From positions 54,684,001 through 54,748,000 of the forward strand of contig OX597820.1 in assembly GCA_951406725.2 (NCBI GenBank): 64,000 bases of DNA, read 5' to 3'. How positions within the stretch are numbered: position 1 is the first letter of the stretch; every line of letters begins with the position of its first letter. The position numbers and the translations under genes were made by a program. Origin of the DNA: Octopus vulgaris (lineage: Eukaryota). Of the stretch, positions 1 through 64,000 are shown one piece after another. The notes under the pieces are model-generated. The model saw only the letters and a program-made list of their open reading frames with translations. It was not told where the DNA came from and made no database searches.

Positions 1-186
<186 letters not shown>

Positions 187-470
187 TTATAGTCAAAAAT
201 GAAAATTGGAAAGATATAAAGGATGAAGAACTGAAAAAAGAAATTAAACTTTTAGCTTAAGGTATTTTCGCACCTGAAATCACAAAATGTGTCTGAATAA
301 ACATTGCCAGACAGCAAATACAGACTCGGACATTGCTTAGAAAATAATTTCATTTTTAACTTCGTATATAGTACGCACTAGGGATTTTGACCTTTAAATT
401 TTTGGGGGAAAATGCGGATTATACTTGAGGATTTACGATACACCTGATAAACAACAAAGACAAGTGTCTA

Positions 471-659
<189 letters not shown>

Positions 660-1484
660 TTAAGAGAGATGACTTTGACATTTATCTTTTACTTGTTTCA
701 GTCATTGAACTGCAGCCATGCTGGGGCAATACTTTGAAAGATTTAGTCGAAATTACCCCCTGCCCCCAGTACTTATTTTTAAGTCTGATATTTGTTCTTT
801 CAGTTTCTTTTGCCAAACCACTAAGTTACAGAGATGTAAACAAACCAACACCAGTTGTCAAGAGGAGTGGGGAGATAAAGACTAAGAACCATATATATAT
901 ATATATACATACACACACATACATACACGACCAAAACGCCTCCCATCCAATGGACGATGCTGAGTTGTCAAACATTTAAAACAAATTTTCTCAAAACAAC
1001 TTGTCTGACCATTCCATAGGCCTCCCCTTTGAGAAACACTGATTTAACCTAAATTTGAGACACCGTGCATTTTTCTTGCATACGCATAGTATTGATCAAA
1101 ACAGCTGATGTAAATGCACGTACAAATGCACGGTCCCACGGTTTTATCGATCGCATTCTCAGCTGGAATCGATTTTTGTAATTTTTTCAAGACTTATACC
1201 TGCCCTGATACCGTCGGTATCTACATATCAAATTTGAGCACAATTGGATGGAGAATGCCCAAGATCCTAGAAGACACACACACAGACAGACAGAACAAAT
1301 TTTATATAATATATATATATATATATATATAGGACAAGCTATAAATAATAGTCATTACATATTTGTACTTTATTGGAGTAAGTTTTTTCCTTTATTTGAA
1401 TAAAAGGTACTTTTGTTAGATCCATTTCTGGATCCATTTCAGCAGAACACTGAAAGACCACAAATGGCTCTGATAAAAGTAGCA

Positions 1485-1693
1485 TTAACCCTTTTGTTAC
1501 TGTATTTATTTTGAGATGCTCTGTGTTTCTTTCAATTACTTTAAAATATAACAAAGAATTTAGTAAAATAACTTAGTTATCATTAAGCTAGTGTTAGGAA
1601 CATAAATTGTAACTAAGGTTTGGTGGAAGATTTTAATTCAGAACTTTTGAAAACAAGACATTTGTACTACAGAGCCAGAGCCGAAAGGGTTAA
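1485..1693. mobile_element. piggyBac-type MITE, family 1
   Basis: TTAA|CCCTTT...AAAGGG|TTAA; a near-identical copy in reverse orientation at 62667-62894 and a related copy at 58516-58741. Confidence 0.85.
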
Positions 1694-1942
1694 GTCATTC
1701 AACTTTTCTCAACTGGCCAATAGACTAATTAAGAAACCTATCAATAATGAACCTATAATGACAACTGGAAACAGTGGTAAGCCAAATTTACTCTAATAAA
1801 GGAAAAATATGTAATGACCATTATTTACAACTTGTATATCACAATGTAAAAAACAGTTTGACTGGAGTGCAACCACAGATTTACAATATAGAATGGAGAT
1901 GAACAACAAACTAGGACTCTGCTATAAGAATACTTGAAGTTA

Positions 1943-2328
1943 GGCACAGGAGTGGCTGTGTGGTAAGTAGCTTGCTTACCAACCACATGGTTCTGGGTTC
2001 AGTCCCACTGCATAGCACCTTGGGCAAGTGTCTTCTACAATAGCCTCAGGTCAACCAAAGCCTTGTGAGTAGATTTGGTAGATGGAAACTGAAAGAAGCC
2101 CGTTGTATATATGTTTATATATGTATGTGTATGTCCCCCACAACATCGCTTGACAACTGATGCTGGTGTGTTTACATTCCCGTAACTTAGTGGTTCAGCA
2201 AAAAGAGACCGATAGAATAAGTACTAGGCTTACAAAGAATAAGTCCTGGGGTGAATTTGCTTGACTAAAGGAGGTGCTCCAGCATGGCCACAGTCAAATG
2301 ACTGAAACAAGTAAAAGAGTAAAAGAGA
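1943..2328 (+). mobile_element. Full-length tRNA-headed SINE with LINE-derived 3' tail (many partial copies across the window)
   Basis: A-box-like tggctgtgtgg, B-box-like ggttcagtccc, caccttgggcaagtgtc core, tail ccagcatggccacagtcaaatgactgaaac plus (gtaaaaga)n. Confidence 0.85.
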
Positions 2329-2949
2329 ATCTAAATAATATTGTTAGCCTGGTGTGCATGCAGAGAGCTTATGAAGTATTTTTCCCAGATTGATAATCCT
2401 TTACCAATAACTAAGGTCATCCAGCCATAGAAACCATGCCAAATCAGACTGTAGTCTATTGCAGCTCCTCAGCTTGCCAACCCTGGTCAAACCATCCAAC
2501 CCATGCCAGCATGGACAACAGATGTTAAATGAGGAGATATATATATATACACACACATACAATGGGCTTCTTTCAGCTTCCATCTACCAAATACATCACT
2601 CACAAGGTTTTGGTCAGCCTAGAAACATAGAAGACACTTGTTCAAGGTAACACACAGTGGATCTGAACCAGAAATCATGTGGCTAAGAAGCAAACTCCTC
2701 AACCACACAGTCACACCTGCACCTCTGAGCTTATGCAATTGGAAACAAAAAAAAAATTTGTTTTTTTTTAAACATACTTCAAATAAAGCACATGGTTAGC
2801 AATTTTGAAGAAGGGAGATCAGTCAAAGCCATCAAGATGAAAGGCAAAGTTCATCTCAGCAGGATTTGAATTCAGAACAAAAAAAAAACAGAAGAAATGC
2901 TGCAAAATATTTTTTCCATTGCTCTAATGATTCTGTCAGTTTACCTTTC

Positions 2950-3535
2950 ATCATGATCATCATCATTTAATGCCGGTTGTCCATGCAGGCATGGGTTGGA
3001 CGGTTTGACCAGGGCTGGTAAGCTAGGGCAGGGTTGTACTATATTCCAGTCTGATTTGACATGGTTTCTACGGCTGGATACCCTTTCTAATGCCAACCAC
3101 TCGAAGAGTGTGATGAGTGCTTTTACGTTCCACCAGCACAGGTGCCAATTGTGTGACATCAGTATCTGCCACAACTATGATTTCACTTGGCTTGATGGGT
3201 CTTCAACTCAAGCACACCATATTGCCAAAGATCTGTCATTTGTCATTGCCTCCATGAGGACCAATGCTCAAAAGGTACTTTTTTATGTGCCACTGGTACA
3301 GGTGGTAGTTATGCAACACCAGCATCAGTGACATTGCCTCCATGAGGCCCAATGCTCAGAAGGTGCTTTTTACATGCTACCATCATGGGTGCCAATTATG
3401 TGACACTAGCATCGACCACAATTACTATTTCACTTGACTTGATAGTTCTTCTGAAGCACACCATAATGCCAAAGCTCTCAGTTACTAGTCATTGCCTCTG
3501 TGAGGCCCAATGTTCGAAGATTGTACTTCACCACC
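2950..3535 (-). mobile_element. 3' fragment of the RTE-type LINE family seen at 16370-18385
   Basis: Reverse complement matches the 3' region at 17700-18385, ending ccaacccatgcc..gcatggacaac..ttaaatgatgatg. Confidence 0.75.
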
Positions 3536-4381
3536 AACAGCAGTAATGACAACATATGTCAATACCCTAACATTCATTCACATGGTGTCAATTGAGAAAA
3601 AAAACATGTGTTGAAACAATGAAGGTGGTGACACAAATTATGATTCAAAGATACTTCAGTGAAGTAACTGAATTAGTATACAGATGACCATCATTCCTCA
3701 TATTTGTGAAAGACAAATTACAAGCATACCTCAACTTACATCATTTTAAGTTATGTCTTTTTTGACTATGTGTTATTCTTTTAAAGAAATTAACGTGCAA
3801 AAAATAAATCTCAATTTCAGTTAATTTATCCGACATTACACTGGTTTCAGTGAACATATTTAAAAGAATGAAAATTTAAAAAAGACACCTAAAAACCAAT
3901 ACTGAAATGGAAAATCAAATAAAATAAATGTGAAAATATGTACAAATTATTTAATAAAACAGACATAAGGCAATAAATATTTTGAAATAATTTTTCATGT
4001 TATATCAGTTTCTAAGTCAAGTCACATGTCTGGGAACCAATAACCAATGTAAGTTGAGATATGGCTGTATAACTTCTTCAGTGAAGTAACTTAAAAAAAA
4101 AAAGAAAAAAATCTATATTTTTCCCCTACTTTGCAGGTTGTATTATGTTACTAACCTAATTTCTGACCAACGTATTAGCCAAGGACACCAGACAGCTTGA
4201 TATTGTATTGTAAAATAGAGAAAGAGGAAGATGATAGTGGTGCACATTAAAAATCCATTATTGGAAAATACACCATAATACATTGGTAAACAAGGCCACG
4301 TAAGATCTACATAAGTTTAAATACATATCAGCTTTGACTGACATGTGTATAAAACATTCATCATATTCAAATCATCAACAT

Positions 4382-4610
4382 TTAACCCTTTAGCATTTAA
4401 ACCAGCAGTATCCAGCCCAAATATTCCACCTAATTCTACCAAATTGGCTAGAACTGACCTCTCACACCTATCCTACAATGTCATTCCAAAAATATATTAT
4501 CACACCACTGAAATCTTGAAAAATTATAAGATCATACAGGATAAATTCAAAAATGATGTGAATAAATAAACATTATATTTGATAAAATAACCTGAATACT
4601 AAAGAGTTAC
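4382..4610. mobile_element. piggyBac-type MITE, family 2 (other copies ~6055-6280 inverted, 7252-7471, 18735-18958, 63841-end)
   Basis: ttaaCCCTTTAGCATT...AATGCTAAAGGGttaa-type termini and shared internal sequence. Confidence 0.8.
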
Positions 4611-5158
4611 TGACCACTTTTTGCACGAGTCAGACAGAATTTGTAGAGGCAGATAGTCTACAGCCAGGTACCTTTCCTCTTGCCAACCTTCAGTTTCTAT
4701 GCAACAAAATATTTTTCTATAGCAAGGGATATTTTTCATGGAAGTCGGGAAATTAGCAACATTGCTTGCATGAGGCAAGGGTGTACACATGGGATCTTTA
4801 TCTTGTTAGTTACTCAGTGACCTCACCAGTGCTGGTACCACATGAAAAGCACTCAGTCCACTCTGTAAAGTAGTTGGCATCTAGCTGTAAAATCTATGCA
4901 ACAACTATGGCAGTGGAGCTTGGTATGATCCCCTGGCTTACCTGTTCCTGTGAAGCCATCCAACCCATGACAGCATGGAAGACAGAGGTTAAATGATGAT
5001 GACATGACAGATTCTTTTAGTTTTTAACCTACCAAATCCACTTACAAAGCTTTGATCAGCCTGGCGTTATGGCAGAAGATGCTTTCCCAAGGTGCCATGC
5101 ATTGGGACTGAACCCAAGGCCACATAGTTGGGACACAGGCTTCTTAACCTCACAGCTA

Positions 5159-5323
<165 letters not shown>

Positions 5324-5818
5324 CTACAGAAGCATAAAATTTTTCAAAATTAGTTAATGAGTTTTTTTATATGGCTGTTCGTGCCAACAGTGATAGATTC
5401 TCAGTACAATGCATAACTAATCTTTTGAATCCTATGGTATCTTGTTGGTAAAGCCCAACAACCAGTCTTATATTACTTAGCAGATCTTCCCCTGCCCAAC
5501 AGCAGTTTTCCATGCATCAGATACCTTTACACATTAAACAGCTATGAATCACAATTACTGAGTTCCAGGCCATCTATAACCAAGTAGACAGACATATGAT
5601 CAAATACATTCCAGCCATGACCAGTCTGTCTAATATTGTATCTAATGCATCTTTTCTTGTCCAAGACAGTGAGATCTGATCTGAAGATTTCAAAGCTATT
5701 TTTAACAAGTGACCATAGATAAGTTCCTTCAATGGTTTGTACATTTGCCTGAACAGTTAACCACAATGGTTAGTAATTCTTATTAGTGACACTAGTTATT
5801 TAATTACATCCTATCTTA

Positions 5819-6010
<192 letters not shown>

Positions 6011-7721
6011 TCAATTGGTTTCTAAATAAATTGAGTAATAGACTGCAGCAACAAATACCTTTAGCATTCAAGACTACTCTGTCAAATGTAACGTTTGTTT
6101 ATTCAAAATGTTCTGAATTGATCATGCAATATCTCATAGCTTTGAGATTTAGATGGTGTGATTGCTTGTTCTTAGAATGGCATTGCAAAGGAGGTGTGAC
6201 AAGTAAGATCAGGCCAGTTTGAACATAAAATAGGTAGAATATTTGGGATGGATGTAGCCAGTTTAAATGCGAATGAGTTAGCGTAGTTATATGTAGTAGT
6301 ATTTACAAGTAGTACAGTATGGTTGAATGATTAAAAAGTTAGTTTTGCAACCATATCTGAGGTTTAATCTCACTGCATGGAATCTTAGATAAATGTCATT
6401 TTTGATAGGCTCAGGTCAACCCAAACCTTGCTAATGAAACCTATTGGGTGGATTGTACCTGTAATTCAAAACATATAGCCTTGTCACACACTTTCATGCA
6501 GATTCTACCTTAGAATTACAGAACATATGTCTGTCAAATGCTCAACCACTAACACATTAATTCAGTAGCACGTAAAAGCACCCACTACACTCTCGGAGTG
6601 GTTGGCATTAGGAAGAGCATCCAGCTGTATAAACTCTGCCAGATCAAGATTGAAGCCTGGTGCAGCCCTCAGTCATTCACCAGCCCTCAGTCATTCATCC
6701 AACCCGTGCTAGCATGGAAAGCGGACGTTAAATGATGATGAGATGATGATGTTCAGTTGATTGAACAACTAAATCCTCATTGCTGACTGACAGAGATCCA
6801 CTAACACTAGCCTCAATCATACAGTGCCACAAACAGTTGTGAACAGTGAAATGGTTTATGCGGTGACAACAGGACTAACAATAGCAATTTACTCTTTACC
6901 TACTCTGCATTGATACTCTGTAATTATTACCCAAGCATATTCTTGTTTACATTTTAATAAGTAACCATCTGTTATTAAAAGCCTAGAGTTGTCAGTTATT
7001 AAAGTGTTAGATTAAATGCCATATAAGCATTTTCTCTGGCTTTCTGCACTCTAAGTTGAAATCTTGCTGAGGGCAACTTTCCCTTTCATGATTTTATGGA
7101 GGATAACATAAATAAGCAATCACAATACTATACCAAGGTTGTCACAACATGGCTGTTCCACTGGGGCAAAGGATGGGATCATCAAGAATATGTTCCACTG
7201 GAGCAAGGGTTGGAACATCAAGAATGTGTTTTCATTTTCTCATAAACTACCTTAACCCATCAGCATTTGAACTGGCTATATCCAGCTCTATCTGTCTTAT
7301 GTTCAAACTAACTAGATCTGTCCTCTCACACCTAGCCTACAATGTAATTCTAAAAATAAACAATCACATCATTGAAATTTGGAAGCTACAAGGTAATGCA
7401 AAATTAATTCAAAATGATCCGAATAAATAATCATTATGTTTGACAGAGCACTCTGAATGCTGAAGGGTTAAGTGTATGTTAGATCTATCAAATTACTGAA
7501 AAAAGGTCACCATGACAAAACCACTCAGTTTTGTTTTGATAGTTAAGTCCTAGTGCCATACCCTTTTAAATACAATAAAAATCCTGTGATAGCTGGTTTC
7601 TATCTAAAGATAAATGACATTCTTGGGAACAGACAAGTTCCAGTATGATACTAAAAAGCAATCAACATCCAAATAAATTCTTTTCATTTCATTTCTAAAA
7701 AATGTTCAAAAGTCGATTTTA

Positions 7722-7841
<120 letters not shown>

Positions 7842-9460
7842 TCAAATGAACATTTTACAAAACATTTACTTACCCATAAGATAAATTTTTTAAATGTTTT
7901 TTCATTAAATCATAACACTAGAGGACAATTCAGTATTACAAAAAAAGTATTTTAAACTGATTCACTGATGTAATATTATCAAAGAAGTTACTGACAGTGC
8001 CCCAGCATGGCTGTGACTTCTGGGCTAAAACACATAAAAAAATATTTTGTGCAAGTGTGTGTACACATATACTTTTGGTATTTCAAAAACTGGGGGGTTT
8101 TGGGGGAGTTTTCTTTACACTCCTATGGGTAGCATAGTTTCTTTGTTGGAATCATCATCATCATTGTTTAACGTCCATTTTCCATGCTGGCATGGGTTGG
8201 ACAGTTTGACTAAGGACTGGCAAGCCAGAAGACTGCACCAGGTTCCAATCTGATTTGGCAAGGTTTCTACAGTTGGATGCCTTTCCTAACACCAACCACT
8301 CAGAGTGTAATGGGTGCTTTTTACATGCCACCAGCACAGGGGCCAATCCGGTGACACTGGCATCAGTAATGCTTGAATGGTGCATATTTTTAAAGATGGA
8401 GATATTTCCTACTGCTCACAACCTCATCTAAGGCAATTGAAGGATTAAAACCAACCAAAAAGACTTTTTTTTTTCATATCCCTCACGTAATCAAAGCTCA
8501 TAAATCCAAAACACTAGAATGGTTTACCCTCAGTAGAGCTACACCAGTATAAAACAACTGGAGAATGTCACCCTACAACTACAACACATGCAAGATCACC
8601 ATCAGAAAAGCAAAATTATCACATAGCCAGCAACTCTACCTGTCCCCCAAATTACAATAGAACCTTATGATTCCCTTACAGAATCCCCTTACTCAAAACT
8701 TCTCAACCAAGATGGCTATTAACAATATTCACTTAAAAGAAATACTTCTACTTTTGCTATCCATTTTACATCTACATTGCACGTTCTCAACAAAGCTAAT
8801 AAATTCCAACCATTCATGTCTCTATCACACCACTAAATATACACTGTCATCACATATAAAATTCCAATAGCTGAAACCCAACAAGGCAACTGATCTGTAG
8901 CTTCCTTGTAAAATCACTTCATCACTTGCATATCTCCTTCCCCAATACTTATTTAGTTTTTGTAAAACCAGAATAATCAGAAACAAATAATTGTCATTGA
9001 ACAGTGGTTTATCAACCTCGAGAAGTTGGGCAAAAACAAATTTGATGCATTTGACATTAACAAAGCCTTTAAGTGTATCTGGCACAAGAATTTCCAAGCA
9101 AACTTTCTGTGGTTTCTATCCATCTTATTTCATGGATCAAAAGCTTCCTGTAAAACTGCAAAAACTGACCCTAGTACTTATTTTTTTAAGTACATATTTC
9201 GTCAATCTTGTTTGCCAAACTGCTAAGTTACAGGGATGTAAACAAACCAACACAGTTGTCCAGCAGTGTTCAGAGGAACAATCACAAAGACACATAATAG
9301 GCCTTCACATTGTTTCCACCAATCAAATTTACTCATAAGGCATTGATTGACCTGAGATTATAGTAGAAAACATTTGCCCACGGTGCTGTGCAGTGGGACT
9401 GAACCTGAAACCAAGCAGTTACAAAGTGAGCTTCTTATTCACACAGCCATGCTTGCACAA

Positions 9461-9498
<38 letters not shown>

Positions 9499-9499
9499 T

Positions 9500-9610
9500 T
9501 ATTACTGCTGAAGGCCAGTTTATAGGGTTACCCTGAGTTTCTCACCATAAAGGTACCCTTCATGGCAAGAAACCCAGGATGACCCTATAAAATGGCTTTC
9601 ACCAGTAATA
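9500..9610. repeat. Imperfect ~55-bp-arm palindrome (hairpin) centred on GGTACC
   Basis: Left arm tattactgctgaaggccagtttatagggttaccctgagtttctc.. matches the reverse complement of the right arm ..gaaacccaggatgaccctataaaatggctttcaccagtaata. Confidence 0.85.
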
Positions 9611-9926
9611 GACTGCTCTACTTCTTAGTGTGTGCTTCTCCGGATTTATGTTTTTCTAAAAAAAACTTATCTATATATATATATATATATATAGGTGGAG
9701 GAGTGTAGAGAAGTTTGTGGCTATAGATTAGATTCAGCACCTTGAACAAATATCTTCTACTTTATCCTTGGCCCAACCAAAGCCTTCTGAGTGAATATGG
9801 TAGACAGAAGCTAACAGTCTGTTGTGTGTGTGTGTGTGTGTGTGTGTGAAAGTACTTGTGCACCTAATTGTTATGTGTGTGTGTTTCTAAACTTTCTCAA
9901 CTTCTTACACTAAAAAAAATTTTTTA

Positions 9927-10133
<207 letters not shown>

Positions 10134-11789
10134 TTACTTCAACTTTATCAATAAAGCACTATAAAAAAAAATCACAGAGGCAGGAAACAAACTTTAGAGA
10201 AAAGGAATAATGGTGTGTTGTGACATTCATGGCTTGTTTCAATAGTATTTAAACAAATTTCAAATGTCAGGACCCTACTCAATAATTGAAACTAGACTAT
10301 GTACTCAGTTTGCCAAGATCGTAGGTTTAAAGTAATCGTGGGGAAGGAATACACAGATAATGCAATACTGCTCATCTGCCATTGATGTGTAACAATACAA
10401 GTATTACAAACATGTACCATCCATACACAACATGAAAGAGCTGCTCAGATAATATGGTACTGCACACATGTGCCATCCACACATAGCTTGTGATGCAAAG
10501 ATGATGCAATATTGCAAACATGTGCTATCCGTACACAGCATGAAATTTCAAACTGAAATCACATGAAAGCAAAACAAAAGGTTTCAACCACATGGCTACA
10601 CATGTACCTTTTACTTGAATTAAAAGCATTTATGCTTCCTTACTACTGTTGATATTCTCAAATACTTACTAGTTCAAGATCCCTTGCGAAAGGATTTGCA
10701 TTCAACAGTTCCCCCACATTACTGCCATGTCAATGTCTTCTCCATACCCATGAGAGGATTTCAGCTCTATTATGGTAAGATGAAACACTTAACTGTACAC
10801 TACTTCTACTGTCAACAAATGAAGTGAATGGCACTTATATACATACAGCTACATGTGCTAGGCTAACATGAGTTAAGTGGCTTGCTCAAGCCCACAACCA
10901 GTAGCTGCAAATGAACTTTGATATTATAGCAGAGAGGTTTGCTGTCTACAGATTGATTCTGTCACATACAACACATTCATGATTGTTGTATATGATACAA
11001 GATTTGAAGAATTAAACATAGCCATCCATCCCTCACAAGCAAATATGGCTTAGAAATAAATCCATGCTTTCACTACAGACATAGATATCCACTTGATCCC
11101 TTCACCAGTGTAATATGCAGAATGTGACAAATAGAGGGAGAGAGGGGTGCACCAACACCAGGCTGATCCTCAATTCAGCAAAGTGGAGGAATGTGGAAAG
11201 AAGTGCCTTACCCAACAAACAACATGCTAACTGGTCAAGGAATTGAATCTACACCTTATGATAAGCTGAACAAACTAACCACTAGACAATATTCCGTTAC
11301 AAAACTTCAATAAGTTATTGAGGCTATGGATACACAGACACTATAGTTAAAAAAAATGTTTTTATGTTGACACAAGGCCAACAAATTCAAAGGGAAATAG
11401 TAGACAATCAACCACTGAAATGGCTGTTATTTATTTCAACAGCTCAAGAAGGAATAGAAGTGAAAGTCAGTCCTGGCAGGATCTGACTGAACAAAAAACA
11501 TATGGTCATGAAACAAGACTCCATCAGCCCAGTGGTCAACCCTTCTGCTGCAACCCCCACAACCTTTGAAACACAAAGAAAATATAGAATTAATTATAAC
11601 ATTTACAATATTACCACTAATGTTACAAATAATAATAATAATGATGATAATCCTTTCTACTATAGGCATAAGACCTGAAATTTTACAGAAGAGGGTTAGT
11701 CTATTGCATCAGCCCTAGTACTAAACTGGTACTTATTTAATTGACCCCGAAAGGATGAAAGGTAAATGCTGCTAATATAAATAATAGTT

Positions 11790-11973
11790 TCAAGTTTTGG
11801 CATGAAGCCAGCAATTTTGGGTAGAGGGGTAAAGTTGACTAAATCGACCCCAGTGCTCAACTGGTACTTCTTTTATTGACTACAAAAGGCTGAAAAGCAA
11901 AGTTGATCCTGACAGCATTTGGGCTCAGAACATGAAGACAGACGAAATGCTGCTAAGCATTTTGCTTGGCATG
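11790..11973 (-). mobile_element. tRNA-derived SINE body, split by the LINE; its head lies at ~15347-15373
   Basis: Joining 11973 to 15347 restores the sequence seen unbroken at ~46020-46218, 53670-53880 and 60413-60628. Confidence 0.85.
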
Positions 11974-14900
11974 ATTGATTGATTGATTGATTCTAGTTTC
12001 AGCTTATGAGCTGTGGCCATGCTGGGGCACCGCCATTTGGTGTTGCTACTTGGTTTCACTTCATGGAGGCTTTCTAGCAACTGCTATTTGGTGCATGAGA
12101 GAGTTTGATGCAGCTGCCCTCATCTGCCCCTCCTGCCGTGAAGTTGGTTCATCTGGGACACCTGACGGGAAGAGATCCAGCTCCATTTTAAAGACATCTG
12201 TATCCACCCCATGCAGGTCTCTCAGGTTCTTCGGGAGGATATTGAAGAGCTGTGGGCCTCGGAAGCCCAGGCTATCACAGAATCTTGTCCTACATCTTGA
12301 TGGCAAGTTTGGAGTCCTAGGCACCACGCAGTGGCGCCCAGTTCTGGCATTTGCGTAACTCTCGATGCCAAAGTTCAGGACACTTCCCTCCAGGATCTTC
12401 CAGATGTATATTATGGCATATCTTTCCCGCCTACGCTCCAGGGAATATAATTTTAATCTCTTGAGTCTTTCCCAGTAGCTTACATTCTGCATAGAGGCTA
12501 TCTTCTTCGTGTAGCTTCGTTGGATCGCCTCAAGTTCTGTGATCAACTTGACACTGGATGGTGACCATAGCTGAGAGCAATAGTCAAAGTGGCTTAGGAC
12601 AAGTGTCTTCCAGAGGACCATCATGGTTTCTTGTTCTCTTGTTCTAAGAATCCATCCAGCCAGCCGTCTGCATTTCATTGTCAGTTTAGCAACATGTACA
12701 TGAAAGGTCACGTCATCACTCATGTGAATACCCAGGTCACGCACTGATTGTGCCTCTGGGATTGCAATCCCTCCGGGTCCAGTGTATTCCTTGGGTATTG
12801 CATTCAGTTTTGCATGCTGATAGTATAAAGCTTGAAACTTTTCAGCATTGAACTGCATGCTATTCTTTTCAGCCCACTTGTATATTTCGTCCAGCTCATA
12901 TTGCAGGTGCCTAGTGTCTTCAGGGTTCTGTATTGCCTGTGAAACTTTTGTATCATCTGCATAACTTGTGATCGTGGCTCTCCGCGTGGCTGAGGGCATG
13001 TCTGAGAGGGCCATTATGAACAGTAGTGGTCCCAAAACAGTGCCCTGTGGAACACCGCTCACTATTTGCGTGCTGATGGAAGTGGCCCCATTGGCTACTA
13101 CCACCTGACTTCTATTCTTCAGAAAGTCGTGAAGCCATTCTCCTAGTTTTCCAACTATGCCAAGATCACGCAGTTTGTGACATATCATTCCATGATCGAC
13201 TTTATCGAAGGCCTTTGCGAAGTCGAGATATATGACTTCCACATTTGAGTGGTTGAGCAGTTGTTTCAGCACCCAGTCATAGTGCTGCAGGAGCTGAGTT
13301 AAGCAGCTTCTTCCTGGTCGGAAACCATGTTGGGTGTCAGGCAGCAAGTCATTTTCTTCAAGGAAGGTGATTAGTTTCCTTCTGACTATTCGTTCCATGA
13401 CCTTGCTGATGTGTGAGGTCAGAGAGATAGGTCTGTAGTTCTTGGCCTCCGCTCTGCTACCTCCTTTATGAATAGGGCATATTTTACCTTCCTTCAGTTT
13501 TCTTGGAAGTTTGCCAGCTGCAAGGAAGCTCTGAAAGAGGAACTGCAGTGGTCTTGCTAAGACTCTCTTACATACTTTTAGGAGGATTGCCGGGAATCCA
13601 TCGGGGCCAATAGCTGAGTCTATTTTCATTTCATCTATAGCCTTTATTACATCGTCTTCCTTTATATCGATGTAATTTATCGTCGCCGCCTCTGATTCTA
13701 TATCTGCAGTGGTAAAGAAGTCAGTTGGATTGCTGATTTGGAAATGCCCAAGGGGTGGAGTGAAAACACTCTTGAATTGTTCATTCAGTATTTCACTTAC
13801 CCTCATTGGTTTTCCTGTGAGTGTGCCATCCTTTTCAAGGAGTGGCCCTATCCTACAGTGCACCGTAGCTGTTTCTTTGGCATACCTGTAGAAAGCTCTG
13901 GGGTTAGTTTTTATGTTGTCTATAGCCCAGGCTTCTTTGTCTGCTCTTTCCTTCTCATGGGAGAGTTGCAGACAATTTTCAATTTCCAACAGTTTTATTT
14001 TCAGGCGGGACTTTTCACTGCTTTCAATTTGTTTGTTTAGGCGATTTGAAATTTTTGTACGCCGTCTCATTAAAATTTTCCTCTCTCTGGGGATTTTGTT
14101 CTTGTGTACAGTGGCCTTTCTCTCTGGGACACATTTGTAGCATATGGCTTGCATTACAGACATGAATTGTTGAAGTATCATGTCGATGTCCGGCGAGGAG
14201 AGACATTCAGGCCAGTTTTGTTTGAGGATCTCTTTCTCAATTTGTTTCCAGTTTGCCTTATTGAAGTTCAAGCTGGAAAGATTCTGAGGGTTTCTTGTAG
14301 GCTGCATGTCCGTGCTCTCTTTTGGCCCGTACATGGTCAGCTCTACCATGTTGTGATCCGAGAGTAGTGTCGGTGTCACTTTCACATTGTGGATGAGATC
14401 CATATTATTTGTGAAGCAGAGATCCAGTGTGTTACCTGCTCTGGTTGGTTGGAGTATTACTTGCTCCATGTACAGGGTGTTGGTGAGGTTCAGGAGGGAC
14501 CTCGCCTGTCCTCGTTCACATCTTGTCATTCCTGGGAGAGAAAGGCCCTCGGGCCATCTGACATTCGGTAGATTGAAGTCTCCCATGAGAAGTACACTTA
14601 TGTGTTGTTCTAATGTGGTTAGAACTTCTATTTTTAAAAGGCAGTCCTCAAACTTGCCCATATGACTTGGGGCATCTGGAGGGCGATATGTAGCACACAC
14701 AACTACATCAAGTTGCCTTATGTGTACAATTAGTGTGTCACACACCGAGTTTGAGTATGACAAAAGGACCTGGGGTGTGAGGTCCCCACGGATGTACATA
14801 GCAACTCCTCCATGACTCCTTTCTTTCCTGTCGGTCCGTAGTACAACATACTGTGGTATGTGTAATTCCGCATCTGCTATGTCCGGTTTCAGATGCGTTT

Positions 14901-15340
14901 CTGTGAGTGCTATGCATAAGGCTTGATTGCATGCGACAAAGTCTCTCAGGAACGGGACTTTTGTCCTGTTACTGTGTGTTAGTAGTCCTCTGATGTTCAG
15001 TAGGAGCATCGAGGTGAGGTGTATGCTGTTGCCGGCGGTGTCCACCCTGGGTCCATCTGCTGTGGCGGTCTTGTGAACCGTGGGCAGTTCCATCTGCGAG
15101 CCTGAGCCTGATGGAGCCAGGTTAGCTGCTGTACAATCTTTTGTGCCATGCACAAAAAAGATTCCTGCTCAGCAGCTGCCCTTTCAACAACACGTTGGTG
15201 GTTTGTGGTACGCACCACATCTGCGTACCTCCGTTTTGGGGCAGGTGATGCGTGGTCCATCCCATTTCCTTTCGGTGGTTGGTTTCTGTGGCAGGGTCCC
15301 GGATGTGCAAAGCGGCAGCCTGCACCTTCCTCTCCATGCC
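11974..15340 (-). mobile_element. 5'-truncated CR1/L2-group non-LTR retrotransposon in ADH intron 2
   Basis: ORF1 remnant with CCCH-like CRHG..GAGCRFAHP, long ORF2, (AATC)n tail at 11974-11992, GGCATG repeated on both flanks (11968-11973 and 15341-15346). Confidence 0.93.
12061..15153 (-). CDS. LINE ORF2: APE endonuclease plus reverse transcriptase (1030-aa open frame; true start uncertain)
   Basis: LNIRGL, LTETHL, YRPP, GDFN, LDL and SDH endonuclease motifs; YRPISL, QHGFR, YLDFAKAFDKV, GVPQG, YADD and DLGI RT motifs. Confidence 0.92.
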   Translation of the reverse strand: MHGTKDCTAANLAPSGSGSQMELPTVHKTATADGPRVDTAGNSIHLTSMLLLNIRGLLTHSNRTKVPFLRDFVACNQALCIALTETHLKPDIADAELHIPQYVVLRTDRKERSHGGVAMYIRGDLTPQVLLSYSNSVCDTLIVHIRQLDVVVCATYRPPDAPSHMGKFEDCLLKIEVLTTLEQHISVLLMGDFNLPNVRWPEGLSLPGMTRCERGQARSLLNLTNTLYMEQVILQPTRAGNTLDLCFTNNMDLIHNVKVTPTLLSDHNMVELTMYGPKESTDMQPTRNPQNLSSLNFNKANWKQIEKEILKQNWPECLSSPDIDMILQQFMSVMQAICYKCVPERKATVHKNKIPRERKILMRRRTKISNRLNKQIESSEKSRLKIKLLEIENCLQLSHEKERADKEAWAIDNIKTNPRAFYRYAKETATVHCRIGPLLEKDGTLTGKPMRVSEILNEQFKSVFTPPLGHFQISNPTDFFTTADIESEAATINYIDIKEDDVIKAIDEMKIDSAIGPDGFPAILLKVCKRVLARPLQFLFQSFLAAGKLPRKLKEGKICPIHKGGSRAEAKNYRPISLTSHISKVMERIVRRKLITFLEENDLLPDTQHGFRPGRSCLTQLLQHYDWVLKQLLNHSNVEVIYLDFAKAFDKVDHGMICHKLRDLGIVGKLGEWLHDFLKNRSQVVVANGATSISTQIVSGVPQGTVLGPLLFIMALSDMPSATRRATITSYADDTKVSQAIQNPEDTRHLQYELDEIYKWAEKNSMQFNAEKFQALYYQHAKLNAIPKEYTGPGGIAIPEAQSVRDLGIHMSDDVTFHVHVAKLTMKCRRLAGWILRTREQETMMVLWKTLVLSHFDYCSQLWSPSSVKLITELEAIQRSYTKKIASMQNVSYWERLKRLKLYSLERRRERYAIIYIWKILEGSVLNFGIESYANARTGRHCVVPRTPNLPSRCRTRFCDSLGFRGPQLFNILPKNLRDLHGVDTDVFKMELDLFPSGVPDEPTSRQEGQMRAAASNSLMHQIAVARKPP

Positions 15341-15374
15341 GGCATGCTAACAATTCTACCAAATCACCACCTTA

Positions 15375-15503
<129 letters not shown>

Positions 15504-16188
15504 CTACATGAAAAAAAAATATATATAATTAAAAATTTATGTTTCGTGCTATCTAATTATTGCACCCCTAATCTAATATAACCAACCATCACAAGAACAT
15601 AATTAGGTGCAAATGTTTTATTGCATTTGACTTTATTTTTTTTTTTCCTATGAATTATTGAGAAAAGCAAAGACAGCTCCCATAACCTGTTGCAGGGCCT
15701 CCAAGGCTAATGGGAGGAAGGAGAAGAAGAAACAACATAATGGGTTGCTGCAGTAGTAAGCAGCACATGTACATGATATTTTAGATTATTGATGTCAGAG
15801 TGCTGAAAGGAAATGTCAACTCCAGAATGTAAAGTAATAAAACTAAATTTGGTAAGATATTTAATGCGAAAGTTTACCATTTCTGCAAACACTGTAGAAA
15901 ATTAATATACAATGTAGCCTTGAAGCAGATATTTATAGTAAACAATAACTGGAATATCTCAAACACACTATATCTTTGCACAATGCTCACAAATCTATTC
16001 ATCAGCGTTGTTTGAATGTCCACTTTTCCATGCTCACATTGGTCAAACCAGAATGAGGAAGATTTTTCTATAGCTAGATACCAACTCTCACCTGTTTCCA
16101 AATAAGGTAATATTTCCTTAAGCTAGACATTGCAACTATCACACAAAGTCAAGATAAGGAGACAGTAACATATGCATACACTCACACA

Positions 16189-16232
<44 letters not shown>

Positions 16233-16369
16233 TTAGGGCATTCAGTCATAGAAACCATGCCAAATCAGACTGGAGCCTGGTGCAGCTCTCCAGCTTACCA
16301 GTTAGTCAAACTGTCTGATCCATGCCAGCATGGAAAGCAGACACTAAATGATTATGGTGTAGCAGCACC

Positions 16370-18385
16370 ATAGTCAACTTCTACAAAGGTAAAGATGATG
16401 CCTTAGATAGAAATAATTAGAGGTATCAAAATGTTGGGTCAGCAGATGAAAGTTGTGGAGTCATTGCCCATCTAATCAGGTTGAGAGTTAGTCTAGATGA
16501 GATGCAGTTTGGCTTTGTGCCAGATAGAAGCATCACTGATGCTATATTTCTGGTAAGGCAACTTTAGGAGAAATACCTAGCCAAAGATAAACCTTTGTAC
16601 TTGTCTTTTGTTGACTCGGAGAAAACTTTTGACAGAGTCCTCTGATCCGGCATCTGGTAATCAATGCAGAAACTAGGGATAGCTGAGTGATTGGTGAGAG
16701 CTGTACAAGCCTTGTAGAGGGACGCTACCAGTAAGATGAAGATGAGCAATGAGTACAGCAAAGAATTCAGGGTACAAGTAGGGGTTCACCAAGGATCACT
16801 ACTCAACTCCCTCCAGGCAAAAACAGAGAAGACAGGCTGCTCCTGGGAGTTTCTCTATGCTGATGACTTTGCTCTTATATGTGAATCACTACCTGAGCTA
16901 GAGAAAAAATTCCAGGTATGGAAACAAGGTTTAGAATCAAAGGGCCATAGAGTTAACCTAGCAAAAACCAAAGTCATAGTAAGTAGGAAGGCAGACAAAT
17001 CACAAATCCCCTCGGGTAAATGGCCCTACTCAATCTGTAAAAAAGTTGTATGTAGAAACTCCATAAGATGCACCCAGTGTAAGCTTTGGACACACAAAAG
17101 GTGCAGCAACATCAAAGGAAGGTTAACAGAGAAACTAATTTTTGTATGTGGAAGGTGCACAGGCATAATAAAATGCTGAACATGTGTGGAAAATATATTC
17201 CATCAAATGCCAGGGAGGCAAGCTAGAGGTGGTAGATAGCTTCCAGTATCTAGGCAACCAGGTTAGTAGTGAAAGAGGTTGTTCCAAGAGCTGTGAGAAT
17301 AAGATTAGGCTGGGCAAAGTTCAGAGAGCTCCTATCTCTACTAGCAACAAAGGATTCTCTCTCAGAGTGAAAGGCAGATTGTTTGATGCCTGTGTGCAAA
17401 CAGCTATGATGCATGGCAGTGAAACGTGGGCTATGACAGCCAAAGACATCTGTAGACTAGAAATGAAGCCAGTATGCTTTGCCGGATGTGCAATGGCAGT
17501 GTGCATGTTCAACAGAGTGAAAGCATCTTGAGAGAAAAATTAGGCATAAGAAGAATCAGATGTGGTGCGCAAGAGAGACAACTGTGCTGGTGTGGTCATG
17601 TGATGCATATGGACGAGGACAGTTGTGTAAGGAAGTGCCGATCTCTAACTGTGGAGGGGTCCTGTGGTAGAGGTAGACCCAGGAATACATAGGATGAGGT
17701 GGTGAAGCATGACCTTCAAACATTGAACCTCACAAAGGCAATGAATATTGACTGAGACCTTTGGCGATGTGCTCTGCTTAAGAGGACCCGTCAAGCCAAG
17801 TGCACTTGTACTGGTGGCATATCTAAAAAAAAACCTTTTAACAGGCTTCACAGAGGCGAAGCAGCCAAGTTACTTTCGAGCGTTGGGCTTCACAGAGGCA
17901 AGGCGGCCGAGTTCCTTTCGAGCATTGGGCCTCACAGATGCGAGGCGGCTGAGTTCCTTTCGAGCGGGCCTCACAGAGGCAAGGTGACAGAGTTCCTTTC
18001 AAGCGCGCCTCACAGAATCGAGGTGGCCAAGTTCCTTTCGGGCAGGCCTCATGGAGGCAAAGTGGCCGAGCTCCTTTAGAGTGCTGGGCCTCACAAAGAC
18101 AATAACCAAGACCTTCAGCATTATGTTGTGCTTGAGAAGACTCATCAAGCTGAGCAAAATCGTAGTCGTACCAGCTACTGGTGTCACACAAATAGCACTC
18201 GTGCCAGTAGCATGTAAAAGCACCCATTACATTCTCAGAGTGGTTGGTATTAGGAAGGTCATCCAGCCATAGAAAACCATGCCAAATCAGACTGGATCCT
18301 GGCTCAGCCTTCCAGTGTGCCAGACCAGTCAAACCATCTAACCCATGCCAGCATGGACAACGGAAATTAAATGACGATGATAATA
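16370..18385 (+). mobile_element. Decayed 5'-truncated RTE-clade LINE (RT remnants with stops and frameshifts, 3'UTR, (ATG)n tail), antisense in ADH intron 1
   Basis: QFGFVP, FVDSEKTFDRV, VGVHQGS, LYADD, cys-rich CTQCKLWTHKRCS..CGRC, FQYLG, HGSETW, RGRP motifs. Confidence 0.88.
17844..18110 (+). repeat. Tandem array of ~6.5 units of 39-42 bp inside the RTE 3' region
   Basis: Unit ~ggcctcacagaggcaaggcggccgagttcctttcgagc(gttg), contiguous with no spacers. Confidence 0.9.
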
Positions 18386-21300
18386 TGACAGAGTTTTTTT
18401 CAGTTTCCATCCACCAAATCTACTGACAAGTGTTTGGTTGGTCTGGGGCTAGAGTAGAATTGGCCAAAGTGTCAGACAGTGGGACTAAACCCAAAACCAT
18501 GTGATTAGAAAACACTTCTTACCCACACAATCATACCTGCACCCAACATAAAAAATTTTTTTAAGTCAATAAATTGACTTCATGTTGTCTTATTCTTAAC
18601 TGAAGAGGACCGAGCTTCTAAGCCATGGCTTTGTTCAGTCCATGAATGAAGCCATTTTCAACCTACATCTCTAATTCTCATGGAAAATGCCTGAATATCC
18701 CACATTATATTCTCCAGTTACAAATTATGAAGCTTTAACCCTTTAACGTTTAAACTGACCAAATCCAACCAAAATATTCTATTGGGTTTTAAAATTTAAT
18801 CCAGTCAAATTGGGTCTCTCACACCTACAATGACATTCTAAAAATATAAAATCACACCATTAAAATCTCAAAGATACAAGACAATGCTTGATTAATTCAA
18901 AACAATGTCAATAAATAGGAATTATAATACAATTTAATCTGAATTCTAAAAGGTTTAACATCTAATCAAACAGAAACCAATCTTATGTGTGTATTCTCTA
19001 AAAAACAACTTGTTCACATTGCACCAATTATTTCTACAATTGGGCCAAAACCACAACATAAACCACCATATATCAACCCTGAAATGGTATGAAAAGTCAA
19101 ATAAGAGAAGATTTATATTAGAAGTCAAAGAGATTAGTCGTTGTCTGGACTGCATTAGTAAAAAGAAATTAGCTCATAGTAGTTGATAAAGTAAAGAAAT
19201 TTAACATTCCAGTACACTAACACTCCATATCTTGGACTTTAAGCTCAGCATTACTTTGATATCACTAAAGCTTTAAAAGTAAATAGGAGTACTGGTTGTT
19301 CCAACAAACACCCTTCCACACACAGAGCTCTCCCTTTCTCCCTCTCTCTCTCTTTAGCCTGCTTATAAGTTAATACTTTAAATCCATTTCTAAAAATCAA
19401 AGTCTTTATGCAAACTTATTTATATACTGTGCAAATAACCACAGAAAAGTACAAGTCAACGAAGGAATCTACATGATCACTCAACCTGCTAGAAATAGCA
19501 ATCAAATGTTTTTTGTTTTTTTTAACTTACAGTTATTTTATTGTCAGAACACATTAGATAATGTAGCCCTACAAACTCTTGAAAGTAGCAAGGTTACTAT
19601 TGGAATACCTTTGCTGGAGGCTCTTCTCAGTCAGAGGTCACCAGGGTCTCAATAACCCTTACTTTCATTCTAAGTTGAAAAGCAGTCAAAGTACTAGGAC
19701 AATATTTTGTACCTTATGTGAGGACATCTTGCACAAGGATCTATTCTTGGTCCCTTATTTATTGCATACATTAATGAAACACATGCCAACTTGGAGCATA
19801 TTCCTGTGTTAAAATACACAGACGACATTAGACTGTACCTCTATAACCCACAAGAGGAAACATGTGGGTCTAAAAATTGAAGGGGAACAAATCTCAAAGC
19901 TGTGTTCCATTTTATTTTGGTGCACTTAGAACCACAACAATCACAGTCAATCAGTCATCATCACTCAATGTCTCGTTTTCCATGTTTGCATGGGTCAGAC
20001 AGAATTTGTTGAGGCAGACTTTCTAGTCAGATGACGGTCTTGCCACAAACTCCAAGCAAGATAATATTTCCTTATGGCTGGACATGTTTTCATGAAAGTT
20101 GGAAACTGATGACACTGCTTGTATGATAATGATGCTCATAAATGATAAACAGATAATGCCAAGTTAAGGAAACACAATATATACACATCCATGCACATAC
20201 ATGTATGATGATCTGCTTTCAGTTTCCATCTACTAAATCCATTAATTAGACATTGGTTGGCCCCTAACATACCACTCAGTGGGACTGAACTTGAAACCAT
20301 GTTATTGGGAAACAAACTTCTTAACCACAAAAGCATGCCTGGTGCCTATGAGCCTGTTTATATATCAATCAGTATCCAAAATATTTATTCTGGTGATGTG
20401 GATTTGGCAAGCAAGCAGAGAAAATGTAGACAAGAGGACATTTTAGTGTTGCTGAGGTCAGGACCCTTCTCTAGTGCTGATGCCACAATAAAATACACCC
20501 AGTACACTTGTAAAGTCATTGGTATTAGGAAGGACCTCCAGCTATAGAAACCATATCAAAAGTGGAATGTACAAACAGAGTTACTCTCCTAAATGGATTA
20601 GGAATAAGATGAGTGGTCCCCAACCTACCTAAGAGAACAGTAAATCTGAACAAGAACTTGCAAAAATTCTGAATCCACATAGCCTATGCCAGCATGCAAA
20701 GCAGACATATGATCTTGATGATGAAGCATACAAGAAAAATAGCCTACAAGCAAAGCTGGAAACACTATGTGTAGTTAATTTCTTTATTTTACTATATATT
20801 ACATTAATTTTGATGGACAGAGTTACAAGAGAATATTTCAGTTAATAATTATTAGAGCTACCTTTTAGGTATCCATGAATATTAATCTCATTAAATTTTC
20901 TATGAATCTATGATCTTGTTACTAAAATAAACACCCATTATTGTATAGAATCCAAAGTTCAAATCCTGTCTTGGAAGGCAGACAGGGAATTTTATCTTCC
21001 GATGTTCCAGAGTTTTCAAAACAAACAATTCGTCAACTACTTGGATCAATATAATTCCCTCTTCTTTTCCAACTAAAATCAATGACTGACTAAGAAATGG
21101 TTTATTGTATTGAATGTATGTATACTACTATATGTTATTGCTGTTAAATGAAGTCTGACAACTTCTGCTCCCACATCTGGAACAGTACTGCCACATGCAC
21201 ATACATCATAGACCACATTTACAAGAATGCTGTTTTGACTGACTAGCAAAAAATCACTCAGAACTGCAAATGTTTCCTGTCTGTCATATTCTATTACTGC

Positions 21301-24300
21301 TATAATTATTAAAACTAGCCTGCTGCATGCCTCTTCAGCCCAGATCCAGTCATCAACACATAACTCCTCCCCACAACTGCAACCCTTGAGGAGGGGGAGG
21401 TTTAGCTTTTTTTTACAGACATTAACCTACAAACACTGAAACTGAACATCACAGTCCTACCGGTCAAACAATGCAGCCAGTTCATCTGTTATGTCTATAT
21501 TCTACAAATGACTAATGGTGAGGAAGAACAACATATTCTCAAGGAATTGCTGTGGATGATGTTACAGAGGGCTACCTGCAATTTATGTTTCCCAGTAGTC
21601 AATATTTTCCTGCATATCTTTGTCAATTATTTTTAATGTTTACTTTCTCCATGCTGATACATATATAACAAAACATCTTCAGGTAGCATTCATTAGCCAG
21701 GTGCCCTTTCTTGATACCAACCTTAGAGTACTGCAATTCCACTGGTCTTTGCACATTGAATCACTGAGCTTTAGAATATATTGACTGTGGAGATAGCATA
21801 AATAAATGTCACTGCTGCTTAAATCTCCATGTACCTTCATATGGAGACAAAGATGCATAGATATAACATACTTATGACAGGCTTCTGTACAGTTTCCATC
21901 TATCAGATTTCACTCATAAGGCATTGGTCACAGTCCGAGGCTGTAAAACAAGATGCCCAAGATGCCAAACAATGGGATTGAACCTGAAACTATGTGGTTG
22001 CAAAGCATACAATATAACTCTGTCATGCTATGTTCCCACTTTAATAGGAATAGGTTAAATGTTTTCTCTGTCAGATTCCTGGTAAAGCAGCAATGAACAA
22101 CACATGTAGTAAAAGAGGATGCAGCCAATTCTGTCCATTAGTTTGCCTGAAATTGTTACTCTTGAGCTGTGTACACAACTATTTATTTTTTGCTCAGGAG
22201 CCCAGATGGAGAGTAAAGTTAGATACAGGGGCCCCAGGCCTGAGAGTATTACCCACACTGTCATGTCTACATCTATGAAATATTGAAATGTATTCAGTCT
22301 AATGTTCTTGCTCAACTACGTCTAAATGATTTTAAACAATTAGTTAAATCATACTCTTTGTGCATGTGTATATGACAGTAGATTATTAGGCCTTAACTTA
22401 GTACAGTAACCTCTTTTAAATACTATTAGATTTTGTCTTTTTTAGATCTTAAATTAGGTTATCAGTAATGACCTACATGTGAGACACACCATCATGTCTA
22501 GCATATTCTTAAGTATTTGTCTAGCATAGACACATTTTCATAGATGTTGAGGCAAAGGCTGTGTGGCTCTGTCGTGAAGAAGTTTGTTTTGTAATCATGT
22601 GGATTCAGGATCAAGTCCACAGTGGCCTTGATCTTGGACAAGTGTCTGTTATAACCTCAGATGGGAGCTAAAGTGTGTGTGTGTGCTTGAGAGAGAGAGA
22701 ATGTGTTTGTGTGCACTTGCAGGTGTGTTTGTCTTCACTAGTCTTTGCATTGCACTCACTTGAGCAGACATTTATGTCCCACAGGCAATTCAACATGCCA
22801 AGACAAGTGAAATAAAGTACCTTACGTGAAAAGAAATGTTGGTAACAGGAAGAGCATCTAGCTATAAAACACTACCTTAAAAAGTACCATCCAACCCATG
22901 CCAGCATGGGGAAAGAGGGTGTAAAAATCATAATCCTGAAGTTCTGGTTGCAACCCGTTTCTTAGTGTCCCTATATATATATATATAGTACATTATATCA
23001 TACTCTCCTAGTGTATAACATTCCCCTATTATACACTAGTCCCAGTGTATGAGCAAATATACAGGGTAATCTTGTCCTAAATATATATGCTAGAAAAGAA
23101 AATGAGAGATCATAGCCTTGATAGCGGTCAAATAAAAGGGTTATGTACAACATCTCACAAAGGACCAGGAGATGTGGTGATTTGCTGTACTTGATAAGCT
23201 ACGTCAAGCTAAGTAAAAATCACTGTCTTCCACATACACAGGCTTGTCCTTTCAGATGCTGGTGCCACTTAAAAAGCGCCCATGCTGGTGCTGCGTTAAC
23301 ACACCCGTGCTGGTGGGATCTAAAAAGCACCCAGCACATTCTTGAGTGGTTGGTGTTAAGAAGGGCATCCAGTCGTAGAAACCATGCCACAACAGACAGT
23401 TGAAATCTGGACAGCTCCCTGCTAGACAGCTCTATGTCAAACCGTCCAACCCATGCCAACATGGAAAGCAGATAAATGATGATGATTGTTGCTGTTGTTT
23501 AACTCCAAGTAAAGCTTGATTGAACAAACCTATCAAATGAAGACCCCCCCCCAACCATCTTTTTGTCTTTCCATATATTTATGACTACATGGCATGACAG
23601 TGTGGTTGGGAAGTTTGCTTTCCAAACCACATGGTTCCAGGTTCAGTTCCACTGTATGACATCTTGGGCAAATGTCTTCACTATAGTCCTGGATCAACCA
23701 AAGCCTTATGAATGGACTTAGTAAATGGAAACTGAAAGAAGCCCGTCATGTATGTGCATTTATGTCTCGTCTTGACAGCACAGGATTGTTATGAGTATCA
23801 TTGTCATACAAACAGTAACATTCATTTCCAATATTCTGCAAAAACATGTCTAGCCATGGGGAAATACCTTGCTTACAGAGAGTTGGCAACCAGAAGGGCA
23901 TCTGGTTGTAGAAAATCTGCCTCAAATTCCATCTGACCCATCCAAAAGTAGATGCTATGATGATGATGATGATCCACCATGACCTTCCTTAAGATAGAGG
24001 GGTTTGATTTGATGATGATTTAACTGTTCGTTTGTTTGATTTTGCTTTTTCCTAACAGGTCAAGCAACCACACTGAGGCTCTCACTTAGCTGCAATGTTA
24101 CTTATTTGCTATATATATAGGTTAAACAATATCACACATTCTGTACACGTGTTAAGTGATAGTCACACATTACATACATATGGTCAGTCACGTTTTGTGT
24201 AGCACCAATTTTTATCTTGACACTTAAAAGTGCCTTTCAGGAAAGAAAGGCTCAAAGTCCAAGCAAACAAAACATTACATCACCTCCCATATGATACTTT

Positions 24301-24798
24301 TTTTTACCTTTTTTTTAAAAAAAAGGTATACACACAATATTAATCCTATACTTTCTGTGAACCTAATTTCATAATCTCTCATGTGAATGCAGTACTACTG
24401 GGTTATTCATGTTCAAATTGAGAACACACCAATTTGTTAAAGCAACTAATAAGGCCAAAGAGGGAGTTATATGATTGTTCAATATGCTAGAAATAGAAGC
24501 CAAATATCTCACAAACCATACTCTACTATCTCAGGCTAAATGACAGCATCATCTCTTTTAGCAATGAAATGCATCTCTGCCATGAATGCTTAGTTTCTGT
24601 AGTGGCCCACTGTCTAGTCTAGAAAGGAACTAATAGGTATCATAAAGGATCAAGTACCAGTGAGATGATACAGTTAACCTTTCCAAATGAGTGAATAAGG
24701 GGTGAATCACACTATAAGGATTTCATCACCACCTGTCAATAAATAACTAATTTAATCATCCTTTTTTTTCTTTCTTTCACTGGTTTTAGTTATTAGAT

Positions 24799-25174
24799 CA
24801 GAGTTTCTCAACCGGGGTTCCTCCAGAACCCTAGGATTCCACAAGAAAGAGCGAGATATACTAATGCTAATTTCATGACTTTAATATCACTGTATATGCA
24901 CAACATATTACTAGTTATTGTAATAAAGACATCATCCTAGCTAACCTATTATGTTATCAAAAAATATAACAACCACATATTTATTTATTTATCTAGTTTC
25001 AGCTCACTAGCTGTGGCCATGCTGGGGCACCGCCATTGTATATATATTTACCACATGAACTATGATGAAAAAAACACAAGATATGGTATATATTTTTTTT
25101 TTTGTGCAGGGTTTCCTTGAGACATGTAATTTGTTTTAAGGGTTACACAAGGGTAAAAAGGTTGAGAAACACTG
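24799..25174. mobile_element. hAT-type MITE containing a ~45-bp 3' tip of the CR1-group LINE (~24980-25038)
   Basis: cagagtttctcaacc ... ggttgagaaacactg TIRs; imperfect 8-bp flanks (tattagat/cattaggc); the insert is nearly identical to 11994-12037. Confidence 0.7.
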
Positions 25175-25276
25175 CATTAGGCTGTAGCCATACTGGGGCA
25201 TTGACTTCAATTTTTTTTTGTGAGATTTGGCTGTTATTTCTAGCATGTGGCCAGCCTGCTTGAAGGCCTTGGGTAC

Positions 25277-25307
<31 letters not shown>

Positions 25308-25781
25308 GGCTGTAGCCATACTGGGGCATTACAGTTGATCATAGCTACCCCAGTACTTATTTTATTACTCTCTATTTGTCAAACTTCCTAGAGGACATGA
25401 GAAACATTGGTTTTTAGACCAATGTAAACATAAACACATGCACACAAGCTCTTGAAAAGTTTCTGTCTACTAAATCTCACTAATAAAGGTATCGTTCAAC
25501 TCAAGGATGTAGTAGAAAACTACTGGCACAAGATATCCTACACTAGAATTGAACTTCTTAACATAAACATACTGTTAGAAATAATGGTGTGCGTTTCAGT
25601 GACCTTTTTTTTTTTCCAGCAGTTTTAATTTTTTAAAAGAGTAAAATAAAAATTATTCAATTTTTCACAAGACAAAATGCAAGAGTATTATAATATTTAT
25701 ATTATATGTATAACCCATGCTAGCATGGAAAGCGGACGTTAAATGATGATGATGATGATGATATATACACACACACACACA

Positions 25782-26420
25782 CAGGGTGGTGTCAAAAGGT
25801 TCCTGGACTAGTTAGGTTTTATGAAAAGTAACTTATTTACCTAAGTTTGAGCATTATCTCTTGAAATAGTCACCTTGCACAGCAATACACTAGTCCCAGT
25901 GTTCCTGCAACTTCTGGAGTCCGGCCTGGAAGTCATTTTCTGTAAGTGAGTTGAGGACCTTCTGCAATTTGCTCTGGATCTCAAAAACAGTGACCTTTGA
26001 GCTGCATTTTCATCTTGGGGAAGAGATGAAGTCCACAGGTGTTAAAGTGATACGATACTATGTTGTTTTTGGCAAGAAACTCGTGCAGAAAGCTCAGTGA
26101 TGGTACATTGTCATCGTGAAGAATCCAGTTCTTCACACTCCACAGATCTGGCCACTTTCGCTGAATGTCCTCTCTCAAATGCTTCAAAACGTTGCAGTAG
26201 AACTCAATAGTCTAGCCTTAGAGGATGAATCCTCAATGCATAATACTGTGGATGTTGAAAAAACATGATGAGCATGACCTTGATCGAGTTGCAGCTCTGT
26301 CATGACAAAAACTGCAGACTATGGCATACACATGATCACAAAAACACAAATTTCACAACTTGTGAAGTAAACAGTGTTGTCACTCAGCATATTGTGTGCA
26401 ACCATATGTCATCATCTGTT
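25782..26420 (-). mobile_element. Degenerate mariner remnant
   Basis: LREDIQRKWPDLW..WILHDDN..LFPKMKMQLKG transposase fragment; TIR-like gggtggtgtcaaaaggttcctggact. Confidence 0.75.
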
Positions 26421-27130
26421 GGCGTGCTACATGAATTACTGCAGGAAATTACTTTGAAAGAAGTCTTTGCAGAAAGGTGAGTAGATTGATTACATTATGT
26501 TATCGCAGTTTTGTGAGATTTGGCTGTTATTTCTAGCATGTAGCCAGCCTGCTTGAAGGCCTGGGATATATATATATATATATATATAGTTGAAAAATTG
26601 AAATTTTACAAACAAATTTTTTCCAGAATCGTAATCTTCGTATTTTTCAACGTATTTCCCACACAAAAAAAAAATTTCGGAAATAATGGAAAACGAGGGG
26701 ATTGAAATATTGAAAATGCGATTTTTGAAATTTTTTTTTTTTTTTCCAGAATCGGATCCTCCATAACCAAAAATGTGGGATTCCATTAAAAAAAAAATCA
26801 ATATACACCTTCCACGCTGCAATTGTTTTCGTTCCAGCACACGATCTCAGATCAGATCACTTGTTATGCAAGTACATCTCCAATATATATATATCCCTTT
26901 TACCGAAAGTTATGACGGAAAAATCGGATCTTGTGAATTTTCCGAAAGTCCTTCTCCCCACCGGGTTTTGAGAGCAATTTTTTTTTTTTTTTTTCATATT
27001 CGTTTTCTACATAATTGTTAACGCCCAGCAGGCTGACTTGTTTATTTTTGTTCACAGGTGAAGATCTTTATTTTGATCGAATCCAGGACTTCGTGGCTGC
27101 AAAATTGCGCCTACCATGTATAGTATATAT

Positions 27131-27845
27131 CAGTCATGGGCAAAGTGCGGCCTATGGAACTTTCTGAATGGTACAACAACGAAATGTTACCTTGAAATTT
27201 TTCTAGTAGTGCGGCTCGCCTGATGATAAACCAGGTCTCATGCGGCCCACTTCTCGAAAAGAGTTACCCATATCTGCTGTGTAAACTTGTTCCACGTCGT
27301 CGCGTTGTTGTGCTCTCTCTTTGCGTGTTCATTGTTTGGATTAACTATATATCTCGAACGTGAAAGGGTCAACTTACTAAATAGTTATCGTACGTAAATC
27401 GAATTTCTCAGTGGTATGGAAGGTACCTTTTATGGCACGTATTCCACATTGACAAAACCGACAAAACTTGGATTATGAGGAAAAAAAGCCCACCCAGCTG
27501 GTGTTTTGAAAGATACTATAAAATGTGAAATAATTCCGTAGAAAAAGAAAAACGGTTAAATTCCGATTTACATGTGTGGACAGCTATTCCGAAAGTCCGC
27601 CCATTAAAAAAAAAATTCGTGCATAATTCAGCGTATAACGTCAAAACTAGATTCTTATGGGAATAGAAACACATGCGGAAAAAAAGCATTTTAATCCAGG
27701 CATGAGCAGCCTTTTGGGGGAAGTGGGCCGCACCAGACATGGTTCATCATCAAGCAGGTCGCATTACTAAAAAAATATTCAAGGTTAATTTTTCGTTAGG
27801 CATGCGATTCTAAAAGTCATGCGGACCGCAGTTTACCCATAACTG
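27131..27845. mobile_element. hAT-like MITE(s)
   Basis: cagtcatgggcaaagtgcggcc at left; gcggaccgcagtttacccataactg at right (inverted). Confidence 0.55.
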
Positions 27846-28657
27846 CTTTAATCATTCACATACTTGCACCAATGCACAATTTTCCAAACCGAGTAAAGCA
27901 TCACGTAACCAAAACACTTCTACTTCTTTTTCTCTCACACGTACACAGGCAACTGGTCCATCAAACTGAGTAATGAACTGAAAGAGCATACTAAATACAA
28001 GCATAATTACTACAAAGTATTGTTCCTTAAAAAGAAAGCAAAGCAAAAAGGGTTAATGTTGGCAAAAGGAAAGCTACAAATTTTGGTTTGTTGTTCATTG
28101 ATTCTTAATAGTTACTTAAGGAGATTTGTCTTTCGAAAAGGGAACTTGATTCTACATGCTCCAAAATACCAAACTGTCGGGAATAACTACGAAAGGGACG
28201 AAATCACAGATTTGAACTTTTAGGAGGGGCGGGTTCATAAAATAGACTTATTAGAAATTGCAAATCGATTACCAGGATTGTTGTTTTTAGTCAAATGAGC
28301 CCTACTCAAACACCGTTAGAAACTCAACCGTCTTCTTTTTTCTTTTTTTTTAAATTTACTTTAAGATAGTAGTGTGTGACAGAAGAGGAGTTGTGAGTTA
28401 TTTCCAGCAAACCGTGCAACCACATTGGTTTGTATGTTTTTAAAGTTGACACTGTGAAAACCGTTATTATAAATACAAAGTCAGTACTAGTAGCGTAGAC
28501 TGGACTAGGTTTGCACAAAGGGAGAAAGTTTGCATTAACGGTGAAACTGTCTGTAAAAACTGTAGGCGGTATAAATACATAAGTCGTTCATGATAGGTAA
28601 AAAATTAAATCGTTGAACAAACTATTAAAAGTTGTAAAACGGTTGTTGAAAACTTAC

Positions 28658-28678
28658 TTTACCAGTTGTGTCTGCCAT
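28658..28678 (-). CDS. ADH5: Class III alcohol dehydrogenase (S-(hydroxymethyl)glutathione dehydrogenase / GSNOR), coding exon 1 (MADTTGK)
   Basis: Minus strand aaaATGGCAGACACAACTGGTAAA|gtaagt; strong donor; phase 0 joins exon 2 in frame; CpG-rich promoter-like context. Confidence 0.88.
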
Positions 28679-29916
28679 TTTACAAGAAACGAACGTCAAA
28701 CTGCAGTTACTTGTCTTCTTTAACAGTTAGTGGTGGTCGGTACCCGGCGCGTGTCTTTCTGTATTATTGCTTTCTTCTCTGTTTGCTTTATCTCCCTTTC
28801 TCTCTCACACATACTTTCTCTCTCTCTTCTCTTACTCTATCTAGCATGCTTCTCTCAGCCTTCTACCATTGATTTTCTTGTTACTCCCGATCTTTTTTTC
28901 CTCTCTTTTTCTGTTTATCGCTTTTCACTCACCCTCCTACTATCACTTATATTACTGATAAGTACAGCTTTTGCTTTCCTCCTCCTTCATCTTCTTTTAT
29001 AACCTCTCTCTCAATTTTCTCAGTTTAATCCTCCCATAATATCAACGATGATGTTAATTGCTGCCCGTTACTCTCTCTTTACCCGACTGACGTTTTTTCT
29101 CACGCTGGATGTCTGCTCTCCTTTTCTCCCCAGCTCTGCTCTTTTCTTGTTTTGTATTTGAGCCATTTCACCTTTGTTTAGTTTCACCGTATTTGTTTAT
29201 TAGTAACCTTAGTTTCCCTCAACATATTCCATTTAATTTTTATACCTGATACGAATTTATATACATTTTTAATGATGATAATGATGATATGGTGGTAGTG
29301 GTAAATAGACTGTGATATGTAAATGTTTTCTAACAGGCATCCCTTCAAGGCTAGATTAAGAATAACCGATGTTCTTAACACAACTCCCTCGACCCTTCCA
29401 TTGTCTGACAAGACATAAGTGATGCATGTGAAATAGTTAAAAAATCACAATACTAAATACTAGCAAGCATTGTCAACAAATTATTTACTTTGAATAAGGA
29501 CAACAAGAAAAAAATGATAATTTTCATATTTCATTATTAATTGTTCTGTAACTGATATAAGGGGAAAAGGCAAATGAAAAGCATTGTTTATATTTTTAAG
29601 AACAATACATTGCAACACCTAATAACTTATACAGTAATACAAATTAGACCATTTTGGTTTAATGTAATTTGTTGTAACAACTGGTCCAACGCTGATACCT
29701 ATTTAACAATTTGTTCATTGTCCGTTTATATATTGTTCGTGCAATAAATTTATGTATTTATTTATTTATTTATTTTTTTCTCTTGGGCAAGCGAGTAGGA
29801 CAAAGCCATGGACATTTTACTCGGCCTCTGTATTTGGATGAATTGCCGAAACTGACGTCTGTATTAAGAATTCTCAATCGGTACATTTCGGACGATTATG
29901 GTCCTGTTAGTGAATA

Positions 29917-31206
29917 CGAGGGGCGTTCAATAAGTAATGCCCCTGACCCACTTCCCATAGCAGTAGAGCAACGAAACTTGGCACAGTTATTAGTCTTTTT
30001 CTACATAGGAACCACCCAGAGTTACGCATTTCTCCCATCGTTTGATGCGGCTCCGGAGACCGTTTTTGTAGAAGAACCCAGCTTGGTCCTCCAACCTCAA
30101 CGTGACTTCAGAAATCAAGGCTGCATCATCTGGGAAACGCTTTCCTTTCAAAAACAACTTCATGATTGGGAAGAGGTGAAAATCAGAGGGTGATAGATCA
30201 GGAGAGTAAGGGGGTGGGGGAGGAGTTCATAGCCATACGCTTGTGCTTCTGATCTGGCGACAAGCGAGTTGTGGACCGGAGCGTTGTCCTGCAGGAGGAG
30301 GATGCCTTTGCTGATCTTGCCCCGCCTCTTGATTTTGATAACTTCTCTTAATTTCCTCAAAAGTGAAGCATAATAGGCTCCTGCAATTGTGGTACCCTTT
30401 GCCAGGAAATCTGTCATCACTACTTCGTCCTGGTCCCAGAAGACTGTGAGCATGACCCTGCCAGCGGAGGGCTGCACCCTTGCCTTCTTTGGAGGAGGTG
30501 AGTCACGGTGCTTCCACTGCATTGACTGGGTTTTGGTCTCTGGATCATCGTGATGGACCCAGGTTTCATCCTGTGTAATCAGTCTTTTGAAAAATTTTGA
30601 CTCATCTTCTTGGCACATCTCCAAATTCACCCTCGAGCACTCGACGCGTTCTTGCTTCTGGAAAGGCGTGAGCAACCTGGGAATCCATCTGGCAGACACC
30701 TTTTGCATATGCAAATGGTCATGAATGATAGTTTCCACAGACCCGGTACTAATCTTGACCTCATGGGCTATTTGGCGAATAATTATGCGTCGATCTTCCA
30801 AAATGGCAGCCTCAACTTGATGGACAGATGCCTCATCAATGGCAGAAGGGGGCGACCAGATCTGGGAGCTGTTTCCACAGAGTTCCGACCATGTTTGAAT
30901 TCACGATGCCAGCGTTTTACAAGGTCATATGATGGGGCATCATCACCATAAGTTACTTTCATTTCATCAAAAGTCTCCCGTGGTGTGCGTCCTTTCAAAT
31001 ACAAAAACCGGATCACTGCTTGACACTCAACAGGCTCCATTTCACACTTGACTCGGTTAAAACACCTGTAAATCAGAAACACCTGTAATTCAGAGCTGTA
31101 ATTTGCCACTTACTCTATAGAGATATAAATGATTGCACATGCAAAATTTCAGCTAGATCAAACAACTGCAAGTGGGTCAGAAGCATTACTTATTGAACGT
31201 CCCTCG
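29917..31206 (-). mobile_element. Near full-length mariner (DD34D) transposon; transposase 31040->29990 with two frameshifts
   Basis: TIRs cgaggggcgttcaataagtaatgc / gcattacttattgaacgtccctcg with TA duplications; WIPRLL, TQDETW, LQDNAPVH and (Y)SPDL..SD motifs. Confidence 0.95.
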
Positions 31207-31464
31207 TATGTGTTCATTCATGTGCGTTAACTACAGCATTAGAGCGGTTTCGCTCTTATTTCTAGCAAAGTAGGTGTTTCCTAACACCCTAGTCACATTT
31301 AGTAACAATTATGATTCTCTTTTTTGGTGAAACATTGCAAACTGCTGTTTATATCAATTTTATATATACACATTAGCGAATCGCTAACACATCCAATAAT
31401 TTGGACGGCGAAACATAAATACTAAAGACGAGCGAAACCAGAAGCAGCCGAACAATCAAGCGGT

Positions 31465-31510
31465 CTTGACTGATGAGGCGACGGGAATTGCCGAAACTGA
31501 CGTCAATATT
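31465..31510 (+). ncRNA. Candidate minimal type I hammerhead ribozyme within a ~350-bp tandem unit
   Basis: CTGATGA (31470-31476), stem II GGCGA/TTGCC with loop CGGGAA, then GAAAC-TGAC-GTC; stem I pairs poorly in this copy. Confidence 0.55.
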
Positions 31511-32726
31511 AAAAATTCTCGATTGGCACTTTACTCTGTTAGCGTATATGTTTACAGTCATATTCATTAACTACAGCTATGTAGGTGTTTACTAACACAC
31601 TAGTCACATTTAGCAACAATTATAATTCTCCTTTTTGTTAAAACATTGCAAACTGTTGTTTATATTATACATAGATAGATATATACATACATAAACAGAC
31701 ATGTACGTTTGTGTGTGCGTGTTTATATTTTCGGGTGTATGTCTTTATGTATATATAAGCATCTTACACTTATATCACATAACATTCTTTTCCTTTCCAT
31801 ATTTTGCTTTATCTTCATTACTGTGTCGTGTGACCTTTTACTGTTGTTATTATCTTTTTCTGGTTATCGCCTACTTATATTCTTCAGCAAAAACGTGAAA
31901 CATGAGAACTCTTTTCTTCCCCACACTGTACACAAACTTATTCCATGTATTGAATTTTACTTAATAGATCATTTCTAACGCAGACCATCATTTATTCCAT
32001 CAGATTGAGAAATGCTAAAAATATCATAGCTATGTTGATGCTAACATAACACAATTGATACATAGACTATTCACGATACATTAATTGAAAAGTTAACTTG
32101 AACTAACATGTGTGCTCTGACCAGTTATTGTAGAGGAGATAATCATTTTTAGATAAATCTTGGCGGGGTTCGGATAAATATGGTAGGACAGTGTGTATGA
32201 CAGACGGTTCAGGGAGCCAACAACAGGTAAGTGGCTGTCTACTGGGTCATTCCCTAAAGAACAAAAAGCCCAACATGCCTCAATGCTGAGGACACTTTCT
32301 TCGTTATCCTGGGGCCCGAAAGTAGCGTTGTTCAGGTTTGCCAAATTTTTCTCAGAAGTGCTGGGTGAGGAAAAAATATATATATTGGTCAATGATTAAT
32401 ATTATTTTCCTCCGTGGATTTACAGAATTGGTAGTGCATCTGACAAAATGCTTTGTAGTATATAGCTATGCCTCTTTGGGTTTTGATTTGGCATCCTGCA
32501 AGATTAGCTTTGATTTTCATCCTCTTGGAGTGGGGACGATAAAATTATTACTAGGCAAATACTTGGGCCGATCTTAATCGACTGTATCCTCTACCAAACT
32601 AAGAACTTTTGTGTCTATGTTAAATATCAATAGTATATTTTATTTATCGGCATGTATGTAAAAACAACTCCAGACACGCCTCGATCTTATACTAACTTCA
32701 TCAGCGAAGCATAGTGTTTACTAAGC

Positions 32727-35700
32727 TTGGTAGTAGGTATCCGTCGGTCTCGAGAGATTATAGTCTGCGCCCAAAGAAATCGTGTCAGTTGCTGATGGTG
32801 GTGCAGTGTCTGTTGTGGCTGTACTGGCCCACACGGGAGTGGTAGTCACGCATACAGCGACTGCATTTGAAGGAGCTCTCTGCAGGTCCTACTGGTTTTT
32901 CCTTCCATCGAGTTCGCTTTTCTTTGATGGAGAGTTCCTGCTCTTTTCATACACTTTCGCTGTATTTGTTTCCATTGTGGACGATCATTTGCAACCTCCA
33001 CCCATCTCAGGACGTCCAGATCAAGCAACTTCATATCCCTCTTACAGACGTCCTCAAAAGGAAGATGATTTCATCCTCGTGCTCTTGTGCCGGTGGCCAA
33101 TTCTTCATACAGGAAGTCTTTTAGGATCGTTCCGTCCGGCATGCGATGTACATGACCGACCCAGTGCAAACGATGCTACTGGAACAGGGTGAGTATGCTG
33201 GGTATCTTGGCTCGGTTAAGGATTTCGGTGTTGATGTGCTCGGTCCACTTGATATCCAAGATACGTCTCAAATTACAAAGGTGAAAGACTTGTGTCACAC
33301 CTATCTGGAGTAGAGGCTCGACGTCTCACTGCCGTAAAGTAGCGTACTAAGGACGCATGCCTTATAGATAACAATGTTGGTGTTAGCAGCCAGTTTCTTC
33401 TTTTCCCAGACTTACTTAGAGCCTGGCAAATGTGGAGGATGCTTGTCCTATTCGCCTGTTGATCTCAGGGTCCAGGGAGAGGTCATCAGCGATGGTAGAG
33501 CCGAGATAGATGAATTAATAGACTGCCTCCCGCTTGTAGTTGTTGATAGTGATGGATGGGGGGTGCTTGACACTTTGACCCATTACTTGGGTCTTCTTCG
33601 GACTGAATTCCTGACAGGTCTTTGAAAGTCTGTCCACGAGGTGCTGCTGCATTTGCTCTTCAGAGTGCTTTGTCAGTGCTGCGTCGTCCACGAACAGCAT
33701 TTTTCTGACGAGTACCTGACGCACCCTAAATTTTGCTTTCAGCCTCGACAGACTAAACAGTTTGCCGCTTGATCTGGTGTTGAGGTAAACACCATCAGTT
33801 GATATCCCAAATGCATGTTTCAGCATGACTGCAAAGAAGATGCCAAACAGGATGGGGGCAAGCACACAACCCTGCTTCACCCCGCTGCGTACGTTGAATG
33901 TCCCCGAAGAAGAGCCATCAAATTGAACGACGCCTTTCATGTCCGCGTGAAATCATTGGACAATCCTGAGGATTCTTAGAGGATAGCCTATCTTGTCAAG
34001 GATTTTGAACAGGCCGTCCCTACTGACAAGGTCAAAAGCCTTTCTAAGGTCGATGAAGATGATAAAGAGTGGTTGCCTTTGCTCTCTTCAATTTACCTGT
34101 AGCTGTCGGAGAGAGATCATGTCGATGGTGGAGCGTTTTGGAGTATACCCTTTCAGCAAGAGATTTGGAGTAAACACTCTCAAAGAATTTTTATAATCTG
34201 TTTAGGGCCAGGCAGGCAAAGACCTTCCCAACGATGCTTAACTGTGAGATGCCTCGGTAGTTATTGCAGTCGCTTTTGTCCCCTTTGTTCTTATATAGGG
34301 TGACAATGTTGTAGTCTTTCATGTTTAGCGACACTGATCCTTCCTCCTAACACTGACACAATAGCTTCAGCAAGTGGCTAAGTAGAACTCTCCTTGCACA
34401 TCCAAACCCGGTGCTTTTCCAGTGGGCAATCCATCAATGGCTCTACTCAGTTCTTCAGCAGTTGGCAGTGTATCTAGTTCCTCTATGGCAGGTAGGTGCT
34501 CTAAGTTGTCTAGCACACTGTCCGAGATGTAGTTTTCCTTGGTGCAGAGTTCGGAATTATGTTCCACGCATCTCCCCAGCTGTTCTCTTTTGCCCCTGAC
34601 CACTTCCCCTGTTCTGGATTTAAGTGGAGTTATCTTATTATGGGTTGGACCAATGGCTTTCTTGATACACTCAAACATTCCACAAATGTTGCCCGTGTCA
34701 AATGAGTTGGATATCTGCACATAATCGTAACCAGTAGTCATTTGCACACCGTCTCATTGTCTACTGCATGCTGTTCCTTGCTGATCTCAATGCTTGTAGC
34801 GCTGCTCTGGTGGGTTGGTGTTTGTGCTTCAGCAGGGTAGCACGCTTCTCCTTCATGGTTTTAATGAATTCTTTCACATTCGCCTCAAACCAGCCATGTG
34901 TCATTTTCCTCCTCTTCCCAGAAGCCCTCAGTGCAGTGCTATGGATGATCTCCTTGAGAGAGTCCCATCTCTACTGAACATTACCTTCTGGTGGGTCTGA
35001 AAAGAGGGCGTCTTCCAGTGTCTTGAGGAATGCATCTGTCTTAGTTGGCTGTTGGGTTGCGGTAGTATTGATATGCTGCTTGCCTGGGGGCTTGGCGCTG
35101 TGAATCATTTTTGGTTGGAGTTTGAGATTACAGCAAACCAGGGAGTGGTCTGTGTCGCAGTCACCGCGCTGAAAAGATCTAATCAGGAGGACATTCCTCA
35201 TGTAGTTGCGTCCTGTGATGATCAAATCTAGCTGGTGCCAGTACCCTGAGCGAGGGTGGAGCCAGGAGACTCTGTGTTGAGTTTTAGCCCGGAAGTAGGT
35301 GTTGGTGACAGATACTCCATGCAGCAGTTGCCCATTTTCTTTCATGTTGCCAACCCCGTACCGACCCTAAAACCTTGGTCAGTAGTCGTGACCAACTCCC
35401 ACTTTGGCATTGAAGTCGCCACGTAGCACCAGCTATTCTCTGTTTGGAATCGTCTGTATTGTCCTAGAGAACTGATCGTAGAACTTATCCTTGGTATCTT
35501 GTGAGGAATAGAGGGTTGGAGCATAAGCACTGGTAAGGTTGACAACCGAAGTGCGCAATCGAAGTGAGAGTATCCGCTCTGAACTGTCATTGTTGAGTTC
35601 TACGAACTTTCGCAGATAGTTCTTCACAGCAAAACCGATACCATGCTCTCTGACATCATCTATGCCTTTCCCTTGCCAGAGAAAGGTATAGTCTCTTTCA

Positions 35701-36462
35701 CGAAGGGTCCCCGAATCTGGAAGCCCCGTTTCTTGGAGTGCTGCAATGGAGTGCTTCAATGTCCACTCAGAATCGAAGCAGTTTCGTTGTTGATCACTGC
35801 TGTCTTACGTGTGATGCTGATCTTTTGGTCCTCTGACAGATCAGTTGTCATGGTCCTTATGTTCCAACATCCAAGTCTGAATGCTGGTTTTTTGCCTTGC
35901 TTGCTTATTTGTTGTTAATTTTTCTTGGTGCAATGTTTGCAACTCACAATTTGGGATGTTAGTTTCCCTAAGCCCCACGCACCCAGTGGAGCAGGTGGGC
36001 TGTAACGGGATAACACCTAACTGGCCGGGGGCTGCCCAGCTTCAGGCAGGCGGTAACAGTCCAGTGAGGCACAATGACCTCCTCCTCCGTCGAAAGCAGC
36101 CCCTGGCGCCTTGCTCTTACACCAATTACGTGCAGGTTTAAATCCGGCAGACTACTGCTTTCCATATTTTTGCCGCCGCGGTTAGACGTCGCTGGAGTGT
36201 TCTCTCCAGGGCGCAGGCCTGGGCAGTTTTTCATGGGAAATTGGCAGCTGCCTATGCGATACATCTCTCCTCTTCACCGCCAACAGTGTTATCTAAGGGA
36301 AGGGCCGGGGTCAATACGATTTAGCACCAGTGGGGCCGCAGAAGTTGCCAGAACAAGGTTGTCTACAGCATCGAATTGCCTTAGGGACTCTAGCGCCTGT
36401 TATCCTCGGGGTTTACCCCCGAAGCGTTTCTCTTTAGTGGGTAATACCGCAAGGCAGCAGAG
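32727..36462 (-). mobile_element. Near full-length but decayed RTE (BovB-like) LINE
   Basis: LGCWNIRTM, AALQET, SAYAPT, HWHQLD-like, DTDH endonuclease motifs; GKAPG, YRGIS, FIDLRKAFD, SGVKQGCVLAP, LFVDD RT motifs; RTE-type tail tctctcgagaccgacggatacctacta. Confidence 0.92.
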
Positions 36463-36940
36463 TTGTTATTTATCGCCGCTGTCTTATTTGTTGTTATTAG
36501 TTGTTATTTATCGCTGCATATGAGGCTCCGGAGCCTCATATATCTCTAGTTCTTAGTTTTTGGCTTGTTTAAATAATTTTTTCAGTTATTGGACTTCATT
36601 TGAGAAATTCACCAACATGATTTGATGGTTCGATCTCATTGAGTGGTACCTTAAACACGTTTCTCCTACCGTAGCCTCGGGTCGAATCAAAGTTGGTGAG
36701 TGAAACTGGGAAGATAGAAACTATATTGCTACACGGAACGATGTCACTCCATTCCATGATAGGTATTCTCAATTGTTTCTACTTATTCTACCCAGAACAA
36801 CCCGAGATGCTACGCGAAGCTTAATCAGTCAATTTTGTAATAAAAGTGTTCTCATCCTTTCTACTTGAATTGTTCTAAAAAATAATGAATTGTATTTGTA
36901 ATACTATTTAACCTTTTTATGCAGTGAAAACTTGTATTTA

Positions 36941-37869
36941 CGAGAGTCGGCTTAAAAGTCGGCTGGCGAAGATACTCTCGTGGAATGTTACCAAATGAGG
37001 TTTATTTTTCAACCTAGTACCTACCCCTTGCGGTTCACACTTCTTTTATCAGTGTTGCACTACTTGGACCCAAATGGTAAAGAAGCTTTCATCCTGTATG
37101 TCAAAAAAGTCATCAGTACTCTCATAGTACTTTTTATTGATGGTGTGGCCCTTTTGCATCCCCTTCTCTGCAGATGAAACTACCTTGGCCTTTGGAGCAA
37201 TCCGTGGATTGTCTCTTTGTCTCAAGCTCAACATGATGAAACCAATACTCATCCCGAGTTAGGAAACGTTCGAGGAAAATAGGATCTGCCTCAAATAATA
37301 TCAAATTTTCCTGTGCTGTCATCAGTCTGTGGTACGCTTTTAATGAGTTGTCAGAAGACGAGGCACCCACCGAGCAGAATATTCAACTTTATCACTGGAT
37401 ATGCTAATAGCATTAGCTAGTGTTTTATATTCAATCGCCTGTCATCCATCATCATATGTTGAACACGATCAATGTTTTCCTTGGTGGTGACAGTTGCAAG
37501 ACATCCAGACTTTGGATTATATTCATGCTTCTCCCTCTCCACTCTAAATTCGGTTTCCCACTTTTGCACTATTGATACATCTGGAGCGTCATCTCCTAAT
37601 ATAGCAACCATGTCAGCATGGATGTCGTTTGAGGCTAAACCCTTTTCTGCAGGTACTTGATAACACCACGATGTCAAATTTTGTCGATTTTCAAGAGAAG
37701 TTACTACCAGTTAGTTTTTAAGGCTTCTTTGAACAGTCAGATGTCAGTTTACCTGGATAGAAACAATGCAATTATTGATAAGAAGGGTTAAAAATTAACG
37801 CATACAAGATCCCACAGCACTAGCATCATTCCTTCATAGTCAGCCAATGAACTTTTTAGCCAATCTTCG
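36941..37869 (-). mobile_element. Degenerate, internally deleted mariner
   Basis: DIHADMVAILGDDAP, RFLTRDEYWFHH fragments; ta|cgagagtcggcttaaaagt ... actttttagccaatcttcg|ta imperfect TIRs. Confidence 0.8.
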
Positions 37870-37956
37870 TATAATATATGTTTGCATAATAAGTGGAAGG
37901 TACTTTTGAATTGATCAGGAACGAACAAAGGAACGAATTAATCATTTTATATATGA

Positions 37957-38462
37957 CTAGCAGTATCGCCCGGCGTTGCTCGGGTTTGTAAGGGAAATAA
38001 CTATATAAGCATTTTTAGAGAGTTACTTCCCTTATAAATTCGGGCTTTCTTAGCCATTTTTGTTTTGGTGTCTTCAAGCCATGAAGTCGTTGTTCTAAAA
38101 GAACGCTGGTTTCCTTCACAACGCATTACGACGTTGATTTCTTTACACTCCCTTCCCCACAGCTTCACGAGGGAGGGAAGGAGGAGAAGCAAACAGGTGC
38201 AGCTGTGAGCGTGGACGCCAACTCCGCCGCCATCGACATACGATGCATTTTATGCATTAAAATGGAATAAAAAATGATGTTAAATTATTTTTAAAATCGT
38301 AGACTCATCGTTGACGCGCGCTAATAGTCAGACGGGCTCGATATGAATCACGACTATAAGATACCCGAATTTGGTTAAACTGCACCGCAAAATGTGGGAG
38401 GAGTTAGGAATCTAAATCGAAGGGGACAGACACTCACACAACTAGAGTTTTATATATATAGA
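37957..38462 (-). mobile_element. Non-autonomous Helitron, copy 1
   Basis: Minus strand a|TCTATATATATAAAA ... cccgagcaacgccgggc hairpin ... CTAG|t; insertion between A and T without TSD. Confidence 0.88.
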
Positions 38463-38815
38463 TTAAGAAATAATAACTGTCTTAGAAAGCTAGTGAAAAA
38501 TACTGTGCAATTTATAGCTCCTTGTATGTCATTTAAGTACTCTAACTTACTGTATACATACTCCCTCAGAAGAACACTCACTCGTAATATCAACATTTAA
38601 ATACGTGCTGCTAAACAAATAACTATCTCAGTGAAGTCATAACTTTGTGTATGCTAAGTGATTCAATAACTTGTTTAACTAAGATTGTACTGCGTGGGTG
38701 TGTGTTTATCAACTAATAAGGCTTCTGAAACCGGGGTTCCGTGTACTTTTAGAGTATTTCTTAGAAATTGTAAGGACACAACTAGAATGTTGAACTAATC
38801 GCCACGAATTACACG

Positions 38816-39228
38816 GGAGCTTTTTGGTTTGAACGGCAGTTTTTAACATAATGTCTAGGTAACTAAAAAATTTTAAACTTCGTATACTGGTAGAATGTGT
38901 TTATAAAACATCTTTTTTCTCTTGGCTTTATTGAGAAAATTCTATAGTTTGTAAGATATTTGTTGGTTTTTTTTCTTCAATTTCTGCAATTTCAACCAAT
39001 CAATGACGTGTATTGAGGTAAAAAAACAACATTCTGTGCCGTATGAATATGTCCCTCGTTTAAGAAACAGATTGGGTTTATTTACATTTCTGAAGAAAAA
39101 AATATACCCTTCCCCCACCCCTAACCCTAAAACAGATTGAAATGCAGATTGAAATACTAGAGTCATAATTATGGGTGACAATTTCATGACACCGCTAGAA
39201 AAAACTGCCGTTCAAACCGAAAAGATCC
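38816..39228. mobile_element. MITE with ~30-bp TIRs and internal CCCTAACCCTAA
   Basis: ggagctttttggtttgaacggcagttttt versus aaaaaactgccgttcaaaccgaaaagatcc. Confidence 0.75.
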
Positions 39229-40359
39229 AAAACATATTCTGTGTAAGATTCCATTGAGAATGACGCAGACGTGCCTCTCCGAAACTGCCTAGAATTGAGT
39301 TATTTGTCAAAAAGAACTATGCCCATTCATATCATTAAAAATGTAAAACTAAATTAAATGGAATTGATTTCTTACATAAGTGCAAACCAAAAATTTGGTG
39401 AGAGAACAGTCGATTGTCTTGACCACAATATTTTATTGATTTCGAGAAAGTGGAAGGTAAGTTGACCGGGACGGGATTTGATTTCATTAAAGTAAATACT
39501 ACATATCTGTTGTCTGCCCTATAGTATCCAACCATTTTACACTATAGTCTTCATGAGAGATACTACAACACACTAGACATGATGAAGAGATATACCGGGA
39601 ACTCTTATCTGCTTTAAAGGCACAGATAGATTTAGACTCTGTGTGTGTGCGTATCCAGAGAAAGATATGACCATCATAATTCACCGCTACTGCCGTAGCA
39701 AAGGAGAGAGCCTCTATATCTCTCGCTCACCCTTCAAAAAATAGTAGCCAAATCTTCCTCAAAATTATACATACGCGTACCTATTTGCATTTTAAAAAAA
39801 GGACAGCTTTCGTGGTCGATAAATAAAGTACTAGTCATGTACTGGGGTCGATGGTATCGTCTAAATTGCTGTTTTAGAGCCAAAATTAGAGACCATTGAG
39901 CAGATCAAGGATTCCAGCTATGGCCGTCTCCTCAATGAGAGAACTCTCCTGGATTGACGACACAAGGACAGCAATTTTGAGGGAAGGGCATACCATCAGC
40001 TCCAATACTTAACTGGTATTGTAGTTTAATTGACCTCGAAAAGCTAAGCAAAAATGACTTCAATGGGATTTGAACTAAAAATGTAAAGAGCATTCTTTCC
40101 GATATTCTAACTATTCTGCCAACTCAACTATCACCGTTGTCACGAACAAAGAAAGCTTCTACGTGGTCGCTGCTACCCCGTTAGAAATAGCAACCAAAAT
40201 TTCCCTCAAATCACATCCTCCTGTCTTAAAAAGTGGACTTAATTGGACTGTGTGAGAGAGAGAGAGACCTTGCAGACAGAAAGGGTAGGACCAGAATGAA
40301 CGCCTTTAATCATGCATCATGCCTGATCAATGGGGTTTGTCGTGGTTTGCCATTATAAC

Positions 40360-40670
40360 TATCCACATCCACCGTCTCTACCACTGCCGTTTTCACCGTC
40401 ATCACTACCACCCATCCAATATCACCGACCTCAGCACCACTACCAATTACCATCACCAACACAATAATTTCCACTACAGACCCCCATCATCATCTCCATC
40501 ATTTACTATCGTCACCACCCTCGCAAGTACTACTACACCACACACTATCATTCCCATTATTATTATTACCACCGTCACCACAACCTCCATCACCATTACA
40601 CAACCTCTCTACACCACTATTAACTTAACTACTACCACCACCACTATCTTTTTAACCACCTCTGCTGTCT
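40360..40670. repeat. Degenerate (ACC/ATC/ACT)n low-complexity tract
   Basis: Runs of accacc/atcatc/actact; explains the spurious Thr/His-rich ORF. Confidence 0.8.
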
Positions 40671-42414
40671 AGTCAAGCTGTCCATCAATTTGGCTGACGT
40701 ATACAATCTGACTGTATCTGTTGTCGCTTTCTATGCAAAACATTCTTCGGCAAAAACATTCGCACATGACATAGCACGTGGTTTTCGCTATTCACCCAGT
40801 TTGTTCTGCTTCGAGTTTGTCGCACTAGATGTTGCTTTTTGTTCTGTTAATGGGGTCATTATGTTGATCTTGTTGATCACACTCAGACCATTTATTTATT
40901 TTGTCATGTAAAAGAAAGTACGCTCGATCCATAAAATCCAGAATTTGGAATATTCTTTCACTGTGTTTTTTTTTTTTTGTATTTCGCATTGTTGAGGTGT
41001 AGCCGATGTTCAGCTGTCAAGTTTATTTTGTTTCGACCGTCGTTTCAATCTTGGATACCCCGTTTATTTTTTGGGGACATATTTGTTATAAGAGAATTAA
41101 CCTTCCTCTTTCAGACAGTGGAGATTTATTTTCAGAAAATATATAGCCTGTAATCCTCAATAGATCAACAACTGCACTAAAAGAAAATACGGACACAGAA
41201 CGGGATAGTAAAATACATTATAACACAATTTTCTAAAGAATCGCAAATTATGTTTCAAATATAGATATTTAATGAGATTTTTTGTATAGTTATTGTATAA
41301 AATGAATGTATTTAATAAGGAAGCATAAATTGATTCAATAACTACACCAAATTCTTTGCAGTTGCAGATTTTTTTATGTTTCATAAATACAAAAACAATG
41401 CGATGGAATCACTAATATATTAAAACTATACTATCTTTCTTACATACACATACACATATAATTTATATAGACATAATTGAGTACTGTATACATATTGTAA
41501 AGCTTTTTTGTTGTTCTTCAGAAAATTTAATGATGTTCGTGTTTGTATTCTCTTCTATTATTCTGATTCCTGTTTCTATTTTCTTTCGATCCGCCTTTGT
41601 TTATTCGTTGTTCTATAACACCATCCAGACCTTATCGCACAGTGTGTAGTCACAATATTGCGTTGACAAAAGGCATATCCCATTATTTGACTATGCAGCG
41701 AACCCTGTAGAATCTGTGGTCTCTCGACATGCTAGAAATAGCTGTCAAATCCCCCTCAAATCAAACCTTATCGTCTTAGAAAAGAGCTCGTTGTGTGATA
41801 TAGTCCCGGGTTAGGCTCCTCGTTGCCTCGTATATAATCAATTACTCGAACGACTACGCTGAGTCTAATGTAGGTGTATTTCGTTTACACCTATTGTATT
41901 ATGACCGCTGGAGTTTATTATGGCAACAAATTCGCATCATCCCACGTGTAGACACAAGCACGGCCGTGTGGTTAGAAAGTTTGCTTTCCTACTGCGTGGC
42001 ACCTTGGGTATCTTCTGCTATAATCCTGGACCGACCAGTGCTGTATGAGTGGATTTGATAAGCGGAAACCATGCGGAAGCCCGTCATATATGTGTGTGTG
42101 TGTTGTGTTGTGTTTGTCCCTCCACTGCTAGTTGGTTTGTTTGTGCCCATAACTTAGCGGTTCAGCAAAAGTCACAGATAGAATAAATGCCAGGCTAAAA
42201 AAAAAAGTTAAGTACTGTGGTTGATTTGTTCGACTGTGCCCCAGCATGGTCGCAGGTCGGTGAATGAAACAAGTCGTAAAAGAAAGCTCTTTCGAAAATG
42301 AAAAACAAAAAAAAAGTGGTGCTTTCCACAGGTCGCAACACGATGTGCTCGACCGCATGTATGGTAATCGATGGATCTGATTGCTAAAATTATATATAAA
42401 AAAAAAGAGTATTA

Positions 42415-43596
42415 CAGTAATCACTCGCCATATCACGGTTCACCTATCACTCCCTCAGTACATCGCGGATTTTTCTGGCTAATATATGTAAATTTATATC
42501 GCGGGTTTCTGCGGCCGATAGGTATTTAAATTTTTAGATTTTAATTATTTCTGTGGTAAAACAAGCATTTTTGTTCCTAGAAATTAACAAATTAATGAAT
42601 AAAAATACAGTACAGTACTGCACTATATAACATACTAGCAGTATCGCCCGGCGTTGCTCGGGTTTGTAAGGGAAATAACTATATAAGCATTTTTAGAGAG
42701 TTACTTCCCTTATAGATGCCAATTCGGGCTTTCTTAGCCATTTCTGTTTTGGTGTCTTCAAGCCATGAAGTCGTTGTTCTAAAAGAACGCTGGTCTCCTT
42801 GACAACGCTTTACGACGTTGATTTCCTTATACTCCCTTCCCCACAGCTTCACGAGGGAGGGAAGAAGGGGAGAAGCAAACAGGTGCAGGTGTGACCATGG
42901 ACGCCAACTCTGCCGCCATCGACACACGAAAAATTATGCATTAAAATGGAATAAAAAATGATGTTAAATTATTTTTAAAATCGTAGACTCATCGTAGACG
43001 CGCGCTAATACTCAGACGGGCTCGATATGAATCACGACTATAAGATACCCGAATTTGGTTAAACTGCACCGCAAAATGTGGGAGTAGTTAGGAATCTAAA
43101 TCGAAGGGGACAGACACTCACACAACTACAGTTTTATATATATAGATTAATTAGAAAAATTAAAAGAAAATACGTAGTGTACCATAGATGAGTACGGTAC
43201 ATACGTACTGTATGGAAAACGAAACTCGGAAGACGAGTGTGTGGTGTTGTTTTGCATTTGTGTGTAAAATTGTGAATTTATTTCAAGCCCTACGATGTTG
43301 CCCAAACGTTCAGCACTTTCTAAGGCTTTCTTCTTTACACCGAAAAAAAGGTAGCACCAGCAGCTGCCCGGCGCCATGTTCCTCATCCGCAAAAAAAAAG
43401 AGAAGACACGGGAACTCCTAAGAATGTGGGGAGAGTTTATAAAAACTTAAATATATAAAAATAATAAAATAAATACATACAAATTATAAAAATAATTTTT
43501 AAAAATATGTAGTACAGTACTGTTTCTACTTCGCAGATTTTTGCCTATCGCAGGGGTTTTTGGAACGTAATGCCCGCGATAGTCGAGGGATTACTG
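42415..43596. mobile_element. pogo/Tigger-like MITE carrying a nested Helitron
   Basis: ta|cagtaatcactcg ... cgagggattactg|ta TIRs with TA duplication. Confidence 0.8.
42635..43146 (-). mobile_element. Non-autonomous Helitron, copy 2
   Basis: Near-identical to 37957-38462 with the same TC...CTAG termini. Confidence 0.88.
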
Positions 43597-46500
43597 TATA
43601 CGTCAATAAGAAAGTGACGTATACAGTATACGTCAATAAGATGCTTTCTCAAGACGAACTCTGCAGTTTAGAAGGCTTTCAACAATATATCTGCTTTGAG
43701 TATGATATATATAGATTGCTCTGTGTATGTTTGCGTATGTTATGTAAGTGTGTGTGTATGTACGTATGTATGTATTCATACATGTGCGCCCACAGTTACA
43801 GAACAAGGTGGGATAGATAACACTCAATATTTCAAATTTATACAAATTATAAAAATAATGTATCTTTTTTATTTTTTATTTCCAACCACAATATGCACAC
43901 TAAAATGGTTGTGTATTAGGTAATTGGTGGGAAAACTACATCTATATAGACATTTTCAATAAAATTTGAAGAGAAAGGATGGTTTGCATATTTATTCTTA
44001 ATACGTTCCGGCAGATTCGACCGCAAATATGTTAGTCGTTGTTGTGTACATCGCAGGAGAACAACTCCTTTATACGACGACTGTGTTCGTAACATACCCG
44101 GCTCGTTGGTGCAAGAAATTCTGAAACACCGGTATTTCAATATGTTGGGCCTCATCAGCTAGAAGTACCCGAACCATTGTACCTAAACAAGCTGATGGCT
44201 TTCTTCATGATTTCAGCGAACAAAAATTATTTACTGATCAACCGATAAGAAAAAATTATTTGCTCTGTGTACAGCGAGATCTGAAATGATTTCTACAAGT
44301 ATTCTTGATACTCAGGCCCAAAACATCCCAAGTGTTTTATTTTTTTTATTATTTACGATAGCTTCGAATTGACCAGTACTTTGAGAATAAAATTTCCTAG
44401 ACGGAAACTGTGCAGAGATCCGACACTTGTGTGTGTACGCGCGGATATATATGTAGTTGCATATATGTCTTCATACGTACGTATGTTTATCAGCAAAGAG
44501 CTTATGGAAAGTACTTCAGGGGAGCGTTCTACAACACACACATGTATGTTTATGTGTGTGTGTGTGTCTTACTAAATGTGGCAAAGAGGAGAGCGATTAC
44601 TACGCGTGTATAAGTTGTGGCTTCAATCCATTGCCAGGTTGCTTTGGTACAGAAAGTTCGTGCAGGTAGACTGGAGCTGTTCACCTTGGTGTGTATACAC
44701 AACAGCGTGAAGTGAACCTGGAACGATGTTGGTGTTGGTGTGTACGTAGACATGTTAGTGATGTCGAGAAGCTAAGGCGACGGTGGTAATGGCGGTGTCA
44801 AAGTGAAGTCGACGGTGGAGAAAGGTGACGGTGGAGAACAGCCCTGAGATGCTGCATGTTGGTGTCGTCGCGGGAACATTGGCTGAAGTCGCTGGAACTG
44901 GTTGAGTCGCGGGAATTGGCTGGTCTGGTTGTGGTCAATGGTCGAAGACCAAAGACGAGATATAGTGAATTGCTGAGCCTTTTAAAGCAAGAGGTAGGCT
45001 CCAGTGAAAATCCAAAAGACTGCATCATGGGACCTTATCCGAAGGCCGTGGTTGGTTGGCTTACACACTGGCGTGAAATAAAACTGCACCAAAACCAACC
45101 AATCAAGGCAGCGGACACAACCGGTCTCTTTTTCCGGCTGCTATCTGTCACGGCAGCATTTCTATGATCTCTCTCAAACGCTACAACTGCATTTAATAAA
45201 TCGAAATAGGTTTATAGAAGAATTAACAATTTAGCAGTCTGAAGGTTTTAGTAAATCTATTGCTATTTTAATTACCTTCCACTTCTTCCAGTCTCTCGTC
45301 CTCATCTTTTTCTTTTCACCACACAGCATGTTGTATTTAAGACTGAAATATTCATGGCCACTTTTTTTCGGGGGCAGGTAAAGAAAAAATCATTTTTCCC
45401 CAAAATAGGAGGTAACATCTGTAATATTTTTCCACAGATCTTTTATTTCGTTTGAAGATTTCGATGCATTTCTGTTATAACATCATAACTGGGTGATTTC
45501 CTTATAAATAGGCGGACGGTGATTTTCGAGTAATTTATTTGGAGAAATAAAATTTTTAAAAAGTGATTGTATTCAATTTATTCATTGAATTCACATAATG
45601 CATTGTAAGGAAAAATGAGGTTTGTGTTTTAATGGACTCTATAACATTTCCTGAAAGTTGAGATTTCACATATTACGACGTTTTGTTGATTTTAAAGCAA
45701 AAATAAAGTGAATCAAACGAATTTATATATGTATACAAAATTAATAATTGTTTCAAGTATAAGTACATGGCCTGAAGTTTTTGCTGGGTAGGAGGACTCG
45801 CTATTATTTACGTCAGTACTTAGTTAACTTTATTTTATTAATGCCCAATAGATAAAAGGAAAATTTAACCTCGGCGGGATTTGAACACAGAATGTAAAAT
45901 GCAGAAACAAATACTTCAGGGTATTTTCTTCGGCGTTCAAACGATTCTGCCAGGTCACTACCTCTATGCTTGTAAATACTCATTAAAAATATTAATGAAA
46001 CCAGTTGAATATCTATACCGGTTTCAAATTTTGGCACAAGGCCAACAATTTCGGGGGAGGGGGTAAGTCGATTACATCGACCCCGGTGATCAACTAGGGC
46101 TTATGCTATCGACCCCGAAAGGATAAAAGGCAAATTTGAACTCAGAACGTAAAGACGGACGAAATGCCGCTTAGCATTTTGCCCGGTGTTCTAACGATTT
46201 TGCCGGCCCGCTGCCTTCTCAGTGGAACAACCTGCTCGTGAAATTAACGTGCAAGTGAATGAACACTCCACAGACATGCATGACCTTAACATAGTTTTCA
46301 AGGAGATTCAGCCTGACACAGAATGTGACAAGACTAGTCCTTTGTAATACAGATACTACTCATTTGTGCCAGCTGAGTGGACTGGAACTATATGAAATAG
46401 TGTCTTGCTCAAGGACACAACACGCTGCCGCGCGTCGAACTCACGACCGTGTGCCGAATACCCTAACCAAGAATCCACGTGTCCTCGCGAGTTGAACATC

Positions 46501-46756
46501 CGTATCGACAAAAGAAAACTGCATGATGGTATTAAACAAAACAGTCCGAAGTCTGATCACTAAACGTTTCAGATTTTCAGCTACAAAGTTTTTTTAAAGA
46601 AATAATTATGATCACTAACAAATAAGACGGTCAAATCGTACTGAGGTTTAAACAGGACAATTCAAAGTTCATGTGTTAGGCGTTTTGAAACAATGATTCC
46701 ACAGAACATTACGATTTTTAACGTCAATTATTTTATTATTGTTAATATTTTTTTCT

Positions 46757-46940
46757 TATTACCTCTGCCTTGTATTATTTGCAGTCGCGTTTTGTTTGTT
46801 TGTCCGTAGACAAGATATCTCAAGAACCATTGGATGGATTCGAATGAAACTTTCAGGGATGTTTTGGTCTCGTTACTAGCACGAACTGATAAGATTTTGG
46901 GATCGATCTGGTACCGGACAAGGATTCTGGATTGTTTTTC
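46757..46940 (+). mobile_element. Helentron-associated (HINE/DINE-1-like) fragment
   Basis: ttattacctctgcc ... (gttt)n microsatellite ... gatatctcaagaacc..ggatggattcgaatgaaacttt architecture. Confidence 0.55.
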
Positions 46941-47589
46941 CGGGTTTTTGTCCCGTCAAAGGGCGGAAGAACTACTGTGTGGTCAACGACCGATTCAACA
47001 AGTACCTTGTAACGATGAAGTGCCTGTCTGCTCCATTGACCCGGAGAGCTATACTGGAGGGAGAGAAATCTTCAGGCAGGTCTTACCAGGCCAGACAGGT
47101 CGAAAGGTAGGAGAAATTGAAGCGTGAATTTGGTTATAGGCAGGACCTAACAGATCATATTTCTGGCTTTGAATTAGTAGGATGTCATGCAGAAGATCTT
47201 GAATACAAGACAATGGATGAGACCCTAATATTCTTAGTTAGATGGAAACTGCAGGACTACATGGAGCAGCGCCCTATGACTCTTATAGTATGCGCAACCG
47301 AAACCCCTATGGGGGCGTCCTATGGAACGACCTAGATGAGATGAGATTATTTAATTTTTAAGAGTGGTCGGGTCCATTTTTAGTATTTTCGTTTGTGAGA
47401 GCAGTCGAGTTTATTCCAGATATTCTCATTTTAAAAATCATCTCTGGCTAATCATTGAGAGGACGCCGCCTCGGTTTGTTCTGCTGGTGTTTTTCATAGT
47501 GTTGAATTTTTGTGTTGTAATTCTGTGTTAGTGTTCGTTTGAACACTTTTGTGAACTGTTTTTGCTGCTTTGTGGCAGCTTGTTTAAAT

Positions 47590-48693
47590 GATGTTGTACG
47601 AGGACTGCAGCTCTTCGGGGTTGTCTTCTTCCGAAGAAGAACTTGTAACATGTGTTAAAGAAATAGACAAGAAAATGGAAGAGAAGAAAAGTTTTGCAAA
47701 AGTTGCGGAGGTACAGAATAAGGATGTGGATTTAACCAAGTTAAAGAGTGACAAGATGTTAAATAGAGGGTGGCGATGTAAAGTTGTCCTCTCCTCAAGG
47801 AGTCATGAAAATTAAGAACGAAAAACATTTATCTACAAAGTTTATTCAGCGGAAGCGAAGAAAATTGAAATTATGCCAACAGATAAAATAGAGAAGGCTT
47901 TTAAACCAATATGACAAGATATGTAATATCTTGCCAGGGGAAGTAAATTTGGTACAGTGGAAGTTCACTTCAGAGAGGCAGCCAAGGCAAGACAGTAATC
48001 GGCAACTCCTTTAAGAACTGATAGTGTGGTACTTCTACCCACATACCTTGGAAGATGAGCTTCAAGAGTCAAGGTTGAAAGGTTCCACCCGAAATTGATG
48101 TATCCTGGGTGGTGGCTGCTGTACTTCTCGGTAACGAGGATGAAATAGCAGTCCTACAGGCCTGTATGATTAAAAATACCAATTGGAGAAGACAAACGTT
48201 AGATATGATCATTCAGGAATCACAAGAAGATTTGGAAAATATAACAGAGACAGCTACAATTGAGGACACAGTGCTGAGAGTTAGGGTGGAGGGCAGAATC
48301 TCTCGATGCTTTAAATGTGGTCTTAAGGGTCACATCAGAGCGGACTGCCCTTCGCCGACCAAGGGAACTCAAGAGGAACCCAGGGAAGCAGCGAAAGCGG
48401 AGGAGGATTTACCATCAAAAGAAATTAGAGAGAATGACGAGATGTGGAAGACAGTGGAAAATAGGAACAAAAGGAAAAAGCAGCCCCAACCCGCACTCAC
48501 CCAACCCACACCTTCTCAGCCCCACCCTCCCCCACAGTACACCAAACCTACCCTCTTGCTTCAGACACAGAAAAAGAAAACACTAGCATACAAGAACCCC
48601 CAAACTTCCCCTCCCCTGGTTAAAGAAAAAAGTTGCTTTGTGTGCATGATAGATGACTCAAACGGAGAACTGGTCAGAGAAACAATGATGTAG
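47590..48693 (+). mobile_element. Decayed gag-like ORF1 of a non-LTR retrotransposon (CCHC zinc knuckle)
   Basis: ORF 48109-48693 has CFKCGLKGHIRADC followed by WKTVENRNKRKK; upstream broken frames include KSFAKVA and KFGTVEVHF. Confidence 0.75.
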
Positions 48694-49749
48694 AAAGACA
48701 CAATGTTTGTTAAAACGTAGGACGATAATGTGAAGCGGTTGGTTTCAGAGGAACAGAAGGCAAAAATAGAAAGGTTTTAAAATGGACTCACTTGTTGGAG
48801 AATAAAAATTGATAAAGATAGGTTGCCGGATTGTATGGAATATATGGAACTTATAAAGGAGTGCAAGATGGATATACAGGATGCCGAGTAGCTTCGTTGT
48901 ATTTTTTCATTTTCATTTGTCGTACTCACATACGGGCCAAAATTAACTTTCTTAACATCGCATGCTCTTTCAATTATATCACTTCTGCCCGTCGAGGCAT
49001 GGCATTATACAAAGTAACAGTAAATAAATATTTCTTTACAACGTTGATCATTGTTCTTCTGTTCATCTTGCACATCTGCAACAACAACACCTGTTACAAT
49101 CGCTAACTGCAAACAACCAACATGTATCATCACAATTACCATTACACTGGCAACCAATACCTTAACTATACCGTTACATTGGTGGCCCTCGACTACAACG
49201 AAAAACTAACCGTTACAGTTTGTATACATATATACATTTGCTTTATTTACTTTGTTCATTGCCTGAGAACAGATTTAACGCGAAACTCATTTTACTGTAC
49301 ATTCATATATACATGGTATCTGTCAATTCGGAGACGGGTATGACCACCACTGACAAATTATCTTATCTTAGATGTTAAAGACAATGGCTGTACTGAAATT
49401 TAAAGCCAATAACAGTTTGTACGACACCACTGAAACTCACAAAGTCAAATAGTCCAGAAACAAACAAGAGCAAGATCTCCAGCCTCGCAATAAGGTATTA
49501 TTTCAGAAAGTCCTCCTCCCAAACAAATACTAGAGGTCTTTCACTCCCAGCTGTTGGCAGGTCGTTAACCCTACTGATTTAATCCGTCCTTTGAAAGGTT
49601 TTATTTTTCATCCTGCAGGGTGTCCAATGAAAACCACCCTCCTTACCAAGCAGGTTAAGTGGGTTTGCCGGTTTAGTCGACGTTAGCCCGACAATGCGAA
49701 AGGTCATGTTACATATTACCAGTAGCTCTAAGAGTGTACTTTCACACAT

Positions 49750-51000
49750 ACATACATGCTTCGCAAAAACATTACGATTACCACATTTTGCTTCAACAAT
49801 TCATCCGTTTTACAATTTCTTCTGTTTTCTTTTTTTTTTTTTATCTTGTACAACTTTTATTGCTCCGTTTCTTTTGCTTCATAGTGTCTCTATTTCATGC
49901 ATAATCGCCTGCTGCAATTTTTGTCCCACCGAGTTACCGAATGAGAAAAACAGAAATTAGAAATGGTTTAAATTATACAAAAAGGGTTTGGGAGGAAGGG
50001 AGATATTCATTGTTATTTCCTGATTTGCAGCTTGAATACCTGCTGTTTTCAATCAATGTTTGCTGCAGTTTCTTAAACAGATTTCAGATTTTTGTGAACA
50101 AAAAATGTTTGTTGAACGCCGAACAGATGATTTAACATGACAGCAGTATTATCTTAACACTCACTGAATAAACCTTTCTATGCTTCTAATGTTGTGCTCA
50201 ATGTTTTCTCAGAACCGATAGCATCTTTTCCTTTAGCCAATAAATGACTTCTACTTTTCTTTTCTTGAAGTTAATGTCAACAACGAATTACTTGGGCCAG
50301 TTCTTCACGAAGGACTAAATTAGTGTTGAATCAAACAAGATACAAACTAGTATTTGTTCCCATGAATTGCTGACAAATAATAATTTATAAAATTTATTTT
50401 GTACTTCAGAAGAAAAATAAGATGTTTACATTTGCTTGTACGTTCTAAGTGCTCTCATTAGGGATCATATTTTGCTAATAATAACCACAAGTGTCAGGAA
50501 ATTCCTAGAATTTTCGTTTGAGATTGTCGTCAGTATGACAATGGAATCAAATGAAAGATCCTGAGAAGCTAAATATGGTGTACAAATCGATTGCAGTAAC
50601 ACATATCTCCATCGTAACTCTATCAAAACCGCTTTGAAGGCGATTTCGGTGACCAGTTTCTTTAAAAGTAGGAAATTACTAAGCACCACTTTTAAAATTT
50701 TTCCACTCAGAGAATCCACACTGTTTTGAAGGGATCCGACATTCTGATGTTATACATGCAGATGAAAAACAAGACAACATAATACACTGTTTTATGTACA
50801 CGGAAATACATTCAGAGGTCGCGGTTTGAAAGCAAAATGCACTTATACACTGTCCTCCTTTGCCATCAAATGAACCTTCTTTATGTTGAAATTCATGTGC
50901 TCCAACTTTAATAATCACCGTGCGATAAGTATGTGCTATAACTGCTGAACCTGATTGTACTGAATTTTATGAAGCTAATATCGCATAAGATATTTCTTAT
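49750..51000 (-). mobile_element. Possible heavily decayed hAT-type transposase relic
   Basis: Scattered fragments resembling Charlie/SPIN transposase (EVIYWL/SHLLAK..SEKTL, ELRW); no continuous ORF. Confidence 0.3.
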
Positions 51001-51975
51001 GTTATCCCATTTTAACTAAGCAACACTATCAATTTCTTTCTATCTAGTGAAGTGGAATCCTCTTAGTGGCAAATAAATTATTCTAATTGTAGCCTTCAAC
51101 ATGGCAGGGAACCGTTTCTTCATTTAAAATTTTTTTTGCTTTTATATTCTTCAAATAAAATAGCACGTTTACATTCATGCATTTTGATATCTTTACTGTT
51201 ATCAAAAAAAAAAACTTGCTAGCTAACAGGTGACATCATTTTTAGTGAGGAGAGCTCTCATCGATTTGGTTGATTCGAATATCGAAATTCCACTGCAAAC
51301 TGTGGATGTAATTTGCGTCCCTGTACCCCTCTTTCTTGAAATAGTGAGCTAAAATAATAATAAATATTGAGTACACGTTTAGTTACAATGTAAACGAAAA
51401 CGATCAGTTTATTTCGTGTCAAACGGAATTTCAGTGTCTGCGTCTAGTTCAACAGGCCATGATATCGAAACAAATCACATCGCTTATTTTAGAAAGATGT
51501 CTGAAAAAACAAAAGCGAAGGTTTTTAAGTTTCTCCGAGCTGTCATATGCAAGAGTAATTTTTTTTTATATGTATAGTTCAAAAACATTCCGACAAGTCT
51601 TTACACCCAGCATAAAAACGCAGGTAAACAGTTATAATTGTCACATGTTTGTTCTTGTGCTATACAAGTGGTCGTTATTTCAGCTTATTTGCTAAATTAC
51701 ACAATACATGAATATTTTTTATCTTTTGACCAAATCTATGTCACAAGCTTAATTTTACTTTTGTCACAATTGAGAAGATATAAAAGTTTTTAAAAATAGC
51801 TGTCGGCCATATTTGACATCGGGTATAATGACATCACAATTACGTGTATCACACGGCGTTGTTTTTGGTATTACTTTCGAGGAATGTGTACTTGTGTACT
51901 TCTTAATTAATAAGTAGATCTTCTCAACAACCATTTTATATTTTGTATATTTGCTCACTTACGATGCGATACATA

Positions 51976-53214
51976 CAGGGGTTGGACAAGTTAATGGAAA
52001 CACCAAGCATCATAATTTTGAAATGTCTATAAAACCGTCAAAAGCTTGTTTATTTTTATGTTATTTGATTTATTATTAGTGTTGCTTAATATGTTTTGCT
52101 AAAATTGCAGTTTCTTTTCAGATATCATCAGACAAAGCTAATTAAAATTCATTAAAATGACAGATCTATCGGACTTTCAAGAATTCAAATATGGCAAGCG
52201 CTAGCGTAACGAAAACAGCCAAAATGTTTGGTGTATCAAAAAGTACTGTCTCGAAAGTAATGACAGCCTTTGAGAAAGAGGGAAAAACCTCCTCGTCGAA
52301 ACAAAACCAAAACTTTCAGATAGGGACCGTCAGACTCTTATGCAAATTGTTAGAAAGGATCACAAAATTGCAGCGCCCAAAATTACTGCAGAGCTTAATG
52401 ACCACCTTGAGAACCTAGTTTCCACAAAAACTGTTCGCTGGGAGCTGCACAAAGCCCGATTTTACGAGAGGGCTGCAATCAGAAAACCACTATTTTCAAA
52501 AACAAACGTTGCAAAACATTTAGAGTGGAGTAAAAACCTTCAGAATTGGTCCCTAGAGCAGTGGAAGAATGTTATTTTCTCGGACGAGTCATCCTTTACC
52601 ATATTTCCTACCACCGGCCGAGTATACGTGTGGAGACAGCCAAAAGAAGCATTTGACCCAGACTGCCTTCTTCCAACTGTTAAACATGGAGGAAAGGAGA
52701 ATCTGTGACAATCTAGGGGGTTATATCTTGGAAATCCGCCGGCTAAATGGTTTCCCTTCATGGCAGAATTAATAGTCAAGACTATTTACGCATTTTATCT
52801 GATCAAATTCATCCTATGCTTGCGGAACTGTTTCCGAAAGGAAACGCAGTCTTTCAGGATGATAATGCACCAAATCACACAGCTAAAGTTGTTACTGAAA
52901 GGCACGACGAACATTCTAGTGAAGTTGAACATCTTATATGGCCAAAGCAGTCTCCAGATCTCAATATTATTGAACATTTATGGTGCATTTTAGAAAAACA
53001 AGAAAGGAGTCGATATCTTCCACCATCATCACTACAAGAACCGGAGACTGTTTTAGCAGAAGAATGGACAAAAATCCCTTTGGAAACAATTCAAACTTTG
53101 TTCAAGTCCATACCTCGTAGAATTCAAGCTGTAATTACTGCCTAAGACGGTCCTGCTCCATATTAAAATAAATTTGAAATTTTAAGGTGTTTCCATTATT
53201 TTGTCCAACACCTG
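51976..53214 (+). mobile_element. Tc1-type (DD34E) transposon with frameshifted transposase (~52157-53145)
   Basis: ta|caggggttggacaagttaatggaaacacc ... ggtgtttccattattttgtccaacacctg|ta; VIFSDES, FQDDNAPNH, SPDLNIIEHLW motifs. Confidence 0.95.
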
Positions 53215-53242
53215 TATATAAGGGTTTATGTGTGTACTTAGT

Positions 53243-53480
53243 GGAGGCACATGGCTTAGTGGTTAGGTTGTTGGACTTATGATCGTAAGATTGTGGTTTC
53301 GATTCCTGGACCAGGCGATGCGCTGTGTTCTTGAGCAAAACACTTTCTTTCACGTTGCTCTAGTCCACTCAGCTGTCAAAATGAGTAATCCTGCAACGGT
53401 TCGGCGTCCCATTCAGATGGAGAATATACACGCCACTGAAACCGGCCCTTATGAGCTTGGCATGGCTCGAGAAGGAAACA
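53243..53480 (+). mobile_element. tRNA-headed SINE (second family)
   Basis: tggcttagtggttagg A box, ggtttcgattcc B box, gtgttcttgagcaaaacactt core; a reverse-oriented relative at ~46220-46480. Confidence 0.75.
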
Positions 53481-56400
53481 TTTTTTTTTATGTGTGTGCA
53501 TATTGATGTATATATGTGTGCGTGCGTGTGTATACACACTAATGCATTACCATCAGTCTACATTAAATAGGCCGAAATTATGACCGACTGCGTGCACTCA
53601 ACACAACATTGTGTCGTATTTACACAACATAGGAGAGTTGCACTATATCCTAATGAGGGGGATATAATTGTTGGTTTCAAATCTTTGCCCAACAATTCCA
53701 GGTGGGGTTTAAGTCGATTACATCGACCCCATTGTTCAACAGGTATTTATTTTATCGACCCTGAAAAGATGAAAGGCAAAGCCATACTCGGTAAAATTGG
53801 AATTCAGAACGTAATGACGAACGAAATGCTGCTAAGCATTTTGTCTGACATGTTAACGATTTTGCTAGCTCGCCACCTTTAATGGGGACATAATTATTAA
53901 TTAACATGTACTATAGGTCCCACAGAAATAATGTTGTATCCCCACTTCACATCTACACCATGCAACTGCCTCAGGGACTCTCGAAGCGAATGATATGGAC
54001 TTCGCCAACGAAGTCGCAAAAAGAAAATTTGATGTCACAAGGAGACGATCCATTCATGGCGGTTGAGAATGGACATTTAAAATCTCTATAAGATCTCCAA
54101 ACAATTGGCAAAGAAAATAAGCAACCGGCCAACAGAAATGCGAACACAATCTCATACACCAGTAACCTTTCGACACAGCAAATATGAACAACTATTTGAT
54201 AAATAATACCATTACGAAAAGAACTTTCTTTTCCCTTTCCTGTTACTCTCTAAGACCGCTGCGTTTGGTGTTCATCTTGTAAACAATTGCTTCAGGCCTT
54301 CTGATATTGCTGAAGGGAAGTGTAAAGGTTCACATTACAACTTTGCCGTCAGAATGCAGAGAGCTGAAGATTAATTCAAACTGCAGTGAGTTGGAACAAA
54401 TACTGTAAAGTATTCTATCTGACACACGAATATGTTGAATACTCAATTATTTATAGGTTGATTTTACGAGTCGACACCAAAGAAGAATAATCCACTAATT
54501 AAATATAATAATTAAAAATTGATGACATTGTTTAACGTTGTAGTTATCGTTCTTAGTTTCAGGTCTTCCCTTACTGTGCATCGCTATTTTTATTTCATAT
54601 AGTTATTTATCATTGGTTACAAGCGTCGAACGGGCCAGTTACTAGCTAGCTTCCTTGCGGCTGTCGCTCAAAGTTTATCAATCAAGGAAGAACACCTGTT
54701 TTCGAATCTTTTCAAATTTCTTCCAACCGAAAATTCATGTGATCTTGGTCATCTGTGTAAATAATTTTAAAATATTTAGGTAGCTATTTCAGAAAATTTT
54801 GTTTTCTCGAATTCATTTAAACACTGACATACCGCAATTTGTCAATGAAATTACATTTGTCAGTTTGTAAGCATTTGAGACGTTCGGGGAAGCTCACATA
54901 GTTAGCGTCCGCGTCTTACCGAAATATCGATTATTCTCTAGTGGATGTCTGACTGTTACTGCGATTTGACCTTGCGATCACTCGCAGTAAAACTGTTTTG
55001 GCATGCATCAAAAATTTTTTTAGAGAGAAACACCAATATCCCGGAATTCTATGAATGAATGTGCATGCCTTTTTATTTAAATTATCTATTTACTTCTTTG
55101 CTTTTTAAACCAGTTTTGCTTACTTTTGTAAACTGGGTTTTTTTTTTCGATAAATAAAAATTTCATATATCTACTTCGACGAATTTGGGTTTTGTGTACA
55201 TTTTGTATTTTCCCGTTAGCGCTGTGATTAAGAAGCTTGCTTCCCAATCGTGTGATCTTGGGTTTAGCGGCACCTTGGACAAGTGTCTTCTAAAATGGAC
55301 AAGTGTCTTCTAAAATAGCCCCGAGTCAACCTCACGAGTAAATCTGGCAGAGAGAAATAGCGTGCGTGTTTACCCCACCGTTGCCTGACAACCGGTGTTG
55401 GTTTGTTTACGTCCCCGACAAAATACGCCGATAGAATAAGTATCAATTTTTTTTTTATAAAATAAGTACTGGAGTCGGACAGAACCCTTTAAGGTGGTGC
55501 CCTAGCATGTCCACAGTCTAATGACTGAAACAAGTAAAACTATAAAAGATAATACCTGCAGATATATGCACCTAAAACCAAAGATCGCTACTTCGCCGAA
55601 TAGTATACACATACCCATATGTGGATTTGGTACTCAAAAATTTCAGTCAGAAAAGAGCAAGTAGCAGAAACAGTAAAAGAACAGTTAACGTTTACCAAAC
55701 CGAGGCTGTGAGAAATTACCTCCAGCGAGCTCTGTTCTGGGATTGAACTAAGAACCACGTGGACCCGAAGTGATCTTCTTAAGCACGTTATAGAATACAT
55801 TCTCATAAACCAAGCGGAGTGAAGTGCAACTCAAAATATGTAAAAAAATTTCCTTTTTTTCGAAGAAGGAAATTCAACAAATATTCTTAATTTATTCCAT
55901 TTAAAGTTTGTAATTAAGTTTATATCTTCATCTTTTCATAAATAAAATAAAAATTCAGAGAATCTAAAATACTATTTCATATAACAATTAAATTGAATAC
56001 AATTTAAATTATATTTCAGTATTAATCTAGTACTGAATGAGAAGTTTTAAAACTTAAACAAGTTCTCATCAGAATTTCAAAAGGAAGTGCAAACTTAGGA
56101 AATTCTTTTTCGTTGCAATTTCACACACCACAAGATCATGCATCTTAAAAAATCAATATTTGTAGTTCTTATCTTATCGATCCTAGCAGGATTCGAACTC
56201 AAACTAGCCATAAAATAAACGTCCGACAAATGAACATTATATTATTCAATCCATTGCAACCTCAAATCACTGTCTAACGTCTTAAAAAGAGAAGGGCTTA
56301 TTTAGTATATCTATGGATATATATGACTGAAAATAAGATGGGGTAGCAATAGCACAACTTTTAAACATAGGTCTGCGGGATAACAATAACAATAGAATAT

Positions 56401-56638
56401 GTAATAAAGATTCATATGACTATTCTAAGAAAGAAAAAAAGGAAGTAATTTATGCTAATATGATAAATTTCTACTAGCATTGTAGAAAATGATAGGTTAT
56501 ATATTAAGAAGCAAAATAGAAGGGAAATAAGAAGCGGGACTTCAGAAAGCAAAACTTCTTAACTTAGGAACACATGGTCACGAAACACCGGTTGAGAGCC
56601 TCGATCTTATATAATTTTTCATCATTTCCACAGGCAAG

Positions 56639-56743
56639 ATGGCTGCACGGGTTTGTGAAACTCCGGGCTGCAACAACGATGCCAGACTACAGTGTCCCAC
56701 TTGTATTAAGCTAGACATTATAGGCTCATACTTTTGCACTCAG
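56639..56743 (+). CDS. METAP1: Methionine aminopeptidase 1, first coding exon ([35 protein letters not shown]; N-terminal zf-C6H2)
   Basis: aagATGG start; peptide closely matches the metazoan MetAP1 N-terminus (RVCET.GC...[17 protein letters not shown]); donor cag|gttgag at the usual phase-0 site; exon 2 not found in the window. Confidence 0.93.
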
Positions 56744-59700
56744 GTTGAGTTTGTGTTTTTTTTTATTATATCTCTTTTAAACCGGTTTTTGCCTCGTAAT
56801 GTGAATCGCTTTTGTTTTGCATGTGTTTGCGGACATAAAGATAGATATACATGTATGTGTATGTATTTATGAGTTTTACATGTGCATGGTTGTTTTGCGT
56901 TGCTGTAATAATAAGAAAACGCGGTGCTTAAATTCTTTAAAAAAATCATAATGCCTCACACGGCTCCGATCTTCGTGGCGAATGTCATGTTAACATAGAT
57001 TGCCTATTTCATTCTCTCTGTTCTGTGTAAAAATATTGTTCTGTTGTTAAGTGTTGGTGGGTACTGTAGAGAAGACCAACCTTTCACTGACCCGGTGAAC
57101 GCTATCCGGCATAAAATCCGCCGTTGTTATTATCCCACTTTACTCGATCAACCCCAGTTAATTTCCTGGAGAACGACACACCGCATCTAATCTCACTCAA
57201 ACAAATCTGAGTCCTGTACCTATACAAGGAACTATTGTATATATTACTGACTGGCTAAGACACCTAAATATTAATATATTCATAAGTTTATTACTTTTTA
57301 GAGGAAGAAAACGGAAGCGTGTTATGTTAGTAGTTGCATATATTAAATGATTTAAATCGAAACCAAGTGGCGACTACAGTTCAATTGAACTTTAAAAAAT
57401 TTTCTTTTTGGTACTCGTACATTTTATTTTGTTCGGGGTAACTCTCAATCTCTCTTACATGCATGTACAATTACTTGAAGAGGAAAAGAACAAGAAAACT
57501 TCTTGCTCCTTAGGTGATTGAAAAGTATGTTTACCCTAACTAAATTATCAATAGCTGAAATATTTCCTAAGAAATTATTTTTCTTTTACATGAATTTGAA
57601 CGTCAAACTTGAATTTACAAAATTTAATGCTTTACCTATTCTGTGTCACCTGCAAACACTATAATTAACGTTCAATTCCACGATAATAGCTTCCATGTGT
57701 GTGAGAGTACTAGCATTAACTACTGGATTCTAACGAAACTAAATAAGTTTTGCACTTGAATCTGTCGTCTGCTTTGACATTCCAATGTTTCTGATGTAAA
57801 TCTGTTGTCATTTCTCTTTTCTTCTCCTTCCCCTCTCATATATAGCAATAACTCCCTACGAGCGGTAACTCAGGCCGCAACGACCCATCTAACCCATGCC
57901 AGTGTGTAAATCAAACGTAAAACTGATGTATGTTTATGCAAAGATACGCATTTAAGTTGCTGCTTAGTCATTTATTCTTGTTCATTGTTTCATGACTTTC
58001 AAATAAATTAATAGTTCTCTCTCTCTTACCTTTTTCACAAACACCCACTACGTATTGTGTAATACATGTGACTCGAGAATTGCGGAGTTAGGTTCAAACC
58101 TTGTTTGTCGGTGCTTACTTGCTTTTTGTCTTATAAATAGGGTTAAGGTTGTTGTTTAACCCTAGGGTAGCCTTGATCAAGAGACCTATAATGAAAGATA
58201 TTCCAGCCGTAACCGTCCCATCTCTTACATACAAACTCACGATCACATCCAACGTCTTTTTTTTTTTTCAAGGCGATAGTGTATAATTTAAGGGAAGTTT
58301 GACTTATTTTTAGCAATCACACATACTCCCTCATTGGCTTGATATGGTTTTGGTGAGGTAAAAGACGTGCTATTGGTTCTGTCTTATAGTTAAAGCATCT
58401 ACATACTTGTATATTGTCTCCTTGCCTCGTTTTTTACTACTGTAATTCAAACCGAAATATTTGCATGCTGTCGTTGCTACTAAATTCTTCATCTGCTAGA
58501 AGAAAAAAAAAGTGTTTAACCCTTTCGTTACTACATTTCAGTTGAAATACACTTCTTTTATATCAATTCATTTTGAAAATAATGAAGAATTTAGTAAAAT
58601 GACTTTCATTGTTAAGCTGGCATTTGGAACATAAATTAAGAGAATTTTGATGAAAAGTTTTAATTCAGATGACTTCAAAACGGTAATTTTATATCATAGA
58701 ATTAAGCACAGTCTCAAGCAGATTGGTATCAAAAGGGTTGAGTCACAAAACGGTCTTTCACTATTTCATTTCATCTCCTCTCTAATTTAAGTACTGCTGG
58801 AGTCAGCTTTGGTTTCATTCGTCTGGTGTTTAGTCAAGTATTGGTTACTACTATTTGCCCACCATTATGAATTTTGAACTTACCATTTTGTTTCTCCCCC
58901 ATGATGTTCTTAGGCTGGCCTGCTGTACAGAATATTGAAACTGGTCAAGGACAGCATCCTGGAATCTGACATAATCCTTTCAGACATGGGTATATGATAA
59001 CCATAAGGGGTGGGATGTAGTATGTTGATTTGTACGTAACTGGTACTTTACTTTATTGGCCATGGCAGGATAAAAAAGAAAAAGCTGAGTTTTGAACTCA
59101 GAACATAATTAAATACAATTGTGTGTTTTATGTAGTGATTCATTGACTGTTAAGTATAATAATAATGTATGTAATAGTTACAGAGAGTGGTATAGTCAAT
59201 TAAATCAACTTAGTATGTGACTGGTGCTTTATTTTATCAAACTCCAGAAAGATGAAAGGCAAAGTTGACCTTTGCATAATTTGAATGCGGAATCTAAACA
59301 ACAGGAACAAATACCGTTAGGGATGTTATCTGATGCATTAATGATCCTGCTAATCTACTGCCCTAAGAATGTATTATAGTCTGGCCTCAAGCCTACAAGA
59401 TCATATGTCCAGAGTGTATTTAGTTCTGAAGACATTTCAGCTGAACTTGCGACCCTCACTCCTTAAATGGGACACCTGTTCATCATACTGTTTTTAGTTG
59501 AGTGTACTAAAGTAATGTGAAATGACGTGCCTTGCTCAAGGACACAATGCACTGTTCAGTTCAAAAATTGTCTGTTCAAAACTCTAACCACTATACCATG
59601 CATCATCACATAATTGTTTCTAATGTAGGGCACAACACCAGCAGTTTATGAAGTAGGGTTAATTGAGTAAATCAATATACTTGAACAAAGGCAGTGTAGT

Positions 59701-61339
59701 AGTTTCTTAATTATGGTTATTATTCCTGTCACAATATTTTGGCCATTCTTAAGAAGCTTGTTGTGTTTTGTAATATTGGCATTTCTAATTAAATCCACAA
59801 GAGTTAGGGTGTCCTCACTATATAGTTCATTCTAAGGATGTTCTTCAATTAGTTATTCTCTTGTCATGTTGCTTTCGCATTCATCATCATCATTTTATGT
59901 CTGCTTCTCATGCTGGCAGAGATTGGAGGACTGTGTCTTGCTCTAGCATCTTGGTTTTAGAATGCTTTTCATGGCTGCATGCCCTTCCTAACAACAACTT
60001 TACTGAATGTACATGTGCATTTTTTCTCCTGGCACTAGCACTAGATAGGGTACCTTGCTCTTAGCAAAATTAAAGAATCTTGTCAGCCCTGTGTTGTCTC
60101 TTGTCAACCACTTTATAGAGTTTACTGAGTGTTCTGACCCTAACTCTTGGAACCAGCACTAATGTGGTAGCTTTATAACCTGCAAGACCCCCCCACCCCA
60201 TGGCTGACAAGGAAAATAGGAAAGTGAGTGGTGACTTTAGACAAGCTATTGGGAGGTTAAAGAGAGGAATAGGTTTATGGTTATGAAATGGTGTTAGTGA
60301 AGAGACTAATAGACAGTGCGACGGGTGGGGCAAAGAGAGTTATAATTATCAAGAGGACAGTAGGAAGGGTTGTGTAGGAGGAGATTAACAACCAGAGCAT
60401 ATATATATATATTGGTTTCAAATTTTGGCACGAGGCCAGCAATTATGGGGGCAGAGATAAGTTGATTACATTGACCCTAGTGTTCAACTGGTACTTATTT
60501 TATCGACCCCAAAAAGATAAAAGGGGAAGTCAACCTCAGCGGAATTTGAACTCAGGGCTTAAAGACGGACCAATTACCACTAAGTATTTTGCCCAGTGTG
60601 CTAATGATTCTGCTATCTTGCCGCCTTAGAGTGTATGTATGTGTGTGTGTGTATGACTGAACCAAAGATTAAATTCCCACTCATTAACTAAACTATCACA
60701 ACACATGCTTATATTAACTATTGCATTATCTTATAGACAGTTTAATTCCAAAATGTCAAGAATGTTAATAACTATGACAAGTACCTAAAGAAAACTGTGG
60801 AGGGTACAACAGCTGAAATGTGACTGTAATAACTAAGATGAGGAAACTAATCCAAATGTATCGGTGTATAATGATAACTCTTCCTCCCAGAAATTATCTC
60901 TCCTCTTCTCTCTTTTTCCATTTGGGCTAGCCATGTATTTCCTCTACTGCAAAACTCTTGTTTCTGTCCCTCCCGTTGTCCAGCACAAGGTCATCTCCTT
61001 CAGTACTATTCCTTCCTCAGCTGGAAAGTTTTATCTTGCAAGTTACTTGGTGACCTTGCTTTTTCTAGTGCTATGTAAAAAGCATTTCCATACACTTTGC
61101 GATGTAGTTAGCATCAAGAAAAGTATCCAGCCAGAGAAACCACGCCAAAGCAAACAGTAGAACCTGGTGCAGTCTTCTGGCTTGCCAGTTCCTGTCAAAT
61201 CATCCCACTCATGCCAGCATGGAAAGCAATCATTAGATAATGATTGTGTGTGTGTGTGTATATATATATATATACATATAAATTTTTTTTTCAGAATGAG
61301 ATTAAAAACCAAGGTAGTGAAGATTTTAGAGCATTTATA

Positions 61340-61660
61340 AATAGATCTTACAGCTGTTTCCAGGATATTTCTTATATCACTTTCTCGGAGACAGTGTGAG
61401 AAAATGGTTAAGCAATAGTTAATTTAGATAAGATATGAAATAGAGAGTGAAGTGGAGGAATGAAAATAGATGTGAGATATGCAGAGATATTGCATTTGTA
61501 GATCCCTTATTTAGGCAGAATGGTATACGTATAAGATTCCAATACCTTGAGAGTAAGCTCCAATAGTATTTAAAATTGGTCATTCAGTAGCACTGTGTAC
61601 AAACTCTATACTTGGAATGACCAATTTTAAATACTATTGGAATTTACTCATAAGGTAAAT
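61340..61660 (-). mobile_element. Penelope-like relic with a degenerate hammerhead and a 43-bp-arm inverted repeat (61544-61657)
   Basis: Minus strand tct-ccgagaa-..gatat/atatc..-GAAAC-AGCT-GTA-aga; arms taccttgagagtaagctccaatagtatttaaaattggtcattc / gaatgaccaattttaaatactattggaatttactcataaggta. Confidence 0.55.
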
Positions 61661-62666
61661 TCCAATAGTATTGCTGGTCAGCCCACTAGAAACATATAAC
61701 CTTAGGCACTGTCATTCAGAAGCATGATGTAAAATAAAGGTTAAATATGAAAACAGTAGCTAAATTAGTATTTGCCAGAGTTCATGGTGTTGAGTATATA
61801 CTTAAAGTTAATAATGCTGTAAGGTAGGATGCCAATCTCTTGCAGCTAACCTCATATCATCTTGGACTTAGCTATTCCTATCAGCTAGTTGAAATGAGAC
61901 ATGTAGAATTGAGTGTAGAACCAAAATACATGATAAAACACCTGTTATGAGGTTTGAACTAAAGGCTTATGAGCCAGCTGTACCAATACCTTACCTGTTA
62001 TGCCACTAATGCCTGGACACATGTTGATAACATATTGAATATGATTCATTACTGCCATTTAGTTTAGAGACTAAAGGTTCTTAATACTAGTCTGGTACTA
62101 TGTACATACCCAGTAATAAGACACCTGGTGACGATCAGAGATCATAACAATTGAAACAATGTAAATATAAATATTTAATGTTTTATTTCCAAAGAGGCTA
62201 TTAATAGTCTAAAATTTTATTATTGTTTTATTATCTCAGACAATTCATTTGAAATATTTTGCTTTGGAAAAAAAAAGCATTTTTTATTTTTATTCATTTA
62301 TTTATTTGGCTTTTTTTTTTTTTTTTTTGAAGGGTTAATTTATGTGTTGTGTCAGTGTGACATGAGTACAATAGAGGTTTATTAGTTGTGTGTCTCATAC
62401 AAAGTAAAGTTGTCAGAGATGCCAACCTCATAAAAATCTAAGTAAATTTGTGTTAATATACTTAAAGTATATGGTATTAAAATGCTAACTAGAAAAATCA
62501 GTATTAGACAATGTCTGATATTTATTTTAACAAGTATTGAGACAGCTTTGGCTGCGTTTCAATATTATTCTGGCCTCATGAACAGTATATAACCTTTCCT
62601 TTACTTGCTGAAATAATGACGAATGAATCATTAAGTAAATATATGAGATTTTTTTTTTAATGAGAA

Positions 62667-62894
62667 ATAACCCTTTCGTTACCAACCCAGCTGAAACCGG
62701 CTCTGGCTCTGAGTACAAATGCCTTGTTTTCATTAGTTTTGAATTAAAATCTTCCACCAAACCTTAGTCACAATTTATGTTCCTAACACTAGCTTAATGA
62801 TAACCAAGTAATTTTACTAAATTCTTTATTATATTTGAAGTAATTGAAAGAAACACAGAGCATCCCAAAATAAATACAGTAACGAAAGGGTTAA
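62667..62894. mobile_element. piggyBac-type MITE, family 1 (reverse orientation to 1485-1693)
   Basis: ccctttcgttac ... gtaacgaaaggg|ttaa TIRs. Confidence 0.88.
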
Positions 62895-63129
62895 TCACTG
62901 ACTTGTATCACATTTTTATTCTCTCTCTGCATACCATCTTCATCATGTAATGTCTGCCTTCCATACTGGTATGGGTTGTCATGCTCCAATGTTTGTTTTG
63001 GCATGGTTTTTGTTGCTGGTTGCTCTTGCTAACAACAACAACTATATAGAGTGTCCTGGCGCCTTTTTCACAACATTAGCGTTAGTGAGATCACCTTGCA
63101 GCTTGCAAGGCTAAGTGCCTAAAGTAACC

Positions 63130-63795
63130 CCTATAACTGATGGAGAATGGGGAGAAAGAGAGAGTCTGTGTGTGATTATTCTAGACAGGGTAAAGTAAGA
63201 TTAGAAGAATAGATTAATAGTTGTTATAGGAAACAGGGAAAGAGAAGGGATTTAGTGTCAGGGTTTATTGAGAAAGCAAGGGACAGGGTGGAAAGGTGAT
63301 AGCATATGTTGTGTAGGGATGGATCAAGGGCTATTCCTATATTATGAAAGAGCCATTGAAAGAGGGGTGGGTATTGGGGAGGTAGAAAAGCTGTGTGGAG
63401 AAGACTGAGAGGAAATGAAAGAGTGGGAGAGTAGTTAAGGACATTGAGGGGAAAGAGGCTGAAGGTGCCATAAAGGGAAGAGAAAGAGCAGAGAAAGCAT
63501 CTCATATGGGAAGGCTGTGGAGAGAACATAGAGGGAGAGAAAGGAGTAAAAGGGACTGAGTGAAAGAAAGGTTAGAGGTCATTGTACAGGTGTAAGGATG
63601 GCTAGTGAGATGAAGGCAAGTGGAAGTGTTGGGTGGCAATACAGGTAACCTGGGAGAGTGTACTGGTTTGTTGTAAGCAGGATGATTGAAACAGATGAGA
63701 TGGTGCAGCTGTGAGTGAAGAGATGGGAGCTGTGGAGGAGAAGAGTGAGGATACAAAGTGAAGGGGCAATAAAGTGAGCTTGACAAGGAACAAAT
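63130..63795 (+). repeat. Purine (GA)-rich low-complexity tract in METAP1 intron 1
   Basis: Strong G/A bias with few C; explains the spurious Ser/Leu/Pro/His minus-strand ORFs. Confidence 0.7.
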
Positions 63796-64000
63796 ACACA
63801 CACACATATTGGCCACACTCATTTTTCTAGTACACTTTCTTTAACCCTTTAGTGTTCAGATTATTCTATCAAACATAATGCTTATTGACTCCCATTGATT
63901 TGAATTAATCATGCATTATCTCATATCTTCAAGATCTTGATGGTGTAATTACTTAATGCAGAATAACATTGTAGGGTAGGTGTGAGAGCCTGGATCTGGT

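What the first reader, a model, noticed from the sequence alone, without database searches (positions are those of the whole stretch)
29820..31670. Hidden ~350-bp tandem repeat carrying a hammerhead ribozyme core (retrozyme/Penelope-like), split by a mariner
Seen: the 20-mer GAATTGCCGAAACTGACGTC occurs exactly at 29840-29859 and at 31485-31504. The sequence after the first copy (29860-29916, then 31209-31370 once the 1290-bp mariner and its TA duplication are removed) aligns with 31505-31670, giving a period of about 353 bp and at least 1.5 copies. The second copy has intact hammerhead boxes: CTGATGA, stem II GGCGA/TTGCC, GAAAC-4 nt-GTC. The first copy has lost its CTGATGA half, apparently by a deletion between GAYG microhomologies. 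The unit also holds small hairpins (agagcg-gttt-cgctct; ggtgtt-tcct-aacacc; tcaag-cggt-cttga). Known: minimal type I hammerheads with a very short stem III occur in Penelope-like element repeats and in metazoan non-LTR retrozymes, short tandem units processed into monomers and circular RNAs. Inference: this is a member of a cephalopod retrozyme-like family 1-3 kb upstream of ADH and oriented away from it. Caveat: stem I is poorly paired here, so this copy may be dead.
Basis: partly seen in the sequence, partly recalled or inferred. Interest (0 to 1): 0.7.

Follow-up and report, generated by a model that had tools for sequence, protein, structure and literature searches.

The report
Old Penelope-spread hammerhead retrozyme copy
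This is one worn-out copy of a small, protein-less repeat that occurs at least 150 times in this animal genome and carries a predicted self-cutting RNA; it was likely pasted in long ago by a Penelope-type jumping gene and later split by another transposon, so it is an ordinary member of a known kind of element.

Summary
The repeat is real. The 20-mer, the 1290-bp mariner with TA duplication and the 353-bp empty-site period are confirmed. It is one old copy of a dispersed ~356-nt non-coding family (at least 150 hammerhead matches; pieces 75-94% identical to the consensus). Across the family, stem I is a well-paired 6-bp helix extended into a long arm. The predicted cut follows GUA (after 31508, not 31504). 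Helix III is 4-5 bp and palindromic, not minimal. This copy carries G16.2>A and a stem I mismatch, and its upstream unit is 5'-truncated inside the ribozyme, so it is probably dead. Insertions have Penelope-type anatomy: partial tandems, back-to-back arms, two fixed 3' ends, TA/CA-microsatellite flanks. Coding GIY-YIG Penelope elements in this genome end the same way. A sister family shares the 3' tail and has a different hammerhead sequence with the same fold. No coding partner, promoter or transcript was found. Verdict: new, decayed member of the metazoan non-LTR retrozymes (non-autonomous Penelope-like elements). Earlier notes of this scan report the same kind of element many times on other DNA of this genome.

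The parts
29840..29916 (+). Unit 1, 5' part (consensus u120/121-199): 5'-truncated inside the hammerhead; keeps only the 3' half (stem II 3' strand, GAAA, helix III, GTA site, stem I 3' strand)
   Evidence: left flank single-copy
29917..31206 (-). Mariner DNA transposon, 1290 bp, frameshifted transposase, TA duplicated at 29915-16 and 31207-08; inserted later than the repeat
   Evidence: unit 1 reads continuously across the empty site
31209..31367 (+). Unit 1, 3' part (u200-356), 95% identical to the family consensus, ending in the head-to-tail junction
31368..31667 (+). Unit 2 (u1-347), near full length, with deletions of about 14 and 29 nt against the consensus
31464..31514 (+). Type I hammerhead: stem I 31464-69 with 31509-14; core 31470-76; stem II 31477-81 with 31488-92; GAAA 31493-96; helix III 31496-31507; predicted cut after 31508; G16.2>A at 31506
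31436..31535 (+). Extended stem I arm around the ribozyme (internal loop plus two more helices in the family), decayed in this copy
   Evidence: fold z +0.43 here, against -3.2 and -2.2 for L018 and L021
31668..31740 (+). Degraded TA/CA/TG microsatellite flank, the likely target site
   Evidence: family pattern

Best explanation
This is an old, likely inactive insertion of a ~356-nt non-coding repeat family with a predicted type I hammerhead, likely copied into a TA/CA microsatellite by a Penelope-type reverse transcriptase/GIY-YIG enzyme and later split by a mariner. Shown: the family, its fold pattern, its insertion anatomy, its lack of coding capacity and its decay. Inferred life cycle: a multi-unit source copy is transcribed; hammerheads cut it after GUA into monomers that would circularise. 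A Penelope enzyme in trans nicks a microsatellite and primes reverse transcription at one of two fixed points of the RNA (about u300 and u350). Copying more than one unit length gives [truncated unit][full unit], as here. Priming from the second DNA strand gives the back-to-back arm seen at many other loci. This copy has one complete ribozyme, with a broken core pair, so it would not release a monomer.
For: Family: 74 DNA matches from 40 of 974 candidates scored; 150 of 150 scored hammerhead-model candidates match (lower bound). Fold: 87% of 1020 cells paired, against 30-44% for slid controls. Core 94.9% conserved against 88.4% elsewhere; 465/487 against 10282/11510 in the 29 BLAST-picked loci. 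Sister family B shares the 3' ~130 nt and has a different stem I/II/III sequence with the same fold and a GTC site. Anatomy in 113 loci: 70 with a head-to-tail junction, 47 with a divergent inverted arm, 84 with either. Of 183 free 3' ends, 47 lie at u290-309 and 63 at u340-356. 42 of 65 terminal ends are followed by an alternating purine-pyrimidine run, against 821 of 5000 random windows. Of 46 back-to-back pairs, 24 join one short and one long end, 0 join two long ends (5.9 expected) and 3 join two short ends (7.8 expected). Coding GIY-YIG Penelope elements here also end in (TA)n with or without a ~35-nt tail; L053 has one arm of each kind. This matches published PLE anatomy (PMC8557442, passages). 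One template per insertion: shared variants 102/4559 sites in 40 tandem pairs against 1.1% permuted (maximum 1.6%); loop-III length variant concordant in 22 of 25 multi-ribozyme loci, 47% expected. Size, 38% GC and no ATG ORF over 68 aa, and a circular-monomer fold with z -7.4, fit retrozymes (PMC7229834, section 14 and passages).
Against: No coding partner with this tail was found. The unit had no meaningful match to 25 GIY-YIG loci or 11 longer stretches, except one family B fragment. A Penelope protein hit only 3 of 99 loci, all family B; by coordinates none lies upstream in sense. Covariation within the family is weak: 9 of 500 shuffles reach the score and stem II has no double change. Only 6 of 113 loci have two ribozyme-spanning units in tandem. 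Cleavage, transcription and circles were not shown. In the minimum-energy fold the core box pairs with helix III, which is an inactive form. Most loci were picked by ribozyme similarity, which inflates core conservation. Shared variants could reflect subfamilies rather than one RNA molecule. In one paper 8 of 9 predicted retrozyme dimers did not cleave (10.64898/2026.07.22.740005, parts 1-3 of 5 read).
Confidence: 0.8

Rival explanations
1. The unit is the solo pseudo-LTR (3' end) of an extinct protein-coding Penelope element, and all copies are truncated insertions of that element, not of an independent small RNA.
For: Penelope pseudo-LTRs carry type I hammerheads and most motifs occur as single truncated copies (PMC4209133, parts 1-2 of 4 read). 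The insertion anatomy is the same. The partner search was limited: 150 of 6136 GIY-YIG candidates were scored.
Against: In 70 of 113 loci u1 is preceded directly by u356 of another unit, and some arrays run through two full units (L190, L192, L195). An all-against-all search of flanks in 40 loci found only unrelated repeats and a mariner. Family B is also a ~330-nt tandem unit.
Confidence: 0.12
2. The family was copied from linear, uncut multi-unit transcripts. The hammerhead was a passenger with little activity and no circle took part.
For: Nearly all inserts span an uncut ribozyme. 5' starts and 3' ends show no cluster at the cut site u145/146. The energy model prefers an inactive pairing of the core box by 2.6-5.3 kcal/mol (no tertiary contacts modelled).
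Against: The core is better conserved than the rest and the fold is kept in a family of different sequence. Copying round a re-ligated circle gives the same span. This rival shares the Penelope step with the main reading and differs only in the template.
Confidence: 0.25
3. The tandem and inverted forms arose by DNA-level duplication or fold-back after insertion of a simple SINE-like monomer.
For: Local duplication would also give shared variants within a locus.
Against: Both arms end at fixed unit positions, each against a microsatellite, and the two ends pair non-randomly. No tRNA gene in 5 loci and no A or B box in the consensus.
Confidence: 0.04

Closest known systems
Metazoan non-LTR retrozymes (PMC7229834; mussel repeats of ~350-390 bp)
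   Same: Non-coding unit of 356 nt, 38% GC, one type I hammerhead per unit, head-to-tail repeats, strongly self-paired predicted circle.
   Different: Mostly 1-2 units per locus, often with an inverted arm. Helix III is 4-5 bp against 1-2 bp in the amphibian and invertebrate motifs described there, and stem I is extended. All copies seen are old. Expression and cleavage are not shown.
Non-autonomous derivatives of Penelope-like elements (10.64898/2026.07.22.740005; non-autonomous Chlamys elements in PMC8557442)
   Same: Partial tandems, inverted 5'-truncated copy, a tail at one end only, microsatellite targets.
   Different: No homologous coding pseudo-LTR was found here. The window copy fails that preprint's 'active' rule of two consecutive complete ribozymes.
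Minimal hammerheads of metazoan PLEs (PMC4209133)
   Same: Type I topology, palindromic helix III region, G10.1-C11.1 pair.
   Different: Not minimal: helix I is 6 bp, helix II 5 bp with no bulge at its 5' end in family A (family B has one), and helix III is long, closer to that paper's fungal and protist variants.

Membership tests
Type I hammerhead ribozyme | Core boxes CUGANGA and GAAA with an NUH triplet | tested here: met
   69 of 133 ribozyme-spanning pieces keep all 14 scored positions; the window copy keeps 13 of 14 and lacks G16.2
Type I hammerhead ribozyme | Three pairable helices with stem I open | tested here: met
   86-90% of cells paired per helix in 31 sequences, slid controls 30-44%; same fold in family B
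Type I hammerhead ribozyme | Compensatory changes in stems I and II within the family | tested here: inconclusive
   Score reached by 9 of 500 shuffles; stem II has no double change
Type I hammerhead ribozyme | Self-cleavage | not testable with these tools
   Needs an in vitro assay
Minimal PLE hammerhead (min-HHR) | Helix III absent or 1-2 bp; helix II 7-8 bp with a 5' bulge | tested here: not met
   Helix III 4-5 bp and helix II 5 bp, against the definition
Metazoan non-LTR retrozyme | Non-coding unit of 150-450 bp, GC under 45%, with a type I hammerhead | tested here: met
   356 nt, 38% GC, longest ATG ORF 68 aa; definition
Metazoan non-LTR retrozyme | Head-to-tail repeats, with two complete ribozymes in active copies | tested here: met
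   Met for the family (70 of 113 loci tandem, 6 of 113 with two ribozyme-spanning units); not met for the window copy
Metazoan non-LTR retrozyme | Expressed as linear and circular monomer RNA | not testable with these tools
   Only assembled contigs of runs guessed to be RNA were on offer
Penelope-type insertion (non-autonomous PLE) | Partial tandem, inverted 5'-truncated copy, tail at one end, microsatellite target | tested here: met
   same two-end pattern in coding elements of this genome; definition
Penelope-type insertion (non-autonomous PLE) | Sequence homology to the pseudo-LTR of a coding partner | tested here: inconclusive
   None among 25 GIY-YIG loci and 11 longer stretches; 150 of 6136 candidates scored
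Autonomous PLE | RT plus GIY-YIG ORF between the repeats | tested here: not met
   The only insert in the window is a mariner; no Penelope ORF upstream of a unit in 99 loci

The most novel reading that the evidence does not exclude
An old radiation of retrozymes keeps one shared ~130-nt tail with two fixed priming points for a Penelope enzyme while the hammerhead sequence turns over. Each two-armed insertion copies one RNA circle from both cut DNA strands, one arm per priming point. The long palindromic helix III repeats the ACUGA of the core box, so it can lock the ribozyme in an inactive fold that keeps the template uncut.
Probability: 0.3. Interest if true: 0.5.

Novelty: new member of a known kind. 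Interest (0 to 1): 0.27.

Why it matters
The locus itself is a fossil. The family adds genomic support for the proposal that animal retrozymes are moved by Penelope-like enzymes: the two fixed 3' ends pair non-randomly and match the tail/no-tail ends of coding elements in the same genome. It also offers natural hammerhead variants with a long palindromic helix III for testing monomer against dimer cleavage. Four searches listed no paper describing a cephalopod retrozyme; the library lacks most subscription papers, and Repbase was not available. Younger families noted earlier in this genome would be better test material.

Tried and rejected
Rfam: no match at cut-off. Tandem Repeats Finder misses the array. 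The internal-deletion reading of unit 1 was rejected. Coding partner: not found; the abundant 781-aa family shares only an 18-nt match at E 0.99. A 4-kb pair on C20 is a 1.45-kb segmental duplicate, not two terminal repeats. The hammerhead in L073 belongs to a separate ~495-nt repeat, not to the Penelope element beside it. Promoter: no tRNA gene, no A or B box. An snRNA-type promoter, suggested by earlier notes, was not supported: a matrix from 5 U1/U2/U4/U5 promoters of this genome scored the best site in family A at -0.1 (414 of 500 shuffles as high) and in family B at 3.4 (199 of 500), against 5.7-16.8 for left-out real promoters; a 6-nt look-alike at fitting spacing remains unexplained. 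No cluster of junctions at the predicted cut site. Expression: no RNA holder listed; contigs of runs guessed to be RNA hold family pieces but cannot show transcription. Empty-site joints have sides under 30 nt and probably come from other copies. Dropped rows: duplicate loci were removed by place before the 113-locus count; one of the 46 arm pairs (L179) is a spurious overlap and was left in. Supplements were not opened; those of PMC8557442, PMC4209133 and the retrozyme preprint may list related elements.

Full report
Observation. The 20-mer occurs at 29840 and 31485. Between them lies a 1290-bp mariner (29917-31206) with a TA duplication, inverted ends and a frameshifted transposase. Removing it in a script gives a period of 353 bp. 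ADH-like exons lie on the minus strand with a candidate start at 28688 (motifs recalled), so the position statement holds. Rfam alone does not call the ribozyme (19.8 bits, E 2.2).

Family. The unit is a dispersed repeat: 74 matches from 40 of 974 candidates scored, and 150 of 150 scored candidates for a covariance model of the ribozyme region. The consensus is 356 nt, 38% GC, with no ATG ORF above 68 aa. Pieces of 200 nt or more are 75-94% identical to it, so no young copy was seen. The window holds u121-356 followed by u1-347. Runs labelled as three organisms hold pieces of unit 2 with 0-4 differences (labels are coded and may be close kin).

The ribozyme, re-registered. In 31 aligned copies stem I is TCTTAA with TTAAGA, stem II is 5 bp with a 6-nt loop, and helix III is a palindrome that folds as 4-5 bp plus a tetraloop. 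Stem I continues through an internal loop into two more helices. 87% of cells pair, against 30-44% for slid controls, but covariation is weak (9 of 500 shuffles reach the score). Stronger support comes from family B, found through a fragment beside a GIY-YIG hit. It shares the last ~130 nt at about 75-80% identity and has a ~330-nt period. Its hammerhead differs in sequence in all three stems and keeps the fold. Core positions are 94.9% conserved against 88.4% elsewhere; selection of loci by ribozyme similarity inflates this.

This copy. Unit 2 has G16.2>A, a C-A mismatch in stem I, and two deletions further on. It folds no better than its shuffles (z +0.43), whereas L018 and L021 give -3.2 and -2.2. 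Unit 1 begins inside the ribozyme. The sequence before it is single-copy and resembles the missing part no more than 259 of 880 control windows do, so it is a 5' truncation. With one damaged ribozyme the locus is predicted to be inactive (inference).

Insertion anatomy. I examined 113 distinct loci, a subset of those found and biased to intact ribozymes. 70 have a head-to-tail junction, 47 a divergent inverted arm, and 6 two ribozyme-spanning units in tandem. Of 183 free 3' ends, 47 fall at u290-309 and 63 at u340-356. 42 of 65 terminal ends run into an alternating purine-pyrimidine tract, against 821 of 5000 control windows. In 46 back-to-back pairs, 24 combine one end of each kind, none has two long ends (5.9 expected), three have two short ends (7.8 expected), and 19 have at least one other end. 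That test was prompted by earlier notes of this scan; the two end clusters were seen before. PMC8557442 (passages) describes partial tandems, an inverted 5'-truncated copy, a 30-40-bp tail at one end and microsatellite bias for Penelope-like elements. This genome has an abundant RT/GIY-YIG family with intact 781-aa ORFs and a CxxxxCxxC linker; Neptune-type by that linker and recall, not by a tree. Among 25 GIY-YIG loci, 14 sense ends of that family were found, all running into TA-rich sequence; 3 carry a ~35-nt tail, and L053 has a tail-less sense end and a tailed inverted arm.

Template. Overlapping parts of one locus share non-consensus bases twice as often as permuted pairs: 102 of 4559 sites in 40 tandem pairs and 189 of 7684 in 64 inverted pairs, against 1.1%. 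A 2-nt loop-III variant that splits the family 71 to 64 is concordant in 22 of 25 multi-ribozyme loci, with 47% expected. One template or one subfamily per insertion follows; circle against linear multimer cannot be told from copies this old. The circular consensus folds with z -7.4 against 60 shuffles. Its lowest-energy form pairs the core box with helix III, an inactive state; a family B copy does the same. A circle model for such tandems was proposed in PMC4209133 (parts 1-2 of 4 read).

What was not found. No coding partner with this tail, no promoter, and no usable expression data.

Comparison and verdict. It works like, and by the testable features is, a metazoan non-LTR retrozyme (PMC7229834, section 14 and passages). 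A 2026 preprint derives these from Penelope elements (10.64898/2026.07.22.740005, parts 1-3 of 5 read). It is not a minimal PLE hammerhead. Four searches listed no paper on cephalopod retrozymes (listings only, apart from the papers named). Earlier scan notes describe several younger families of this kind in the same genome, though none matched this sequence or place. New member of a known kind; interest 0.27.

Noticed in passing
L077-L096 (e.g. L078:1641-1740:-, L079, L085): Sister family B: ~330-nt tandem unit sharing the 3' ~130 nt with this family, with a different type I hammerhead (GTC site, bulge before stem II); at least 44 matches from 40 of 403 candidates scored.
   Followed up: partly
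L066-L071 (e.g. L068:787-4187): Young, abundant Penelope-like family with an intact 781-aa RT/GIY-YIG ORF preceded by a separate upstream ORF of 330-480 aa, a tandemly repeated 3' UTR, and (TA)n ends with or without a ~35-nt tail. No canonical hammerhead was found by my scan.
   Followed up: partly
L073:2423 and 2918 (minus strand): Near-identical tandem ~495-nt repeat with a CTGAAGA hammerhead, long AT-rich stem II and palindrome-like helix III, just downstream of a Penelope element's (TA)n end.
   Followed up: no
window 29860-29872 with 31464-31481: The 3' half ribozyme of unit 1 keeps G16.2 and a stem I strand that pairs 6 of 6 with the 5' half of unit 2, so a long-range permuted hammerhead across the mariner is formally possible.
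   Followed up: no
L197-L226, upstream of U1, U2, U4 and U5 genes: snRNA genes share an ATCAGTG-like element near -58 and an AATTAA element near -90, a likely bipartite promoter in this genome.
   Followed up: partly
L127:2635-4202 and 6675-8099: A 1.45-kb segment carrying a permuted copy of the unit is duplicated 4 kb away; one copy is flanked by a ~60-bp direct repeat inside a DNA-transposon-like coding region.
   Followed up: no
window 471-28688, minus strand: Alcohol dehydrogenase-like gene: exons near 471-659, 5159-5323 and 9927-10133, and a candidate first exon at 28688 followed by a long intron.
   Followed up: partly
window 33368-35804: Degraded LINE (RTE-like by recall) endonuclease and reverse transcriptase fragments on the minus strand; another mariner-like fragment near 25841-26211.
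   Followed up: no
window 31034-31089 (loose ends): Several contigs of this mariner family break into telomere-like CCCTAA repeats at these positions, in one DNA run and one run guessed to be RNA.
   Followed up: no
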